Origin: an uncultured Chloroflexia bacterium
GTDB lineage: Bacteria > Chloroflexota > Limnocylindria > QHBO01
Length of the DNA stretch: 64,000 nucleotides
NCBI GenBank assembly: GCA_963814375.1
Contig: CAWFCQ010000007.1
Coordinates: 283,244-347,243 of the forward strand
Reading direction: 5' to 3'
A model generated the notes under the pieces. It was not told where the DNA came from. It did not search any database and worked only from the letters and a program-made list of their open reading frames with translations. Positions 1-64,000 of the stretch are shown here, in pieces. Numbering within the stretch: position 1 is the stretch's first letter; each line of letters opens with the position of its first letter. The position numbers were made by a program, and so were the translations under genes.

Positions 1-177
1 GCGGGCGGCACCCACGATCCCGAGCAGGACCGGTGAGCTGCTCTCGGCGTAGACGACCACGAGGACGGCGACGAGGTAGAGCCAATCGCCGATGCCGGAG
101 ATGAACTCGCCGATCAGCAGGCGCGCCAGCGCGCCGTTGCGGCGGAAGAGGTCGATGTAGGTCCCGAAGAGGCTCAC
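1..177 (-). CDS. MFS transporter, N-terminal part (runs off window)
   Basis: Manual translation from GTG at 177: MSLFGTYIDLFRRNGALARLLIGEFISGIGDWLYLVAVLVVVYAESSSPVLLGIVGAAR, typical MFS TM1/TM2; GTGA overlap with the S8 stop codon. Confidence 0.8.
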   Translation of the reverse strand, partial: MSLFGTYIDLFRRNGALARLLIGEFISGIGDWLYLVAVLVVVYAESSSPVLLGIVGAAR

Positions 178-1022
178 TCCGCCGAGCCGGCCCGGTGGCG
201 CCACGGATGTCGGCGGCCCGGATTGTCGGCCACGCTGGTCAGCACCGCCTTGACCTCGAACGGGCTGAGGCCGGGATGCTTCGAGAGGATCAGGGCCACC
301 AGGCCCGCGATGTGCGGCGCCGCGAAGCTATTGCCCGTGGCCACCGTCGAGCCGCCATCCTTCCAGGCGATCGGGACGTCCACCCCCCAGGCGCCGAACT
401 CGACCGGAGGGGACGGGTTGTAGTAGATCCGCCACGGATCGGGCTCGGGATGGGCGGCAACCGAGAAGACCGATGAGAAGAGCGATGGATAGCTCGGCGC
501 CGGCACGTTGTTCGCGGCGCTGACCAGGGCCATCGACTGGAAGTAGGCGCGATCGGCCAGATCGTGGAAGACCGGATACAGCGACTCGCTCTTCGAGGAG
601 AGACTTAGGTTGCAGACCTCGAGCCCCTGCTCGATCGCCCACTCCAGCCCCGCCGCGAAGGCCGTCCCCTTGCCGCGCAGGTCGGCGCCGAGGACGCGGA
701 TCGAGACCAGCTCGACCTCCGGCGCCATCGACAGGATGATGCCGCCGCACGCCGTGCCGTGGCCGAACATGTCGACGCCCTCGTCGGGAACGACGACGGG
801 CCCATCGTCGGTCATCTCGACGGTGACGTTCTGGACGACGCGGCCGGCGAGACGTGGGTGGTCGTTCTCGAGCCCCGAGTCGATGATCCCGACCCGCACC
901 CCGGCCCCCGTCGCGCCGCCCCAGGCCCAGTCGCGCGTGAGGCCGCGCAGGCGAAGCCGCCGACGCAGCTCGCGACGGGGATTGGCGAACGGCTCAGACC
1001 ATGCCGGCAGCTCCGGCGTCAT
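174..1022 (-). CDS. S8 (subtilisin-family) serine peptidase, minimal, no signal peptide
   Basis: Triad motifs GIIDSG, GHGTACG, TGNSFAAPH; oxyanion SAANN. Confidence 0.92.
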   Translation of the reverse strand: MTPELPAWSEPFANPRRELRRRLRLRGLTRDWAWGGATGAGVRVGIIDSGLENDHPRLAGRVVQNVTVEMTDDGPVVVPDEGVDMFGHGTACGGIILSMAPEVELVSIRVLGADLRGKGTAFAAGLEWAIEQGLEVCNLSLSSKSESLYPVFHDLADRAYFQSMALVSAANNVPAPSYPSLFSSVFSVAAHPEPDPWRIYYNPSPPVEFGAWGVDVPIAWKDGGSTVATGNSFAAPHIAGLVALILSKHPGLSPFEVKAVLTSVADNPGRRHPWRHRAGSAE

Positions 1023-1798
1023 CGGCGCATGGAGCTGCGCTGGCCACGCTCAGCATGACCGGCGACGACCTCGAGAATATCGGCCACCAGGTCGAGCTCC
1101 CGGTCGCTGAGCCCGCGGAGCCGCGCGACCTGGTCGACGAGCCGCCAGAAGGGCGCATCCTCGTCAGCGTCGAGGCCCGCCGTCGCCGTCGAGACCGCCG
1201 CCTCGACCTCGGCATCGGTCAGCTCGCCGCCGAGCTCGCGAAGCACGGTGCCGATCAGCCGCGTCGTGTCGCGTTGCACCTTGGCCGCCCCGATGGCAAC
1301 CGTTGCCTGGCCGGCGAAGACGCCGAGCAGCTCCATGTCTCGCAGCGAGAAGGTGGCCGATGAATGCTTGTCGAGGACCTGGAGGACGCCGACCACGGCG
1401 TCCTCGCCGGTCAGTGGCGCAGCGGCGATCGAGCGCGGGACATAGCCCGTCTGCTCGGCGGCGTCGCGATTGAAACGTGGATCGCTGGCGACGTCCGAGA
1501 GGGCGAGTGCCTGACCGGTGGAATACACGAAGCCAACGATGCCCTGCGTGGGCGGCACAGAGAGGCCGATCGCGCCCGCGCCCTTCTCACCGGCGGCGAC
1601 GCGAAAAACGAGCCGGTCCGGATCCGGCTCGAAAAGAGCGATGGAGGCGGCCTCGGCATCGAAGAGGCGCACCGTGGCGTCGACGATGCTCTGGAGAAGC
1701 CTCGTCTCGATGTCGCCCTGGAGCCGCCGACCGACGGCGGAACGCCGCGACGCCGCAACGAGTGCGGCGATCGCGGCATCCACCGGAGGGTCTGCCAC
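1019..1798 (-). CDS. Stand-alone GAF domain protein
   Basis: ASIALFE..LVFRVAAG, GIVGFV, DVASDPRFN, SIAAAPL..VGVLQVLDK..FSLRDMELL; ATGA overlap with S8 gene. Confidence 0.88.
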   Translation of the reverse strand: MADPPVDAAIAALVAASRRSAVGRRLQGDIETRLLQSIVDATVRLFDAEAASIALFEPDPDRLVFRVAAGEKGAGAIGLSVPPTQGIVGFVYSTGQALALSDVASDPRFNRDAAEQTGYVPRSIAAAPLTGEDAVVGVLQVLDKHSSATFSLRDMELLGVFAGQATVAIGAAKVQRDTTRLIGTVLRELGGELTDAEVEAAVSTATAGLDADEDAPFWRLVDQVARLRGLSDRELDLVADILEVVAGHAERGQRSSMRR

Positions 1799-1814
1799 CG
1801 GCGTGGCTACCGGT

Positions 1815-2259
1815 TCAGCGCTTCAGGGTCCCGTGACCCTCGGTGTCGTCTTCCTCGGCGCGGCGGCTCAGCCCGCCGATGTGGCCCTCAACGTCGTCCT
1901 CGTCGGCACGCTTGAGGACGCCGTGGCCCTCCGTGTCGTCCCTCAGCGCGCTTGAGCACGCCGTGACCCTCGACGTCGTCTTCGTCGGCACGCTTGAGGA
2001 CGCCGTGGCCCTCCGTGTCGTCCTCGTCAGCGCGCTTGAGCACGCCGTGACCCTCTGTGTCGTCCTCATCGGCGCGCTTGAGCACGCCGTGACCCTCGGT
2101 GTCGTCGTCAGTCGCGCGGAAGCCCGACTGACCGCCTTCCTGGATTCTCTCGTCGTCCATCATGTGACCCTCCACTGAATCGTCATCGTGTGCCTCCCCG
2201 CCGAGCGAACCCGGTCGGGAGAAGCCCTCCATCGGCGGACGCCGCCGGTAGTTGTCCAT
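1815..2259 (-). CDS. Tandem DD[T/V]EGH-repeat peptide precursor (frameshift near 1942)
   Basis: AGGAGG RBS upstream of ATG 2259; ORFs 1888..2259 and 1815..2069 join across one extra G, giving 7 DDxEGH units plus one degenerate unit, ending GTLKR-stop. Confidence 0.8.
1818..2110. repeat. ~42-bp tandem coding repeat, 7 units
   Basis: Unit on minus strand gac gac ac(c/a/g) gag gg(t/c) cac ggc gt(g/c) ctc aag cg(c/t) gc(c/t) ga(t/c) ga(g/a); differences mostly at third codon positions. Confidence 0.92.
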
Positions 2260-2359
2260 GCGATCCTTCGCCTCCTAGCTGGCAGCGTACTCGCATCCAA
2301 TGTCACGAATCCTAGGCCCGGTGATGACTTTCGCAGCATCGCTGACCGGACAGATCCGA

Positions 2360-2375
2360 TGTCGGTTACGCGACA
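2360..2375. promoter_or_regulatory. Candidate Crp-type operator TGTCG-N6-CGACA
   Basis: Perfect half-site palindrome with CRP 5-6-5 geometry between the crp-like gene and the precursor. Confidence 0.4.
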
Positions 2376-2379
2376 GTGT

Positions 2380-3075
2380 TCACCGCGCTCCGTGCCGCTC
2401 GAGCTCCGCGAGATCGTGGATCACGAGCGTGTCACGTTCGATGCTGATGAGTCCGTCGTCGACCAAACCGCTCAGAAGCTTGTTCACGCTCTGGCGCGTT
2501 CCGCCGATCATGGCGGCCAGGTCGGACTGAGTGTAGGGCCAGTCGAGCTCGACCCGGCCGGTGGCCTGCGGCGAGGCGTCCCGAGCCACGCGCACGAGGC
2601 GCATCGAGAGGCGGCCCGCAAGGTCCAGGAAGTGCAGCTCCTCGACGTGACCGGTGAGGCGCCGCAGCTCCTCTGCCAGGGCGTGGAGGAGGGCGGTCAC
2701 GAGATGCGGATCATCCCTGAGCAGGTTGAGGAACGGCTCGCGCGGCAGGGCCAACGTCTCGGTCGGCTCGATCGCCGTAGCCGTGGTTGACCTGGGCGAG
2801 CTGTCGAGCAGCGCGAGCTCGCCGAAGAAGTCCCCCGGCTTGAGGCTGGCGATGATCGCCTCCTCGCCCTCCGTCGACGGCAGGACGATCTTGACGCCGC
2901 CGGCCGCCACCACCTGGAGCGAATCGCCGATGTCACCCTGGTGGAAGATCACCTCGTTGCGCCGGAAGCGCCGCCTGCGCATCTGCGCCGCGATCGCGCG
3001 GAGGGCCTCGTCGGTGACGTGCGCAAAGAGGGCGCACCGCCGAAGGCTGTCGACCGCCAGGGATTCGTCCAGCAC
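2380..3075 (-). CDS. Crp/Fnr family transcriptional regulator
   Basis: cNMP domain (IFHQGD, GDFFGELALLD..PRSTTA) plus C-terminal HTH TQSDLAAMIGGTRQSVNKLL. Confidence 0.95.
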   Translation of the reverse strand: MLDESLAVDSLRRCALFAHVTDEALRAIAAQMRRRRFRRNEVIFHQGDIGDSLQVVAAGGVKIVLPSTEGEEAIIASLKPGDFFGELALLDSSPRSTTATAIEPTETLALPREPFLNLLRDDPHLVTALLHALAEELRRLTGHVEELHFLDLAGRLSMRLVRVARDASPQATGRVELDWPYTQSDLAAMIGGTRQSVNKLLSGLVDDGLISIERDTLVIHDLAELERHGAR

Positions 3076-3173
3076 GCGTGATCCTCAGACTCGGGCGAAT
3101 GAGCAGGGCAGTGCGGACACTCTCGTGGTGTGCCTCTCCGCCGTCAAGGGGTCACCAACGCGTTTTCCCCAGG

Positions 3174-3189
3174 TGTCATGCGGCCGACA
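3174..3189. promoter_or_regulatory. Second candidate Crp-type operator TGTCA-N6-CGACA
   Basis: Same geometry as 2360 site, in the divergent crp/small-protein intergenic region. Confidence 0.3.
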
Positions 3190-3328
3190 CGAGGAGCGCC
3201 GCGGACGGACATCACGCCCATCGGGACGTTGACGACCCGGCTGTCGCCCGCTTGCTCACGAGGACGGGCACAGCGGCGGGAGGATGGCACCAGGCAAACG
3301 AGCCCACAACGCTCGAAGGAGGAATCCG

Positions 3329-3604
3329 ATGCTCGGCCCGAACCACCACACATTCCACCTGGCGAATGAGGCATATGACAAGCGGGTCCAGCATGCGGCT
3401 CGGATCCAGGCGATCAAGCAGGATCGCGAGGACGGCACGCAGCCGGTCAACCTCGAGGGCCATCGCTTCATCACCGCTCGGCGACTGGCCGCCGCTGGCA
3501 TTGCCGGCTTCGTCCTCACCGCCGCGATCGCTGCCGGAGGGGCCGGCATCGCCGCCGCCTCGCCGAACCACGCTTCCGGTGGAGGCGCGATCCAGATTCG
3601 CTGA
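3329..3604 (+). CDS. Small hypothetical protein with C-terminal hydrophobic segment
   Basis: AAGGAGGA RBS before ATG 3329; followed by a hairpin. Confidence 0.7.
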   Translation: MLGPNHHTFHLANEAYDKRVQHAARIQAIKQDREDGTQPVNLEGHRFITARRLAAAGIAGFVLTAAIAAGGAGIAAASPNHASGGGAIQIR

Positions 3605-3629
3605 CACCCCCAAACACGACGATCAACCA

Positions 3630-3659
3630 CCGACGCCGGGACCTACCCCTCGGCGTCGG
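3630..3659 (+). terminator. GC-rich hairpin after small protein gene
   Basis: ccgacgccggg / ctcggcgtcgg stem. Confidence 0.5.
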
Positions 3660-3702
3660 TTCCGCGTTCGGCGGCCTTTGCTAGAATCACGCCCCGTCAC
3701 CG

Positions 3703-3778
3703 GCGGGAGTAGCTCAGCTGGCAGAGCGCGACCTTCCCAAGGTTGAGGCCGCGGGTTCGATCCCCGTCTCCCGCTCCA
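3703..3778 (+). tRNA. tRNA-Gly(CCC)
   Basis: GCGGGAG/CTCCCGC acceptor, anticodon loop TTCCCAA, GGTTCGATCC T-arm, encoded CCA; TAGAAT -10 upstream. Confidence 0.97.
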
Positions 3779-3827
3779 AACCATCCGCGCCGTCATACAC
3801 GCCCGACACCTCAGGAGCGATGCACCG

Positions 3828-4202
3828 ATGCAGCACGGCGACTTCACCCATATCGAGATCCCCGCCGACGACCCCGCCCGAGCGAAGGGGTTCTACGGCG
3901 ACGTGTTCGGATGGAACTTCCCGCCCGAGATCCCGGGATTCGAGGGTTACCACATGTTCAGCACGCCGGTGGGCCAGGACGGCTTCGGTGGAGCGATCGG
4001 CAAGCGTGGTGAGCTGGCGCCGGACAAGGTCCGGACCTACATCCACGTCGACTCTATCGAGGCCACGCTCCCGAAGATCTCCGAGCTCGGCGGCGCGGTC
4101 GTCGAGCCCAGGCGCGAGGTGCCGGGCCAGGGTTGGTACGCCGTCTTCACCGATACCGAGGGCAACGAGCTCGCTCTGTGGGAGACCGGCGACCAGGGCT
4201 GA
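3828..4202 (+). CDS. VOC/glyoxalase family protein
   Basis: HIEIPADDPARAKGFYGDVFGW ... FTDTEGNELALWE. Confidence 0.9.
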   Translation: MQHGDFTHIEIPADDPARAKGFYGDVFGWNFPPEIPGFEGYHMFSTPVGQDGFGGAIGKRGELAPDKVRTYIHVDSIEATLPKISELGGAVVEPRREVPGQGWYAVFTDTEGNELALWETGDQG

Positions 4203-4228
4203 TCGCCCGCGCCCGTATCCTCTCCCGC

Positions 4229-5326
4229 ATGCGGCACCGCCTCGCGCTCGTCACCGGGGCGGCCGTTCTGCTCGCCGCCTGCTCGTCGGCGCCGCCCACG
4301 ACGCCCTCCGCGTCAGCGACACCACCCGGGCCTACGACCACGACATCGCCGAGCGCCGAGGCAGAGGTCAGCGCCACCGCCAGCCCGTCGGCCGATCCGG
4401 TGCCGCTGGCCTGGGACGCGCTCGAGGTCGGCGTCGGACCAGCGGCGCGCGAGGACCACACCTGGACCGTGGGTGACGACGGCCAGACCGCGTACCTGTT
4501 CGGAGGCCGGGATGGCGCGCAGGCATACGCCGATCTCTGGGCCTTCGATCTCGGCAGCGACACCTGGAGCCAGCTCCAGCCGGGCGCAGGGCCCGCTGCC
4601 CGCTTCGGCCACGAGGCGGCATGGGTCACCGGAGTCGGGCTCGTGGTGTTCGCCGGCCAGGCGGGCACCACGTTCTTCAACGATCTGTGGGCATTCGATC
4701 CGGAAGCGGGCAGCTGGCGTCAGCTTCCGTCGGGCCCCACGAGGCCGGTGGCGCGGTACGGGACGTGTGCGGCGGTCGGGCCGGATGGCCGGCTGTGGAT
4801 CAGTCACGGGTTCACCTCGGACGGGACGCGTTTCGCCGACACGTGGGCATATGACTTCGACACGGGCGGCTGGATCGAGGAGACCCCCGAGGGTGAGCGG
4901 CCCGTCGAGCGCTGCCTGCATGGCTGCTGGTGGACCGATGACGCGGCGCTGACCCTGTACGCCGGCCAGACGACGGGCGTCACCGCGCTTGGCGATCGCT
5001 GGTCGCTCGGCACCGAGGGCTGGTCGAGCATCGGGGGTGCGCTTCCGCCGGAGCGCAACCTGTACGCCCGAACCAGGACCGGCGACGCGACGCTGGTCTT
5101 CGGAGGGCAGGCGCTGGATGGCACCTACCTCGGCGATCTCTGGCTGCTCGCGGACAACTCACCCGATGCGGGACCGCTCACAGCGAGCGGCGGGCCGTCG
5201 CGCGCCGGCGCCGAGCTCGTCACCGACGAGGATTCCGGCCGCGTCCTCCTCTTCGGAGGGCGAGACGCCGATGGAGCGCATGGCGACCTGTGGGCCCTGA
5301 CCGGCTCCGAGATCGCCGGCGGCTGA
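4229..5326 (+). CDS. Kelch-repeat beta-propeller lipoprotein
   Basis: Lipobox LAAC, S/T/P linker, repeated LFGG...DLWAFD..W blades. Confidence 0.85.
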   Translation: MRHRLALVTGAAVLLAACSSAPPTTPSASATPPGPTTTTSPSAEAEVSATASPSADPVPLAWDALEVGVGPAAREDHTWTVGDDGQTAYLFGGRDGAQAYADLWAFDLGSDTWSQLQPGAGPAARFGHEAAWVTGVGLVVFAGQAGTTFFNDLWAFDPEAGSWRQLPSGPTRPVARYGTCAAVGPDGRLWISHGFTSDGTRFADTWAYDFDTGGWIEETPEGERPVERCLHGCWWTDDAALTLYAGQTTGVTALGDRWSLGTEGWSSIGGALPPERNLYARTRTGDATLVFGGQALDGTYLGDLWLLADNSPDAGPLTASGGPSRAGAELVTDEDSGRVLLFGGRDADGAHGDLWALTGSEIAGG

Positions 5327-5356
5327 GGTGGCCCGTCACGTGCTGAGCACGCACGG

Positions 5357-5905
5357 ATGAGCACCCCCTCCACGGAAGCCGCGTGGTCGGTCCGGCCCGA
5401 GCAGCCGATCGATCTCGACCAGATCCACGAGCTCCATCGGACCGCCTTCAACGGCCCTGCCGAGGCTGACCTCGTCGACGCCATCCGCCGCGGACCAAAC
5501 TTCATGCCCGAGCTGTCGCTTGTGGCCGTCGCGCCTGACGCGAGCGTCCTGGGCCACGTGCTCATCAGCCGGATCGCTTTCGCACCGGCCGATGCGGATG
5601 CGGAGAGGACCGATGCGCTCGCTCTGGCGCCGCTGGCCGTCCTTCCGCCGTACTGGGGCCGCGGCATCGGCTCTGCGCTCGTGCGCCTGGCCCTTGGCGT
5701 CGCCGATGAGAGGGCGGAGCCGCTCGTCGCCGTTATCGGCGCGCCCTCGTACTACGCCCGATTCGGGTTCCTGCCGGCGGCCGAGCACGGTGTTGGCGGC
5801 CAGTACGGCGATGCGGGCGATGCCTTCCAGGTCCGGCTCCTCCCGGGCCATTCGGCGCCAGGTGAGGGGTCGCTCATCTACCCGTCGATGTTCGAGGGCC
5901 TCTAG
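5357..5905 (+). CDS. GNAT N-acetyltransferase (YhbS-like)
   Basis: LAPLAVLPPYWGRGIGSAL, G.PSYYARFGF. Confidence 0.9.
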   Translation: MSTPSTEAAWSVRPEQPIDLDQIHELHRTAFNGPAEADLVDAIRRGPNFMPELSLVAVAPDASVLGHVLISRIAFAPADADAERTDALALAPLAVLPPYWGRGIGSALVRLALGVADERAEPLVAVIGAPSYYARFGFLPAAEHGVGGQYGDAGDAFQVRLLPGHSAPGEGSLIYPSMFEGL

Positions 5906-6519
5906 TCATCGTCATCGGAGCGACCGGAGCCGCTCCCGCTCGATCCGCTGCCGCCCGAGTCATCACCGCCGCCCGGGCCGCTGTTGTCGTCACCGCCTCC
6001 GCCAGGCCCGCTGTTGTCCGACTCGCTCGGCTCCGGCGTCTCGATCCCGTCATCGTCATCGGATGCCGAGGGCGTGGCGGAGGGTGACCCGGTGGGAGTT
6101 GGCGACGGCGATGCGGATTCGGAAGGGCTCGGCGATGGCGTCGCGGATTCGGAGGGGCTCGGTGAGGGCGACGGAGTGACCACGGTGGGCGGACTCGGCG
6201 TGGTTCCCACATTGCCGTTGCGGGCGAGGTCGGCGAGCTGACCCAGGGCGAGGGCCCCCACGACCGCCACCGCGACAACCGCCGTGGCGGCCATCGCCCG
6301 GGCCGGCGCGTGCCACGCAACCCAACCGGCGGTGAGGGACGCCCACCACCCGAGCGCGGGAGTGGGTTCCGCATCGATCGCCGCATGGATGCGGCCGGCG
6401 AGATCGAGCGGGGGCGCATCGGCTCGTTCGGCGCTGTACCGCTCCAGCCGCCCTGCGACCTCGTCGAGGGAAGCTTCGGCGCGGTCGAGCTCATCCGGCC
6501 CGAACGGGTGTCGGGTCAT
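5902..6519 (-). CDS. Putative anti-sigma membrane protein with SP-rich linker and DNSGPG tail
   Basis: ATGA-coupled to ECF sigma; short cytoplasmic N-terminus, one TM helix, low-complexity C-terminus. Confidence 0.7.
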   Translation of the reverse strand: MTRHPFGPDELDRAEASLDEVAGRLERYSAERADAPPLDLAGRIHAAIDAEPTPALGWWASLTAGWVAWHAPARAMAATAVVAVAVVGALALGQLADLARNGNVGTTPSPPTVVTPSPSPSPSESATPSPSPSESASPSPTPTGSPSATPSASDDDDGIETPEPSESDNSGPGGGGDDNSGPGGGDDSGGSGSSGSGSGRSDDDD

Positions 6520-7061
6520 TGGCTCGCACTCCGCGTTCCGAGGACCGGGCGCAGACGCTCCAGGCCCCGTCGCAGGTGGGTCTTGACGGTGTTGATCGGC
6601 CGTCCCGTGGCTTCCGCGACCTCCGCGAGCGAGAGCTCGCCGAAGAATCGCAGCGCGACCACCTCCCGATAGGGATCAGGGAGTGCGGCGACCGCGTCGC
6701 GCACCTCGTCACGCTGTTCGGCGGCCTCGGCGGCGCGGCTCGGATCGACGGTCGGGTCGGCAGTCATCGGCTCGGCCACCGCGTCCAGGTCGGCCGTCGG
6801 CCGGCGCTGAGCGATGCGGCGGTAGGCCTGGCGCGTGGCGATCCGCAGAAGCCACGCACGTATTGGACCCTCGCCGCGGTAGCTGCCGATTGACCGAAAT
6901 GCCGCCACGAATGCCTCCTGCGTCACGTCTTCGGCATCGTGCGAGCGGCCGAGGATCCGGTAGCAGGCGCGATAGACAGCAGAGGTCTCGAGGTCCACGA
7001 GCTGGCTGAACGCGTCCCGATCACCTGACCGAACGGCATCGACGAGAGCGCGGTCGTCCAC
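6516..7061 (-). CDS. ECF RNA polymerase sigma factor
   Basis: DAEDVTQEAF, WLLRIA (region 2); REVVALRFF..LSLAEVA..INTVKTHLRRG (region 4). Confidence 0.93.
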   Translation of the reverse strand: MDDRALVDAVRSGDRDAFSQLVDLETSAVYRACYRILGRSHDAEDVTQEAFVAAFRSIGSYRGEGPIRAWLLRIATRQAYRRIAQRRPTADLDAVAEPMTADPTVDPSRAAEAAEQRDEVRDAVAALPDPYREVVALRFFGELSLAEVAEATGRPINTVKTHLRRGLERLRPVLGTRSASQ

Positions 7062-7109
7062 GCCCTCATCGTGCCACGATGTCCCCCACATCCGGGCCGA
7101 CACCTCGAT

Positions 7110-7685
7110 TCAGTCGTCGTGGCCGGAGTTGTCATCGTCGTCGTCGCCGTTGCCGGGACCCGAGTTGTCGTCGTCATCGTCGTCGTCGCCGTTGCCGGGA
7201 CCCGAGTTGTCGTCGTCATCGTCGTCGTCGCCGTTGCCGGGACCCGAGTTGTCGTCACCGTCGTCGCCGTCGTCATCGGCGGAAGCGGTCGGGTCAGAGC
7301 TGGCGGACGCGCTGGCGGAGGCGGAGGCCGATGCGCTGGCGGAGGCGGAGGCCGATGCGCTGGCGGCCGGGCTGGCCGGACCATCGTCGTTCCCGGTGTT
7401 GTTCCCGCCGTTGTCATCGGCGGAAGCGGTCGGGTCAGGGCTGGCCGACGCGCTGGCGGAGGCGCTCGCCGACGGTGACGGCGAGGCCGAGATGCTTGCG
7501 CCGAACGTCTCGAGTCCGGCGGTGGCCGATGGCGACGCATCCGTGTTCGTCCCGGTCTCGCCGTCGCGGTCGTTGCCCGTCGCCAGCACGACGCCGGCCA
7601 TGAGCAGGAGGGCGCCCACGGCGAGGATGAGGCCGCGGAACGTGGTGTTGATGTTCACGATGGTCGAGCTCCCACTGGTGTTCAT
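7110..7685 (-). CDS. Secreted acidic low-complexity protein with (SA)n and DDNSGPGNG repeats
   Basis: Hydrophobic signal-like N-terminus; three 39-bp DNA repeats; start uncertain. Confidence 0.7.
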   Translation of the reverse strand: MNTSGSSTIVNINTTFRGLILAVGALLLMAGVVLATGNDRDGETGTNTDASPSATAGLETFGASISASPSPSASASASASASPDPTASADDNGGNNTGNDDGPASPAASASASASASASASASASASASSDPTASADDDGDDGDDNSGPGNGDDDDDDDNSGPGNGDDDDDDDNSGPGNGDDDDDNSGHDD

Positions 7686-7790
7686 TCGCCGCGAGAGGAG
7701 CGGCGCTCACCTGTTCTGAGCCATCGCGTCCGGCAAAGGTTTCACCTGCGTGCGCCATCGGCCGCCCGTCCGGGGTTCGTCCCGATTAGC

Positions 7791-9170
7791 ATGGGTCATC
7801 GCGTCCGCTGTCCAGGGGAGCTCCATCTCGTGGCCCGACCTCGTGCTCGAACTCGCGCAATCTCGCACGCGGGCAAGCGTCGCCTCGGATCCGTCGTTTT
7901 TCTCACGGCGCTGACGCTGGCCGCGATCGGGGCCGCACCCAGAGCGGCCGCGGGTGCCACGGATCGGCTGCCGGACCTGCGCATGACGCCGGTCAAGGAC
8001 ATCCGCATCGTCGTCGAGGGCGGCCACCGTCGCCTGCGGTTCACGGCCATGATGGCCAACGTCGGCCAAGGCCACTTCGAGGTCCGCGGCAGTCGCAGCG
8101 GCGCCTCGGATCCGACAATGTCCATCAGCCAGGTGCTCTACAACAGCGCCGGCGGCTCCCGAACCATCGCCACGAACGCCTGGGGCCAATATGCCGGCGA
8201 CGGCCACGACCACTGGCACGTGCAGCAGATGATGAGCTACGGGCTATGGCCGGTCGGCAGCGGAACGTCGATCTCCCGTGGCGCGAAGGTCGGCTTCTGC
8301 TTCCTCGACACCAATGCCTGGAATCTCTCGCTGCCCGGCGCTCGACAGTCGTCGTACTACCGGGAGTCCTGGTGTGGCACACAGGCATCGACGACCAACC
8401 GCGTCGGGATCAGCCTCGGCTGGGCTGACAGCTACCCGTGGAGCTTCGCCTACCAGTGGGTCGACATCACCGGGCTCCCGGCCGGCGAGTACTACCTGCG
8501 CTCAATCGTGGATGAGTCGGACTACTTCGTGGAGACGAGCGATTCGAACAATTGCGCGTGGAATCGGATTCGCATCCCGGCGTCGGGCTCGAGCGTGACC
8601 TTGATCGGCAGCGGATCGAGCTGCATTGGCCCGACCAGCGCGGTCGCATTTCCCGGCCAGATCAGGTACGCAACCCCGCGTCGCGTGACCTTCGCTGCCG
8701 GCGAGCACGTCGGTCACCGCTTCAACACATCGGGCGTCACCACGAGCCGGTTCCCGGCCACGCTGGCCCGCGCCTCGAGCGCGTACGCGACGTTCTCCTC
8801 GACGATTCCGGGCAGGGCGGGCCGGTGGTTCTACATCAGCAACGGGCTCTGGGCCGGCTCGTGGATGCAGGAGTCGGCGAGGGTGGTCGGCGCGCCTCTA
8901 CCGGCCAACGCGGACGCATTCCCGAACACCGATCCGACGGCGTCGACCGCACGCGTCGAGCTCGCGGCAGGGAACCAGTATGGCTATCAGTTCACCGCGG
9001 CCGGCGCAACGATCGCGGCGAAATGGGCCAAGCTGGGAGCGCCTTCCGGAGCGCGCGTCGACCAACGGGGCTTCCTGCCCGGCAGATCCGGCCGATGGGT
9101 CCACGTCATCAACGGCACCTGGGCGGACTACTGGTTCCTCGAGTCCGCGACCGCTGTCTTCAACCCCTAG
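7791..9170 (+). CDS. Secreted lysyl oxidase family protein with two C-terminal repeats
   Basis: HDHWH Cu motif, AKVGFCFLDT, GISLGWADSY..QWVDITGLP.GEYYL..VD..ETSDSNN; start uncertain. Confidence 0.85.
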   Translation: MGHRVRCPGELHLVARPRARTRAISHAGKRRLGSVVFLTALTLAAIGAAPRAAAGATDRLPDLRMTPVKDIRIVVEGGHRRLRFTAMMANVGQGHFEVRGSRSGASDPTMSISQVLYNSAGGSRTIATNAWGQYAGDGHDHWHVQQMMSYGLWPVGSGTSISRGAKVGFCFLDTNAWNLSLPGARQSSYYRESWCGTQASTTNRVGISLGWADSYPWSFAYQWVDITGLPAGEYYLRSIVDESDYFVETSDSNNCAWNRIRIPASGSSVTLIGSGSSCIGPTSAVAFPGQIRYATPRRVTFAAGEHVGHRFNTSGVTTSRFPATLARASSAYATFSSTIPGRAGRWFYISNGLWAGSWMQESARVVGAPLPANADAFPNTDPTASTARVELAAGNQYGYQFTAAGATIAAKWAKLGAPSGARVDQRGFLPGRSGRWVHVINGTWADYWFLESATAVFNP

Positions 9171-9290
9171 CCATCGCCGGCGGCCCCCGTGCGATTCATC
9201 GACACCGACCACATGTGGGACACCGGCACCTCGCCGAAGGTGCGCCTCTAGGCATCGCGGTTTCGGGTGACCCTCGGCCCGCGGTTGAAA

Positions 9291-9358
9291 CGTCCGCATT
9301 CACACCAGAGGGGCACTAGCGGCGGAACTCGGCGGCGAACCGTCCGGATTCACACCAG
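9291..9358. repeat. Intergenic direct repeat CGTCCG(C/G)ATTCACACCAG x2, 50-bp period
   Basis: Copies at 9291 and 9341, 17/18 identical. Confidence 0.7.
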
Positions 9359-9504
9359 GTGACCACCGGCCCCCTGTGAGTGACCGTTCGGCACCTTCGG
9401 AAGCCACATAACGGCCACGTCATGTGAATTTGGTCGCGCCATCGGCCGCGCTCAGGCCGCCAGCGTCTCTCCCTCGTGGCCCAGCCAGGGAGTCCGCGGC
9501 GGTG

Positions 9505-9954
9505 CTAGTGGTCCTCCTCGAGGGTCGCCATCACCGACAGCTCGACGTTGCCCGCGAGCGCCCGCGAGATCGGGCAGCCGTCCTTTGCGGCCGCCGCCGC
9601 CGCCTCGAAAGCCGCCTCGTCGATACCGGGCACGGTGCCGACCACGTCGAGCTCAGACCGTGTCACTGTCCAGCTGTCGCCAACCTTGTCGAATGTGACG
9701 GTGGCGGAGACGTGGACGTGGTCCGGCGGCGTACCCGCCCGGGCAAGGCCGTTCGAGAGCGCCATCGAGAAGCACGACGCATGGGCTGCTGCAAGAAGCT
9801 CCTCGGGCGAGGTCTGCCCGCGAGGCCCCTCGGTGCGCGTGGACCAGGAGATCGGCAGATCGGTGAACAGCTCGCTCGTCCCGGCGGTGACCGTCCCGGA
9901 GCCTTCGAGAAGCGAGCCGGAATAGGTCACGGTGGCGGTTCGGCTGGCGGACAT
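9505..9954 (-). CDS. osmC: OsmC family peroxiredoxin
   Basis: SPEELLAAAHASCFSMALS and GCPISRAL; AAGGAG RBS. Confidence 0.92.
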   Translation of the reverse strand: MSASRTATVTYSGSLLEGSGTVTAGTSELFTDLPISWSTRTEGPRGQTSPEELLAAAHASCFSMALSNGLARAGTPPDHVHVSATVTFDKVGDSWTVTRSELDVVGTVPGIDEAAFEAAAAAAKDGCPISRALAGNVELSVMATLEEDH

Positions 9955-10010
9955 GGAAGCAGTCTCCTTCGATGGACTCGGGCGAGCCACCAGCCTAGTA
10001 CGATGCGGCC

Positions 10011-10994
10011 GTGTTCGAGCTGCGTCGGGACCCGGTCACCGGGTGGTGGTCGGCGATCGTGGCCGACCGGGCCTTCGAGCGCTCGGCCTTCGAGATCCCG
10101 GCACAGCCGGTGGAGGGTACGCACTGCCGCCACTGTGACGAGGCGCCGGAGCGCGAGCCGGACCACCTCGTCAGACGGGTGGCACTGCGTTCGCAGGCGT
10201 TCCATCGAATCGATTCGTCGAAGGCGACCGCCACGCAGCTCGCCATCAGCGAGGTCGAGCGCGCCACCGGTGCCTGGGAGATCCTGGTCGGACCGCGAGA
10301 CCATCACGAGCGCCTGGCCGATGCCAGCCCGCAGCTCGCCGGCGCTCTTCTTCGCGCCGCCCGCGACGCCATGCGAGCGCTGGCCGCGGGGCCACGCACA
10401 ACCGATGCCGAGGGAAGGCCGGAGCCGCTCTACATTCAGCTCGTCCAGAGCTACGGGATGCAGGCCGGCTCCCGCAGCTCACACCTCAACCTCGAGATGT
10501 ACGCCATCCCGCAGGTGCCGCACTGGGTGGCCGAGGAGATCGGTGGTGGCGCCCGACAGATGATCAAGACCCGCCGCTGCGTGTGGTGCGCCCTGGCCGA
10601 GGCCGAGGAGGAGAACGAGGAGCGGCTCGTCCTCGCCGACCACCATGCCATCGTCTTCACGCCCGCCGCCAGCCGATCGGCATTCGAGATGATGGTCGTC
10701 CCGCGTCAGCACGCGGCGGACTTCACGGCGCTCGACGACGACGCCATCACCGATACGACCGCCACGCTCCAGCGAGCCCTCCACGCGCTCGACGTCCTCG
10801 GCGACCCGCCCTACAACCTCTTCCTGCACACCGCGCCGGCCGGTGAGCGGCTCGACCAGACGTTCCACTGGCACTGGGAGATCCATCCCCGGCTGCGGAC
10901 GATTGCCGGTCTCGAGCGCGCCACCGCCCTCGCCGTCAACCCGGCGGCGCCCGAGTACGCGGCCGACGTCCTGCGCCAGCACCTGCATCGGTAA
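10011..10994 (+). CDS. GalT/ADP-glucose phosphorylase-like protein with degenerate HxH motif
   Basis: ELRRDPVTGWW, CRHC, CVWC, HWHWEIHPRL..AGLE..VNP..PE; HLNLE in place of HPHSQ. Confidence 0.85.
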   Translation: MFELRRDPVTGWWSAIVADRAFERSAFEIPAQPVEGTHCRHCDEAPEREPDHLVRRVALRSQAFHRIDSSKATATQLAISEVERATGAWEILVGPRDHHERLADASPQLAGALLRAARDAMRALAAGPRTTDAEGRPEPLYIQLVQSYGMQAGSRSSHLNLEMYAIPQVPHWVAEEIGGGARQMIKTRRCVWCALAEAEEENEERLVLADHHAIVFTPAASRSAFEMMVVPRQHAADFTALDDDAITDTTATLQRALHALDVLGDPPYNLFLHTAPAGERLDQTFHWHWEIHPRLRTIAGLERATALAVNPAAPEYAADVLRQHLHR

Positions 10995-11065
10995 CAGATG
11001 CGGATCGCGGTGCGTCACGGGCCAACCAGACGGGGACGATCTGTGCGGAGGACGAGGTGCAGTCG

Positions 11066-11641
11066 ATGGCAGTGCCCGGCAGGATCCCGTGGGGCGATCC
11101 CGCGGTGACCCGTGATGCCGGCGAGGACCGGGAAACCGCGTTCGCCCAGCTCTTCGAGGAGTTCTCCGCCCCGATTTACAACTACGTCCTGCGCATGGTC
11201 GCCGATGCGGATCGTGCCGCCGACATCACCCAGGAGACCTTCATCAAGGCGTACCGCAAGCTCGACACGGTGACCGAGGCCACCTCGACCCGCTCATGGC
11301 TGTATCGGATCGCGACGAACACCGCCATCGACGACATGCGCCGCCGCCGCAACGTGACCACGATGAGCGACGATCAGCCCGTCTTCGCCAACCGGCCCGA
11401 CGATCGGCCCGGCCCGGAGGCGCAGGTCATGGCATCCACGCTCGACGAGCGCGTCCAGCGCGCGCTCTCGACCCTGCGCCCGAACCACCGCGAGTGCCTC
11501 CTGCTCAGCGACCTCGAGGACATGAGCGCCCAGCAGATCGGCGAGGTGATGGGCCTCTCGTACGGGGCCGTGCGGACGCTGCTGTGCCGCGCTCGAGGTG
11601 AGATGAGGCGGGCGCTGGCGGCGGAGGGCTTTGCCCGATGA
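11066..11641 (+). CDS. ECF RNA polymerase sigma factor
   Basis: AADITQETFIKAY, SWLYRIATN, region 4 GAVRTLLCRAR. Confidence 0.93.
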   Translation: MAVPGRIPWGDPAVTRDAGEDRETAFAQLFEEFSAPIYNYVLRMVADADRAADITQETFIKAYRKLDTVTEATSTRSWLYRIATNTAIDDMRRRRNVTTMSDDQPVFANRPDDRPGPEAQVMASTLDERVQRALSTLRPNHRECLLLSDLEDMSAQQIGEVMGLSYGAVRTLLCRARGEMRRALAAEGFAR

Positions 11642-13357
11642 GCAGGGATCGGAGCATGGATCGCCACGAGCAATTCGAGGAGCTCATCAGCGCCTCGCTG
11701 TCGGGAGATCTGACCCTAGACGAGCGCCGCCGGCTGGACGCGCACCTTGACACCTGCGACACGTGCCGCGCCACGCTGGCCGCCTTCGCCGATCAGCGCC
11801 GGATGGTGGCCGGGCTTCGTCACGTCCCGGTTCCGCATGATCTCGATGCCCGCGTCCGCGCCGGCGTGGAGCGTGCGGCGGTCCCCTGGTGGCGCCGTCC
11901 GCGGACGATCCTGCTCGGTGCGACCGGCGGGCTCGCGGTCGTGGCCGGGGCGTTGCTGGCACTTGTTCTGCTCGACACACCCGCGGACGAGCCACAGGTC
12001 GGGGAGGCGACGCCATCGGTGACGCCGAGCTTCGTGTCCGTTCCCAGCGAGACGCCCATCCCGACCCTTCCCCCGTCCTCCCCGGGGCCATCGTCGGCCG
12101 CCACACCGACGCCTCAGCCAAGCGAGCCCGCATCACCGCCCGCGACACCCGCACCCACACCCACACCGGTCAGCCCGGAACCAGCCGTCTTCGTTGCCGT
12201 GACCGGCGACTTCGACAGCCAGGCGATGACGGTTCGCGACGGGACAACCGGTGCCACGGTCGGCGAGCTCGAGACGCCGTCCGGCGAGCCAATCGCGGCC
12301 GAGCTCTCTCCCGACGGCCAGTGGCTGGCCTACATCACCACCGTCGGGCTGAGCGGCATGAACGAGGTGCGGGCGACCCGGATCGCGGATGAATCGGAGA
12401 GCGAGGCACAGGAGACCATCGTCCTCGGTCGCTCGGTGGCAGGCAGCCCGTTCCTGGAGCGGCTGTTCTGGTCGGCGGACAGCAGGTATCTCGCGTTCAG
12501 CCTGGCGGATACCTCGGGGGGCGGCGTCGATGCCTGGCTGCTCGACACCTCGCAGGACCTGCCCGGTCGCAAGCTGACGAATACCGGAACAACGTACGCG
12601 GGGAGCTTCACGCGGGACGGCCACCTCTGGGTCAGCTCGGCCGGCGAGACGCCCACCGGGTACCTCCTCCCAGCTTCGGTCGTCGAGACCGGGCGAGGAG
12701 ATCGACGCGGAGGAGCTCGCCAACGTGGCCGACGACGCGGCCGACGTCTTCCAGCCACTGATCAGCCCGAACGGCGCGTTCCTCATCTACTGGACCGGCC
12801 GCATGGAGCGCGTCGGCGACGAGTGGCTCTTCAGTGAGGGCGGCGCACCGTGGCTGGCTGAGAATCGGGATGACGGCCAGGGCGGATACGAGTTCGCCTC
12901 GGCGCGGTACCTCTTCGGGGACCTGACGATCGACCGTGACGCGTTCGCGTCGGCGGCGATCACGTGGGGCGGAGACAGCGACGCATACGCGGTGTGGGAC
13001 GCCGCCTGGACGGGGGTCCCGCAGTCGTCGAGTGGCGACTACCCAGATCCTGTGCGGGTGTACTTCGGCCATGCCACCGACCCGCGTGGCCTGACACAGG
13101 ACCACGCCATCGATGCGGCGGACATCCCGCCCGACGGCTTCGTGGTCGACGTCAAGGTCGCGCCGACCGGCCGACATCTCGTCATCACAGCCGGTCAGCC
13201 GCGACCAGGGGACCTTGCCCCGCCGAGCGCCGATCTGCTCCTCATCGAGCGCAACACCGGGACCGTCCCTGACGGGGTGACGGTCATCGGTAACGCCGCC
13301 GAGGGATGGTTCGGGCCGGCCGCCTTCCCCGCCCCTGACGAGGCCGCCGCGCCGTAG
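11638..13357 (+). CDS. Zinc-finger (ZAS) anti-sigma factor with TM and extracellular propeller-like domain; frameshift near 12691
   Basis: HLDTCDTC motif, TM, P/S/T linker, SPDG repeats; ORFs 11638..12837 and 12725..13357 join on removing one G. Confidence 0.8.
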
Positions 13358-13382
13358 CGCATCGGTATACTCGCGGGCGAGC

Positions 13383-14884
<1,502 letters not shown>

Positions 14885-14888
<4 letters not shown>

Positions 14889-16222
14889 CCGACGGTCGCT
14901 TCGGACGCCTCTCCGATGCGCCCGCCTCGTTCACCCTGATCGGCGCGAGGATCGTCGACCCATCGGAGGGGACCGATGCGATCCGCGACCTTTTCGTCCG
15001 GGACGGTGTGATCGTCGAGCAGGCGCCCGTTGGCGGCGAGGTCATCGACGCCAGCGGGCTCGTGGTGGCACCCGGCTTCTGCGATCTGCACTCCCACCTC
15101 CGCGAACCCGGCGACTCCGCGGCCGAGACGATCGAGACCGGCGCACGGGCGGCGGCGCGAGGCGGCTTCACCACCACCTGCGCCATGCCGAACACGCACC
15201 CTCCCATCGACGGAGCTGATGGCGTGCGCCGTGTGTCGGCTGCCGCGGGCGGGGCCGCGTGCCGGATCCGAGTCATCGGGGCGGCCACCATCGGACGCGA
15301 GGGTTCGAAATTGGCCGACCTCGATGGCATGTCCAACGCCGGGGCGATCGGTTTCTCTGACGATGGCGCCGCCGTCCCGAACGAGGTGGCGCTTGAGGTC
15401 GCCCGGCGGGTTGCGGCGCTCGAGGCCACCCTCTTCGAGCACGCAGAGGATGCCGAGATCACGGCCGGTGGCGTGATGCGCGAGGGCCTGGTTGCCACCC
15501 GCCTCGGCCTGCCGGGTTGGCCGGCGGAGGCCGAGCGGACCGTCGTCGAGCGCGACCTTGCGCTCGCCGACGAGACGGGGGCTCGGATCCACCTTACCCA
15601 TCTCTCGACGGCCGGGGCGATCGAGGCGGTCCGGGAAGCGAAGGCGCGCGGCGTGGCTGTGACCTGCGACGTCACCCCGCACCACCTTGCCCTGACCGAT
15701 GCGTGGGTCGCCGGGTCGCGGCAATTCGCCTGGGAGGACCCGGTCCTCGACGATGCGCTCGCCTACGACGGGGCGTGCCGGGTCAATCCGCCACTCGGCC
15801 CCCGCGATGACGCGCTCGCGCTGCTTGCCGCCGTCGCCGACGGCACCGTCGACGCCGTGGCGACCGACCACGCCCCGCATCCTCCCGAGCGGAAGCTCGT
15901 CCCATTCGAGGAAGCGGCGCCGGGCCTCATCGGTCTCGAGACGGCGCTCTCGCTCGGGCTGGCAGCGGTCGAGGCCGGGCGTCTGACGCTTTCAGCCCTG
16001 ATCGCCGCGCTCTCGACGGGGCCGGCGCGGATCATTGGCGAGGAGCGCGGCCTCGCCACCGGCGCATTGGCGGACCTGGTGGCCTTCGATCCGACCGATC
16101 GCTGGCGAGTGGAGACGGAGTCGCTGGCATCGGCGTCGGCGAACACCCCGCTGCTCGGCATGGAGCTGCCCGGCGTCGTGCGGCTGACGGTCGCCGGTGG
16201 CCGCGTGACGTATCGGTCCTGA
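14885..16222 (+). CDS. pyrC: Dihydroorotase
   Basis: DLHSHLREPG, MPNT, VNPPL, ATDHAPH. Confidence 0.95.
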
Positions 16223-16288
16223 GCGACCTCCGGCGCGATATGGGACCATTCGGCCGCCACTCGCCGCCAAGATCAGACGAGGCATGGC

Positions 16289-16603
16289 TTGTCGATTCGT
16301 TACAACGAGGATCTCGACCCCAACGAAGGGCCGGGATTCGGGTGCTTCGTCACCCAGGCGATCCTGTTCGCCGTTCTCCTGCTCCTCATCCCGGTCGGCC
16401 TCTTCACATTCCACTGGCCCGTTCCGGTGCTCATCGGCTTGCTCATCCTGGCCATGATCCTTCTCTTCTTCGTGAGCATGACGAGCGTCTTCCTGCTGCG
16501 CGTCTTCTTCGCCGATCGGCGGCGCGGACGCGGGCGGCAGACCGGCGTGGCGAAGCCGCAGACTCGGGTCATCACCACCGAAACGGAGGACAACGATGAG
16601 TGA
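16289..16603 (+). CDS. Hypothetical 2-TM membrane protein
   Basis: Two hydrophobic helices; TTG start; within the pyr gene run. Confidence 0.75.
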   Translation: MSIRYNEDLDPNEGPGFGCFVTQAILFAVLLLLIPVGLFTFHWPVPVLIGLLILAMILLFFVSMTSVFLLRVFFADRRRGRGRQTGVAKPQTRVITTETEDNDE

Positions 16604-16612
16604 GGCACGCCG

Positions 16613-16939
16613 ATGCCGCTGATGGTGACCTTCTTCAACGTCCGCAAGGGCCGCGACACGCTCTTCAAGCGTGGCATGCGCCACATGTTTCCTCGCCAGG
16701 CGCGCCAGACGGAGGAGAAGTACGGCATCCGCTTCGTGGGCTGGTTCAACGTCACCGAGGGCTCGACCTGGAACAACGTCCTCATCCTCGACCTGCCGAA
16801 CTACGCGGTGCTCGACCAGCTGTACGCGGACCCGAGCATGCGCGGCTTCGGGCATCGGGTGGCCGAATCGATCTTCGACTCCAAGCACACGATCTTCCTG
16901 CGCGAGCGGATGGGCCCGGACTTCGTGTTCAAGCCATGA
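16613..16939 (+). CDS. Hypothetical protein, possibly NIPSNAP/GYD-like dimeric alpha-beta barrel
   Basis: EEKYGIRFVGWF...ILDLPNY pattern; good codon bias; fold guess is inference. Confidence 0.7.
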   Translation: MPLMVTFFNVRKGRDTLFKRGMRHMFPRQARQTEEKYGIRFVGWFNVTEGSTWNNVLILDLPNYAVLDQLYADPSMRGFGHRVAESIFDSKHTIFLRERMGPDFVFKP

Positions 16940-17769
16940 CCGAAGGGTCGCCCAGCTCCCCACGGATCGTTGCGTTGCGCGAGCTGGCCGCCGAGGCCGA
17001 GCTCGAGCGACGCGACTTCGTGTACGAGGCGACCGAGCAGCTCCGCCGATTCGTCGATTCCAACCGCGAGCGCCTGCTCGAGATCGGCCCGATCAAGCTC
17101 GTCGATGACGAGCAGGACTACCTGCTCTACCACCCGATCGACGAGACGTGGACCACGCGCCTCACCTACCAGGACCCGGCCGACAACGAGTGGTACGACG
17201 AGGAGCAGCTGGTCGGGTCGATCGCCGAGCTGGTCGAGCTCTACAACCCGGCCGACATCTTCTCCTGGATCATGGAAGCCGCGCGCGATGCTCCCGCCCA
17301 CCTCGTCGCAGCCGATGAGCTGGCCCGCGAGGAGGAGCTGATCGAGCCGGTGGCCGACGACTGGCAGGCCGACCTGCCCTCGACGCAGCAGGAGACGCTG
17401 GCCGCGCAGCGCCTCTGGCAGCTGGCCGATGCGTACCGCACGCAGCTGGCCACCGCCCAGGCCCAGCACCTGCGCGAGTTCGCCGCGAACGCCGAGGAGG
17501 TCCTGCGCCGCACCGGTGAGCTGCTGCTGCTCGACGAGCCGGAGGACGTGCTGGTGCTGCGGGCCGACGGCCGCTTCGAGACCTCCATCGACCTCTCCGA
17601 TCGGCCTGACGAGGTGGTCGCGGCCGTCGAGCCGCAACGCGCCGGCCTGACGGTGACCGAGGCCCGAACCATCGCCTCCTTCTACGACCCCGCGGACGTG
17701 CTGCACTGGGTGACCGAGGCGCTCGCCGAGCGCTACCCCACGGTCGACTTCAGCGCCGTCTACGAATGA
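16936..17769 (+). CDS. Acidic hypothetical protein with internal duplication
   Basis: ATGA overlaps at both ends; LYNPADIFSWIMEA / FYDPADVLHWVTEA. Confidence 0.8.
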   Translation: MTEGSPSSPRIVALRELAAEAELERRDFVYEATEQLRRFVDSNRERLLEIGPIKLVDDEQDYLLYHPIDETWTTRLTYQDPADNEWYDEEQLVGSIAELVELYNPADIFSWIMEAARDAPAHLVAADELAREEELIEPVADDWQADLPSTQQETLAAQRLWQLADAYRTQLATAQAQHLREFAANAEEVLRRTGELLLLDEPEDVLVLRADGRFETSIDLSDRPDEVVAAVEPQRAGLTVTEARTIASFYDPADVLHWVTEALAERYPTVDFSAVYE

Positions 17770-18359
17770 CCGATGCGGACCTGCGCGCCGCCCCCGTCGA
17801 GGAGCTGTTCGAACGCTCCGGCGCCCTGCTCGAGGGCCACTTCCTCCTGAAGTCCGGGCGGCACGCCGGGCGTTACCTCGAGAAGTTCCTCGTCCTCCAG
17901 CATCCACGCTATGGGGTGGAGCTCTGCCGGCGCTTTGCGGAGGCCCTCGCCCCGTACCAGCCGAGCCTCGTGGTCGGCCCGACGACGGGCGGCGTGCTCC
18001 TCTCGTTCGAGACGGCGCGCCAGCTCGGAGGATCGGTGCGCGCGGCCTTCGCCGAGCCGATCGCATCTGGCGGGCGGGCGCTGCGGCGTGGCTGGGAGGT
18101 CGCGGCCGACGAGCGGGTCGTGCTGGTGGACGACATCCTCACCACCGGCGCCTCTCTGCTCGAGACGGTTGAGGCCGTGCGCGCCGCCGGCGTCGAGCCG
18201 CTGGCGGCGGCGGTCATGGTCGACCGCTCGACGGCCCCCGTCGACCTGGGTGGCGTACGGCTGCATGCGCTCGGCCGGATCGAGATCCCGTCATGGAATG
18301 CCGGCGAGTGTCCGCTCTGCGCGGACGGGATGCCACTCCACAAGCCCGGAAGTAGCTAG
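17766..18359 (+). CDS. pyrE: Orotate phosphoribosyltransferase
   Basis: GHFLLKSGRH, LVDDILTTGAS, C-terminal CPLC..KPGS. Confidence 0.95.
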   Translation: MTDADLRAAPVEELFERSGALLEGHFLLKSGRHAGRYLEKFLVLQHPRYGVELCRRFAEALAPYQPSLVVGPTTGGVLLSFETARQLGGSVRAAFAEPIASGGRALRRGWEVAADERVVLVDDILTTGASLLETVEAVRAAGVEPLAAAVMVDRSTAPVDLGGVRLHALGRIEIPSWNAGECPLCADGMPLHKPGSS

Positions 18360-19693
18360 CCCTTGGCCCCGCCGGTGAAGTTCCACGATGCGAGGTGCAG
18401 CGACGGCACCACGTACGCCCCCAGGCCGAAGGTCGCGCCACCGACCAGGGTGAGATCGGACCCCACGCCCTTGACCGCGCCCGGCGCCAGCGCCTCGAGG
18501 TATGACTGGGTGAAGCGCAGGTTCGTGACCGGTCGCACGATCCTGCCGTCCTCGACAAGCCACACGCCGTTGCGCGTCAGGCCGGTGACCACCATCGTTC
18601 GCGGGTCGAGGATGCGCGTGTACCACAGGTCCGTCACCAGCAGGCCACGCTCCATCGCGCCGACCAGCGCGTCGGGCGTCGATGTGCCCGGGTCGAGCAC
18701 GAGGTTGGCCGGCAGCGCGCCGAATGGGCCGGCCCCGGCGACCGCGTTGCCCGTCGACTCGGCACCAAGCGCCTTGGCGGTCCGGCGATCGTTGACCAGC
18801 CCGGCTGTGACGCCATCGGTGATGAGCGGCAACCGCCGCTTGGGGGTGCCTTCGGCATCGAAGCCGATGCCTACGCCCATCGGGTGGCCCACGTCATCGG
18901 CGACCGAGAGCGTCTCGTCGAACTGCGCCTCGCCGACGCGCGCGAACGATCGGCCCTCCTCGACCGCGCGGCCGTTGAAGCCGTAGATCGCCAGGAATCC
19001 GAGGACGTTGACGACGCACGACGGCGACATCACCACCTCGTAGCGGCCGGGCTCGAGGTCGGTTGCCGCAGCCGAGTCACGAGCGCGCTTCGTCGCGAGC
19101 ACGCCGACGGCTCCTCCATCGAGGTCCGAGAGCCGGACCGATGCGGCCCGATCGGCTCCGTCCGAGCTGCCGGTGCGCGCGATCCCGTCGATCTGAGCCT
19201 GCGTGCTCCGGCCGCTGGCACGCTGGCCGGCAGAGTTCGCGAAGACGGTCTCGAGGCCCTCGGTCGAGCAGAACCCGGCAGTCTCGAGCCCGTCCGCGGC
19301 GTGAACGAACGACGCGATGCGCTCCGCCCGCTCGTCGGGCGCCGCGGATGCCGTGCCGTCGTCCCAGTGGTCGACCTTCGGCGTTTCGGCAACCGGTGCG
19401 AGACCCGGCCAGCCGGGATCGACCGGCTGAAGGCGAGCGGCTTCGAGGGTCGAGCGGACGAGGCGCGCGAGCGCGTCGTCATCGGTCCGGTTGTCGGTTG
19501 CCTCGGCGACGCGACCGTCGAGGGCAACCCGCAGGTGAACCTCGCGCGCGGCGTCGGCCACGTTCTGGTGGATGAAGCTGGTTGCGAAGCGGGTCAGCGC
19601 CTCGGTGCCCTGCGTGACGGTGACCTCGGCCTCGGCCTCGTTTCCCGCGAGGCTGAGCACGCGCTCGGCGGTTGATAGGAGACGGTCGTTCAT
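18356..19693 (-). CDS. tldE: TldE/PmbA family protein
   Basis: LTRFATSFIHQN, FDAEGTP, WYTRILDPR..TGLTRNG, NLRFTQS; coupled to tldD. Confidence 0.88.
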   Translation of the reverse strand: MNDRLLSTAERVLSLAGNEAEAEVTVTQGTEALTRFATSFIHQNVADAAREVHLRVALDGRVAEATDNRTDDDALARLVRSTLEAARLQPVDPGWPGLAPVAETPKVDHWDDGTASAAPDERAERIASFVHAADGLETAGFCSTEGLETVFANSAGQRASGRSTQAQIDGIARTGSSDGADRAASVRLSDLDGGAVGVLATKRARDSAAATDLEPGRYEVVMSPSCVVNVLGFLAIYGFNGRAVEEGRSFARVGEAQFDETLSVADDVGHPMGVGIGFDAEGTPKRRLPLITDGVTAGLVNDRRTAKALGAESTGNAVAGAGPFGALPANLVLDPGTSTPDALVGAMERGLLVTDLWYTRILDPRTMVVTGLTRNGVWLVEDGRIVRPVTNLRFTQSYLEALAPGAVKGVGSDLTLVGGATFGLGAYVVPSLHLASWNFTGGAKG

Positions 19694-21132
19694 CCTCGCA
19701 CCCCCACTCGCACGCCTCGGAAGCGGCACGGCACGGCCGGGTGGCCGGTGTGGCCGATCTGGCCGGGCTGCCCCTTTCCGCAGTTCGGCGTGCCCCAGAA
19801 CGTCCGCTCCGACTCGTTGCCGAGCATGTCGAGGCTTCCCCAGAAGCTCGGGCCGATTCCGGTGTAGGTCGGATTGCGCAGCATCCGGCCGCGCTTGCCG
19901 TTCTTGATCTCCCAGCCGATCTCGCAGCCGAACTGGAAGTTGAGCCGCTTGTCGTCGATCGACCACGACCGGTTCGTGTCGATGAGGAGGCCGTCATCGG
20001 TGGCGGCGATCATGTCGTCGAGGCTGCTGTCGCCCGCCAGCAGGCCGACGTTCGTCATGCGCACCATCGGCAGTCGGTTGTAGCCGTCGCCGCGAACCGC
20101 CCCGCCTGACTCGGGCAGCCCGGCGAGGGCGGCCGAGTCCCGTCCGGAGAGGACGCCGACCCAGGTCCCGTCACGCACGATGTCGACCGGGTGGGCCGGG
20201 GTGCCCTCGTCGTCGTAGCCAAAGCTGCCGAGGGCGCCGGGCAGCGTCGCATCGGCGGTGATGTTCATGAGCTCGCTGCCGAACTTGAGCGATCCGATCT
20301 GCGCCAGGTCGAGCCACGAGGTGCCGGCGAAGGCGGCCTCCCAGCCGAGGATGCGGTCGAGCTCGACGGCGTGGCCCACCGACTCGTGGATCTGGAGGGC
20401 CATCTGCTCCGAGCCGATGATGAGGTCGATCGCGTCATGGCTCGGGCACTCGGGCGCCGTCAGCAGCTCGCGCGCCTCCTCGGCGACCCGGGCTGCGTTT
20501 CCGGCCAGGTCGAGCTCGCGCACGAGCTCCCAGCCACGCGTTCCGTACTGCCCACGGATGCCCGGATAGCTGCGCCGCTGCGTCTCGGACTCACCGTTCG
20601 CCGTCGCATCCATCTGCGCGCCGCACTCGACGATGTGCTGGTCGATCCGATGACCCTCGCTGCTGGCCAGCCACTTCGTGGTCTCCCAGATGTCGTAGCT
20701 GGCGAGCGCGATGTCGGCGCCGTGATCCTTCATCGTCCGCGTCGCACCGACGAGCAGGTCGCCCTTCTCGGCGAGTGGGACCGCGAACGGATCCTCGGCA
20801 ACCTCGTTGGACCAGCTGTCCTGACGCACCTCGACCGGGGTGAGCTCGAGGTCCTTGCCCGGGACCGATGCGCTGGCGCGCGCGATGGCGGCAGCCTGCG
20901 CTCCCGCGGAGCGGGCCGCCTCATCGGTGAGGTCGGCCACCGCGTAGAAGCCCCAGCCGGAGCCGATGAGTGCGCGCACTCCCAGCCCGACGGACCCCTC
21001 CTGGGTGAGCCCCTCGACCTCGCCGTTGCGGGCGATCATCGATTCGTGGCGGCGGTCCATGACCCGCGCATCGGCGTAGCGGGCTCCCGCCGCGATGGCC
21101 GCATCGACGGCGGCCTCGGCGTAATCGAACAT
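19690..21132 (-). CDS. tldD: TldD metalloprotease
   Basis: HESVGH, YDDEG, RMTN, WSIDDKRLNFQFG, NCGKGQP. Confidence 0.92.
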   Translation of the reverse strand: MFDYAEAAVDAAIAAGARYADARVMDRRHESMIARNGEVEGLTQEGSVGLGVRALIGSGWGFYAVADLTDEAARSAGAQAAAIARASASVPGKDLELTPVEVRQDSWSNEVAEDPFAVPLAEKGDLLVGATRTMKDHGADIALASYDIWETTKWLASSEGHRIDQHIVECGAQMDATANGESETQRRSYPGIRGQYGTRGWELVRELDLAGNAARVAEEARELLTAPECPSHDAIDLIIGSEQMALQIHESVGHAVELDRILGWEAAFAGTSWLDLAQIGSLKFGSELMNITADATLPGALGSFGYDDEGTPAHPVDIVRDGTWVGVLSGRDSAALAGLPESGGAVRGDGYNRLPMVRMTNVGLLAGDSSLDDMIAATDDGLLIDTNRSWSIDDKRLNFQFGCEIGWEIKNGKRGRMLRNPTYTGIGPSFWGSLDMLGNESERTFWGTPNCGKGQPGQIGHTGHPAVPCRFRGVRVGVRG

Positions 21133-21170
21133 GACGAGAAGGTTAGCGCCGCTAAGGGGTTTGCGCGTGG

Positions 21171-22082
21171 TCAGTCCGTTCGCCCTGGGCCGGCCGCAAT
21201 CCCGCCTCCGGGCCGATGGGCCGCGTCGGCACGCTCGACCGGCTCCTGCCAGGTCACCTCGGTGATGCGGGCCGGCGGGAACTCGCCATCGGCAGGGACG
21301 ATCCCCTCTTCGGCCTCGAGCGGGATCCCGATCGGCGCCACGAGGTATCGGCCCGCCAGTCGTCGCGCCTCGCGATCGAGGACGAACCCGGCCTTGGCAC
21401 GATGGAAGGTGACGGTGACATCCGCGGCGACCACCGGGGTCGAGCGGGAGCCGCCGGTCTGGTCGATCCGCGTGGGCGCATCGACCGCGACGACCGACAC
21501 CGCTCGACCGCCGGCGACGCCGTGGGTGCGCGTGGCGTTGACGAGATCCACGGCCGTCGAGATCGGCTCGCGCAGGGCCCCGGCGGCGCCCGATCCGAGC
21601 AGCGCATCGACCAGGACCGTGGCCTCGGCGATGCGATCGCGCAGTCGCAGCAGGAGCTCCGGCGACGGTGCGACGAAGAGCTCGAGTGATCCGGCAGCGG
21701 CCATGGCCTGGAGCACATTCCAGTTGTGGGTTGACGCCGGGCCGGCGGAGCGGCTGGCATCGGCGACGAGGATGGCAAGGACGCGGCGCCCTGCCGCGGC
21801 GAGGCGGCGCGCGACGACGAAGCCGTCCCCGCCGTTGTTGCCCGGCCCGCACAGCACGACCGTCAGCGGCGGTCGCACGAGCGGACCACCGGGGCCGCGC
21901 GCCGCCTCGGCCAGGCGGGCCAGCTCGGCGTGCACGACCTCGGCGACCGCCGCGCCGGCGGCCTCCATCAGCGCATCCTCGGCCAATCCCAGCTTCTGGG
22001 CGGCCTCGTCGATGCGCGCCATCTCATCGGCGCCGATGAGGACGGGGACGCCGCGCTCGGCTCGCGCGGCCGGATCGGTCAC
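21171..22082 (-). CDS. nnrE: NAD(P)H-hydrate epimerase (YjeF N-terminal domain only)
   Basis: LMEAAG, CGPGNNGGDG, VDALLGSG, AVDAPT, TVTFH..K. Confidence 0.88.
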   Translation of the reverse strand: MTDPAARAERGVPVLIGADEMARIDEAAQKLGLAEDALMEAAGAAVAEVVHAELARLAEAARGPGGPLVRPPLTVVLCGPGNNGGDGFVVARRLAAAGRRVLAILVADASRSAGPASTHNWNVLQAMAAAGSLELFVAPSPELLLRLRDRIAEATVLVDALLGSGAAGALREPISTAVDLVNATRTHGVAGGRAVSVVAVDAPTRIDQTGGSRSTPVVAADVTVTFHRAKAGFVLDREARRLAGRYLVAPIGIPLEAEEGIVPADGEFPPARITEVTWQEPVERADAAHRPGGGIAAGPGRTD

Positions 22083-22088
22083 CGAGGG

Positions 22089-22567
22089 TCAGAGGCCCTT
22101 CAGGTAGGCGACGATCGAGTCGATCTGCTGCGGGCTGAACTGGTCACCGAAGGCGGGCATGCCGCCGCGGTCGAGGCCCTCGGTCTCCGGCGTCGTACCG
22201 TCGATCCACAGCTGCGCCCAGGTGTCGGGATACTCCGCGCCGAGGTCCTGGAGGTTCTCGCTGACCGGCCCCTCCGCCACGCCGAGCAGGCTCGGGAAGT
22301 CGCCCGATCCCGCCAGGTCAGGCCCATGGCAGGCGGTGCAGGCCGGCTGCGCCTGCGAGATCAGACGCCTCGCCGACCGCCGGATCCGGGCCCTGCGCTT
22401 GCTCCGGGCGCCGAGGCGCTGGCGCCCGGGACCGCGAATGGCGGGTTTTCACCCGACAGGTTCGAGGCCAGGTACACGCCGCCGACCAGGAAGATGAAGA
22501 CGGTGATGCCGATCGCCCACGGCGGCAGGCCGGAGCTGCGGGTCTCGATCGGCGTGTGGACGGTCAT
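22089..22567 (-). CDS. Membrane-anchored monoheme cytochrome c; frameshift(s) near 22360-22395
   Basis: N-terminal TM (ORF 22361..22567); CTACHGPDLAG in the frame of 22089..22280; GGMPAF distal Met. Confidence 0.82.
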
Positions 22568-22570
22568 CGC

Positions 22571-24060
22571 TCAGTGACCGGTCGCAGCTGCTGTCGAGCC
22601 CGGGATCGCGTATTCGGCCGGTTCGGCGCTCGTGTACATCATGAACAGGTTGACGAGGAGGGCGAGCCCGGCCAGCGCCACGAGCCCGAAGCCCTGCCAG
22701 CGCACCGGCGTAGAAGATCGTCAGGGCCGCGTCGATCTCGTCGGGCGCCGCGGCCTCCGCGCGCAGCGATCCCGCGGCGATGCCGCTGCCCATGAGCGCA
22801 AGCCCGGAGATCGTCGTGCCCGCGAAGGCAAGCCACAGCTGGGCGGCGGAGAGCAGCCCTCCGCCCCAGGCTCGCCGCATGATGCGTGGGATGGCGTGCT
22901 CGGCCATCGCGAACGCCGCGAGCGTGAACGCCCCGAAGGTCGCCCAGATCCAGGCCCCGGTCGACCAGTCGGTTCCTCCTACGAGCGCCTTCACGCTGAG
23001 CAACGAGCCCACGGAGTCGACCAGCGTGCTGCCGAGCAGGAACGCGAGCGCAACCGCCGCCAGCGAAGCCGCGCCGGTGCCGAGGACGAGCGTCCATCGG
23101 CCCTGCATCGTCGCGCCGAGGTTGCCGATCGTCAGCAACGCGGGGACGAGCAGCAGCATGGTCGCCACCGATCCCGCGACCGTGACGATGAACGGCACGC
23201 TCGGATCAGCGAGCACGGCGAGAGCCGAGAGAGGGGCGAGCGCCAGCCATGTGAGCCATGCCAGCATCGCAACGCCTCCCGAGGCCAGCGGCTGCCCGAC
23301 GGCGCGCGGTACGACGTAGTGCAGCGTGGCGTATGCCATGCCGAGCAGCCAGATCGCGAGAACCGCGCGCTCGATGGCGGCCGACGCCAGTGCCAGCGGC
23401 AGGTCGTCGAGGCCGAAGAAGAAATCGAACATGCCGATGCCCGCGTCGAGGCTGAGCAGCCCCAGCAGGCCGAGCAGGGCGATTCCGCCGAACCAGAGGC
23501 TGATGTACGCGGTCCGCAGCGCCGGCGCCACGGTGGCGAGAATCCCCGCGGTGACGATGAAGGCCCCCGTTGCGAGCCCTCCGTCGATAAGCCATGGGAA
23601 GGCGGTCAGCGGCGCGTTCGGGCCGAGCTCGAAGACGTACAAGCGAGGCCAGCCCGCCGAACAGCGACATGTTCCAGACCAGGACGCTGAACCAGACCAG
23701 CGGCTCCGCCACCAGCCGTCGGCCGACGAGGCGCGGCGTCATGAACGCGAGTGCCGCGAACCCCGCGTTGCTGAGCCAGCCGTAGACCGATGCGTTGACG
23801 AAGGCGACGTCGACACGGTGCACGTTGAACTCGAGGCCGAGGCCAAAGAAGCCGAGCGGCATCGTGAGGTCGATCGGGTAGATACGCAGGCCGATGGCGA
23901 GGACGCCGAGGCCACCCGCGACTGCCAGCCATAGCGCCGCGGCGACGAAGAATCCGGCTGCTGCGCTGTCCGGACCGCTCGGGACCAAGCTGCGGCGCCG
24001 CTTCGGCGGCTGGTCGTACGGGCGCAGCTTCTTCGGGTTGACCGGGGGCTTCACCGTCAT
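22571..24060 (-). CDS. cbb3-type oxidase subunit I (CcoN)-like membrane protein lacking His ligands; frameshifts near 23641 and 22693
   Basis: Collinear CcoN-like motifs NASVYGW, TPRL..RRL, YVVPR..GQPL, TDW..G, IPRI; about 12 TM helices. Confidence 0.72.
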
Positions 24061-24263
24061 CGGGCGCGTCGACCCTTTCTGCGGGGCTCGCTCGGCAGGC
24101 GGAGTAGGCCGCCGCATTGTACCGAACCGTCCCACGCGATCCACGTCGAAGGTCGTAGGCCCTTCCGGCGCGAGAGCCGATGCCGCCGTCGCAGCTCGCC
24201 GGCATCCTCAGGCTGCACACCGGGTCGCATGGGCGGCACTGCACCAAACCGAGGAACTCTCAG

Positions 24264-24728
24264 ATGACAACGATGACCACCACCCAGGCGACAGCCGGCA
24301 TCGGCTTCGATCGCGATGTCGTTTCGCGCGTCGCGGCGGTCGTCGCCGCGCTGATCTTCGCTACCGCCGGCCTCGTGCTGATCGCCATGGGCATGGCGTT
24401 CCCGATCGCCGTCAGCGTCGTCGAGCAGCAGGCGCTCCGCGTCGATCCGGCCGACCTCGCCTTCGCCTCCCGCCTGGGCGGCGTCTGGTATCTCTTCATC
24501 GGCGCCTCGGCCGCAAACTTCGCCGCGGCGCTCGCGATCCTCGATCGGGGTGCGCTGGCGAAGCGGATCGCGATCGTCGTGTCGGGAACGACCCTTGCGC
24601 TCGTCCTGGCGGCGGGCATCGGGATCGCGCTCGATGGCAGCAACCAGGCCGCGCAGAGCGTCATCGGCGGCCTGTCGGCAGCCTTCGCGGTCGCCCTCGC
24701 TGCATCGATCGCCGTCAAGCGCAGCTAG
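24264..24728 (+). CDS. Hypothetical 4-TM membrane protein
   Basis: GAGGA RBS before ATG 24264; four hydrophobic segments. Confidence 0.75.
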   Translation: MTTMTTTQATAGIGFDRDVVSRVAAVVAALIFATAGLVLIAMGMAFPIAVSVVEQQALRVDPADLAFASRLGGVWYLFIGASAANFAAALAILDRGALAKRIAIVVSGTTLALVLAAGIGIALDGSNQAAQSVIGGLSAAFAVALAASIAVKRS

Positions 24729-24756
24729 CCCCAAACGGGTCCACGGCGATCCGTAT

Positions 24757-24872
24757 CCGATAGATCGGACACGTCTACACAGGAAGCGGGGTTCGCGTGA
24801 AGTTCTGACCGATACGTCGGACAGTCCTTCGCACGATTACCCAGTCTTGTGAAGATCTGACCGATCTATCGG
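24757..24872. repeat. Three palindromic CCGAT-NN-(A/G)TCGG units, 52-bp period
   Basis: Cores at 24757, 24809, 24861 with shared flanks. Confidence 0.75.
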
Positions 24873-24897
24873 GCGCCGCGCCCATCGCGGGGAAGCA

Positions 24898-24927
24898 CGA
24901 AAGCCGCCTGGCGGGAGGCGGCTTTCG
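24898..24927. terminator. Hairpin between convergent membrane-protein gene and tRNA-fMet
   Basis: cgaaagccgcct / aggcggctttcg 12-bp stem. Confidence 0.75.
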
Positions 24928-24940
24928 CATCGGAAATGCG

Positions 24941-25015
<75 letters not shown>

Positions 25016-25063
25016 GCGGCCAATGGTAGTGGCGACCCGGGGTCCGGTCAAACGCTCGGCGGC

Positions 25064-25387
25064 CTAGCGGCGCCGGAAGATGCGCCAGATCACGAACAGC
25101 GCGAAGACCCCGACGAGCTGGCCGCCGAGGATGACCCGATTCAGGTCGAGCGCCGGCTCCCAGCTGGCGTTGCCGTCGCGAATGACGTACATCCCTGCAG
25201 GCTTCGCGGTGAGGCCGAAGCCCCCGCCGCCGGCGCCTTCGTTGTCGTTTCCGCCGCCGCCCCCGCCGCGAACCTTGGCGGCCGGGAGGAAGAGCGCGCC
25301 ATCGCGCTCGATCGGCTCGCCGAAGACCTGCTTCGGCTTCATCCCTTCGAGGGTGCTGGTCAGGGTTTCCTGGAGCGTATTCGTCAT
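25064..25387 (-). CDS. YtfJ/GerW-like protein
   Basis: VFGEPIERDG..PAAKVRGGGGGG...GGGGFG..KPAG.YVIRDG..W.P; C-terminal TM. Confidence 0.85.
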   Translation of the reverse strand: MTNTLQETLTSTLEGMKPKQVFGEPIERDGALFLPAAKVRGGGGGGNDNEGAGGGGFGLTAKPAGMYVIRDGNASWEPALDLNRVILGGQLVGVFALFVIWRIFRRR

Positions 25388-25463
25388 CGTCGATCTCCTT
25401 GATGCGGAGATCGATTATCGGCCCCGGGCGCGGCGGCGGTCGAACCCGGCCGGCGGCGGATGC

Positions 25464-25648
25464 CTCGACCCATCGCGACGACTTCACACGAAGGCGCTTT
25501 CAGGCTGCGTTCCCGCGATGAATCGCGGACGGACACGCTTGAGGCGCACCCGCAAGTGCCGGTCGTGCGTGGGAGGCAGCGATCGATCGCGAGAACCGCA
25601 CTCGGGGTGGCGCTCAGGCGCAACGGCCGCGATGATTCGCGATCTCAC
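25464..25648. repeat. Dispersed ~180-bp palindromic element, copy A
   Basis: Four CGCGAT-NN-ATCGCG-like cores at 25464, 25514, 25578, 25628; reverse complement aligns to 50777-50959. Confidence 0.75.
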
Positions 25649-25675
25649 CGGATCAACGCCAGAGCGGACGAGGAG

Positions 25676-26059
25676 ATGTACACGAAGCTCTTCCCGATCA
25701 TCGCCACCACTGACGTCGCAAGGTCGGTCGAGTTCTACCGAGGCCTCCTGGGCGGGACGGTGACCTACGAATTTCCGGGGCCGAACGGATCGCCGGCGTA
25801 TGTCGGGCTAACCGTCGGCGACTCGTCGCTCGGGATCGGGCTGACCGATGCGCCGGTCGTTGTTCCCCGTCCGCGGCCCATCGCGCTGTGGGTCTACGCA
25901 GACGACTGCGATGCGGCGGTCGCCGACCTTCGAGCGGCGGGTGTGCCGGTCATAGAGGAGCCGACGACGCAGCCGTGGGGAGAGCGAGTGGCCAGGGTCC
26001 TCGACCCGGACGGCAACGAGGTCATCATCGGCGCGATCGTCACCGCCGACGAGGAATGA
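25676..26059 (+). CDS. VOC/glyoxalase family protein
   Basis: GAGGAG RBS; DVARSVEFYRGLLG, QPWGERVARVLDPDGN. Confidence 0.9.
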   Translation: MYTKLFPIIATTDVARSVEFYRGLLGGTVTYEFPGPNGSPAYVGLTVGDSSLGIGLTDAPVVVPRPRPIALWVYADDCDAAVADLRAAGVPVIEEPTTQPWGERVARVLDPDGNEVIIGAIVTADEE

Positions 26060-27286
26060 TCAGGTGGGCCGGTGCGCGCCGGGCTCCATCTCGACGACGG
26101 CGTGGTGGATGCCGTGGAGATCGAGCAGGCCGAGGTAGGGGTCGGGGTCGAACGCCTCCGGACCGAGGACGCCTGCGCCGGACCAGGCTCCGGTGGCGAG
26201 CAGCTCCATCGCGATCGTGGGGTTGAACCCGGTTTGCCAGCCAACGACCTGGAGCCCCGTGGTGCGCCAGATCTCCTCCGCATCGGCCATCTGGTAGGCG
26301 AAGGTCTCGCGGGGCTTGCCATCCTTGGTGCCGAGCACCCAGGTGCCGACCACCGCGCGTCCGCGGAACTTGTCCCCGAGCGTGATCGGGTCGGGCGTGA
26401 TGGCGGCCAGGACGTCCCGCGGCGCAACCTCGACGCCCTTCACGGAGACGCGATCGGTCCGATCCATGCCGAGCGCGTGGATCGTCTTGAGCTTGTCGAT
26501 GAAGTCGGCGCCGAGCGCGTACTTGAAGGTCGCGCGTCGCGTCTCGATCCAGCGAGGCACGAGGAGCACCTCCTCGTGCTCGACGTTGACGCATTCGACC
26601 GGACCGATGCCATCCGGGAACGGGAACGACTCCGGCGCGCTGAAGGGCTCGGTGGTGTGCCAGGCGCCATCGGCCCACACGATCGGCGGATTGAGGCACT
26701 CCTCGATGGTGGTCCAGATGCTGAAGACCGGCGCGAAGGCGAAGCCGGGGATCTCGAGGTCGCCGCCGTCGCGAACGTGGACCTCGTGGACCTCGTCGAA
26801 CGAATGCTTGGCGGCGTGGGCGGCGAAGACGTCGGTCAGGCCAGGGTCCATCCCCATGCCGACGAGGGCGAGCTTGCCACGCGCCTCCCAGGCTTCGGCC
26901 TTGGCGAACTGCTCGTCGCCGAGCTTCAGGCCGGGCTCGCTGAATGGACGCTCGGGGTGCCTCTTCGAGAGGCTCATCGCCATGTCCATGTAGTGGACGT
27001 TCGCCTCCAGCGCACCGGTGAAGATCGGCATCACGAACTGCGGATCGACCGCGTTCATGACGAGGTCGACCCGGTGAGCGAGGGCCGCCTCGGTCACGTT
27101 GGCGGGATCGCGGGCGTCGAGCTGGATGGCAGGAAAGCGATCGGCGTCGTCGAGAGCATCGGCGAGCGTGCGTGCGCGATCGAGGTCGTAGTCGGCCAGG
27201 ATCATGGCCTCGCACCAATCGGCCGTGGCGGAGATGCGGGCGATCGCCTCTCCGACCGTTCCCACGCCGATCAACAGGACTCGCAT
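26060..27286 (-). CDS. Saccharopine dehydrogenase / carboxynorspermidine dehydrogenase-like protein
   Basis: GVGTVG Rossmann, YMDMA, GMDPG, NVEHEEV, GPEAFDP. Confidence 0.88.
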   Translation of the reverse strand: MRVLLIGVGTVGEAIARISATADWCEAMILADYDLDRARTLADALDDADRFPAIQLDARDPANVTEAALAHRVDLVMNAVDPQFVMPIFTGALEANVHYMDMAMSLSKRHPERPFSEPGLKLGDEQFAKAEAWEARGKLALVGMGMDPGLTDVFAAHAAKHSFDEVHEVHVRDGGDLEIPGFAFAPVFSIWTTIEECLNPPIVWADGAWHTTEPFSAPESFPFPDGIGPVECVNVEHEEVLLVPRWIETRRATFKYALGADFIDKLKTIHALGMDRTDRVSVKGVEVAPRDVLAAITPDPITLGDKFRGRAVVGTWVLGTKDGKPRETFAYQMADAEEIWRTTGLQVVGWQTGFNPTIAMELLATGAWSGAGVLGPEAFDPDPYLGLLDLHGIHHAVVEMEPGAHRPT

Positions 27287-27438
27287 AGCCCTCCCGCTTT
27301 CTGGACGTTCTCTACCGAATCGGTGGCCGATGGCCGGCGCATCTGCTGGCTCCGTGGCGATGGCCGGATGATATTACCGATCCGCGCAGATTCTGGCCCC
27401 ATCAGGGCTCCGTCCGACGACCGCGATGGGCCGCCGCG

Positions 27439-28125
27439 TCAAGGCAGCGCCGGTTCAGCCACCCTGATCGGCTCCTTCTCCCGACCCTCCGGCCCGGGCC
27501 GCCATCGGAGCCACAGCTCGGCGGCCGCGACGTGCAGCAGCCATCCGAGCCAGAACGCCAGCGCTAGGCCCTCGCGGAAGCTGAGCAGCCCGAAGCCCTC
27601 GAACAGGCCGACCCAGATCCGGATCGTCCCCACCGCCACCCCGACCGCGAACGCGCGAATCATCCAGCGCCGATGCGTGCGGATGTCCTTGCGCCGGATG
27701 GCGCGGTATGCCGTGACCAGGCACGCCACGAACCAGGCACCGAACACGACTGCAGCAACCGCCTCGATTGGGCCCCCGAACGCGAAGAAGAGGCCAAACG
27801 TGAAGCCGAGGACGCCGGACACGAGCCCCGCTGTGAGGGCCACGCGACCGATGCGGCGGTGCCACCCGATGTGGCGGTTCCGGAAGCCCCGCCACAGCTG
27901 TATGGGTGCGAGGACGAGATAGATGACTCCGGGCACGATATGCCCATAGGCCAGCCACGGGTAGCGCGCGTACCGGTGATCGAACTCGACGGGAGCCGGC
28001 AGCGTTCCCGATGAGATGGCCGGCACGTCGTTCGTGAGCCGAATGCCAACGAAGACGAAGACGATCAGGATCAGGAAGATCGCGATCCCCATCGCGACGC
28101 GCGGTCGAGCGAGCCGATTCCCCAC
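27439..28125 (-). CDS. DUF2306-like membrane protein
   Basis: HIVPG..LAPIQL, HRRIGR, HRRWMIRAF. Confidence 0.82.
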   Translation of the reverse strand: MGNRLARPRVAMGIAIFLILIVFVFVGIRLTNDVPAISSGTLPAPVEFDHRYARYPWLAYGHIVPGVIYLVLAPIQLWRGFRNRHIGWHRRIGRVALTAGLVSGVLGFTFGLFFAFGGPIEAVAAVVFGAWFVACLVTAYRAIRRKDIRTHRRWMIRAFAVGVAVGTIRIWVGLFEGFGLLSFREGLALAFWLGWLLHVAAAELWLRWRPGPEGREKEPIRVAEPALP

Positions 28126-28134
28126 CCGCCGAGT

Positions 28135-28859
<725 letters not shown>

Positions 28860-28863
<4 letters not shown>

Positions 28864-29891
28864 CGGTCAGGCTCCCGGCGCTCGTGCGTGTCGGGCCAGA
28901 TGCTGATGTGGTCAGACTCGAGATGTACGCGCACCTTGCCCTCGAGCCCCAGTGCCTCGACGTGCGCCCGTGGCAGCTGGAGGCGGCCGGCGCGATCGAG
29001 GACGGCGAACTCCTCGGCGATGATCTCGTGCTCGCCCTCGTCCGAGAGCTTGCTGCGCCGCAGCGTCTCCGACGAGGTACGCCCGTCGCGGATGGCGACC
29101 GTGCGCTGCACCTGCTCGGAGACGAGCGGATCGTGGGTGACGATGACGACGGTGGTGCCGAGCTCGCCGTTGAGCCCGCGCATGAGGTCGAAGATCTCGG
29201 CGCTGGTGGCGGTGTCCAGCTCGCCGGTCGGCTCGTCGGCGAGGAGCACCTCCGGCGCGTTGGCCAACGCCACGGCGATCGCGACGCGCTGCTGCTCGCC
29301 GCCGCTGAGCCGCTCGGGCCGATGGTCGGCACGGTCCTCGAGGCCAACCATGCGCAGCAGCTCCAGTGCGCGGGTGCGATTGCCCGAACCGTCGAGGATC
29401 ATCGGCATCTCGACGTTCTCGACCGCGGAGAGGTACGGCAGCAGGTTCTTGGCCGTCTGCTGCCAGACGAAGCCGATCGTGCGGCGGCGGTAGCGGGTGC
29501 GCTCGCTGCGGCCCATGCCGGTCAGATCGTGGCCGGCCACCGTCGCGCGACCCGCCGACGGCACGTCGAGCCCGCCGAGGATGTTGAGGAGCGTCGACTT
29601 GCCGGATCCCGACGCGCCGACGATGGCGATCATCTCGCCCGGATCGACCAGCAGGTCCAGGCCCTGGAGCGCGACGACTTCGAGATCGGCGACCTTGAAG
29701 ATCTTGACGAGGTTGTCGCACACGATGAGCGCGCCCTCGCCGAAGCGTCGCCGAGCGGCGACCTCCGGCTGCGGCAGCTCCGCCGGCTCGGCCCAGGCTG
29801 CGGCACTCGGCGCCGGAGCCTCGCGTGGAAGGTCGACGATCTCGCTGTGGGGATCGGTGGTCTGGTCGCGCACGGGCATATCTTTGCCCAT
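28860..29891 (-). CDS. ABC transporter ATP-binding protein with C-terminal extension
   Basis: GASGSGKST, LSGGEQQR, DEPTGELD; tail VLDRAGRLQLP. Confidence 0.93.
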
Positions 29892-32695
29892 CACTCGATC
29901 CCCTCGCGAATCGCGCGGGCCGGGTCGGCTCGGCGCTGCATCCAGGCCGCGAGGGCGACGCCGACCGCGACGATGGCCAGAAGGATGGCCGTGAGCAGGA
30001 GGAGCTGATCGAAGTCGATCGTGAGCACTGGGTCGCCCGCGCTGCCGGTGAACACCCCGAGGCCAAGGCCGGGAAGCACGACCCAGCCCACGGCCACCCC
30101 GAGCAGCAGGCCGGCCACGATCGCGACCAGCACCGGCGGCGCGTGCTCGATGATCGCCAAGAGCGTCACCTGCCGCCGCCCCAGCCCCATGGTCCGCAGG
30201 TGGGCGGTCTCGCCCGCGCGCGCCGCACCCGCCAGGCCCAGCGAGGTGATGACCGCCAGGGCGGCGTACGCCACCGCGACGCCCAGTGACAGCGCGAAGC
30301 CGGTGCCGATGGCGTTCACGAGTGGTCGATCGCGGAGCTCGGCGAGCTGCTCGGCCTGCGACTGTACCGAGGCGGTGGAGCCAACCTCGCTCACCGCGCT
30401 GCGGATATCGTCGACGGAGTCGGCCGGCGCCCGGACGAAGAGGCTCGTGGTCGTCAGCTGGCGATCGGGGAGGGCGGCCGCAAGATGCGCTCGCGGCACG
30501 ATGATGAACGCCTGCTCGGCCGTCAGCGACGCCACCTGATCGGTGAGGCCCACCACTTCGAAGGTCGCAAAGCGCGCCTCGATCGTCAGCTCGAAGCGGT
30601 CGCCTTCGCGGAACGAGCTCGTGCTCGCGCGCGCCAGCGCCCGCGACACGATGGCCGGGATCGGTGCCTCGCTGGTGCCCGGGCGAGCGTCGCCGATGGG
30701 CGCGGTGAACTGCCCGGGGAAGTGCGTCTCGACCGGCGTGCCGGCGGTGACAGCCTCGTACTCGGGCGCGTCGATCGCCCCCAGCCTTACCCTGCCGCCG
30801 CCGGCGATCCCGACCGATGCATCGGTGAGATGGGCACCGGCGACCTCGTCCACCCCGGCGATGCCGCTGAGATCGATCTCCGCGAAGTGACGGTCGCCGC
30901 CGGTCACGCGGTGGGCAGCGCCGGTGACCTGCCATGACTCGGCGACCTGGCCATCGTCGATGGTCGCGAGCATCGTGGAGGAGAAGGCGCCGATCGCCAC
31001 GGTCAGGAGCAGGACGATCAGTGGCAGGTGGCCCGCGCCAGCCTGTCGCTCGGCCCGCCGGAGCCCGAGAGCCGGAACCATGCCACGTCCGGAGGCGGCG
31101 ACCCAGCCGGCCGCTCGGACCGGGTAGGGGTAGAGACGCACCGTCACGATGCCGACCGCCAGCCCCACCAGCGCCGGTACCGCGGCGAGGAACGGGTCGA
31201 CGCCGGCCAGTGCCCCCGCGGCTGACCCACCCGCCAGACCCCGTTGGCGCAGGAGCACCACGCCGCCGATGGCAAGCCCCACGACCAGCCCCTCGAAGGC
31301 CAGGCGCCGCGGGCTTGCTCCCATCCCGGCGGGCGACTCGCGGCCGATGCGCCGCAGCGGACGAAGCGCGAGCGGCATGACGGCCACGACCAGGACGATG
31401 ATGGCGCCAAGGGCCACGATGCCGGCCGCGACCGCGGACATCGGCGTGTCGCGCGCCTCAACGGCCGCGGTCGCAAGGAGCAGGGCGGCCGCGGCAGGTG
31501 CCACCGCCAGGAGCAGGCCCTCGACGATGTGCGAGCCGACGAGCTGTCTCCCCGATCCCCCGCGCCCACGGAGGAGGACCAGCGATCCACGCCGTCGCTG
31601 CACGGCCAGCAGGGCCAGGACGGCGATCGCGACGACGGCAACAGCGGCGGGGCCCATGAGCGCGGTGACGAGGACCGCTTCCGACGCGCGGAACTCGGCC
31701 TGGAATCGGTTCATGAGATCCAGGAGGCCGGTGCGCAGAGTCGTGGTTTCGGGATCCTCCACGGTCGCGAACGATGCGTAATTCGCCTCCATGCGCTGGA
31801 GGTCGATGACCAGCCTGTCGACCATGCCCGCATCGAGGCGCTCCGGATCGGGGTAGTAGCGGAAGGAGTAGCGAAGCGGCGTCCCGAGCTCGTTGGTCGC
31901 CGGATAGGCATCGGGCGAGGCGAGGGCGGTGCCGTAGACCATGACGATGTTGATGCCGACCGGCACCAGGTTGGGCTCGTGAAGGCCGCGGTCGCCGACC
32001 CAGAAGTCACCGTCAGGATCGGTCACCTCGATGAGGCCCACGACCTCGGCTGCGACGGCCTCCGGGAAGCCGAATGCGCCGACCAGCGGATCGTCCTGCG
32101 AGGGGAAAACGTGCATCACGTCCCCGATCTCGACCGCCAGCTCCTCCGCCGTGACCGTCGAGAGCGCGACTTCGAAGAGCAATCCCTGGCGGTCCTCGGG
32201 GACCGGTACCGATCCCGGCGGCAGGTCCGGCGCGGGCACGCGCCGCGTTTCTCCGGTCGGCATGCGACCGTCGACGAGCCGAACCTCGTCGCCGAGATCC
32301 CCCTGGAACTGGAGCGTGATGAATCCGGGGCGGTTCGCAGGACGGTCCAGGACCGAGTAGACGACGCTCTCCGCGAGCATCGAATCGCCAGAAATGATGC
32401 GTCGGACACTCTCCGGCAGGCCGGCCTCGATCTCGCTCTCGACTGCCGCAATCGGCTCCATCGCCTCTCCTGGCGCGGCAACGATGCTGTCGATCCGCCC
32501 GAGCTGGAGGTTGCGCTCGACCACGCTGGCCTCCCCGACCTCGTAGCGGAGGCCGGCATCCGCGGCGGTGTTGAAGAGACGGGGCGCGGCAGCCGCGAGC
32601 AGGGCGGTGACGAAGACCAGCGCGATGATCAGCAGGCCGGGCAGCCGATCCTGCCTCAGGCGTGAGACGAGCAGTCGGATGGCGGCCACGCTCAC
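29891..32695 (-). CDS. Large FtsX-like ABC permease
   Basis: LLRGRGGS, LRTMGL motifs; two TM clusters with large extracellular loops. Confidence 0.88.
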   Translation of the reverse strand: MSVAAIRLLVSRLRQDRLPGLLIIALVFVTALLAAAAPRLFNTAADAGLRYEVGEASVVERNLQLGRIDSIVAAPGEAMEPIAAVESEIEAGLPESVRRIISGDSMLAESVVYSVLDRPANRPGFITLQFQGDLGDEVRLVDGRMPTGETRRVPAPDLPPGSVPVPEDRQGLLFEVALSTVTAEELAVEIGDVMHVFPSQDDPLVGAFGFPEAVAAEVVGLIEVTDPDGDFWVGDRGLHEPNLVPVGINIVMVYGTALASPDAYPATNELGTPLRYSFRYYPDPERLDAGMVDRLVIDLQRMEANYASFATVEDPETTTLRTGLLDLMNRFQAEFRASEAVLVTALMGPAAVAVVAIAVLALLAVQRRRGSLVLLRGRGGSGRQLVGSHIVEGLLLAVAPAAAALLLATAAVEARDTPMSAVAAGIVALGAIIVLVVAVMPLALRPLRRIGRESPAGMGASPRRLAFEGLVVGLAIGGVVLLRQRGLAGGSAAGALAGVDPFLAAVPALVGLAVGIVTVRLYPYPVRAAGWVAASGRGMVPALGLRRAERQAGAGHLPLIVLLLTVAIGAFSSTMLATIDDGQVAESWQVTGAAHRVTGGDRHFAEIDLSGIAGVDEVAGAHLTDASVGIAGGGRVRLGAIDAPEYEAVTAGTPVETHFPGQFTAPIGDARPGTSEAPIPAIVSRALARASTSSFREGDRFELTIEARFATFEVVGLTDQVASLTAEQAFIIVPRAHLAAALPDRQLTTTSLFVRAPADSVDDIRSAVSEVGSTASVQSQAEQLAELRDRPLVNAIGTGFALSLGVAVAYAALAVITSLGLAGAARAGETAHLRTMGLGRRQVTLLAIIEHAPPVLVAIVAGLLLGVAVGWVVLPGLGLGVFTGSAGDPVLTIDFDQLLLLTAILLAIVAVGVALAAWMQRRADPARAIREGIE

Positions 32696-35600
32696 TCCCC
32701 TCCCGCACGGAGGACGCCGCTGACCCGCACGCGCCCGAGCAGCCGGCCGATGACCACGACGGTCACGACCAGCGCGACCAGCGCAGCGAGGTAGAGCACC
32801 CCGTAGACGCCCCATGGGAAGACGACGTCGACGGGCGGGACCGCCAGGGTCGCCTCCTGCGTGAGCGTCACGAAGGGCAGCACGACCCACGCCAGCACCA
32901 GGCCCAGGCCGGTGCCGGCCAGCAGCCCGATCAGGAGCAGGAAGGCATTCTCGATCGTGAGCCACGCCGAAAGCTGACGGTGCGAGAGGCCGATGGCCTG
33001 GAGCAACGCGAACTCACCCAACCGCTCCCTGGCCGAAACGGTGGCGCTGACGACGAAGCCGATCGCCGCGAAGATGATTGCCGCAAGAGCGCCGATGACG
33101 AGCGCGCCGATGACGCCGAGGGCGACCGGGTCGCCGATGAGATCGCGGTGCAGGTCGTCGCGCGCCACGGCCGCAGCCACCGAGTACGGCTCGGCACGGA
33201 TGGTCTCGGCCACCGACGGCCCGGCACCCTCGGCGGTCGCGAGCCACCACTCGTCGGCCCCGAGGGCAGAGCCGCTCGCCTCATCGGCCGTTGCCAGCGC
33301 ACCGATGTCGGCGATGACGAACGGTTCGGCGGGATCGACGGTCGGGAAGCCGCGCAGTGAGCCGACGATCGTGAACTGCCGGCGCTGAGTGAGCTGGCCG
33401 AGCTCGACCGTGTCACCGATCGCTGCACCCGTGGCTGCGAGGTAGCCCTCCGATGCGAGAACCGGCACTGGCCCGGCATCTTCGGCGGCGGGCGCACCCA
33501 CCGCGAACTCGATCTCGCTCGGATCGGCCGGCCCGAATCCCGGGAGTGCGTCCTCGGCGTCGAAGGTCATGGGTGGGATGGTTCCAAGGTCGACCGGCAG
33601 CGCCTCGCCGTCCGCGGCGAGCAGCTCGAGCCCGTCGAGCGTCACGCTTCCGACGCCGAGCGACTCCGCCGGCAGCTCGACCGCCAGCTCAACACCGATG
33701 ATCGCGGCCGGGAACGCCGGCACCAGCGCCTGTCCCGCCAGGGCGTCGGAGGTCACCGGGATCTCGACCGACTGCGCGCCGAGGCCCACCGCCATTCGCG
33801 GGCCGGTGACCCGGTGGATGATGCCGTCGGCGTCGCGCATCACGATGGCCGGCGTGATGCCGCGGAAGCCGGGAGAGAAGGTGACGCTCTCCTCGTTGGA
33901 CGATCAGCGGCTCGATGGCAGTGGTCACTTCCAGGGCCACGGCCACGGTGCCCTCGTCCAGTGGGGTCCCTGTCGCAGGAACCTCGGCGGTGAGGCGAGC
34001 CAGCAGGTCGTCGATCGGCTCGTCGGCGAGGTCGGGCCGGAACTCGATGGCAGCCGCCGCATCGGCGCTGTCGATGGCGAGGATCGTCCCGCTCTGTGCC
34101 TGCGCGAGGTCGAAGTGATCGACCGCGACCGGGATCGCCTCCTCTACGTCATCGACGGTCCGATAGGACTGCCCGATCGCCCAGCTCGGCAGATCGGCGA
34201 ATCTCGCGACCTCGACCCGCACGTCGGACCCGGTTCGATACGCCGCCTGGTCGGCCTGGGACTGCGTCCAGGTGCTGGCGTAGGCGCCGGCAAACGTCCC
34301 GAGCGCGGCCGCGAGCATGAGGAGCAGCGCGGAGCGGGTGTAGCGCAGCGGCCGTCGCGACAGCTGCCGTGCGCCCAGCGGTCCGACCAGACCGCGCTGC
34401 CCGACGAGCAGTCGTTCACCAAGCTCAGCGGCGAGTGGCACGATGCGGAGCGCGAGAATCGAGCCGGCGAGAAGCGCGATCGCGGGTGCGGCGACGAGCA
34501 GCGGGTCGAGACCGATCGTTCCGCGCACCGTCTGCGTCAGGGGCGCGCCGTACTGGCGAAGCTGCCACAGACCGATGCCGGCCAGGACGACGAGCGCCAG
34601 GTCCAGGCCGAGACGCTGTGCGAGCGAGCGGTTGCCCTGCCGGGAGATCGACTGCCGCACGACGGCGAGCCCGCGTCCCGCGCCAAGCGCCGGCAGCACC
34701 AGCCCCAGAGTCGCGGCCAGGCCGGCGCCGATGGCAACCAGCACCACGGTGCTGTCGATGCGGGGCTCGATCGTGATGCCGGCTTCTGCCAGCGGTCCGC
34801 TGAAGTTGAGCATTCCGAGGATCGCGACGGCCAGCCACGGCGCAAGGAGGACGGCGGGGACCACGAGCAGCATCGCCTCGAGGAACGACATCAGCGCGAT
34901 GTGGCGCACACCCGCTCCGCGCGACCTGAGCAGCGCCGTCTCGACCCGCCGCTGCTCGACCATCAGGCCGGCAACGAGCAGCAGCGCGTAGGCGGCCAGC
35001 ACGGCGAACTGGATGGTGATCACCACGACCCCGCTGCGGCTGACGAGCAGCGAGCGACCAGCCGCCTCGAGGATCTCGTCGAGCTCGGTCCCAACCTGGA
35101 AGAAGGCTCGGTCGCCGAGGGTCTCCTCCAGACGGCGCTCGAGCGCCGCGACATCGCTGCGCATCCACCTGACGTCGTCGAGGGCCAGCTGGTCGAAGTC
35201 GGGGAGGGCTCGGAGCTCGAGGTCGATGTCGCCGGACACCGTCCGTCCCAGCAGGTCCTCGCGGCCAACCACCAGCGGTCCGAAGGTCACGAAGGAGCCT
35301 CCCTCGCTGGCTCCCTCGAGCTCGAGCGGATCGGCTCGCCAGTACGGGTCGGTGGGATCGGTCGGCTGCCAGATGCCGGTGACCAGGACCGAGACCTCGC
35401 TGCCTTCGTCACGCCGGCTCGCGACGGCCAGCTCGCTCCCGACCTCGAGCCCCAGCGCGTCGGCCGTGGAGCGCGACACCGCCACCGCCATCGGTTCTTC
35501 GCCTTCGTCCGGCCAGGCGCCGTCGAGGAGCGTGGCGTGCTCCTCGATGCCCTCGTAGGCGCCGAAGATGACGAGCGACGTGACCTCCTCGGAGTCCTCG

Positions 35601-35938
35601 CCGCCGGGAAGCTCGTATGTCTCTGAGCGGGCGACGGTGATCAGCTCGCCACCGGTCCAGCCCAGGATGCGCCCGATCTGGCGCTCGAGCTTGGGCTCGA
35701 CCTCGGGAAGCTCATCTGCGGAGGCGCGGATCTGGACGCTGATGCTCGTGGAGGTGCCGGGCTCGTCGGCCAGGATCCGATGCAGCCCAGTCAGCGCCAC
35801 CGCGTCGCCGTAGAGCACGCCGACGGCCACGAGCGTCGTGGCGCACACGATCACGAGCCACACCGCGGCCACGATCAGCCAGTCGGCGAAGCTTCGCTGC
35901 CAGACAACGCGAAGCGGGGCCACCAGGCCCTCGAGCAT
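32692..35938 (-). CDS. Large FtsX-like ABC permease; frameshift near 33898
   Basis: ETALLRSRGAG, SQADQAAYRTGSD, EFALLQAIGL; ORFs 33689..36055 and 32692..33843 join. Confidence 0.85.
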
Positions 35939-36094
35939 CCGAGCCTCCCGATTCCCCTTTGTCGTAGGTAGCGCCGGTGACGTTAATCGGTTCACCGGCC
36001 GACGGCTCCTGCCAAGGTCAGAGGGGCGGCCGCATTGTGACGGGTTGTCGCTCAATCGTCCCCGCGCGGGGGTTCTATGCTGCCACCGGATCGC

Positions 36095-36166
36095 GGGCCG
36101 TTAGCTCAGTGGCAGAGCAGGGGACTTTTAATCCTCGTGTCGTGGGTTCGAATCCCACACGGCCCT
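36095..36166 (+). tRNA. tRNA-Lys(TTT), CCA not encoded
   Basis: GGGCCGT/ACGGCCC acceptor; anticodon loop CTTTTAA; GGTTCGAATCC. Confidence 0.95.
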
Positions 36167-36170
36167 CTCT

Positions 36171-36359
36171 GACAACACAGCCCGGCGGAAGAACGGGGCG
36201 GCCGGGGCCGTCCACTCGAGCCCGGTCATGCCCATCTGGCGGGTGATGCTCATCCGCTCGACCAGCATTCCGACGATCTCCGCCCGGCCCCGGGCTGGCT
36301 GCAGCCAGTGCCTCCGGCATCGACAGCAACCGCGTCGGCGCCTCGTCGAAGGCCACCAG
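36171..36359 (-). pseudogene. Probable C-terminal stub of a large serine recombinase, copy 1
   Basis: LVAFDEA..RLLSMPEAL...EW..PFFRRAVLS, frameshifted; abuts the tRNA; family assignment is inference. Confidence 0.5.
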
Positions 36360-36369
36360 CTCCGCGCGA

Positions 36370-36548
36370 CTCGTGATGCGCCAGGTCGCGTGGGAGGCAG
36401 GCGATCTTCTCCCGACCGGCAAATCCTCCAGCAGCCGGGTCAGTGGAACCAGCGTGAGGAAGTCGCGCACCGCCGGATTGTCCTCGTCGATGGGCACCTC
36501 GATCGCGGTCGATCCGGCCGAGAACCGCACGATGGTCTCAGCAGGCAC
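36370..36548 (-). pseudogene. Cyclophilin-like fold protein fragment
   Basis: DNPAVRDFLTLVPLT..LED then frame break. Confidence 0.5.
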
Positions 36549-36550
36549 GG

Positions 36551-37393
36551 CTACGCATCCTCACGTGCAAGCGAGGTCGACAGGTCACGGTACGCGTTCG
36601 CATCGTCTTGAAGGTCCTTCGCCTTCTGCTCGGCGATGGCAATCGCATCGGCCCCTCCCATGAATCGGCGTGGCGGCTGCTGCTGGCTGGCGATCGTGAT
36701 GAGAGCCTGCGCCAGCTTGGCCGGGTCGCCGGCCTGCCGGCGGTTCATGTCCTCGTACCACTGCACCCGCTCCGCGTGACGATCGGCGTAGTCCGCTATG
36801 GACGGCTCAGCGTAGGTCGTCGACTGGTGCGAAAGCAGATCGGTGCGGAAGAACCCGGGGTTGACGATGGTGGTGTGAATGCCGAAGGGAGCGACTTCGG
36901 GCGCGAGCGATTCCATCCAGCCCTCTAGGCCGAACTTGGCGGCGGCGTAGGCGGAATTGAACTCGAAGCCGGACAGGCCCGCGCCCGACGAAATCGAAAT
37001 CACGTGGCCCGAGCGCTGCTTGCGCATGATCGGCAGGACTGCTCGGGTGACGTTCATCGGACCGATCAGCCCGGTCGCCAGTTGGAGCTCCATCTGCGCG
37101 GGCGTCAGTTCCTCGAAGTAGCCGGCATAGAAGAGGCCAGCGTTGTTGACCAGTACGTCGATCCGCCCGAATCGGTCGACAGCCGCATTGACAGCTGCCT
37201 CGGCGTCATTCGGGCGGGTGACATCGAGCTGAGCGACCAACAGGTCAGCGTTCTCGCCGAGGGCGGTGCGAACCGTGTCGGGATCGCGGCCGGTGGCGAC
37301 GACAGCGTGTCCGGCGGCGAGTGCAGTCTTGGCAAAGTCGACCCCCATTCCGCGCCCGGCGCCGGTGATGAACCAGACTCGCTTCTCAGTCAA
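36551..37393 (-). CDS. SDR family oxidoreductase
   Basis: ITGAGRGMG, VLVNNAG, YAAAK; TTG start after AAGGAG. Confidence 0.93.
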   Translation of the reverse strand: MTEKRVWFITGAGRGMGVDFAKTALAAGHAVVATGRDPDTVRTALGENADLLVAQLDVTRPNDAEAAVNAAVDRFGRIDVLVNNAGLFYAGYFEELTPAQMELQLATGLIGPMNVTRAVLPIMRKQRSGHVISISSGAGLSGFEFNSAYAAAKFGLEGWMESLAPEVAPFGIHTTIVNPGFFRTDLLSHQSTTYAEPSIADYADRHAERVQWYEDMNRRQAGDPAKLAQALITIASQQQPPRRFMGGADAIAIAEQKAKDLQDDANAYRDLSTSLAREDA

Positions 37394-37430
37394 TTGCTTC
37401 TCCTTGTGTCTTGCTGCAATGCGTCGGCGC

Positions 37431-38445
37431 CTAGGCCCGCAGCAGCACCTTCGTTGCCCGACGCTCGTCCATCGCCCGGTAGCCATCGGCGGCCCGGTCG
37501 AGCGGCAGCTCGAGGTCGAACACCTTGCCCGGGTCGATCTCGCGGTTCCAGATGAGCTCGATCAGCTCGGGCAGGAAACGGCGCACCGGAGCCGGGCCGC
37601 CATGGAGATGCGCGTGCGAGAAGAAAATCTCGTTCGCCGGCAGCTCTCCGTGAAGGACGCCGACATAGCCCACGTGGCCGCCCGGCCGCGTTGATCGAAT
37701 CGCTTGCATGACCGATTCCTCGGTGCCGACGGCCTCGACGACGGAGTGCGCGCCGAGCCCGTCAGTCAGCTCCTTAACCCGAGCGACCCCCTCGTCCCCG
37801 CGCTCCTCGACGATGTCGGTGGCGCCGAAGCTCGTAGGCGAACTTCTGTCGGTCCGCGTGCCGGCTCATCGCGATGATGCGTTCCGCGCCGAGCCGCTTG
37901 GCGGCAAGGACGGCGAGCAGGCCGACCGCGCCGTCACCGACAACCGCGACGGTCTTGTCCGGGCTGGCCTCGGCCGCAACCGCCCCGAACCAGCCAGTGC
38001 CAAGTACGTCGGACGCAGCGAGGAGGCTCGGGATCAGCTCGGCCGGCGGGGTGCCGGGAGTTGCCACCAGCGTGCCGTCGGCAAGCGGGACGCGCATCAG
38101 CTCGGCCTGCGAGCCACCCACGCCCTGGCGGTGGATGCATGACGTCTGGTACCCGGAACGGCAGATCTCGCAGGTGTTGTCCGAGGCAAAGAAGGAGCCG
38201 ACGACGAACTGGCCCGGCTGGACGGTCTTGACCGCCGTGCCGACCTCGACCACCGTGCCGGCATACTCGTGACCCATCGGCGTGCCCGGCTCGTACACGT
38301 CGATGCCGCGCCACGGCCAAAGATCAGAGCCGCAGATGCAACTGTGGGTGAGGCGGATGATGGCGTCGGTCGGTTCGAGGATCTCCGGGTCGTCGCGCTC
38401 TTCGACGCGTACATCGCCGGGTCCGTAGATGATGGTCGCCCTCAT
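37431..38445 (-). CDS. Zinc-dependent alcohol dehydrogenase; frameshift near 37830
   Basis: CICGSDL, GHE, GDGAVG; C-terminal part in ORF 37431..37709. Confidence 0.88.
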
Positions 38446-38586
38446 GGGAGAGTGCTCCTGTCGTCGGTTGCGTGTGAGTAGTGCCACCACCAGCGAAGCA
38501 CTCGCCGAGCCACCGAGGAAGTCTCTGTCGATAGGGGGTACTGCGAGGACCTCCCTAACGACCTGCGACTGGCCTACTGTGCAGGC

Positions 38587-39502
38587 GTGAGCACCGCCAG
38601 CGAGATCCGCGAGTTCCTCGTCTCACGCCGCGCGAAGGTCAGCCCAGAACGCGCCGGAGTGCCGAACTATGGCCGCAAGCGCCGCGTCTCCGGACTGCGA
38701 CGCGAGGATGTCGCGCTGCTCGCGAACGTCAGCGTCGAGTACTACACGCGCCTCGAGCGCGGGAACGCGCCGGGGGTGTCGGATGAAGTCCTCGACGCGG
38801 TCAGCAGCGCGCTGCAGCTCGACGACGCCGAGCGCGAGCATCTCTTCGACCTCGTGCGTGCGAACGCCAACCGCGTGCCGCGCCGCGCGTCGACCCGCCG
38901 CGAGGTGCGGGCCAGCATCAAGCGCATCGTCGATGCCCTGGAGCTGCCGGCGTTCGTGACGAACGGACGCCTGGACATCCTGTACGCCAACCCATTGGCC
39001 GAGGCGCTGTACATGGACCAGTTCCGAGACTCCGCTCGGCCGGCGAACTCGGCGCGCTTCCTGTTCCTCGACTCGCGCGCCAAGACCTTCTACGCCGACT
39101 GGGATACGGTCGCCCACGACATCGTGGCGAGCTCTCCACGGCGAGGCTGGTCGCAGTCCATCTGATCGCGCGCTCATGGAACTCGTCGGTCTGCTGTCAA
39201 CGCGCAGCGAGGAGTTTCGCGTTTTCTGGGCCAGCCACGACGTCCGCTACCACCGCACAGGGACGAAGCGCTTCCGTCACCCGCTCGTGGGTGACATGAC
39301 GCTGTCGTTCGATTCGATTCCACTCCCGGCCGACCCCGGCCTCACGCTCGTGACGTACTCGGCGGAGCCGAGCACGCCGTCTGCAGCGGCGCTCGGCGAA
39401 CTCGCGAAGTGGAGCGAGGCGCGAACAGCCCTGGGCGGAGCGTTCAGCGCGGGGGGTGCCGCGCTCAGAAGCGACACAGAACTGGCCTCGAAACCACAAT
39501 AG
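38587..39502 (+). CDS. XRE/MmyB-type HTH regulator; frameshift near 39133
   Basis: GLRREDVALLANVSVEYYTRLERG; HPLVG..L.F..P.DPG.TLVTYSAEP. Confidence 0.88.
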
Positions 39503-39545
39503 CGATCCGACGCGGCTGGCGGGCAGAGTCACTCACGCGGTCACG

Positions 39546-39775
39546 GACAACACAGCCCGGCGGAAGAACGGGGCGGCCTGGGCCGTCCACTCGACCCCTG
39601 TCAGGCCGGTCTGGCGGGTGGCGGCCACGCGCTCGACCAGCAAGCCGACGATCTCCGCCCGGCGCTCCGGGCTGGCAACGGCCAGCGCCTCCGGCATCGA
39701 CAGCAGCCGCGCCCGGGCCTCGTCGAAGGCCACCAGTGTGTCCGTCGCGTTGGCTGGCAGGGTGGCCGTCGGGCC
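39546..39775 (-). pseudogene. Probable C-terminal stub of a large serine recombinase, copy 2
   Basis: LVAFDEARARLLSMPEALAVASPERRAEIVGLLVERVAATRQTGLTGVEWTAQAAPFFRR; direct repeat of 36171-36359. Confidence 0.55.
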
Positions 39776-39843
39776 GGTGTCAAGCCGGCGCGTGGACTCC
39801 CGCGCCGGTTGGGATTAGGCGCCGGGCTGTACCCTCGTATCCC

Positions 39844-40332
39844 TTGCTCCGCGCCAACAGCCGCCTTACGCGGCGCTCTTCCTCCGACCTTCGCGCCCTC
39901 GATCGCGCCACGCTGCGGATCGAGGAGCTGAGCGTCATCCTGGACCACCAGCTGAGCACCGGGGAGCGTGACGACGAAAGGCTCAAGGACCTCCGCCAAG
40001 CCACCGGCCAGATCACGCGCTCGGCGAACGACGGGATCCAGGCCTATCGCCGCGTCTCCCAGGCACTGCGAGCCGAGGTTCAGCACGCCGATGCGGACGC
40101 GGTGGAACTGGCGGACGCCACGCGCTCCCTGGCCGATGCGCGAGCGCGGATGCTCACCGCACTCGAGGCCGCCAGCAGGCGCTATCCCTGGGCGGAGCCG
40201 TGGGGGCCCTCGCAGAATCCGCCTGGCGACGCCCAAGAGCGTGTCACTGACCTGGCACCAGCTCTGCGAACGCTTCCTGATCGCCGGAGCGAGCTCGCTC
40301 CACCACGTCTCGATCCAAGAGACCCTCCGTGA
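39844..40332 (+). CDS. Hypothetical helical protein, start uncertain
   Basis: Protein-like 3' part of ORF 39409..40332. Confidence 0.45.
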   Translation: MLRANSRLTRRSSSDLRALDRATLRIEELSVILDHQLSTGERDDERLKDLRQATGQITRSANDGIQAYRRVSQALRAEVQHADADAVELADATRSLADARARMLTALEAASRRYPWAEPWGPSQNPPGDAQERVTDLAPALRTLPDRRSELAPPRLDPRDPP

Positions 40333-40526
40333 GGTAGTCATCCGACCGCCCTCTACCAATGATGAGGGCAGCGAGCACCGGAATCGTTCAGTACCGCCCA
40401 CACTTCCGATTGGTTCACGCCGCGTAGAATCGCAACGGGTCGTCACCCTCCCCTTTGTGGTGAGCGGGGCCGGAATCCCACACGGCCCTCTCCGTCGTAC
40501 GAATTGAGTCCACATCGGGAGTGCAC

Positions 40527-42989
40527 ATGGACGCCAGCCCCACACAAGCATCGCCAGCCTCGACGACCTTCGCTCCGCGCTGGGAGTGGCGCACCTTCGG
40601 TGAGGCGCTGCGCGCCGACGAGCGCGCCTTCTCGACGCCGGAAGCCGTGCAGGAGAGCGACGAGGTCTACCTGCTGGCCGGGGGCGGCGAGGCAACGCCC
40701 GATGCGTCGGTGGGGACGCAGAGCGCGAAGATCCGCGACGGCCTGATCGACATCAAGACGCTCAAGGAGGTCGACGCCCGGGGCCTCGAGCAGTGGAACC
40801 CGACGATGAAGGAGCCATTCCCGCTCTCCGCTGAGAATGCCGCGCGCGTCTTCGCTGCCCTGAGGATCGCACCGCCACCGCTCGAGCGCTCCGAGTACTC
40901 GATGGAGCAGTTCCTCGACGAGCTGATGGAGCCGGCCGGCGGCGTCCGCGTCGTCCGCGTGCACAAGCTCCGGCGCCGGTACACGGTGAATGGCTGCATG
41001 GCCGAGGTCTCCGACGTGGAGGCGAATGGCCGGCGGACGCGCACCATCGCGATCGAGAGCACCGATGCTGACGCGGTGATGACGGCAATCCGGTCCGGCA
41101 GCCTGGGACAGTACCTCAACGTCAGCTACCCGCGCGGCCTCTCGGACCTGTTGGGCGGCTCGATGGGCCGCTATGCCGTGATCGACGTCGGGACCAACTC
41201 GGTGAAGCTCCACGTGGCCGAGCGCCAGGCAGACGGGTCATGGCGGCGGATGGCCGATCGCGCCGTGATGAGCCGCCTGGGCGAGGGGCTGAGTCCCGGC
41301 GGCGACATCGGGCCCGAGCCGCTGGGCCGCACCGCTGCCGCCATCGCGGGCATGGCCGACGACGCTCGGCGGGCAGGAGCCACGCAGCTCGTCGCCGTCG
41401 GCACCGCCGGCCTGCGATCCGCACGCAACGGCAAGGAAGTCGTCGACGAGATCGAGAAGCGCACCGGGGTAGCCGTCGAGATCATCAGCGGCGAGGAGGA
41501 AGCGCGCCTCGCGTATCACGCCACCGCGGTCGCCGCCGGCGTGGGCACGGGCCGTGTCACGGTCTTCGACACCGGCGGCGGCAGCTCACAATTCACCTTC
41601 GGTGCGGGCGGCGACGTGAGTGAGCGCTTCAGCGTGGACGTCGGCGCGGTGCGGATGACCGAGCGCTTTGGTCTCGATCAGGCAGTGCCGCTCGAGGGCC
41701 TGGCCGCCGCGCTCGAGGGGATCGGCGCCGACCTGGCTGCCCTCGACGATCGAGAGCCGCCCGACGCGCTCATCGGCATGGGCGGCGCCATCACGAACCT
41801 GGCGGCGGTGCATCTCGCCATGGAAACCTACGACCCCGACGCCGTCCAGGGGCACGTGCTCGACAAGGCCGAGATCGAGAGACAGATCGAGCTCTACCGC
41901 TCGCAGGGCGCCGAGGAACGACGATCGATCGTCGGCCTCCAGCCGAGCCGGGCCGAGGTGATCCTCGCCGGCGCGTGCATCGTGCGAACGGTGATGGACA
42001 AGCTGGGCGCGGATGCGCTCACGGTGAGCGACCGCGGGCTGCGGCACGGTGTGCTGCTCGAGCGATTCGGAACCGAGGAAGGAACGCCACAGATGGCCAA
42101 GAAGTCGACTCCGCCCGCTCGTCGGGCCCCTCGCCGCAAGGCGGCAGCGCCGGAGGCTCCGGCCGAGACGGCCAAGCCACGCACGGCATCGGCGTCAACC
42201 GACAGCGGTGGTGCTTCCGCCGACCCGGCAGATGCAACGCCGCGACTCTCGGATTCCGAGCTCAATGAGCTGATGAAGATCATCAAGGGTGTCGACAGCG
42301 TCGAGCTGAAGCTCACGATCCCCGCGGGGATGCAGCGGGCGACGATCCGCGGCCTGCCGATCGATCCCGTCGAGGCGCAGCCGAGGCAGGTCTTCTTCTT
42401 CGACACTCCCGACCTGGCGCTCAACAACGCCGGCGTGATCGTGCGGGCCCGGCGCATCCAGGGTGGCAAGGCGGACACGGTGGTGAAGCTTCGGCCCGTC
42501 GTGCCCGATGAGCTGCCTGAAGAGATTCGCAAGTCAGGCGCGTTCAAGACCGAGGTCGATGTCGTCCCTGGCGGCTTCGTATGCTCCGGGTCGTTCAAGG
42601 GAACCTCGAGCGGCCAAGCGGTCCTCGACGCGATCGCCGGCGACAGGCCGATCCGGAAGCTGTTCAGCAAGGAGCAGCGCGCCTTCTACGCCGCGCACGC
42701 TCCGGAGGGGCTCGACCTGGACGGACTGACGACCCTCGGGCCGACGTTCCTCCTGAAGGGAACCTTCACGCCGAAGGAGATCGACCGCCGGTTCGTCGTC
42801 GAGATGTGGCTCTACCCGGACGGCTCTCGAATCCTCGAGCTGTCGACGAAGGCCATGCCGTCGGAGGCGTTCCAGGTCGCGGCCGAGACGCGTGCCTACC
42901 TGACCGGCCTGGGCATCAGCCTGGGCGGGGCCCAGGAGCCGAAGACTCGGGCAGCCCTCGAGTACTACGCCAAGGAGCTCGAGGGATAG
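40527..42989 (+). CDS. CYTH-like + Ppx/GppA + CYTH-like protein (may be two genes)
   Basis: PRWEWRTFG N-domain; VIDVGTNSVK, SGEEEARL, DTGGGSSQ, GLRHG (Ppx); SVELKL..FFDTPDLAL..VRARR..DTVVKLRP (CYTH). Confidence 0.85.
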   Translation: MDASPTQASPASTTFAPRWEWRTFGEALRADERAFSTPEAVQESDEVYLLAGGGEATPDASVGTQSAKIRDGLIDIKTLKEVDARGLEQWNPTMKEPFPLSAENAARVFAALRIAPPPLERSEYSMEQFLDELMEPAGGVRVVRVHKLRRRYTVNGCMAEVSDVEANGRRTRTIAIESTDADAVMTAIRSGSLGQYLNVSYPRGLSDLLGGSMGRYAVIDVGTNSVKLHVAERQADGSWRRMADRAVMSRLGEGLSPGGDIGPEPLGRTAAAIAGMADDARRAGATQLVAVGTAGLRSARNGKEVVDEIEKRTGVAVEIISGEEEARLAYHATAVAAGVGTGRVTVFDTGGGSSQFTFGAGGDVSERFSVDVGAVRMTERFGLDQAVPLEGLAAALEGIGADLAALDDREPPDALIGMGGAITNLAAVHLAMETYDPDAVQGHVLDKAEIERQIELYRSQGAEERRSIVGLQPSRAEVILAGACIVRTVMDKLGADALTVSDRGLRHGVLLERFGTEEGTPQMAKKSTPPARRAPRRKAAAPEAPAETAKPRTASASTDSGGASADPADATPRLSDSELNELMKIIKGVDSVELKLTIPAGMQRATIRGLPIDPVEAQPRQVFFFDTPDLALNNAGVIVRARRIQGGKADTVVKLRPVVPDELPEEIRKSGAFKTEVDVVPGGFVCSGSFKGTSSGQAVLDAIAGDRPIRKLFSKEQRAFYAAHAPEGLDLDGLTTLGPTFLLKGTFTPKEIDRRFVVEMWLYPDGSRILELSTKAMPSEAFQVAAETRAYLTGLGISLGGAQEPKTRAALEYYAKELEG

Positions 42990-43050
42990 GGCTCCGCGCT
43001 CTCGCGCGATTCATGTCAACGGCTGTCGCATCGGAGACCACGATGTCGGC

Positions 43051-43963
43051 ATGACTGTCGTCGACTGGCTGCTCGACTCCGATCCCGCCATCCGCTGGCA
43101 GGTGATGCGCGATCTGACCGATGCACCCGCCGCCGAGGTGGCGGCCGAGCGAGCGCGCATCGCGCGCGAGGGCTGGGGCGCACGGATCCTCGCGGCGCAG
43201 GACCCCGACGGCCGATGGAACGGCGGCACGCTGCTTCCCTTCTGGATCTCGACGGCCCACGCGCTCCAGCTGCTGTACATCGTTCGGACTCGACCCCACC
43301 AGCGAGGAGGCTCGACGGGCCATCGCGCCGGTTCACGAGGCGGCGCGCTGGGAGTACGACGCGAGCATGCGATTCTTCGACGGTGAGGTCGAGCCGTGCA
43401 TCAATGGCCGCACCGTCGCGATCGGCGGGTACTTCGGTCAGAAAGTGAGCGGAATCGTCGACCGCCTGCTGACCGACCAGATGGCCGACGGGGGTTGGAA
43501 CTGCGAGCAGGAGCGCGGCTCGACTCGCGGGTCGTTCGACTCGACCCTCAACGTCCTGGAAGGTCTGCTCGAGTTCGAGCGCACGACCGGCGCGACTGTT
43601 GACGTCGTCGCGGCGCGGGAGCGAGGTGAGGAGTACCTGCTCGAGCGTCGCCTTCTGCGCCGGCTGTCGGACGGCGAGATCGGCCAGAAGCGCTGGCTGT
43701 ACGCGGGCTTCCCGGAGGCGTGGTTCTACACGCTCCCCCGCGTGCTGGACTACTTCCGTCGGGCGCGCCAGGCGCCGGACGAGCGGATGGCCGAGGCGAT
43801 CGACATCGTCGAGTCGAAGCGCGACACGAGCGGCCGGTGGCCGCTCGACCACGCGTACAACGACGCGGCGCTCGTCGATTTCGGCGAGGCCGAGGGACAG
43901 CCGAGCCGATGGATCACGCTCCGCGCCCTCCGCGTGATGCGCTGGGCGGATCGAGGCGGGTGA
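43051..43963 (+). CDS. Prenyltransferase/squalene-cyclase-repeat-like protein; frameshift near 43279
   Basis: WLLDSDPAIRWQV, Q..DG.W repeats, EPCING, GGWNCE, PSRWITLRA. Confidence 0.8.
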
Positions 43964-43967
43964 CGAA

Positions 43968-43995
43968 CGAGCCGCCGGGCGGACCGGGCGGCTCG
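43968..43995. terminator. Hairpin between convergent genes
   Basis: cgagccgcc / ggcggctcg stem. Confidence 0.6.
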
Positions 43996-44011
43996 CATGC
44001 CTCGTCTCGGA

Positions 44012-45640
44012 TCAGCTGCCGGGCACGTGCATCAGCAGCAGCTGGCCGTCTTCGCGACGCGTCTGGTACGTCAGGAGTGGACCGCCCAACGGCGTTTGGT
44101 AGGTAAGCCCCGACGGCCCAAGCGTCTTGTTTACGTGCGATTGGACGTCGAGCGCCCACCAGCCCGGCCCGAGCCACTTGCTCATGTCGATGATTCCGCT
44201 CGACTCCCCAGCCGCTGGCGCGGTCGGATGGGTGACGGTTGCGACGTGGGTCCAGGTCGAGGCGAGGTCCCAGCGCCAGATCTTCGCGTTGCTGGCGTCC
44301 TCCTGGAGCATGAGGCTGCCGCTGCTGATATCGAGGTTGTCCGGAGCTCGGAAGCCGACACCCGGATCGATCACGTTGATCGTCGGCGTGGTCGGCGGGG
44401 TCGGATTCGTGAGCTGCTCGGCGAGGAGGCCCTGCGCCACGATCGAGAGCTCGTCGACGACCGTCGGGTCATCCTCGTTGAGGACCATCCTGAAGATGCG
44501 CCCGTCGGTGTTGAAGTAGGGCACGTCGGCGGCGGCCGCTCGGAAGAGCCGGCCGGTCGCCGGATCTTCCCTGAGCCGTGTCGACCCGGTATCGGCGAAG
44601 TACACGACCCTTGCATCGTCGGGGTCGTAGGCCATGTCCTCGACGCGCACGAACTGGAAGACATTGTTCGCATTCGACCAGTTTTCCAGCGCGGTCTGGG
44701 GCGGATCGGCCGTCGTGCCTCGGGCGACCGCATCGGGTACGGCGATGAATTCGCCGGACCACGTGTCGCCGGGCTCGATCTCGAGATAGTCGTTGGCGTT
44801 GTTCTGGGGATCTGCCGGATTGACCGGGCCGGCATCGGTGCCGGTCACGCGGAAGGCCCACAGGTCGCCGTCATCGGCGACGAGGGCACCGGGGTTGGCC
44901 GCCGTCGTCATGTACAGCTGCGAGGTCGGCGGCAGGAAGGTGTCATCGCCCGAGAGGGCGATCGTGTCGTCCCATCCCCCGGGCACTACGACCGAGTTCT
45001 CGTGATTGTGGCGGCCGAACACGGGAATCTCGTCGTATGCGCCGGTCTTCGTGTTCAGTGCCACCGTGTAGCCGGCCTGGCGGTACGGGCTGATCGAGGG
45101 ATCGGCTCCGTAGGGCGCCCCCGCGGGCACGTCGATGATGTCGTTCGACTCCTCGTTGACGAAGAAGGTGTAGTCGCGGAATCCCTCGGTCGGTCCCGCC
45201 ATGAAGGCCGAGCAGAAGCGGATGAAGCCGGCTGATGGCGGAAGAACCTCGTCGAGCTTCGTCAGCTGCATCGTCTTGAGATCGAGCCTCGCGCGCTGGA
45301 CCGACGAGTCCTCGAAGTCGGCGAAGCCCTGGAAGGGGACGTGCGACTGCTCGAACGCGACATACAGGTCCACGTAACGCTTGCCCTGGCCGACCGGGAT
45401 CACGCCGAGCCCGTCAGGGATGCCCTCGAAGGTGACTCCGTCGAACGTGTCACCCGAATTGATGAGCGCGACGACGCTGCCCCCGGCCGCGGCGGGCGTG
45501 AGCGTCACGTACTCGAAGCTCGGATTCGGGAAGCGAGCGGTGCCGAGCGTCGATGCCGGGATGGCCACGGCGAGCGCCATCGCGACCGTCAACGCGGTCA
45601 GTGATGCCCTTCGCCGGCGAGTGATGAGGCGCGCGTGCAT
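44012..45640 (-). CDS. phoX: PhoX-family (DUF839) secreted alkaline phosphatase
   Basis: Signal peptide; PDGLG, RFCSA, GRHNHEN, RVED, PDNL, QED, ESSG, DVQSH. Confidence 0.8.
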   Translation of the reverse strand: MHARLITRRRRASLTALTVAMALAVAIPASTLGTARFPNPSFEYVTLTPAAAGGSVVALINSGDTFDGVTFEGIPDGLGVIPVGQGKRYVDLYVAFEQSHVPFQGFADFEDSSVQRARLDLKTMQLTKLDEVLPPSAGFIRFCSAFMAGPTEGFRDYTFFVNEESNDIIDVPAGAPYGADPSISPYRQAGYTVALNTKTGAYDEIPVFGRHNHENSVVVPGGWDDTIALSGDDTFLPPTSQLYMTTAANPGALVADDGDLWAFRVTGTDAGPVNPADPQNNANDYLEIEPGDTWSGEFIAVPDAVARGTTADPPQTALENWSNANNVFQFVRVEDMAYDPDDARVVYFADTGSTRLREDPATGRLFRAAAADVPYFNTDGRIFRMVLNEDDPTVVDELSIVAQGLLAEQLTNPTPPTTPTINVIDPGVGFRAPDNLDISSGSLMLQEDASNAKIWRWDLASTWTHVATVTHPTAPAAGESSGIIDMSKWLGPGWWALDVQSHVNKTLGPSGLTYQTPLGGPLLTYQTRREDGQLLLMHVPGS

Positions 45641-45812
45641 TGCAGACTCCTCCCTTGCGCCCCGTCCGCAGCCACGGCAGCTCGGCGCGGTCGGTCCGGT
45701 GTGGTGTGGTACGGAGCATCATGCCACTCGCCTGCTTCGGTGGCAGTCGCCCCGCAGGATTCGCCGGTGCGCTTGGGCACCGGAGAGCTGAGGATGAACC
45801 GCCTCACCTGTC

Positions 45813-45856
45813 TGGCCCTATGAATTGCACCGATACCGACGCATATCGCAGGGCCA
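45813..45856. promoter_or_regulatory. Candidate MocR operator TGGCCCT..AGGGCCA
   Basis: Inverted 7-mers directly upstream of the MocR gene. Confidence 0.45.
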
Positions 45857-45860
45857 ACTA

Positions 45861-47372
45861 ATGCTCTCAACACCGATCATTCTCGAACGCTCGAGTGGGC
45901 AGCCGCTCTACCGCCAGATCGAGGCGCAGCTGCGCGAGGCAATCCTCGACCGCCGTCTCCGCCCTGGAGGACGCCTCCCGAGCGTGCGACGGCTTGCGGC
46001 CGAGCTGGGCGTCGCGCGCATCACCATCGTCACCGCCTACGACCAGCTGGCGGCCGAGGGGTACATCGAGGGGCGAACGGGAGCTGGCACCAGGGTGACC
46101 GATGAGCTTCCGGAGCGCTGGATGCGGGTCCGGTCCGAGTCGATCCGGCGCCGCCGGCAGGATCCGGACGTGCGTCTTCCCGGCCTCAGCGCGCATGCCT
46201 TCCCGGCGCCGTTCTTCGAGGCTCGCAACCCGTTCGTGGCGGGCGACGCCGCGATCGAGTACGACTTCACGACCGGTTCCACGAGCCTGGGGCTCTTCCC
46301 GCAGGACACCTGGGAGCGGATGCTGCGCACCGCCTGGCGCCAGCTGGCCACAGGAGGCTCGGGACTGACCGACTACCGGGAGCCCGCGGGCGATCGGCTG
46401 CTGCGAGAAGCTTTGGCGGAGCATCTGGGCGCATCACGCGCGGTGCGGGCGGACGCGGACGACATCATCATCACCGCCGGGGCGCAGGGTGCCATGAAGG
46501 CGGCGGTGCGGCTCTGGCTCGACCCGTCGCGGCGCTACGTGGTCGAAGACCCGGGCGGGCCGCATCTATGGCGCACGTTCCAGGTCTCGGGCGCCGAGAT
46601 GGTCGGCGTTCCGGTCGACCGCCACGGCCTGGTCGTCGAGCGGCTGCCGGAGTCTGCGACGATGGTGCTCGTGACGCCTTCGTGGCAGTATCCCGCCGGC
46701 GGGACGCTGCCGCTGTCCCGCCGCATGCGGCTGCTTGACTGGGCACGCGATGCCGGCGCGGTCGTCATCGAGGACGACTGTGACAGCGAGCTGCGGTACG
46801 AAGGGCACCCGCTCGCTTCGCTCCAGGGACTCGACGCCGAGGGTCGGGTCCTCTACGTCGGCACCTTCAGCAAGGTGATGTTCCCCGGCCTGCGCACGGG
46901 CTACGCGGTCGCTCCCAAGCGGGCGGCCATGCCGTTCCGGGCGATGGTGGAGGCGCTCGACCGGGGTCCCGGCGCCGTCGAGCAGCGGGCCTTGGCGCTT
47001 TTCATCGGAGAGGGCCACTTCGAGCGGCATCTCCGCCGCCTGCGCCTCGCCTTCGCCGAGCGTCAGGAGGCCATGATCTCCGCCCTCGAGCGTGAGCTCG
47101 GGTGGCTGGTCGAGGTCAGCCGAGCCCCGGCCGGGACGCACGTGGTCGCCACGATCGCCGACGACCCCTGGACGGCGAGGTCGCTCGCGGCGACGGCCGC
47201 GTCGGCGGGCATCCTCGTCGAGCCACTCTCCTTCTCGCGCCTGGAGCCGGCGCCGGACCGCGAGCTCCTCTTCCACTACGGCCGCCACACTCCGATGCAG
47301 ATCCACGGCGGCATCAGGCACTTGGCACGGGCCCTGGGTCGATCGCGGCGCCTCGCCGCGCGCGGGGCGTAG
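45861..47372 (+). CDS. MocR/GabR family regulator (GntR HTH + PLP domain)
   Basis: LPSVRRLAAELGVAR, VTPSWQYP, IEDD.DSE, GTFSK. Confidence 0.95.
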   Translation: MLSTPIILERSSGQPLYRQIEAQLREAILDRRLRPGGRLPSVRRLAAELGVARITIVTAYDQLAAEGYIEGRTGAGTRVTDELPERWMRVRSESIRRRRQDPDVRLPGLSAHAFPAPFFEARNPFVAGDAAIEYDFTTGSTSLGLFPQDTWERMLRTAWRQLATGGSGLTDYREPAGDRLLREALAEHLGASRAVRADADDIIITAGAQGAMKAAVRLWLDPSRRYVVEDPGGPHLWRTFQVSGAEMVGVPVDRHGLVVERLPESATMVLVTPSWQYPAGGTLPLSRRMRLLDWARDAGAVVIEDDCDSELRYEGHPLASLQGLDAEGRVLYVGTFSKVMFPGLRTGYAVAPKRAAMPFRAMVEALDRGPGAVEQRALALFIGEGHFERHLRRLRLAFAERQEAMISALERELGWLVEVSRAPAGTHVVATIADDPWTARSLAATAASAGILVEPLSFSRLEPAPDRELLFHYGRHTPMQIHGGIRHLARALGRSRRLAARGA

Positions 47373-47378
47373 ACGTAA

Positions 47379-47406
47379 AGCGAGGGCGCCACCCGGCGCC
47401 CTCGCT
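47379..47406. terminator. Hairpin between convergent genes
   Basis: agcgagggcgcc / ggcgccctcgct perfect 12-bp stem. Confidence 0.75.
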
Positions 47407-47423
47407 CCGTCAGTCAATCCCAG

Positions 47424-49490
47424 CTAGTCGGCACTCACCACCTTCGCCAGCTTGTGGGCCTGCCAGCCCCAGAAGGGCGAGTCAAGCTCGAGTGGCCCGT
47501 CGCTGTACTGCATGCCGGCTGACAGGCCATCGGCGTTGATGTTCGACCACCCGAACAGGTACGGCTGAAGCTCCTGCATCCGCTCCTGGTACTCGAAGTA
47601 GATCTCGGTACGTTCCTCCTGGTCGGAGGTCGCGATGCCGGCCTCGATCAGCTCGTCGATGCGGCCGTCCTGGAGGCAGACGTAGTTGTACGTGCCCGGC
47701 TGCTCCTCGCTCGTGCACTGCGAGCTGTGGAACAACGCGTAGGGATCCGGATCCACCCCAACTCCCCAACCACCAAAGTACGCGGCCCATGGCTCGTCCT
47801 GCCCCGGCGGGATGTGCGGGTAGCTCAGCGACGGCGTGAGGACGGTCTGGAAGTCCGCGGCCTCCACATCGAGCTCGATGCCGCAGTCGAGAACCTCCTC
47901 GGCCAGCAGGTCCATGAAGTCGATCCGATCCTGCTGCCCGGCGCGCACCAGCACGTGCGCCGAGAGGCGGTCACCGTCCTCGTTCACGTAGATGCCATCG
48001 TCGCCCATCGTCCACGTGTGGACGGTCGCGCTCTCGATGAGCGCCTTGCCCGCATCCACGTCGCGCGGCACCGTCACCACGTCGGGATTGAAGGCCCACG
48101 ACGCCGGCGGGACGTCGGCCTCGATCGCCACACCGTTCCCATCGGTCGCGATCTCGACGAGATTCGCCTTGTCGATGCAGACCTGCATCGCCTGGCGCAG
48201 GTTGATGTCGTAGAACCAGCCCTGCCACTCGGAACCATCGGCGAGAGTGGTCGATTCGTGCATGTTGTATTGAAGCTCGTAGTGGCCGAACTGGTTGTAC
48301 TCGGCGAGCTTCACCCGGCCATCGTCGATCGCGCCGGCCACCGCGGCCCGCGCGTCGGGCGTGAGCGTCGTGACCCAATCGACCTCACCGGCGGCAAGCG
48401 CGTTGGCGGCGACTGCGACATCGGTGAAGATCGGCATCTCGATGGTCCGCGTGACCGGCGTCCCCTGCCAGTAGTCCTCGAACGCCGTCAAGACGACCCC
48501 CTCGGTGCTAACTGACTCGACCATGTACGGCCCTGAGCCGACCGGCTCGCGGTTGAAGTCGAGCAGCTGGTACGCCGCCGCGATCGAATCGATCCCCTCG
48601 GTGGCCAGGCTGCCGGCCACGCTGGTGAGCGGCGCGATGAGGCTGTCGGCGAACGCGCAGCGGCCGTCGTCGGTCTCGTCCACGTCGGCCGTCTCTGGAT
48701 CGTCCTCCATCACGAAGTCGTCCACGCTGCCGTGGGCAATACCGGCACCGTCGAGGATCTCAGTCGCGGCTGCTGCCGCGGCGTCGCATGCAGCCGGATC
48801 CGCATTCTCGGCCGATGAGGTCGCCGTCAGCTCGTCGACCGCCGCCTGGACGGCGGCCGCCTCCAGGCCCTCGGTGCTGCCCGCATACCCGGCGTAGGAC
48901 TCTTCGATGACGGCGCGTGACTCAATGCCGATGGCCGGAAGGATCGACGTCGCAAAGGGGGCATACGGCGCGAGGAGCTGGAATCGGATCGTCGAGTCGT
49001 CGACGGCCTCCACGGACTCCACGAACGGCTCGATGCAGTTGGCCGGATTGAAGGTGCAGTTCGGGCTCAGCGCGAGCTGGTAGGTGAAGACGACGTCGTC
49101 GACCGTGATCGGGTCACCGTTGTGGAAGAGGGCGCCATCGACGAGCGTGCACGTCCACGTCAGCCCATCGGCGCTCACCTCGCAGAAGTCGGATGCCAGC
49201 TGTGGGACAGCCTCGAGCTTGTCGTTGATCGTGTACAGGTAGTCGTAGATCAATGCGGTGATGCGGCCGGTCGGGACGTCGGTGACGGCGTTCGACATGT
49301 TGCCGACCTGCGCATCGAGGGCCGTGACGATCGTGTCCGCGAACTCCTGCTCGCCGCTGCCCGACGGGGAGCCATCCGCGCCGGTGGGCCCAGGTTCTCC
49401 GTTGCTTCCGGTGCTGCCTGGTCCCCCGCAGGCGGCCAGCAGCAGCGATGCGGAGAGGAGCGCGACGACGCTCCGGTGACTTCGTCTCAT
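47424..49490 (-). CDS. Family 5 (Opp/Dpp) ABC substrate-binding lipoprotein
   Basis: LAAC lipobox; FHNGDPITVDDVVFT, PVGSGPY, LRQAM..IDK. Confidence 0.92.
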   Translation of the reverse strand: MRRSHRSVVALLSASLLLAACGGPGSTGSNGEPGPTGADGSPSGSGEQEFADTIVTALDAQVGNMSNAVTDVPTGRITALIYDYLYTINDKLEAVPQLASDFCEVSADGLTWTCTLVDGALFHNGDPITVDDVVFTYQLALSPNCTFNPANCIEPFVESVEAVDDSTIRFQLLAPYAPFATSILPAIGIESRAVIEESYAGYAGSTEGLEAAAVQAAVDELTATSSAENADPAACDAAAAAATEILDGAGIAHGSVDDFVMEDDPETADVDETDDGRCAFADSLIAPLTSVAGSLATEGIDSIAAAYQLLDFNREPVGSGPYMVESVSTEGVVLTAFEDYWQGTPVTRTIEMPIFTDVAVAANALAAGEVDWVTTLTPDARAAVAGAIDDGRVKLAEYNQFGHYELQYNMHESTTLADGSEWQGWFYDINLRQAMQVCIDKANLVEIATDGNGVAIEADVPPASWAFNPDVVTVPRDVDAGKALIESATVHTWTMGDDGIYVNEDGDRLSAHVLVRAGQQDRIDFMDLLAEEVLDCGIELDVEAADFQTVLTPSLSYPHIPPGQDEPWAAYFGGWGVGVDPDPYALFHSSQCTSEEQPGTYNYVCLQDGRIDELIEAGIATSDQEERTEIYFEYQERMQELQPYLFGWSNINADGLSAGMQYSDGPLELDSPFWGWQAHKLAKVVSAD

Positions 49491-49627
49491 GTCTCACTCC
49501 ATGCACTCGAGGGTGGACCGATGCGGGCACGGGCGCCTGCGCCCTCCCACCCACCATCCTTCGGGCACCGGACCGAGGCGCACAGGGACAACGCGGGGAG
49601 ATCGAGCAGGTACACCGACCGCGAACT

Positions 49628-49658
49628 TGGCCCTATCGCCTGGTCCTGGAATGGCCCT
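49628..49658. promoter_or_regulatory. TGG(C/T)CCT x3, candidate MocR sites
   Basis: Copies at 49628, 49641, 49652 upstream of the SBP gene. Confidence 0.45.
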
Positions 49659-49800
49659 TGCGGCCGGTGCGCTGCGGAGCGATGGTCTCAACCGAGAGGG
49701 AATGACGACGCGATTCCGCTCTCCGGTGGAGCGGTGGCCGGGGCACCTCAGGACTGCCCCGGCCTCCGCATTCCTCGGCCCGGGCTACGATCCGGAGCTC

Positions 49801-50472
49801 ATGGACCAGCCGCCGATCCGCTTCGAGCTGCGCCGAGGAGCGGTCACCGCCATCCCTCTCGCGATCGCCGTCGGCCTGTTCGGCGTCTCGTTCGGAGTGC
49901 TCTCCGCCACGAGCGGTGGCATGGGCGCCCTGCCCGCGGTCGTGATGAGCATCACGACCTTCGCTGGATCGGCGCAGTTCGCGGCCGCCTCCGTGCTCGG
50001 GAGCGGCGGCGGCCCCGCGGCGGCGATCGCGGCTGCGCTTCTGCTCAACGCTCGTTACCTGCCGATCGGGGTCAGCGTCGCGCCCTACCTCCCTGGCGGC
50101 CCGCTCCGCCGATTCGTCCTCTCCCAGCTCGTGGTCGACGAGTCATGGGCGATCGCGGCGCGGGGTGAGGGCGAGTTCGATGCCCACCGGCTGGTCGGAG
50201 CGGGCATCGTCCTGTGGCTGGCCTGGGTGGGCGGAACGATCGTCGGGGTCATCGGCGGCGAGGCGCTCGGTGACCCGGCGGCGCTGGGGCTCGATGCCGC
50301 CTTCCCCGCGCTCTTCCTGGCGCTCCTCGTCCCCCAGCTCAATGGACGACGAGCCATCGCCGCGGCGCTCGGAGGCGCGGCCATCGCGCTTGCGCTCGTC
50401 CCAATCGCTCCTCCCGGCGTGCCGATCATCGCCGCCGCCGCCGCGGCCCTTATCGGCCTCTGGCGCCGATGA
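49801..50472 (+). CDS. azlC: AzlC family exporter subunit
   Basis: FAGSAQF, NARYL, VDESWA, LDAAFPALFL. Confidence 0.9.
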   Translation: MDQPPIRFELRRGAVTAIPLAIAVGLFGVSFGVLSATSGGMGALPAVVMSITTFAGSAQFAAASVLGSGGGPAAAIAAALLLNARYLPIGVSVAPYLPGGPLRRFVLSQLVVDESWAIAARGEGEFDAHRLVGAGIVLWLAWVGGTIVGVIGGEALGDPAALGLDAAFPALFLALLVPQLNGRRAIAAALGGAAIALALVPIAPPGVPIIAAAAAALIGLWRR

Positions 50473-50780
50473 GCGATTCCTGGGTGGTCGTGATCGCCAT
50501 CGGGCTCGGCACGATCACCATCAAGGCCGCCGGTCCGGTCCTGCTCGGGAACCGGCCGCTTCCCGGAGCCGTCCGGTCGGTCGTTGCCCTGCTGGCGCCG
50601 GCGCTGCTCGCCGCGCTGGTCGCCACGACGGCCTTCGGCAGCGGCCAGGCGCTGGTGCTCGACGCCCGCGCCATCGGCCTCGCCGTTGCGGCGGTCGCGC
50701 TGATGCTGCGAGCGCCGATCCTGCTCGTCGTCGTGCTGGCCGCGGCATCGGCCGCTATTGCGCGGCTCCTTGTGGCGTGA
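50469..50780 (+). CDS. azlD: AzlD family membrane protein
   Basis: Coupled to azlC; KAAGP, PALLAALV. Confidence 0.88.
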   Translation: MSDSWVVVIAIGLGTITIKAAGPVLLGNRPLPGAVRSVVALLAPALLAALVATTAFGSGQALVLDARAIGLAVAAVALMLRAPILLVVVLAAASAAIARLLVA

Positions 50781-50959
50781 GTCTCGATCCTTCGTGACGG
50801 ATGGACCTGAGGGCCCAGTGGGGCGCGGTTCCCGCGATCCATCGTGAGCTGGCACGCACGAGGCGCGCCTCTGGGCGCTGCTCAGGCTCGCCGGCCCGCG
50901 ATCTATCGCGAGAACGCAGTCTGAGTCGGCCGTCTGGTGAACCGTCGCGATCCGTCGCG
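50777..50959. repeat. Dispersed ~180-bp palindromic element, copy B (inverted relative to copy A)
   Basis: Cores at 50783, 50833, 50897, 50946. Confidence 0.75.
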
Positions 50960-50963
50960 ACTG

Positions 50964-52250
50964 TCAATGAGGCGGAACGCTCTCTGCGCCGCGAGGCATC
51001 GACGTCGAGACCTCGGCAGGATCGGCCCGAGGCACGAGGAAGGCCGCGGCCACGGCGGACGCCGTCGCACCGCCGAGGCCGAGCACGATGATCGCGGCCT
51101 CGATCGAGCTGTCCGCCAGGATGCCGGCAACCGCCGCGCCGATGGGAACACCGAGGTAGTTGAAGGCCATCGAGACGCTGAAGGCGCGGCCGACCCAGGC
51201 CGGGTCGGTGCGGCGCTGGCGGACGGTGAAGAGCGCGATGTCCATCGGCCCGAAGAGGAAGCCCAGGATGAGCATCTGGACGAGCACCAGGCCGATGCCG
51301 ACCGGGATCGGCGGTTGGCCGGCCGCGATGAGCAGCAGCGCGATCGTCGGGATGAGGACGACCATCGGCCACAGCAGCAGGCCCCATTCGCGGCCGCGCG
51401 TGTCCATCCGGCCGAACAGGAAGGCCGACACCACGCCGCTGATGCCCGACACGGCGAAGACGATCCCGACCACCGCCGCGCCGAGCCCGAACCGCTCGAG
51501 GATGAGGAGCGGAATGACGATCGTCATCATGCCGTGCGCCAGGTTGCCGAAGGTGATCGAGAAGCCGAGCCCGCGCAGCGTCCGGTTGTTCCAGGTGTAG
51601 CGGACGCCGGCCCAGGCGTCGGCGAGGATGTGGCCGGTCGTCACGACCGTTGACGGCGGATCGGGAATGCCGATCAGCGCCACCGCGGCGATCCCGAAGG
51701 CCACGCCGATGATGAGCAGCGCCTCGGGGCCGCCGACGATCGCCACGAGCGCTGCCGCCAGCGGCGGCCCGATGATCGTCGCCACCACGTACCCGTTCGA
51801 GTCGACCGCGTTGACGCGTTCCCACAGCGGCTCGGGCACGAGGATCGGGAAGAGCGACCGCAGCCCGACATGGCTGAGGATCGAGGTGAAGGAGGAGACC
51901 ACGGCGATGAGGACCAGCAGCGGCCCCGGCAGCAGGTCCAGCAGGGCGAGGCCACCGATGAGGAGCAGCGCGGCCAGCGCCACGACGTAGTCCAGCGCCA
52001 CGAGCCGGATCCGCCCATGCCGATCCAGGAGCGCGCCCGCCAGCGGGCTGATGAGCAGCCCCGGGAAGATGAGGGCGAAGGTGACGAGCCCGGCGAAGGC
52101 GGGCGACCCGTATCGGTCGAGCGTGAAGAGGACCATCGCGACGCCGAGCATCGTCTGCGCCACCCGGGCGATCTGCATCGACACGAGGACGCGGCCGAGC
52201 GTGGGAACGCGCAGCAGCGCACGGTACGAGCGGTCGACGGAGGCGGTCAC
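50964..52250 (-). CDS. MFS transporter
   Basis: GALLDRHGR motif A, IGPPLA, GRAFS; about 12 TM. Confidence 0.92.
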   Translation of the reverse strand: MTASVDRSYRALLRVPTLGRVLVSMQIARVAQTMLGVAMVLFTLDRYGSPAFAGLVTFALIFPGLLISPLAGALLDRHGRIRLVALDYVVALAALLLIGGLALLDLLPGPLLVLIAVVSSFTSILSHVGLRSLFPILVPEPLWERVNAVDSNGYVVATIIGPPLAAALVAIVGGPEALLIIGVAFGIAAVALIGIPDPPSTVVTTGHILADAWAGVRYTWNNRTLRGLGFSITFGNLAHGMMTIVIPLLILERFGLGAAVVGIVFAVSGISGVVSAFLFGRMDTRGREWGLLLWPMVVLIPTIALLLIAAGQPPIPVGIGLVLVQMLILGFLFGPMDIALFTVRQRRTDPAWVGRAFSVSMAFNYLGVPIGAAVAGILADSSIEAAIIVLGLGGATASAVAAAFLVPRADPAEVSTSMPRGAESVPPH

Positions 52251-52309
52251 GGGCCTTCGATTCTAGCCCGGCTAACATTCCGTTGACGCTGGAGCTCTAG
52301 GCTGGACCG

Positions 52310-52768
52310 ATGAAGAAGCGCCGGGTGCTCTTCGTGTGCACCCACAACAGCGCCCGCTCGCAGATGGCCGAGGCGATGCTCAACGCCTGGGGCGGCGACC
52401 GCTTCGAGGCGTTCAGCGCAGGCACCGAGGCGACCGGCATCAAGCCGGAAACCGTCACCGTCATGGACGAGATCGGCATCGGCATGGCCGGACACCGCAG
52501 CAAGACGATCGAGGAGTTTCGGGGTCAGGCGTTCGACTGGTTCGTCACCGTCTGCGACGAGGCCCAGCAGAACTGCCCGGTATTGCCCGGCGTCAGCGAC
52601 GTCGCGCATTGGAGCATCGAGGACCCCTCGGTAGCGCAGGGAACGCCCGGCGAACGGCTCGAGGTCTTTCGGACGGCTCGCGATCGCATCCGCGACCGGC
52701 TGCACGTCTTCATGCTCGCGGGCGGGAGGGCGGACCTCCCGTCACCGGAGCCCACCGTCCTCGGCTGA
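52310..52768 (+). CDS. arsC: Thioredoxin-type arsenate reductase (LMW-PTP fold)
   Basis: [30 protein letters not shown]. Confidence 0.9.
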
Positions 52769-52769
52769 C

Positions 52770-53603
52770 TCAGCAGCAGCCGCCCGAGCCACAGCCGCAG
52801 CCTGCGGAGGCCAACGGGAGCTCGCGGGCGGCCGCGCCGGCGTCGGGTGTCGCTGCCCAGTCCATCGGCTTCGTGGCTCGTGCGATGACACTGTGCATCC
52901 CCTCGGTCACCTGGTGGGTCGTGGTGAGGGAGACATCGGTCAGGCCCGCGGTCCGGAGACCCGTGTCGAACTCGGTGTACGAAAGCGCGCCGGCGATGCA
53001 GCCGACGTACGAGCCGCGCTCTGCACGCTCGTCCGCGGAGAGGCGGTCCTCCGCGACGATGTCTGTGATGCCGATGCGCCCGCCCGGACGCAGCACCCGG
53101 GCGATCTCGTTGAAGACCGCCATCTTGTCGGCGGCGAGGTTGACGACGCAGTTGCTGATGACGACGTCAATCGAGTCGGCCGGCAGTGGGATCGCCTCGA
53201 TCTGGCCCTTGAGGAACTCGACGTTCGTCGCGCCAGCCTCCGCAGCGTTGCGTCCGGCGAGAGCGAGCATCTCATCGGTCATGTCGAGCCCGAACGCGCG
53301 ACCCGTCGGTCCGACCCGCTTGGCCGAGAGGAGCACGTCGATGCCGCCACCGGAACCGAGGTCCAGCACGCGCTCACCCGGGTGGAGATCTGCCACGGCC
53401 GTGGGATTTCCGCAGCCGAGCGAGGCGAGAACCGCCGCATCGGGCAGCTCGTCGCGCTCGAGAGCGGTGTAGAGGCCGGCGCCGATCCCCTCTTCCGGCC
53501 CGCAGCAGGCGCCGCTCCCCGTTGCGGCCTGCGTGGCCGCCTCAGCGTACCTCCGGCGGACCGAGTCGTGGATCTCGTCGACGCGGTCGATCGTGTCGGT
53601 CAT
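52770..53603 (-). CDS. arsM: Arsenite S-adenosylmethionine methyltransferase
   Basis: [31 protein letters not shown]; Cys-rich tail [10 protein letters not shown]. Confidence 0.93.
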
Positions 53604-53619
53604 GTCACTCTCCTGGAGT

Positions 53620-53907
53620 TCAGCCGACCTGCACGAGGCCGGCGAGGGATGCGCCGATGTCGGACCAGCGGCGGGAGAAGTCGGGGGCGAGCCGGTAGAC
53701 GATGTTCGTGCCCTGGCGCTCGCTGGTAACCACGCCGGCGTCGCGGAGCACCTTGAGGTGGTGGCTGATCGTCGGCTGGCTGACGGTGCAGCACTCGCTG
53801 AAGTCGCATGCGCAGATGCACTCGTCCTCCGCGAGCTGTCGGACGAAGGAGAGCCGCACCGGATCGGCAAGTGCCGAGAGAAGCCGCACGTCGGGATCTG
53901 AGGCCAT
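53620..53907 (-). CDS. arsR: ArsR family repressor
   Basis: ALADPVRL, CICACDF, SQPTISHHLKVL. Confidence 0.92.
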   Translation of the reverse strand: MASDPDVRLLSALADPVRLSFVRQLAEDECICACDFSECCTVSQPTISHHLKVLRDAGVVTSERQGTNIVYRLAPDFSRRWSDIGASLAGLVQVG

Positions 53908-53915
53908 CTAGCGAG

Positions 53916-53944
53916 AATATATCGATGTTCATCGATATTGACAA
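53916..53944 (-). promoter_or_regulatory. arsR promoter with ArsR operator
   Basis: TTGTCA-17bp-TATATT on minus strand; inverted repeat ATATCGAT-N4-ATCGATAT at 53919-53938. Confidence 0.75.
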
Positions 53945-53980
53945 GGCCACCCGATGTGAGCCCTCAAGCTAGGCTGCGGC

Positions 53981-55106
53981 ATGACCGATGGTCGCCGCCT
54001 GCGCGAGCTCGTGCTCGTCTTCGGCACGCTCGGCGTCATCGGATTCGGCGGTCCGGCCGCTCACATCGCCCTCATGCAGCGAGAGGTCGTTGAGCGACGG
54101 CGCTGGCTGACCGACCAGCAGATGGTCGACCTGGTCGGCTTCACCAACCTGCTGCCCGGCCCGAACTCGACCGAGATGGCGATGCAGGTGGGACGGCTCC
54201 GCGCCGATCGCATCGGCCTCGTGACCGCCGGCTTGGCCTTCATCCTGCCCGCGGCCGCGATCGTCCTCGTCCTGGCCTGGGCCTACGTCGAGTACGGAGC
54301 AACCCCGGCGGCAGACGCGCTGCTGTACGGGATCAAGCCGGTGATCATCGTGATCGTCGTTGCGGCCCTCATCACCTTTGCACGAACGGCGCTGCGCGGG
54401 CCGCTCCTCGTGGCCGTGGCGATCGTCGTGGCGCTGCTGTGGCTGCTCGGCGTGCCCGAGCTCGTCCTCCTGGCGGCGGGGGCGCTGGTCATCGCGGTGG
54501 CACGGACCGGAGGACAGGAGGCCGGCGGTGGCCGGAATCGCGTTGGCGACTGGCGCGGCAACGGCCGCATCGGTCAACCTGGTGGAGCTCGGGGCCGTCT
54601 TCCTCAAGGCCGGGGCGTTCCTCTTCGGCTCCGGCTACGTCCTCCTCGCCTTCCTGCGCGGAGACTTGGTTGAGCGGCTCGGCTGGTTGACCGACACCCA
54701 GCTGCTCGATGCGGTTGCCGTCGGCCAGGTCACGCCCGGGCCGCTCTTCACCACGGCGACCTTCATCGGCTACGTGCTGGCCGGGATTCCCGGCGCGATC
54801 GTGGCCACGACGGCGATCTTCCTGCCGGCGTTCGTGATCGTGGCGCTGGTAGGACCGATCGTCGACAGGGTCCGCGAGCGGCCCATGACCGCAGCGCTGC
54901 TGGACGGCGTCAACGCGGCCGCGCTCGGCCTCATGGCGGCGGTGACGCTCGTGCTGGGCCGGAGCGCGATCATCGACCTGTTCACGGTGCTCGTCGCCCT
55001 CGGCGCGGCAGCGTTGACGGCGTCACGGCGGGTGCCGTCGATCGTGATCGTGCTGGCCGGCGGCCTAGCTGGCCTGGCTGCGTCCGCGCTGGGTTTCGGT
55101 CCCTGA
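53981..55106 (+). CDS. chrA: Chromate efflux transporter (CHR); frameshift near 54510
   Basis: GFGGPAAHIA, LPGPNSTE, FGSGYVL, GQVTPGP. Confidence 0.9.
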
Positions 55107-55124
55107 CACGCACGGAGACGGCCA

Positions 55125-55146
55125 GCTCGAGCGAACCCGCTCGAGC
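55125..55146 (+). terminator. Hairpin after chrA
   Basis: gctcgagcg / cgctcgagc stem. Confidence 0.5.
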
Positions 55147-55253
55147 GCCACGGCACTGCTGAGGTGCGATCGCGCGGAGTACGCTTGCCTTCGCGCCAGA
55201 GGACCGGTGGAGGGGCCGTCGGTGGGGCGCCGCACCGGGGTCGAGCTCCACCC

Positions 55254-55871
55254 ATGCGCCTTCCCTTCATCCCCCGCGAGGAGAAGTTCTTCGACATGTT
55301 CGTCGAGGATGCCCAGAACGTCCTGGCGGGTGCGCGAACGCTCGAGGAGTTCTTCCGCTCCTATGACCAGCGCGAGCGCCTGGCCAGCCAGCTACGCGAC
55401 CTCGAGCGGCGCGGCGACGGGCTCAGCCACGACATCGGCCTGAAGCTGGAGGACACGTTCGTCACCCCGTTCGACCGGGAGGACATCCACCAGCTCATCA
55501 CGCGCCTCGACGACATCATCGACTTCATCGAGGAGGTCGCCGACACCTGCATCCTCTACAAGATCGACGAGCCGACCCCCGTCGCGCAGGCGCAGACCGA
55601 GATCATCGTGAAGCAGTGCGAGGAGCTGGTCGTGGCGCTCGAGAAGCTGAAGGGCTTCAAGGGTGTCGCGCCGCACTGGATCGAGATCCATCGGCTCGAG
55701 AACGAGGGAGACCGGATCACCCGCCAGGCAGTCGCGGACCTCTTCACCGATGGCGCCGACACGATGCAAGTGATCAAGTGGAAGGATGTCTACGCGCTGC
55801 TCGAGTCGGCGATCGACGCATGTGAGGATGCGGCCAACGTGATCGAGCGGATCGTCGCCAAGCATGCCTGA
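55254..55871 (+). CDS. DUF47 Pit accessory protein (PhoU-like)
   Basis: TFVTPFDREDI, LENEGD, D.CED.AN. Confidence 0.92.
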   Translation: MRLPFIPREEKFFDMFVEDAQNVLAGARTLEEFFRSYDQRERLASQLRDLERRGDGLSHDIGLKLEDTFVTPFDREDIHQLITRLDDIIDFIEEVADTCILYKIDEPTPVAQAQTEIIVKQCEELVVALEKLKGFKGVAPHWIEIHRLENEGDRITRQAVADLFTDGADTMQVIKWKDVYALLESAIDACEDAANVIERIVAKHA

Positions 55872-56865
55872 GGGAGTCACCCTCTCCCTGATCGTGGTCC
55901 TGGGCCTCGCGGTCACCTTCGACTACATCAACGGGTTCCACGACACCGCCAACGCGATCGCCACCAGCGTGAGCACCCGCGCCCTCAGCCCGACCTGGGC
56001 GATCGCCATGAGCGCCACGATGAACTTCGCCGGCGCGCTCACCGGCGTGGCGGTGGCGGAGACGATCGGGACCGGCCTCATCGATCCGAACGTCGAGTCT
56101 CAGACCATGATCGCTGCGGCCCTGGTCGGCGCCATCCTCTGGAACCTGCTGACCTGGCGCCTTGGGATTCCCTCGTCGTCGAGCCACGCCCTGATCGGCG
56201 GGCTGCTCGGTGCGTCACTCATCTCGGCCGGGATCTCGTCCTGGAACATCGAGGGCATCGTCACCAAGGTGCTGGTTCCCCTGGTCGGGTCGCCGATCGT
56301 CGGATTCACCATCGGGCTGCTGATGATGGCGCTCATCTTCAACCTGTTCCGACGGGCGAACCCTCGGCGGCTGAATGCGGTCTTCCGGCGGCTCCAGATC
56401 GGGTCGGCAGCGTTCATGGCGTTCAGCCACGGCAGCAACGACGCCCAGAAGACGATGGGCATCATGACCCTGGCGCTGGTGGAAGCCGGCGTGCTGACCA
56501 CGTTCGAGGTTCCGCTGTGGGTCATCCTCACCGCGGCGTCCGCGATCAGCCTTGGCACCGCCGCCGGGGGCTGGCGGATCATCAAGACCATGGGCCAGAA
56601 GGTGGTCAAGCTCGACCCGGTCCACGGGTTCGCGGCCGAGACGACCGCCGCCACTGTGATCTTCGGGGCTTCCCAGCTCGGCATGCCCGTCAGCACGACG
56701 CAGGTGATCAGCTCCGCGATCATGGGCGTGGGCTCGTCGGACCGGCTCAAGACCGTGCGGTGGACCGTCGCCCGCTCGATGGTGACCGCGTGGATCCTCA
56801 CGATCCCGGCCTCCGGAACGGCCGCAGCCCTTGCCTACCTGGTGCTCAACCCGATTCTCGGTTGA
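55864..56865 (+). CDS. pit: Inorganic phosphate transporter (PiT)
   Basis: NGFHDTANAIAT, PSSSSH, HGSNDAQK, PVSTT. Confidence 0.95.
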   Translation: MPEGVTLSLIVVLGLAVTFDYINGFHDTANAIATSVSTRALSPTWAIAMSATMNFAGALTGVAVAETIGTGLIDPNVESQTMIAAALVGAILWNLLTWRLGIPSSSSHALIGGLLGASLISAGISSWNIEGIVTKVLVPLVGSPIVGFTIGLLMMALIFNLFRRANPRRLNAVFRRLQIGSAAFMAFSHGSNDAQKTMGIMTLALVEAGVLTTFEVPLWVILTAASAISLGTAAGGWRIIKTMGQKVVKLDPVHGFAAETTAATVIFGASQLGMPVSTTQVISSAIMGVGSSDRLKTVRWTVARSMVTAWILTIPASGTAAALAYLVLNPILG

Positions 56866-56870
56866 GCGAC

Positions 56871-56908
56871 TTAACCTGCTCTTGATGCTCCGATAAGCGC
56901 CTGTTAAG
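56871..56908 (+). promoter_or_regulatory. Pho-box-like array upstream of pstS
   Basis: TTAAC/TTGAT/ATAAG/TTAAG at 56871, 56882, 56893, 56904 (exact 11-bp period). Confidence 0.65.
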
Positions 56909-56986
56909 CGAGCCCAGCGATCGTCGAAGCGTGGACGCGTGCCGAAGCTGCACTCCCGCGGCCGGGCGCCATTCGGAGGAGAAGCA

Positions 56987-58039
56987 TTGAACCTCACGCG
57001 CGGCGGGCGGGTGCCCGCGATCGCCGTCGTCACGTTGACGGCGCTCATGCTCGTGGCCTGCTCCAGCAACCCGGACGCGAGCGATAACCCGGACGGCGGG
57101 GGCGACGGCCAGAGCGCCGGCGAAGGGCTGAGCGGCGAGATCGTCGTCTCCGGCTCATCCACCGTCGAGCCGATCACGTCGATCGCGATCGAGGACTTCA
57201 CCGCCAACAATCCCGACGTCGAGGGCTCGGTCGACGGCCCTGGCACGGGCGACGGATTCGCTCTCTTCTGCGCCGGAGAGATCGACATCGCCGACGCGTC
57301 GCGCCCCATCAGCGACGAGGAGATCGCGCTGTGCGAGGAGGCTGGGATCACCTATGTGGAGCTCCAGATCGGGATCGACGGCATCAGCGTCATCACCTCT
57401 CCCGAGAATGACGCCGTCTCATGCCTCAGCTTCGCGGACCTCTACGCTCTGACAGGGCCGGAGTCCCAGGGCTTCGACAACTGGACGGATGCCGATGCGC
57501 TGGCGCAGGAGATCGGCTCGGGAGACTTCGGAGAGATCCACGCGCCGTTCCCGGCCAATGCGCCGCTGACGGTCGCCGCACCGGGTGAGGAGTCGGGCAC
57601 GTACGACACCTACGTCGAGTTCGTCATCGCCGATCTCGCGGAGGAACGTGGCGCCGACGAGGCGACCCGCCCCGACTATCAGACTGCCGCCGACGACAAC
57701 GTCATCATCGAGAACATCGCCGGATCCCCCACCACCCTGGGCTGGGTCGGCTTCGCGTTCGCGGACGAGAGCTCCGATTCGGTGAGCTCACTCGAGGTCG
57801 ACGGTGGCGATGGCTGCGTCGCGCCCACGCCGGAGACGATCGCCTCGGGCGAGTACCCGATGAGCCGCCCGCTCTTCATCTACGTCAACGCGGCTGAGGC
57901 CGATGGCCGCCCCGAGGTCTCGGCGTTCGTCGACTTCTTCCTTTCCGACGAAGGGATCGCCGCCGTCACTGAGGCCGACTACGTCGCCCTCGACGAGGCC
58001 GCACTCGAGGAGACACGCGCCGCCTGGACGGACCGCTGA
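56987..58039 (+). CDS. pstS: Phosphate ABC substrate-binding lipoprotein
   Basis: GGAGGAG RBS with TTG; LVAC; SGSSTV, GTGDG, ASRPI, SGTYD, YPMSRPLFIY. Confidence 0.93.
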   Translation: MNLTRGGRVPAIAVVTLTALMLVACSSNPDASDNPDGGGDGQSAGEGLSGEIVVSGSSTVEPITSIAIEDFTANNPDVEGSVDGPGTGDGFALFCAGEIDIADASRPISDEEIALCEEAGITYVELQIGIDGISVITSPENDAVSCLSFADLYALTGPESQGFDNWTDADALAQEIGSGDFGEIHAPFPANAPLTVAAPGEESGTYDTYVEFVIADLAEERGADEATRPDYQTAADDNVIIENIAGSPTTLGWVGFAFADESSDSVSSLEVDGGDGCVAPTPETIASGEYPMSRPLFIYVNAAEADGRPEVSAFVDFFLSDEGIAAVTEADYVALDEAALEETRAAWTDR

Positions 58040-58061
58040 GGAACCGACGCCTCGAATCTCA

Positions 58062-58094
58062 CCGGGCCGGACAAGCCCCTCTTGTCCGGCCCGG
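58062..58094 (+). terminator. pstS-pstC intercistronic stem-loop
   Basis: Perfect 14-bp stem ccgggccggacaag / cttgtccggcccgg. Confidence 0.7.
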
Positions 58095-58124
58095 ACCTGT
58101 GAGCGCCCGTAGGATGCGACACCG

Positions 58125-59066
58125 ATGACCACGACCGTTGACAACCGGCCGGCCCGCCTCGTACCGGGCGATCTCCGGATCGCCCCCGGACGCCGGCGAC
58201 GCGAGAGCATCGTGCGGTTGCTGTTCCTGGGCGCCGCGGGGCTCTCGATCGTCATCAGCCTGGCAATCGTCCTGTCGCTCCTCGGCAACGCGCTGTACTT
58301 CCTCATCAACGTCGACAAGGGCGCGCTGTTCACGGATGGCTGGTTCCCGCGACGTGGCATGTATGACCTCGCCACGATCGTGGTCGGGACGCTGATCATC
58401 AGCGCGGTCGCCATGCTAGTTGCGGCGCCGCTCGGCTTGGGCGCCGCGATCTACCTCTCCGAGTACGCGGGCCCGCGCGTCCGTCGCTGGGTGAAGCCGT
58501 CGCTCGAGATCCTCGCCTCGATCCCGAGCGTCGTACTCGGCTTCTTCGCGCTCACGTGGATCAGCCCGAACGTGGTGCAGCCGTTCACCGGCGCACCGCT
58601 GTCGAACATGACCGTTGCGGGCCTCGCGGTCGGCATCCTGATCACCCCGCTCGTCGCCTCGATCAGCGAGGACGCGATGCACGCGGTTCCCGACTACCTC
58701 CGCGAGGCTGCGTACGGGCTCGGAGCGCAGCGACGGACGACCAGCCTGAGCGTCGTGGTCCCGGCGGCGGTCTCCGGGATCGTTGCGGCCCTCCTGCTCG
58801 GCGTGTCGCGAGCCATCGGCGAGACGATGATCGTCTCGATCGCGGCCGGCGGAACGGGCGGATCGCTGTTCGAGACCAACCCGCTCGAGCCGGGTCAGAC
58901 GATGACGGCGGCAATGACGGCCCTCGCCATCGGCTCGGACCGGGTGCGGGGGGCGGCGCTCACCTTCGAGAGCCTCTTCTTCGTCGGCCTCCTCCTCTTC
59001 GTCATGACGCTGATCCTCAATCTGCTCAGTGACGCGTTCGTACGACGCGTGCGCCAGGCGTACTGA
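58125..59066 (+). CDS. pstC: Phosphate ABC permease
   Basis: YLSEYA, IPSVV.G, REAAYGLGA, SRAIGETMIV. Confidence 0.95.
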   Translation: MTTTVDNRPARLVPGDLRIAPGRRRRESIVRLLFLGAAGLSIVISLAIVLSLLGNALYFLINVDKGALFTDGWFPRRGMYDLATIVVGTLIISAVAMLVAAPLGLGAAIYLSEYAGPRVRRWVKPSLEILASIPSVVLGFFALTWISPNVVQPFTGAPLSNMTVAGLAVGILITPLVASISEDAMHAVPDYLREAAYGLGAQRRTTSLSVVVPAAVSGIVAALLLGVSRAIGETMIVSIAAGGTGGSLFETNPLEPGQTMTAAMTALAIGSDRVRGAALTFESLFFVGLLLFVMTLILNLLSDAFVRRVRQAY

Positions 59067-59980
59067 TGACCGCACTGACCGAGACGTCGACGAGGGCAGC
59101 GGTCGAGGCTCGCCTGCGAGGCGGCGGGGGCGACACCCGCGGCCTGGTGCTTCAGGGTGCCCTGCTTCTCTCGCTGCTCATCGCTCTTGGTGTCCTCGTC
59201 GTCCTCGTGGCCGACATCGTGATCCGCGCCCTCCCCGTGCTGATCGAGCGTCCCGTCGACTTCCTCGGCTCGCCGCTCTCCTCGCGCCCGGCGCGCGCCG
59301 GAATCGTGCAGGGCATCATCGGCTCGGTGGTCCTCATGGGTATCGTGGCGATGGTCTCGCTGCCAATCGGGATCGGCGCCGCGGTCTACCTCGAGGAGTA
59401 CGCGCGCGACACGCCACTCACACGGCTCATTCGCACGAACATCCGCAACCTCGCGGGAGTACCCGCCATCGTCTACGGGCTGCTCGGCCTCGCCGTGTTC
59501 GTCAGCACCATTGGCCTCGGCAAGACCCTGCTCGCGGGAGGCGTGACGCTCGCGGTACTCGTCCTGCCGATCGTCGTCATCACGACCTCGGAGGCGCTGC
59601 GTGCGGTGCCGATGAGCATCCGTGAGGCGGCGTTCGGGGTGGGGGCGACGCGCTGGGAGACGATCCGCAGCCACGTGCTTCCGTATGCCGCGCCGGGCAT
59701 CCTGACCGGCACGATCCTCTCGCTTGCGCGCGCTTTCGGCGAGACGGCGCCGCTGCTCATGGTCGGGGCGGTGGCGGGGACCTTCACCAGCACCGCCATC
59801 GGCGACATGCTCGGCGGCTCGTACACGTCGCTGCCGACGATCGTCTTCGACTGGTCCGGCAAGCCGCAGGACGAGTTCCGGGCCCTCACCGCGGCCGCGA
59901 TCGTGGTGCTGCTGCTCGTCATCCTGCTCGTCAACGCCGGCGCAATCCTGCTCAGGAACCGCTACGACCGGAGGTGGTGA
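59066..59980 (+). CDS. pstA: Phosphate ABC permease
   Basis: [26 protein letters not shown]. Confidence 0.95.
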
Positions 59981-59984
59981 ACCG

Positions 59985-60908
59985 ATGAGCATCGAGACCG
60001 AGCGATCTCCCACGGAGCTCGACGAGCAGGCCGATGTCCGAGGCCCGACAATACGGCTCGTGAGCACCCACATGGAGATCGAGGAATCAGAGCGGATCGC
60101 GCCCGCAGCGACGGATCGGGAAGAGCCGATGACGTTCGACGCGGACGAGGTCGTGTTCGAGCTGGACGAGCTCTCCTGCTTCTACGGCTCGTTCCGGGCG
60201 GTGCGTGACATCAGCCTCCAGGTGCCGCGGAACCGCATCACCGCGATCATCGGCCCGTCGGGCTGCGGCAAGAGCACGCTCCTGCGCAGCTTCAACCGGA
60301 TGAACGACCTGGTGGACGGCGCCCGGATCGAGGGAAGCATCCGCTACCACGGGGTCGACCTTTACGCCGATGGGATCGACCCGGTCGAGGTGCGACGACG
60401 GATCGGGATGGTGTTCCAGAAGCCGAATCCGTTCCCGAAGTCGATCTACGACAACGTCGCCTTCGGCCCACGCGTTGCGGGGTTCAAGGGGGACCTCGAT
60501 GAGCTGGTGGAGGCGTCGCTGCGCCGGGCGGCGCTGTGGGACGACGTCAAGGACAAGCTCCGCCAGCCCGGCACCATGCTCTCGGGCGGGCAGCAGCAGC
60601 GGCTCTGCATCGCGCGCGCGATCGCGGTCGAGCCGGACGTGATCCTCATGGACGAGCCGTGCAGCGCCCTCGACCCGATCGCGACCCTGCGCATCGAGGA
60701 GCTGATGCGTGAGCTCAAGGAGAACTACACCATCGTCATCGTCACCCACAATATGCAGCAGGCGGCTCGGGCAAGCGACGTCACCGCCTTCCTCACGATG
60801 GGCGAGGACCGCGCGGGTCATCTCGTGGAGATGGCACCCACGGAGCAGATCTTCACGCGGCCGACTCACCAGTTGACCGAGGACTACATCACCGGTCGCT
60901 TCGGGTAA
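59985..60908 (+). CDS. pstB: Phosphate ABC ATP-binding protein
   Basis: [40 protein letters not shown]. Confidence 0.97.
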
Positions 60909-60931
60909 CCGAGGCGGAAAGAGGCCAAGCC

Positions 60932-61627
60932 ATGGAACGCACCGACACCGACGCCATGCCCCACCTCCAGGGCACGCGCGCGAGCTTCGACCGCGCACTG
61001 GATGCGGTGAAGGATGACGTGCTCCGGCTCGGCGCCGCGGTGGAGAGCGCGCTCGAGCAGGCCGGTCGAGCGCTCGTTGGCCGCGACACCGAGCTGGCGG
61101 ACCGGGTGCGGTGGGCCGACGCCGACGTGAACGAGCTCCAGCGGCGCATCAACACCGAGATCACGACGCTCATCGCCACGCAGGGCCCGGTCGCGCGCGA
61201 CGTACGGGAATTGCTCGCGCTGTACCACGCAGCCGCCGAGCTCGAGCGCATGGGCGACTACGCGGTCAACATCGCCAAGCTCGCCCAGCAGCTCGCGAGC
61301 GAGCCCGAGACCCCGATCCTCAAGCAGATCCCGCGGATGGAGCAGATCTGCCGCGAACAGCTGCGCGCCGCGATGCGGGCCCTGGTCGACATCAGCGAGG
61401 AAGAGGCACGGGGGGTCGCGCAGCGAGACGACGAGCTCGACGCGCTCTACAGCAGCGTCTACGAGGACGCTCTGGAGCTCATGACCGTCGCTCCCGAGCG
61501 GGCGCGCCAGGCGACGCACATGCTCTTCGCGGCGCACCACCTCGAGCGCCTCGGCGACCGCGTGACGAACATCGGCGAGGACGTCGTGTACCTGGCGACC
61601 GGCCAGGTCGAGGATCTCAACCCGTAG
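60932..61627 (+). CDS. phoU: Phosphate signalling protein
   Basis: PVARDVR, ELERMGD, LERLGDRVTNIGE. Confidence 0.95.
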   Translation: MERTDTDAMPHLQGTRASFDRALDAVKDDVLRLGAAVESALEQAGRALVGRDTELADRVRWADADVNELQRRINTEITTLIATQGPVARDVRELLALYHAAAELERMGDYAVNIAKLAQQLASEPETPILKQIPRMEQICREQLRAAMRALVDISEEEARGVAQRDDELDALYSSVYEDALELMTVAPERARQATHMLFAAHHLERLGDRVTNIGEDVVYLATGQVEDLNP

Positions 61628-61635
61628 GCGGACCG

Positions 61636-62334
61636 ATGCGACGCAGGCTGCTTGTCGTCGAGGACGATCCGACGCTGCGCCAGGCCCTGACCTTCAACCT
61701 GACCCGCGAGGGCTACGAGGTGACCAGCGCTGCCGACGGCGAGTCCGCGCTCGAGGCCGCCCGCAGCGATCGTCTCGACCTCATCCTTCTCGACGTCATG
61801 CTGCCGGGGATGAGCGGCATCGAGGTCCTGCGCGTCCTTCGCCGCGAGTCGGTAACGACGCCGGTGATCATCCTCTCTGCCAAGGGCGACGAGATCGACC
61901 GGGTCGTCGGCCTCAAGGTCGGTGCAGACGACTATGTCGCCAAGCCCTTCAGCCGCCCGGAGCTGCTCGCCCGCGTCGAGGCCGTGCTGCGGCGCCAGCG
62001 CCGCGAGGGCCCGACGCCCGAGCGCCGCGACGAGCTGGAGTTCGGTGGCGTCCGCATCGACGTCGCGCGGCGGGAGGTACGTGTCGATGGTGAGCCGATC
62101 CACGTCACGACCAAGGAGTTCGACCTCCTCGCCCACATGGCGGCCAGCCCGGGGCGGATCTTCACCCGTGACCAGCTCCTGGCACGCATCTGGGGCTACG
62201 ACTACCTCGGTGACGGACGGACGGTAGATGTGCATGTGAGCTGGCTGCGCGGCAAGCTACGCGGAAGCGACGGCCATAACTACTTCCGCACCGTGCGCGG
62301 CGTCGGCTATGCCTTCGCGCCACGCTCCGCGTGA
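61636..62334 (+). CDS. phoB: OmpR-family response regulator (PhoB/RegX3-like)
   Basis: VEDD, LDVMLP, GADDY.KPF, RTVDVH..LR.K, TVRGVGY; symbol assigned from context. Confidence 0.88.
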   Translation: MRRRLLVVEDDPTLRQALTFNLTREGYEVTSAADGESALEAARSDRLDLILLDVMLPGMSGIEVLRVLRRESVTTPVIILSAKGDEIDRVVGLKVGADDYVAKPFSRPELLARVEAVLRRQRREGPTPERRDELEFGGVRIDVARREVRVDGEPIHVTTKEFDLLAHMAASPGRIFTRDQLLARIWGYDYLGDGRTVDVHVSWLRGKLRGSDGHNYFRTVRGVGYAFAPRSA

Positions 62335-63389
62335 CCGAGCCGACCGAAGCCGCCGCCTTCGAGGCGCTGCTCGGACCGCGCGGCGGGCACCTCATCGTCG
62401 TCGTCGACGACGCGCTCCGCATCGTCAGGGCCGGCCAGGCCGCGGCCGCACTGGCGGAGCGCTCCGAGATAGAGATGGTCGGCATGAGCCTGATCGCGGC
62501 GTTCGGATCGGCATCGCTGGACGGGGTCGCCCGTCAGGCGACGGCCGCCGGCAGGACCGTCTCCGGCGAGGCGTCGATGGGTCGCATCGGCGAGCTGCGG
62601 TACGCGGTCGACGCGATTCCCCTCGACGGCGGTGGCCTCGTCCTGTCGTTGCAGGAGGTCACCGAGCTCCGGCGCATCGAGCGCGTCCGACGAGACTTCG
62701 TGGCCAACATCAGCCACGAGCTGCGGACGCCACTGACCTCGATCAAGCTCCTCGCCGAGACGCTCACATCCGGGGCCATCGATGACCCTGCCACGATGCG
62801 CGACTTCGCGACCCAGGTCGAGCGAGAGGCCGACCACCTTGCCCAGCTTGTCGATGAATTGCTCGACCTCTCGATGATCGAGTCGGGCGAGACGAAGCTG
62901 GCCCTGCAGTCGATCGATCCCGCGGTCGTCGTCGAGGCCTGCGTTGGGCGGATCGGCCCGGTCGCCGAGCGTCGCGAGGTCAGCGTTCGACGGGTCGCTC
63001 CGGAGCCGAGCCAAGATCGAGCACTCGCGGATCCGTCGCGCCTCGGCCAGGCGCTCCTGAATCTCGCGCACAACGCCGTCAAGTACTCGCAGCCCGGTGG
63101 CGAGGTCCGCCTCGGCTGGACGACGCTCGGCGAGCGGATCCGGTTCACCGTCGCCGACGACGGAATCGGCGTCCCGGAGGCCCACCAGGGCCGGCTCTTC
63201 GAGCGGTTCTACAAGGTCGATCGGTCCCGCGCCAGGGATCGCGAGACTGAGCGGTTGGGTGGCAGCGCCGGTCTGGGATTGGCGATCGTGCGCCACATCG
63301 CCGAGGCACACGGCGGTTCTGTCGGGCTGACCTCGGAAGAGGGCGTTGGCTCAACGTTCTGGATCGAAGTTCCTCGCGACCAGCACTGA
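62331..63389 (+). CDS. phoR: Sensor histidine kinase (PhoR/SenX3-like), no obvious TM
   Basis: DFVANISHELRTPL, NAVKYS, DDGIG, FERFYKVD, GLGLAI; symbol assigned from context. Confidence 0.88.
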   Translation: MTEPTEAAAFEALLGPRGGHLIVVVDDALRIVRAGQAAAALAERSEIEMVGMSLIAAFGSASLDGVARQATAAGRTVSGEASMGRIGELRYAVDAIPLDGGGLVLSLQEVTELRRIERVRRDFVANISHELRTPLTSIKLLAETLTSGAIDDPATMRDFATQVEREADHLAQLVDELLDLSMIESGETKLALQSIDPAVVVEACVGRIGPVAERREVSVRRVAPEPSQDRALADPSRLGQALLNLAHNAVKYSQPGGEVRLGWTTLGERIRFTVADDGIGVPEAHQGRLFERFYKVDRSRARDRETERLGGSAGLGLAIVRHIAEAHGGSVGLTSEEGVGSTFWIEVPRDQH

Positions 63390-63401
63390 AGGCGGCCCCT
63401 G

Positions 63402-64000
63402 TCAGCCCAGGGAGTCTCCAGAGCAATCAGGCGGGTTCGGGGCGTCGAGGTGATCCAGCGCGAGGAGGCGGCCGTCGAGATCGAGGCTGAGCGCCCAGGT
63501 CGCTCCCTTGGCCGTGCGAACCGGCTGCTCGAGCGGATAGTCGTCCTCGTGCGCGATTCGTCCCAGAAGGTCGGGAATGACGTCTCCCTGGCTGCAGGCG
63601 ACGGCATCGAGCCCTGTCCCGCCCAACCTCCGAACGTAGCCGACCGCCTCCTCCTCGCGACCGGGGTAGCCGACCTCGCTGAGCATAGGCTCGGGAATGA
63701 CGGTGAGCTGTTGCGCGTCGGCCAGTGGCTCGACGGTTTCGACGCACCGACGGACATCGGCCGACGCGATCGTTCCGACCTCGAATCGCGAGAGGATGCG
63801 CACCAGCTCGTCGGCCTGCGCGACGCCGCACTCGTCGAGCGGCCGCTCGCGATCTTCGCCGTCCCATGTAGACGCCGAGCCGGCCATGGCGTGGCGAACC
63901 AGCAGCACGGTCCGGCTCGGCCCGGGGCCCCGGGCGAAGAGCTCGAGGACGTCGCGATCGGTGTCGCGGGTGAGCCGTTCGGAGGCTTCGGCCAGGGACA
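63402..64000 (-). CDS. MutT1-like NUDIX + histidine-phosphatase protein, C-terminal part (runs off window)
   Basis: Frame open to the edge: ..ERLTRDTDRDVL..TVLLVRHAMAG..DRERPL..RCVETVEPLA..CSQGDVIP. Confidence 0.8.
   Translation of the reverse strand, partial: SLAEASERLTRDTDRDVLELFARGPGPSRTVLLVRHAMAGSASTWDGEDRERPLDECGVAQADELVRILSRFEVGTIASADVRRCVETVEPLADAQQLTVIPEPMLSEVGYPGREEEAVGYVRRLGGTGLDAVACSQGDVIPDLLGRIAHEDDYPLEQPVRTAKGATWALSLDLDGRLLALDHLDAPNPPDCSGDSLG

Follow-up and report, generated by a model that had tools for sequence, protein, structure and literature searches.

A five-gene neighborhood kept in two bacterial phyla points to a short-peptide-making system under cyclic-nucleotide control

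At the left end of the window (the whole 64,000-nt stretch of DNA analyzed here), a short open reading frame (ORF) that repeats an acidic motif lies among genes for a Crp-type regulator, a GAF-domain protein, an S8 protease, and an MFS transporter, which raises the question of whether these genes act together and what the repeat protein is for. The conserved neighborhood points to an undescribed system that makes short peptides under cyclic-nucleotide (cNMP) control; we found no description of the module in the literature. With five genes the module is compact, and it combines a protease, a pump, and three putative cyclic-nucleotide sensor domains. It may bear on the cell-to-cell chemistry of Limnocylindria and related lineages, which are uncultured and abundant in soil.

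Gene layout and the repeat-peptide ORF

The five genes all lie on the minus strand, in the order Crp (2380 to 3075; 231 aa), repeat ORF, GAF (1019 to 1798; 259 aa), S8 (174 to 1022; 282 aa), and MFS. The GAF gene starts after a gap of 16 nt from the peptide stop codon. Overlaps of 4 nt had been reported for the genes that follow; that between GAF and S8 is as described (ATGA, 1022 to 1019), while that between S8 and MFS depends on the MFS start, being 4 nt (GTGA at 177 to 174) if translation begins at its tenth codon and 31 nt if it begins at the GTG at 204. Only the beginning of the MFS gene is in the window (1 to 204). As the initial annotation had supposed, the operon continues past the edge: a Pfam scan of the ORFs to the left found the remainder of the MFS gene (full gene at L004:10552-12204; 550 aa, with a C-terminal cNMP-binding domain) and then a gene for an M28 lipoprotein peptidase.

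The repeat ORF starts at the ATG at 2259, and its first frame (1942 to 2259, minus strand; 106 residues) encodes a conserved N-terminal region, a first VEGH, and four DD[TV]EGH-GVLKR units. A frame break follows in the fourth unit, at 1941, and the second frame (1815 to 1940; 41 residues) encodes units with GVLKR, IGGLSRR, and GTLKR before the stop codon at 1817 to 1815. Joining the frames reproduces the translation first proposed; it has eight EGH motifs, and KR or RR closes each of its seven units. By Tandem Repeats Finder, the repeat has a period of 42 (score, 310; 6.8 copies), with a period of 84 at a higher order (score, 362; 89% matches). Differences between units are mostly synonymous at the DNA level, as had been noted, with synonymous changes outnumbering nonsynonymous ones by 5 to 0 in the variable part and by 3 to 1 in the motif. 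Neither the peptide nor the S8 protease shows a hydrophobic N-terminal stretch by reading, in agreement with the earlier view of the peptide as lacking a signal peptide. Soil metatranscriptome contigs match positions 1699 to 1898, 1869 to 1922, 1943 to 1996, and 2099 to 2177 with 0 to 1 differences, matches for which DNA carryover is a possible source.

The frame break had been explained by one extra G near 1942. The break is present in the assembly: GAGGG[TC]CAC anchors follow one another at intervals of 75, 42, 42, 42, 40, 42, and 48 nt, so that the fourth unit (40 nt versus 42) is either 2 nt short of the period or one base above a 39-nt unit, and removal of a G is therefore only one option of two for restoring the frame. 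It is also conceivable, for the window copy only, that the frameshift is real and the gene a pseudogene or truncated variant, whose product would be four units and a 17-residue out-of-frame tail. A 2-nt deficit is not a simple homopolymer slip, and repeat genes are broken at five other loci with intact neighbors (L029, L062, L066, L090, and L092). The broken copies, however, all come from assemblies of few contigs or from very long contigs, and loci with CA-series accessions (L012, L014, L015, L016, and L037) are also split in GAF, S8, MFS, or M28, a combination that points to assembly indel errors. No copy is broken at loci whose accessions are of the DAS or DAT type, and perfect units are still encoded in the downstream frame of the window copy. 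We consider a real frameshift rather unlikely.

Linkage of the five genes across two phyla

Homologous repeat peptides unlinked to S8 and GAF genes would have refuted the initial annotation, but the linkage held in two phyla and through rearrangements. At close loci, Crp adjoins the peptide gene in 33 of 33, and where contigs reach far enough, the GAF, S8, and MFS-cNMP genes are present in 28/28, 27/27, and 26/26 cases, respectively; the M28 lipoprotein gene follows the pump gene in 9 of the 33. Among the distant Chloroflexota loci, where the S8 proteins are as little as 50% identical to that of the window, the genes differ in order and strand, and the peptides have no N-terminal region, S8 and GAF are kept in 10 of 11, Crp is kept in 11 of 11, and all five genes (peptide, Crp, GAF, S8, and MFS-cNMP) occur together in 10 of 11. 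In the second phylum, which is that of a MAG titled Acidimicrobiales, all four partner genes are kept in six of the eight loci fetched (S8 identity, 49 to 56%). On this evidence the five genes form a module conserved in both phyla.

The module is also common. In a single search, related S8 proteins formed at least 6,786 clusters at an E value of ≤1e-40; this S8 subfamily occurs in 46 of 401 sampled Chloroflexota genomes, and all 15 genomes positive with the peptide profile fall among those 46. GAF and S8 genes are adjacent in every one of the 64 loci that hold both, including the window. Scans of 20 further GAF-S8 genomes did not reveal the repeat peptide in 9 or Crp in 5, so the protease pair also exists without this substrate nearby.

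The repeat-peptide family

Relatives of the repeat peptide number 252 at an E value of ≤0.01, and a profile search of 1.84 billion representatives returned 334 at ≤0.001. The family is large and unnamed, and it matches nothing in Pfam or NCBIfam; the module supplies a testable set of partners, and a name, for a large small-protein family missing from curated libraries. Members have one to nine [DE][DE][TVA]EG[HQ] motifs, and after each motif comes a variable stretch containing K or R; a K or R is found in 805 of 813 distinct stretches between motifs, and in 192 of 265 proteins the chain ends 4 to 6 residues past the last motif, mostly on K or R.

Set against the family, several features first described from the window are local. 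Unit ends of KR or RR are found in all seven window units; family-wide, a single K or R is the rule, followed by one to three small residues. A near-invariant DDxEGH block describes the window copy, but its His is Gln in some lineages. The long N-terminal region, taken as a possible leader, is present in the window and missing in many relatives; its absence extends even to a genome of the same genus (L061), and it is therefore not a universal leader.

Substitutions between related units of one gene give a pN/pS of 0.24 in the variable part (59 nonsynonymous, 79 synonymous) and 0.09 in the motif (19 nonsynonymous, 46 synonymous). Between genomes whose S8 proteins are 91 to 94% identical to that of the window, the variable stretches are unrelated, with GVLKR in the window, INKLRGIA in L015, GRPVLK in L011, and GQLKGQLK in L007. 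The substitution pattern thus shows selection keeping the units within one gene alike, and the variable stretch is wholly different between close relatives.

An unprocessed, disordered protein that binds metal or other ions through Asp, Glu, and His ligands, or acts in stress, and is merely coregulated by cNMP would be highly charged, of low complexity, and rich in these residues, as this one is, and a related motif-bearing domain has no predicted fold (pLDDT, 45.8). The proposed ligands, however, are not constant: in the motif, Gln stands in place of His in L089, L090, L092, and L093, and Ser in place of Glu in L106 and L107. Metal binding also does not require the nearly ubiquitous basic residue, and it leaves the strict linkage to an active protease unexplained; we regard it as very improbable.

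The same motif, in two or three copies with a strand-like stretch after each, also occurs in membrane-anchored proteins. Two are encoded in the source genome (contigs C4 and C6), and others adjoin S8 in L062, L063, L097, L098, L106, and L108. These proteins fit a general recognition tag as well as they fit a precursor.

Predicted control, cleavage, and export

Control by cNMP, proposed at the outset, gained support from the MFS protein, which is fused to a cNMP-binding domain, and from a conserved Crp-type operator before the peptide gene. The regulator has both features of the Crp/Fnr family, a cNMP-binding domain (Pfam cNMP_binding, 1.3e-25) and a Crp-type helix-turn-helix (HTH_Crp_2, 1.5e-14), both over the cutoff. 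Upstream from the peptide gene, TGTC, GACA, and a further TGTC are invariant in an alignment of 20 loci. The first two belong to the palindrome TGTCG-N6-CGACA (2360 to 2375, minus strand), likely a Crp-family operator of the palindromic 5-N6-5 type; the third half-site (2348 to 2352; alignment columns T49 G50 T51 C52) opens a second, weaker putative operator, which lies 23 nt farther downstream; in L089, L091, and L093, two complete palindromes occur at this same 23-nt spacing. Of 24 distant loci, 15 have a similar palindrome in the 250 nt before the peptide gene, compared with a background of 0.02 per 250 nt, and such palindromes are found in both phyla. TAGGAT (2309 to 2314, minus strand), whose TA..AT columns are invariant or nearly so in the 20 aligned regions, is a candidate −10 box for a promoter of the peptide gene's own, although it went uncalled in a simple sigma-70 scan. 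The ribosome-binding site, read in the window as AGGAGG (2271 to 2276), 11 nt from the ATG, coincides with a conserved purine-rich block.

The S8 protein (Pfam Peptidase_S8, 5.8e-26) consists of the catalytic domain only; it has no prodomain and, by reading, no signal peptide. It aligns with residues 20 to 250 of mature subtilisin BPN', and all 42 sequences aligned keep D48, H88, S232, and N171/N172, which correspond to the catalytic triad and the oxyanion Asn. In the alignment to BPN', the S1-pocket positions are Val and Ser and thus nonacidic, which lends a preference for K or R at P1 no support, a weak argument because the alignment has a 6-residue gap there. The GAF protein has its domain at residues 33 to 169 (Pfam GAF, 3e-18; 67 bits versus a cutoff of 22.4), modeled at a pLDDT of 86 to 96 across residues 31 to 170, and a helical C-terminal extension of ~85 aa. 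Among solved structures, it is closest to a GAF-containing phosphohydrolase and to GAF domains from cNMP phosphodiesterases and a cyclase, and it aligns to GAF domains of phosphodiesterase 2A and a cyclase. By sequence it resembles cNMP-binding GAFs, in a class whose members bind many different ligands. The predicted GAF-S8 complex scored 0.60, with at least 84% of contacts in agreement between runs and a partner pLDDT of at least 67; the best of three controls scored 0.01. Of 157 solved complexes, 116 attain the mark used for this score, as do 2 of 215 mismatched pairs; just 18 of the 157, and both mismatched pairs that passed, score 0.60 or less. The model weakly supports binding of the GAF protein to S8.

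Our best explanation, held tentatively and at somewhat less than even confidence, is a cNMP-gated multiunit precursor that is cut by a GAF-partnered S8 protease to give peptides that are exported. A rise in cyclic nucleotide would lead Crp to turn on the peptide promoter, and the GAF protein bound to S8 would gate or direct protease activity. S8 would recognize the acidic [DE][DE][TVA]EG[HQ] block and make one or two cuts per unit; the likeliest site is directly after the K or R that closes the variable stretch, because most family members end exactly there. Each chain would yield several copies of a short peptide, which may be unmodified since no modification enzyme is linked. The MFS pump (MFS_1, 3.7e-40, 138 bits; MFS_3, 2.5e-25, 89 bits; both over their cutoffs) would export the products, gated by its own cNMP-binding domain (residues 451 to 530; 5e-21), and the lipoprotein M28 aminopeptidase may trim them in some genomes. 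Small solutes are the usual MFS cargo, and a strongly charged peptide of 14 residues would be an unusual one. The frameshift in the window copy and the GAF-S8 pairs found with no repeat peptide nearby also count against this explanation. If peptides are released, this would be a rare case of cNMP signaling directly gating both peptide production and export, and the likely role of the product would be that of a strain-specific signal.

A broader form of this proposal, possible but rather doubtful, is a peptide "language" used by uncultured Chloroflexota and Actinomycetota in soil, in which a cNMP-switched polyprotein, a sensor-coupled cytoplasmic subtilase, many copies of a short cationic peptide, and release through a cNMP-gated MFS pump create strain pherotypes. 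The variable stretch, which differs where the enzymes are >90% identical, would set the pherotype, and the motif-bearing membrane proteins would be further clients or receptors of S8.

The same genes could instead serve regulated intracellular proteolysis, in which the EG[HQ] motif is the recognition tag of the GAF-S8 pair and the repeat protein a cytoplasmic multivalent substrate, decoy, or regulator, destroyed or titrating the protease when cyclic nucleotide rises, while MFS-cNMP is a coregulated, separate output of the signal. This would accommodate the motif in membrane-anchored proteins, some adjoining S8, the GAF-S8 pairs with no repeat peptide detected nearby, the lack of an export signal by reading in both S8 and the peptide, and the predicted GAF-S8 contact, itself weakly supported. 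It leaves unexplained why variable stretches are alike within a gene and change wholesale between close relatives, why the chain ends at a unit boundary, and why an exporter-type MFS (MFS_3) stays linked through rearrangements in two phyla; we consider it rather unlikely.

The proposed precursor pathway resembles several known systems in part. As in the cyanobactin pathway (PatE; PatA/PatG), one precursor carries several variable cores with conserved flanks, and an S8 protease is encoded alongside. The S8 protein is not a cyanobactin protease by its score against TIGR03895 (PatA/PatG; 15.2 bits versus a cutoff of 421.05), and the repeat motif is presumably unrelated to cyanobactin recognition sequences; to our knowledge, cyanobactin clusters include neither cNMP sensors nor an MFS pump. 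Unlike those clusters, the module flanks have no heterocyclase, macrocyclase, or other tailoring genes. The early remark that no tailoring enzyme is visible extends beyond the left window edge: in Pfam scans covering ORFs up to 12 kb on the left and 6 kb on the right, no radical-SAM, YcaO, ATP-grasp, lanthionine, or methyltransferase gene was found, which also rejects a graspetide. A tailored RiPP with its modifying enzyme encoded elsewhere, for which S8 would be only a leader or spacer peptidase, would suit the conserved recognition block and variable core, a typical multicore precursor layout, and cross-links could involve the Thr, Asp, Glu, and Lys residues present. The lack of such genes in the flanks scanned counts against it, as does, weakly, the finding that no such enzyme travels with the rearranged loci, where only the five module proteins were searched; we consider it improbable.

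The best-scoring curated model for S8 is QhpE (5.5e-32), a small cytoplasmic subtilisin-like leader peptidase that, in the maturation of quinohemoprotein amine dehydrogenase, trims a ribosomal peptide ahead of its export; QhpE identity was rejected, with 110.9 bits versus a cutoff of 165, and the same flanks hold no QhpC-like, radical-SAM, or ABC partner genes. A mycosin of type VII secretion was likewise rejected (110.2 bits versus 278.75), and S8 by reading has no C-terminal hydrophobic stretch. Phr/CSF peptides of Bacillus are short unmodified signals cut from a precursor by S8 proteases, as we propose for the module. Their precursors are Sec secreted, cut outside the cell, carry one core, and are not known to involve cNMP sensors, whereas the module precursor is multiunit, cytoplasmic by reading, and accompanied by cNMP sensors.

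Yeast alpha-factor and other fungal Kex2-processed repeats, including the ustiloxin type, consist of tandem peptides with acidic spacers and basic unit ends, the last copy ending at the stop codon; a subtilase cuts them, and an aminopeptidase can trim the spacer. The module shares the acidic-basic tandem units, the end of the last unit at the stop codon, the subtilase, and, in the 9 of 33 close loci with M28, a possible trimmer, and would be, if peptides are released, a bacterial counterpart to fungal repeat-pheromone logic. Kex2 systems are eukaryotic and use the secretory pathway and a kexin with a P-domain; unlike them, the module has a precursor and an S8 protease that by reading are cytoplasmic, the latter lacking a P-domain, and its family usually has a single K or R in place of a dibasic pair. 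Finally, Crp weakly matches TIGR03896 (cyc_nuc_ocin; 4.7e-10; score, 39 versus a cutoff of 161), from cyanobacterial bacteriocin export systems that use ABC/C39 exporters where the module has an MFS fusion; there, as proposed here, a cNMP-binding domain is tied to the export of ribosomal peptides.

Composition and spread of the module

The repeat-peptide gene near the left end of the window is accompanied, on the minus strand throughout, by genes for a Crp/Fnr regulator (3075-2380), a GAF protein (1798-1019), an S8 subtilase (1022-174) and an MFS transporter that exits the window at left; the repeat ORF itself starts with an ATG at 2259, beyond a 120-nt spacer from the Crp gene, and matches nothing in Pfam. 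The identities proposed in the initial annotation were borne out by Pfam domains for Crp (cNMP_binding and HTH_Crp_2), GAF (GAF) and S8 (Peptidase_S8), as well as for the MFS protein, which in full has 550 aa with MFS_1, MFS_3 and a C-terminal cyclic nucleotide (cNMP)-binding domain (MFS-cNMP). The GAF and S8 genes have ATGA in common, the 4-nt overlap that had been described; the second such overlap, a GTGA shared by S8 and MFS, exists only if the MFS protein starts at the tenth codon.

The source assembly comprises 2.5 Mb in 8 contigs and is 89% complete (window, C7:283244-347243). Within the 12 kb examined to the left, the MFS gene is followed after 28 nt, just outside the window, by a gene for an M28/PA aminopeptidase of 464 aa with a lipoprotein signal (9129-10523 of the fetched locus L004, minus strand), which could trim exported peptides. 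Unrelated genes lie further left, encoding RsgA, a metallo-beta-lactamase-fold protein, a reductase and the Suf operon; to the right of the Crp gene are tRNA-Gly and then glyoxalase, Kelch, GNAT and ECF-sigma genes. No tailoring (peptide-modifying) enzyme had been visible in the window, and none was found in these 12 kb left of position 1 or in 6 kb to the right.

The suggested linkage of repeat peptides to S8, GAF, MFS and Crp genes across genomes held in close and distant Chloroflexota and in a second phylum. Among 33 close loci, obtained by scanning one genome per species and seeking partners by tblastn with the window proteins, Crp was present in 33/33, GAF in all 28 contigs continuing past the peptide, S8 in 27/27 contigs, MFS-cNMP in 26/26 contigs, and M28 in 9 of the 33 at varying distance. 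All of these loci are close kin, so their linkage alone shows little. By record title, 12 are Limnocylindria, 8 "uncultured Chloroflexia", 7 Chloroflexota or Chloroflexi and 6 other. The last six (L017, L020, L021, L027, L030 and L035), from MAGs titled Steroidobacteraceae, Acidimicrobiales, Binatia or Angelobacter, are probably mis-binned contigs, because their modules are 74-92% identical to those of the window or of Limnocylindria.

Fifteen of 401 sampled Chloroflexota genomes matched the peptide profile, and in the 11 more distant loci fetched, Crp was found in 11, S8 together with GAF in 10, and MFS-cNMP in 8. Identity of S8 to that of the window fell as low as 50%, and gene order and strands were rearranged (peptide-Crp-GAF-S8 in L065; S8-GAF, then divergent MFS, then Crp-peptide in L069). 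The exception for S8 and GAF, L070, is a 7.5-kb contig, and the same genome has its S8 on another contig. The second phylum, that of the MAG titled Acidimicrobiales (within Actinomycetota in the NCBI taxonomy), was likewise sampled with 401 genomes, of which 11 matched the profile, the starting genome included; three unpublished genomes among them were left out and 8 loci were fetched. S8 (49-56% identity), GAF, MFS-cNMP and Crp surround the repeat peptide in six of the eight, and the two loci without partners are weak matches to other repeat proteins.

In the converse direction, the S8 subfamily occurs in 46 of the 401 Chloroflexota genomes (one unpublished), including all 15 that are peptide positive. 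Among 20 genomes fetched from the 31 S8-positive ones missed by the peptide profile, GAF adjoins S8 in all 20 and a repeat peptide is visible in 11; scans of the other nine, the more distant ones (S8 at 50-54% identity), found no repeat peptide. Since the GAF-S8 pair is kept where scans show no peptide, it is the oldest core of the module and can exist without a nearby peptide gene.

Repeat units, their variation and the frame break

A unit consists of the motif [DE][DE][TVA]EG[HQ] and the variable stretch after it (DDTEGH-GVLKR, for example). The window ORF runs for 106 residues down to 1942; from 1940 onward, the next frame supplies another 41 before the stop. The joined reading put forward in the initial annotation is exact, with EGH occurring eight times and KR or RR closing each of seven units; its account of the break as one extra G is right in that the break is present in the assembly, but the extra G has an equivalent alternative description, a fourth unit 2 nt short (unit-anchor spacing, 42, 42, 42, 40, 42 and 48 nt). 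Tandem Repeats Finder picks out two periods, one of 42 nt (score 310) and a higher-order one of 84 nt (score 362). Among read contigs from three soil DNA runs and one RNA run (at most 0.20 of sampled words per run), no listed piece spans 1923-1942; depth in the RNA run was far higher over the repeats, although repeats and contig depth cannot rank genes. Frameshifted repeat genes also occur in L029, L062:8040-8486, L066:7817-8228, L090:7663-8430 and L092:7882-8440, in few-contig assemblies or very long contigs, and some go out of frame and then back in beside intact Crp, GAF and S8 genes. In loci of the window's record series (accessions beginning CA), genes adjoining the repeat gene are sometimes split too. 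We consider the window frameshift to be probably an assembly error; the recurrent breaks are either assembly errors concentrated in repeats or real slippage.

One search returned 252 relatives of the window peptide at E <= 0.01, all unnamed or "hypothetical", the few named rows being Chloroflexota or Candidatus Limnocylindria MAGs and one soil metagenome. A profile search of 1.84 billion representatives gave 334 at E <= 0.001, a search with the distant member P0164 gave four matches, none of them named, and a protein atlas contains similar-looking clusters from Chloroflexota and Actinomycetota to which no Pfam family is assigned. Members carry 1-9 motifs; after each comes a variable stretch, 3 to more than 25 residues long, and next an acidic run. 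K or R is present in 805 of 813 distinct inter-motif stretches from 265 proteins, and in 192 of these proteins the chain runs on for 4-6 residues past the last motif, in most cases to a K or R, and so stops at an apparent unit boundary. A conserved N-terminal region is common in the window peptide's own family and absent from many relatives, including the same-genus L061. The motif His is replaced by Gln in four second-phylum loci, and the Glu by Ser in L106 and L107. A pure metal-binding role for the repeat protein is weakened by the His-to-Gln lineages, as is an ATCUN-type copper site created by cutting before E-G-H; an RTX-like metal-dependent solenoid is weakened by the spread in variable-stretch length.

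Comparison of related units within genes (clusters at >=75% nucleotide identity) gave 59 nonsynonymous and 79 synonymous differences in the variable part (pN/pS 0.24) and 19 and 46, respectively, in the motif (pN/pS 0.09); the unfiltered count, in which unrelated units are compared too, was 192 and 92. Judged by these two ratios, the units within a gene are held similar in protein sequence. Between genomes whose S8 is 91-94% identical to that of the window, the variable stretches are entirely different. Such behavior would not be that of a free linker and would fit a sequence-specific product or a specificity element.

Several variants of the repeat peptide were also seen. One sub-family (P0152, P0169, P0177 and L066:7817-8206) ends, in place of a short basic stretch, in a conserved tail that extends ~40 residues beyond the last motif; the tail looks helical, and R, E and Q are frequent in it. 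In P0172 (381 aa), a single gene call runs from the end of a cNMP-binding domain into a DDAEGH repeat peptide; it is probably a read-through of two neighboring genes in a further lineage. Repeats of the NETVAEDTEGH type occur in two small genes, L094:8031-8267 and L094:9714-9947, that have no module genes near them within the 10-kb stretch fetched and may belong to an unrelated or unlinked repeat family.

The protease, its partner and candidate functions

The window S8 can be aligned with mature subtilisin over residues 20-250 of the latter (E 2e-25) and has only ~35 extra N-terminal residues, without a hydrophobic leader; no substitution of Asp48, His88, Ser232 or the oxyanion Asn occurs among 42 sequences. 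The curated models that this S8 matches best, QhpE and mycosin, fall short of their cut-offs, and the PatA/PatG model gives 15 bits against a cut-off of 421. The GAF protein aligns with GAF domains from cNMP phosphodiesterases and from a cyclase, and its model has a confident core and C-terminal helices at pLDDT 46-75. A predicted GAF-S8 complex receives weak support, with a score of 0.60 (runs of 0.68, 0.56 and 0.60; best of three controls, 0.01) on a scale whose mark 116 of 157 solved complexes attained, as did 2 of 215 mismatches, scores of 0.60 or below being those of only 18 of the 157 solved complexes plus both mismatches that passed. Contacts agree between runs to at least 84%, with partner pLDDT of at least 67. 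We take the predicted binding as likely because the adjacency of the two genes is unbroken.

The reading that fits best, which we hold tentatively, is that cNMP would control production of the repeat polyprotein, that the GAF-partnered S8 would cleave it at or near the conserved motif, and that the MFS-cNMP pump would export the pieces. Such logic resembles that of cyanobactins and of fungal Kex2-processed repeat precursors; unlike in those systems, the S8 here is cytoplasmic, lacks a prodomain and is paired with a GAF protein, and the module includes Crp and an MFS-cNMP fusion. Literature searches at the level of listings and abstracts found no description of the motif or module, and the peptide is absent from all curated protein libraries examined, including Pfam and PADLOC.

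The main rival is regulated intracellular proteolysis with the motif as a general recognition tag, which we regard as rather unlikely. It draws support from genomes that have a GAF-S8 pair without a nearby peptide gene and from the presence of the same motif on membrane-anchored proteins, two of them in the window's own genome (L058:1399-2370, plus strand, contig C4; L060:1126-1779, minus strand, contig C6) and others adjoining S8 in six other genomes (L062:4999-5769, L063:5321-5971, L097:7225-7959, L098:3061-3582, L106:5699-6322 and L108:7385-8116). This second unnamed family, which has no match in Pfam, carries two or three copies of D[TV][EQ]GH, each with a strand-like stretch behind it, and continues with a single membrane helix and a tail of low complexity; a fold model of its motif-bearing domain (mean pLDDT 45.8, 8-row alignment) was unusable.

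Upstream region and neighboring genes

Alignment of 20 of the 34 available upstream regions revealed a palindrome, TGTCG-N6-CGACA (window 2375-2360), in which TGTC...GACA is invariant, a further invariant TGTC 23 nt downstream of it, and a conserved TAGGAT and ribosome-binding site. Crp/Fnr operators have this 5-N6-5 geometry. A palindrome of the same type lies within 250 nt upstream of the peptide start in 15 of 24 distant loci, against a background of 0.02 per 250 nt, and in three second-phylum loci there is a pair of sites spaced by 23 nt. With the palindrome so conserved upstream of it, the peptide gene looks like a direct target of the module's Crp. Perfect sites number 3 in the 2.5-Mb genome and 3-8 in five Markov-2 simulations, a count that points to no large regulon and does not prove a local one. 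In terminator and promoter scans, the gap between the peptide and GAF genes was blank and no sigma-70 consensus appeared.

The sole Rfam match is the tRNA-Gly (3703-3775), and PADLOC returned only generic cNMP-domain and subtilase matches, indicating no defense system. The ECF sigma gene (6516-7103) is flanked by two minus-strand genes (5902-6519 and 7110-7685) whose products have long Asp-, Ser- and Pro-rich low-complexity repeats and no Pfam match; one of the two, with a membrane helix, may be an anti-sigma factor. A 459-aa protein encoded on the plus strand at 7791-9170 contains a lysyl-oxidase domain (1.2e-11), a domain uncommon in bacteria.
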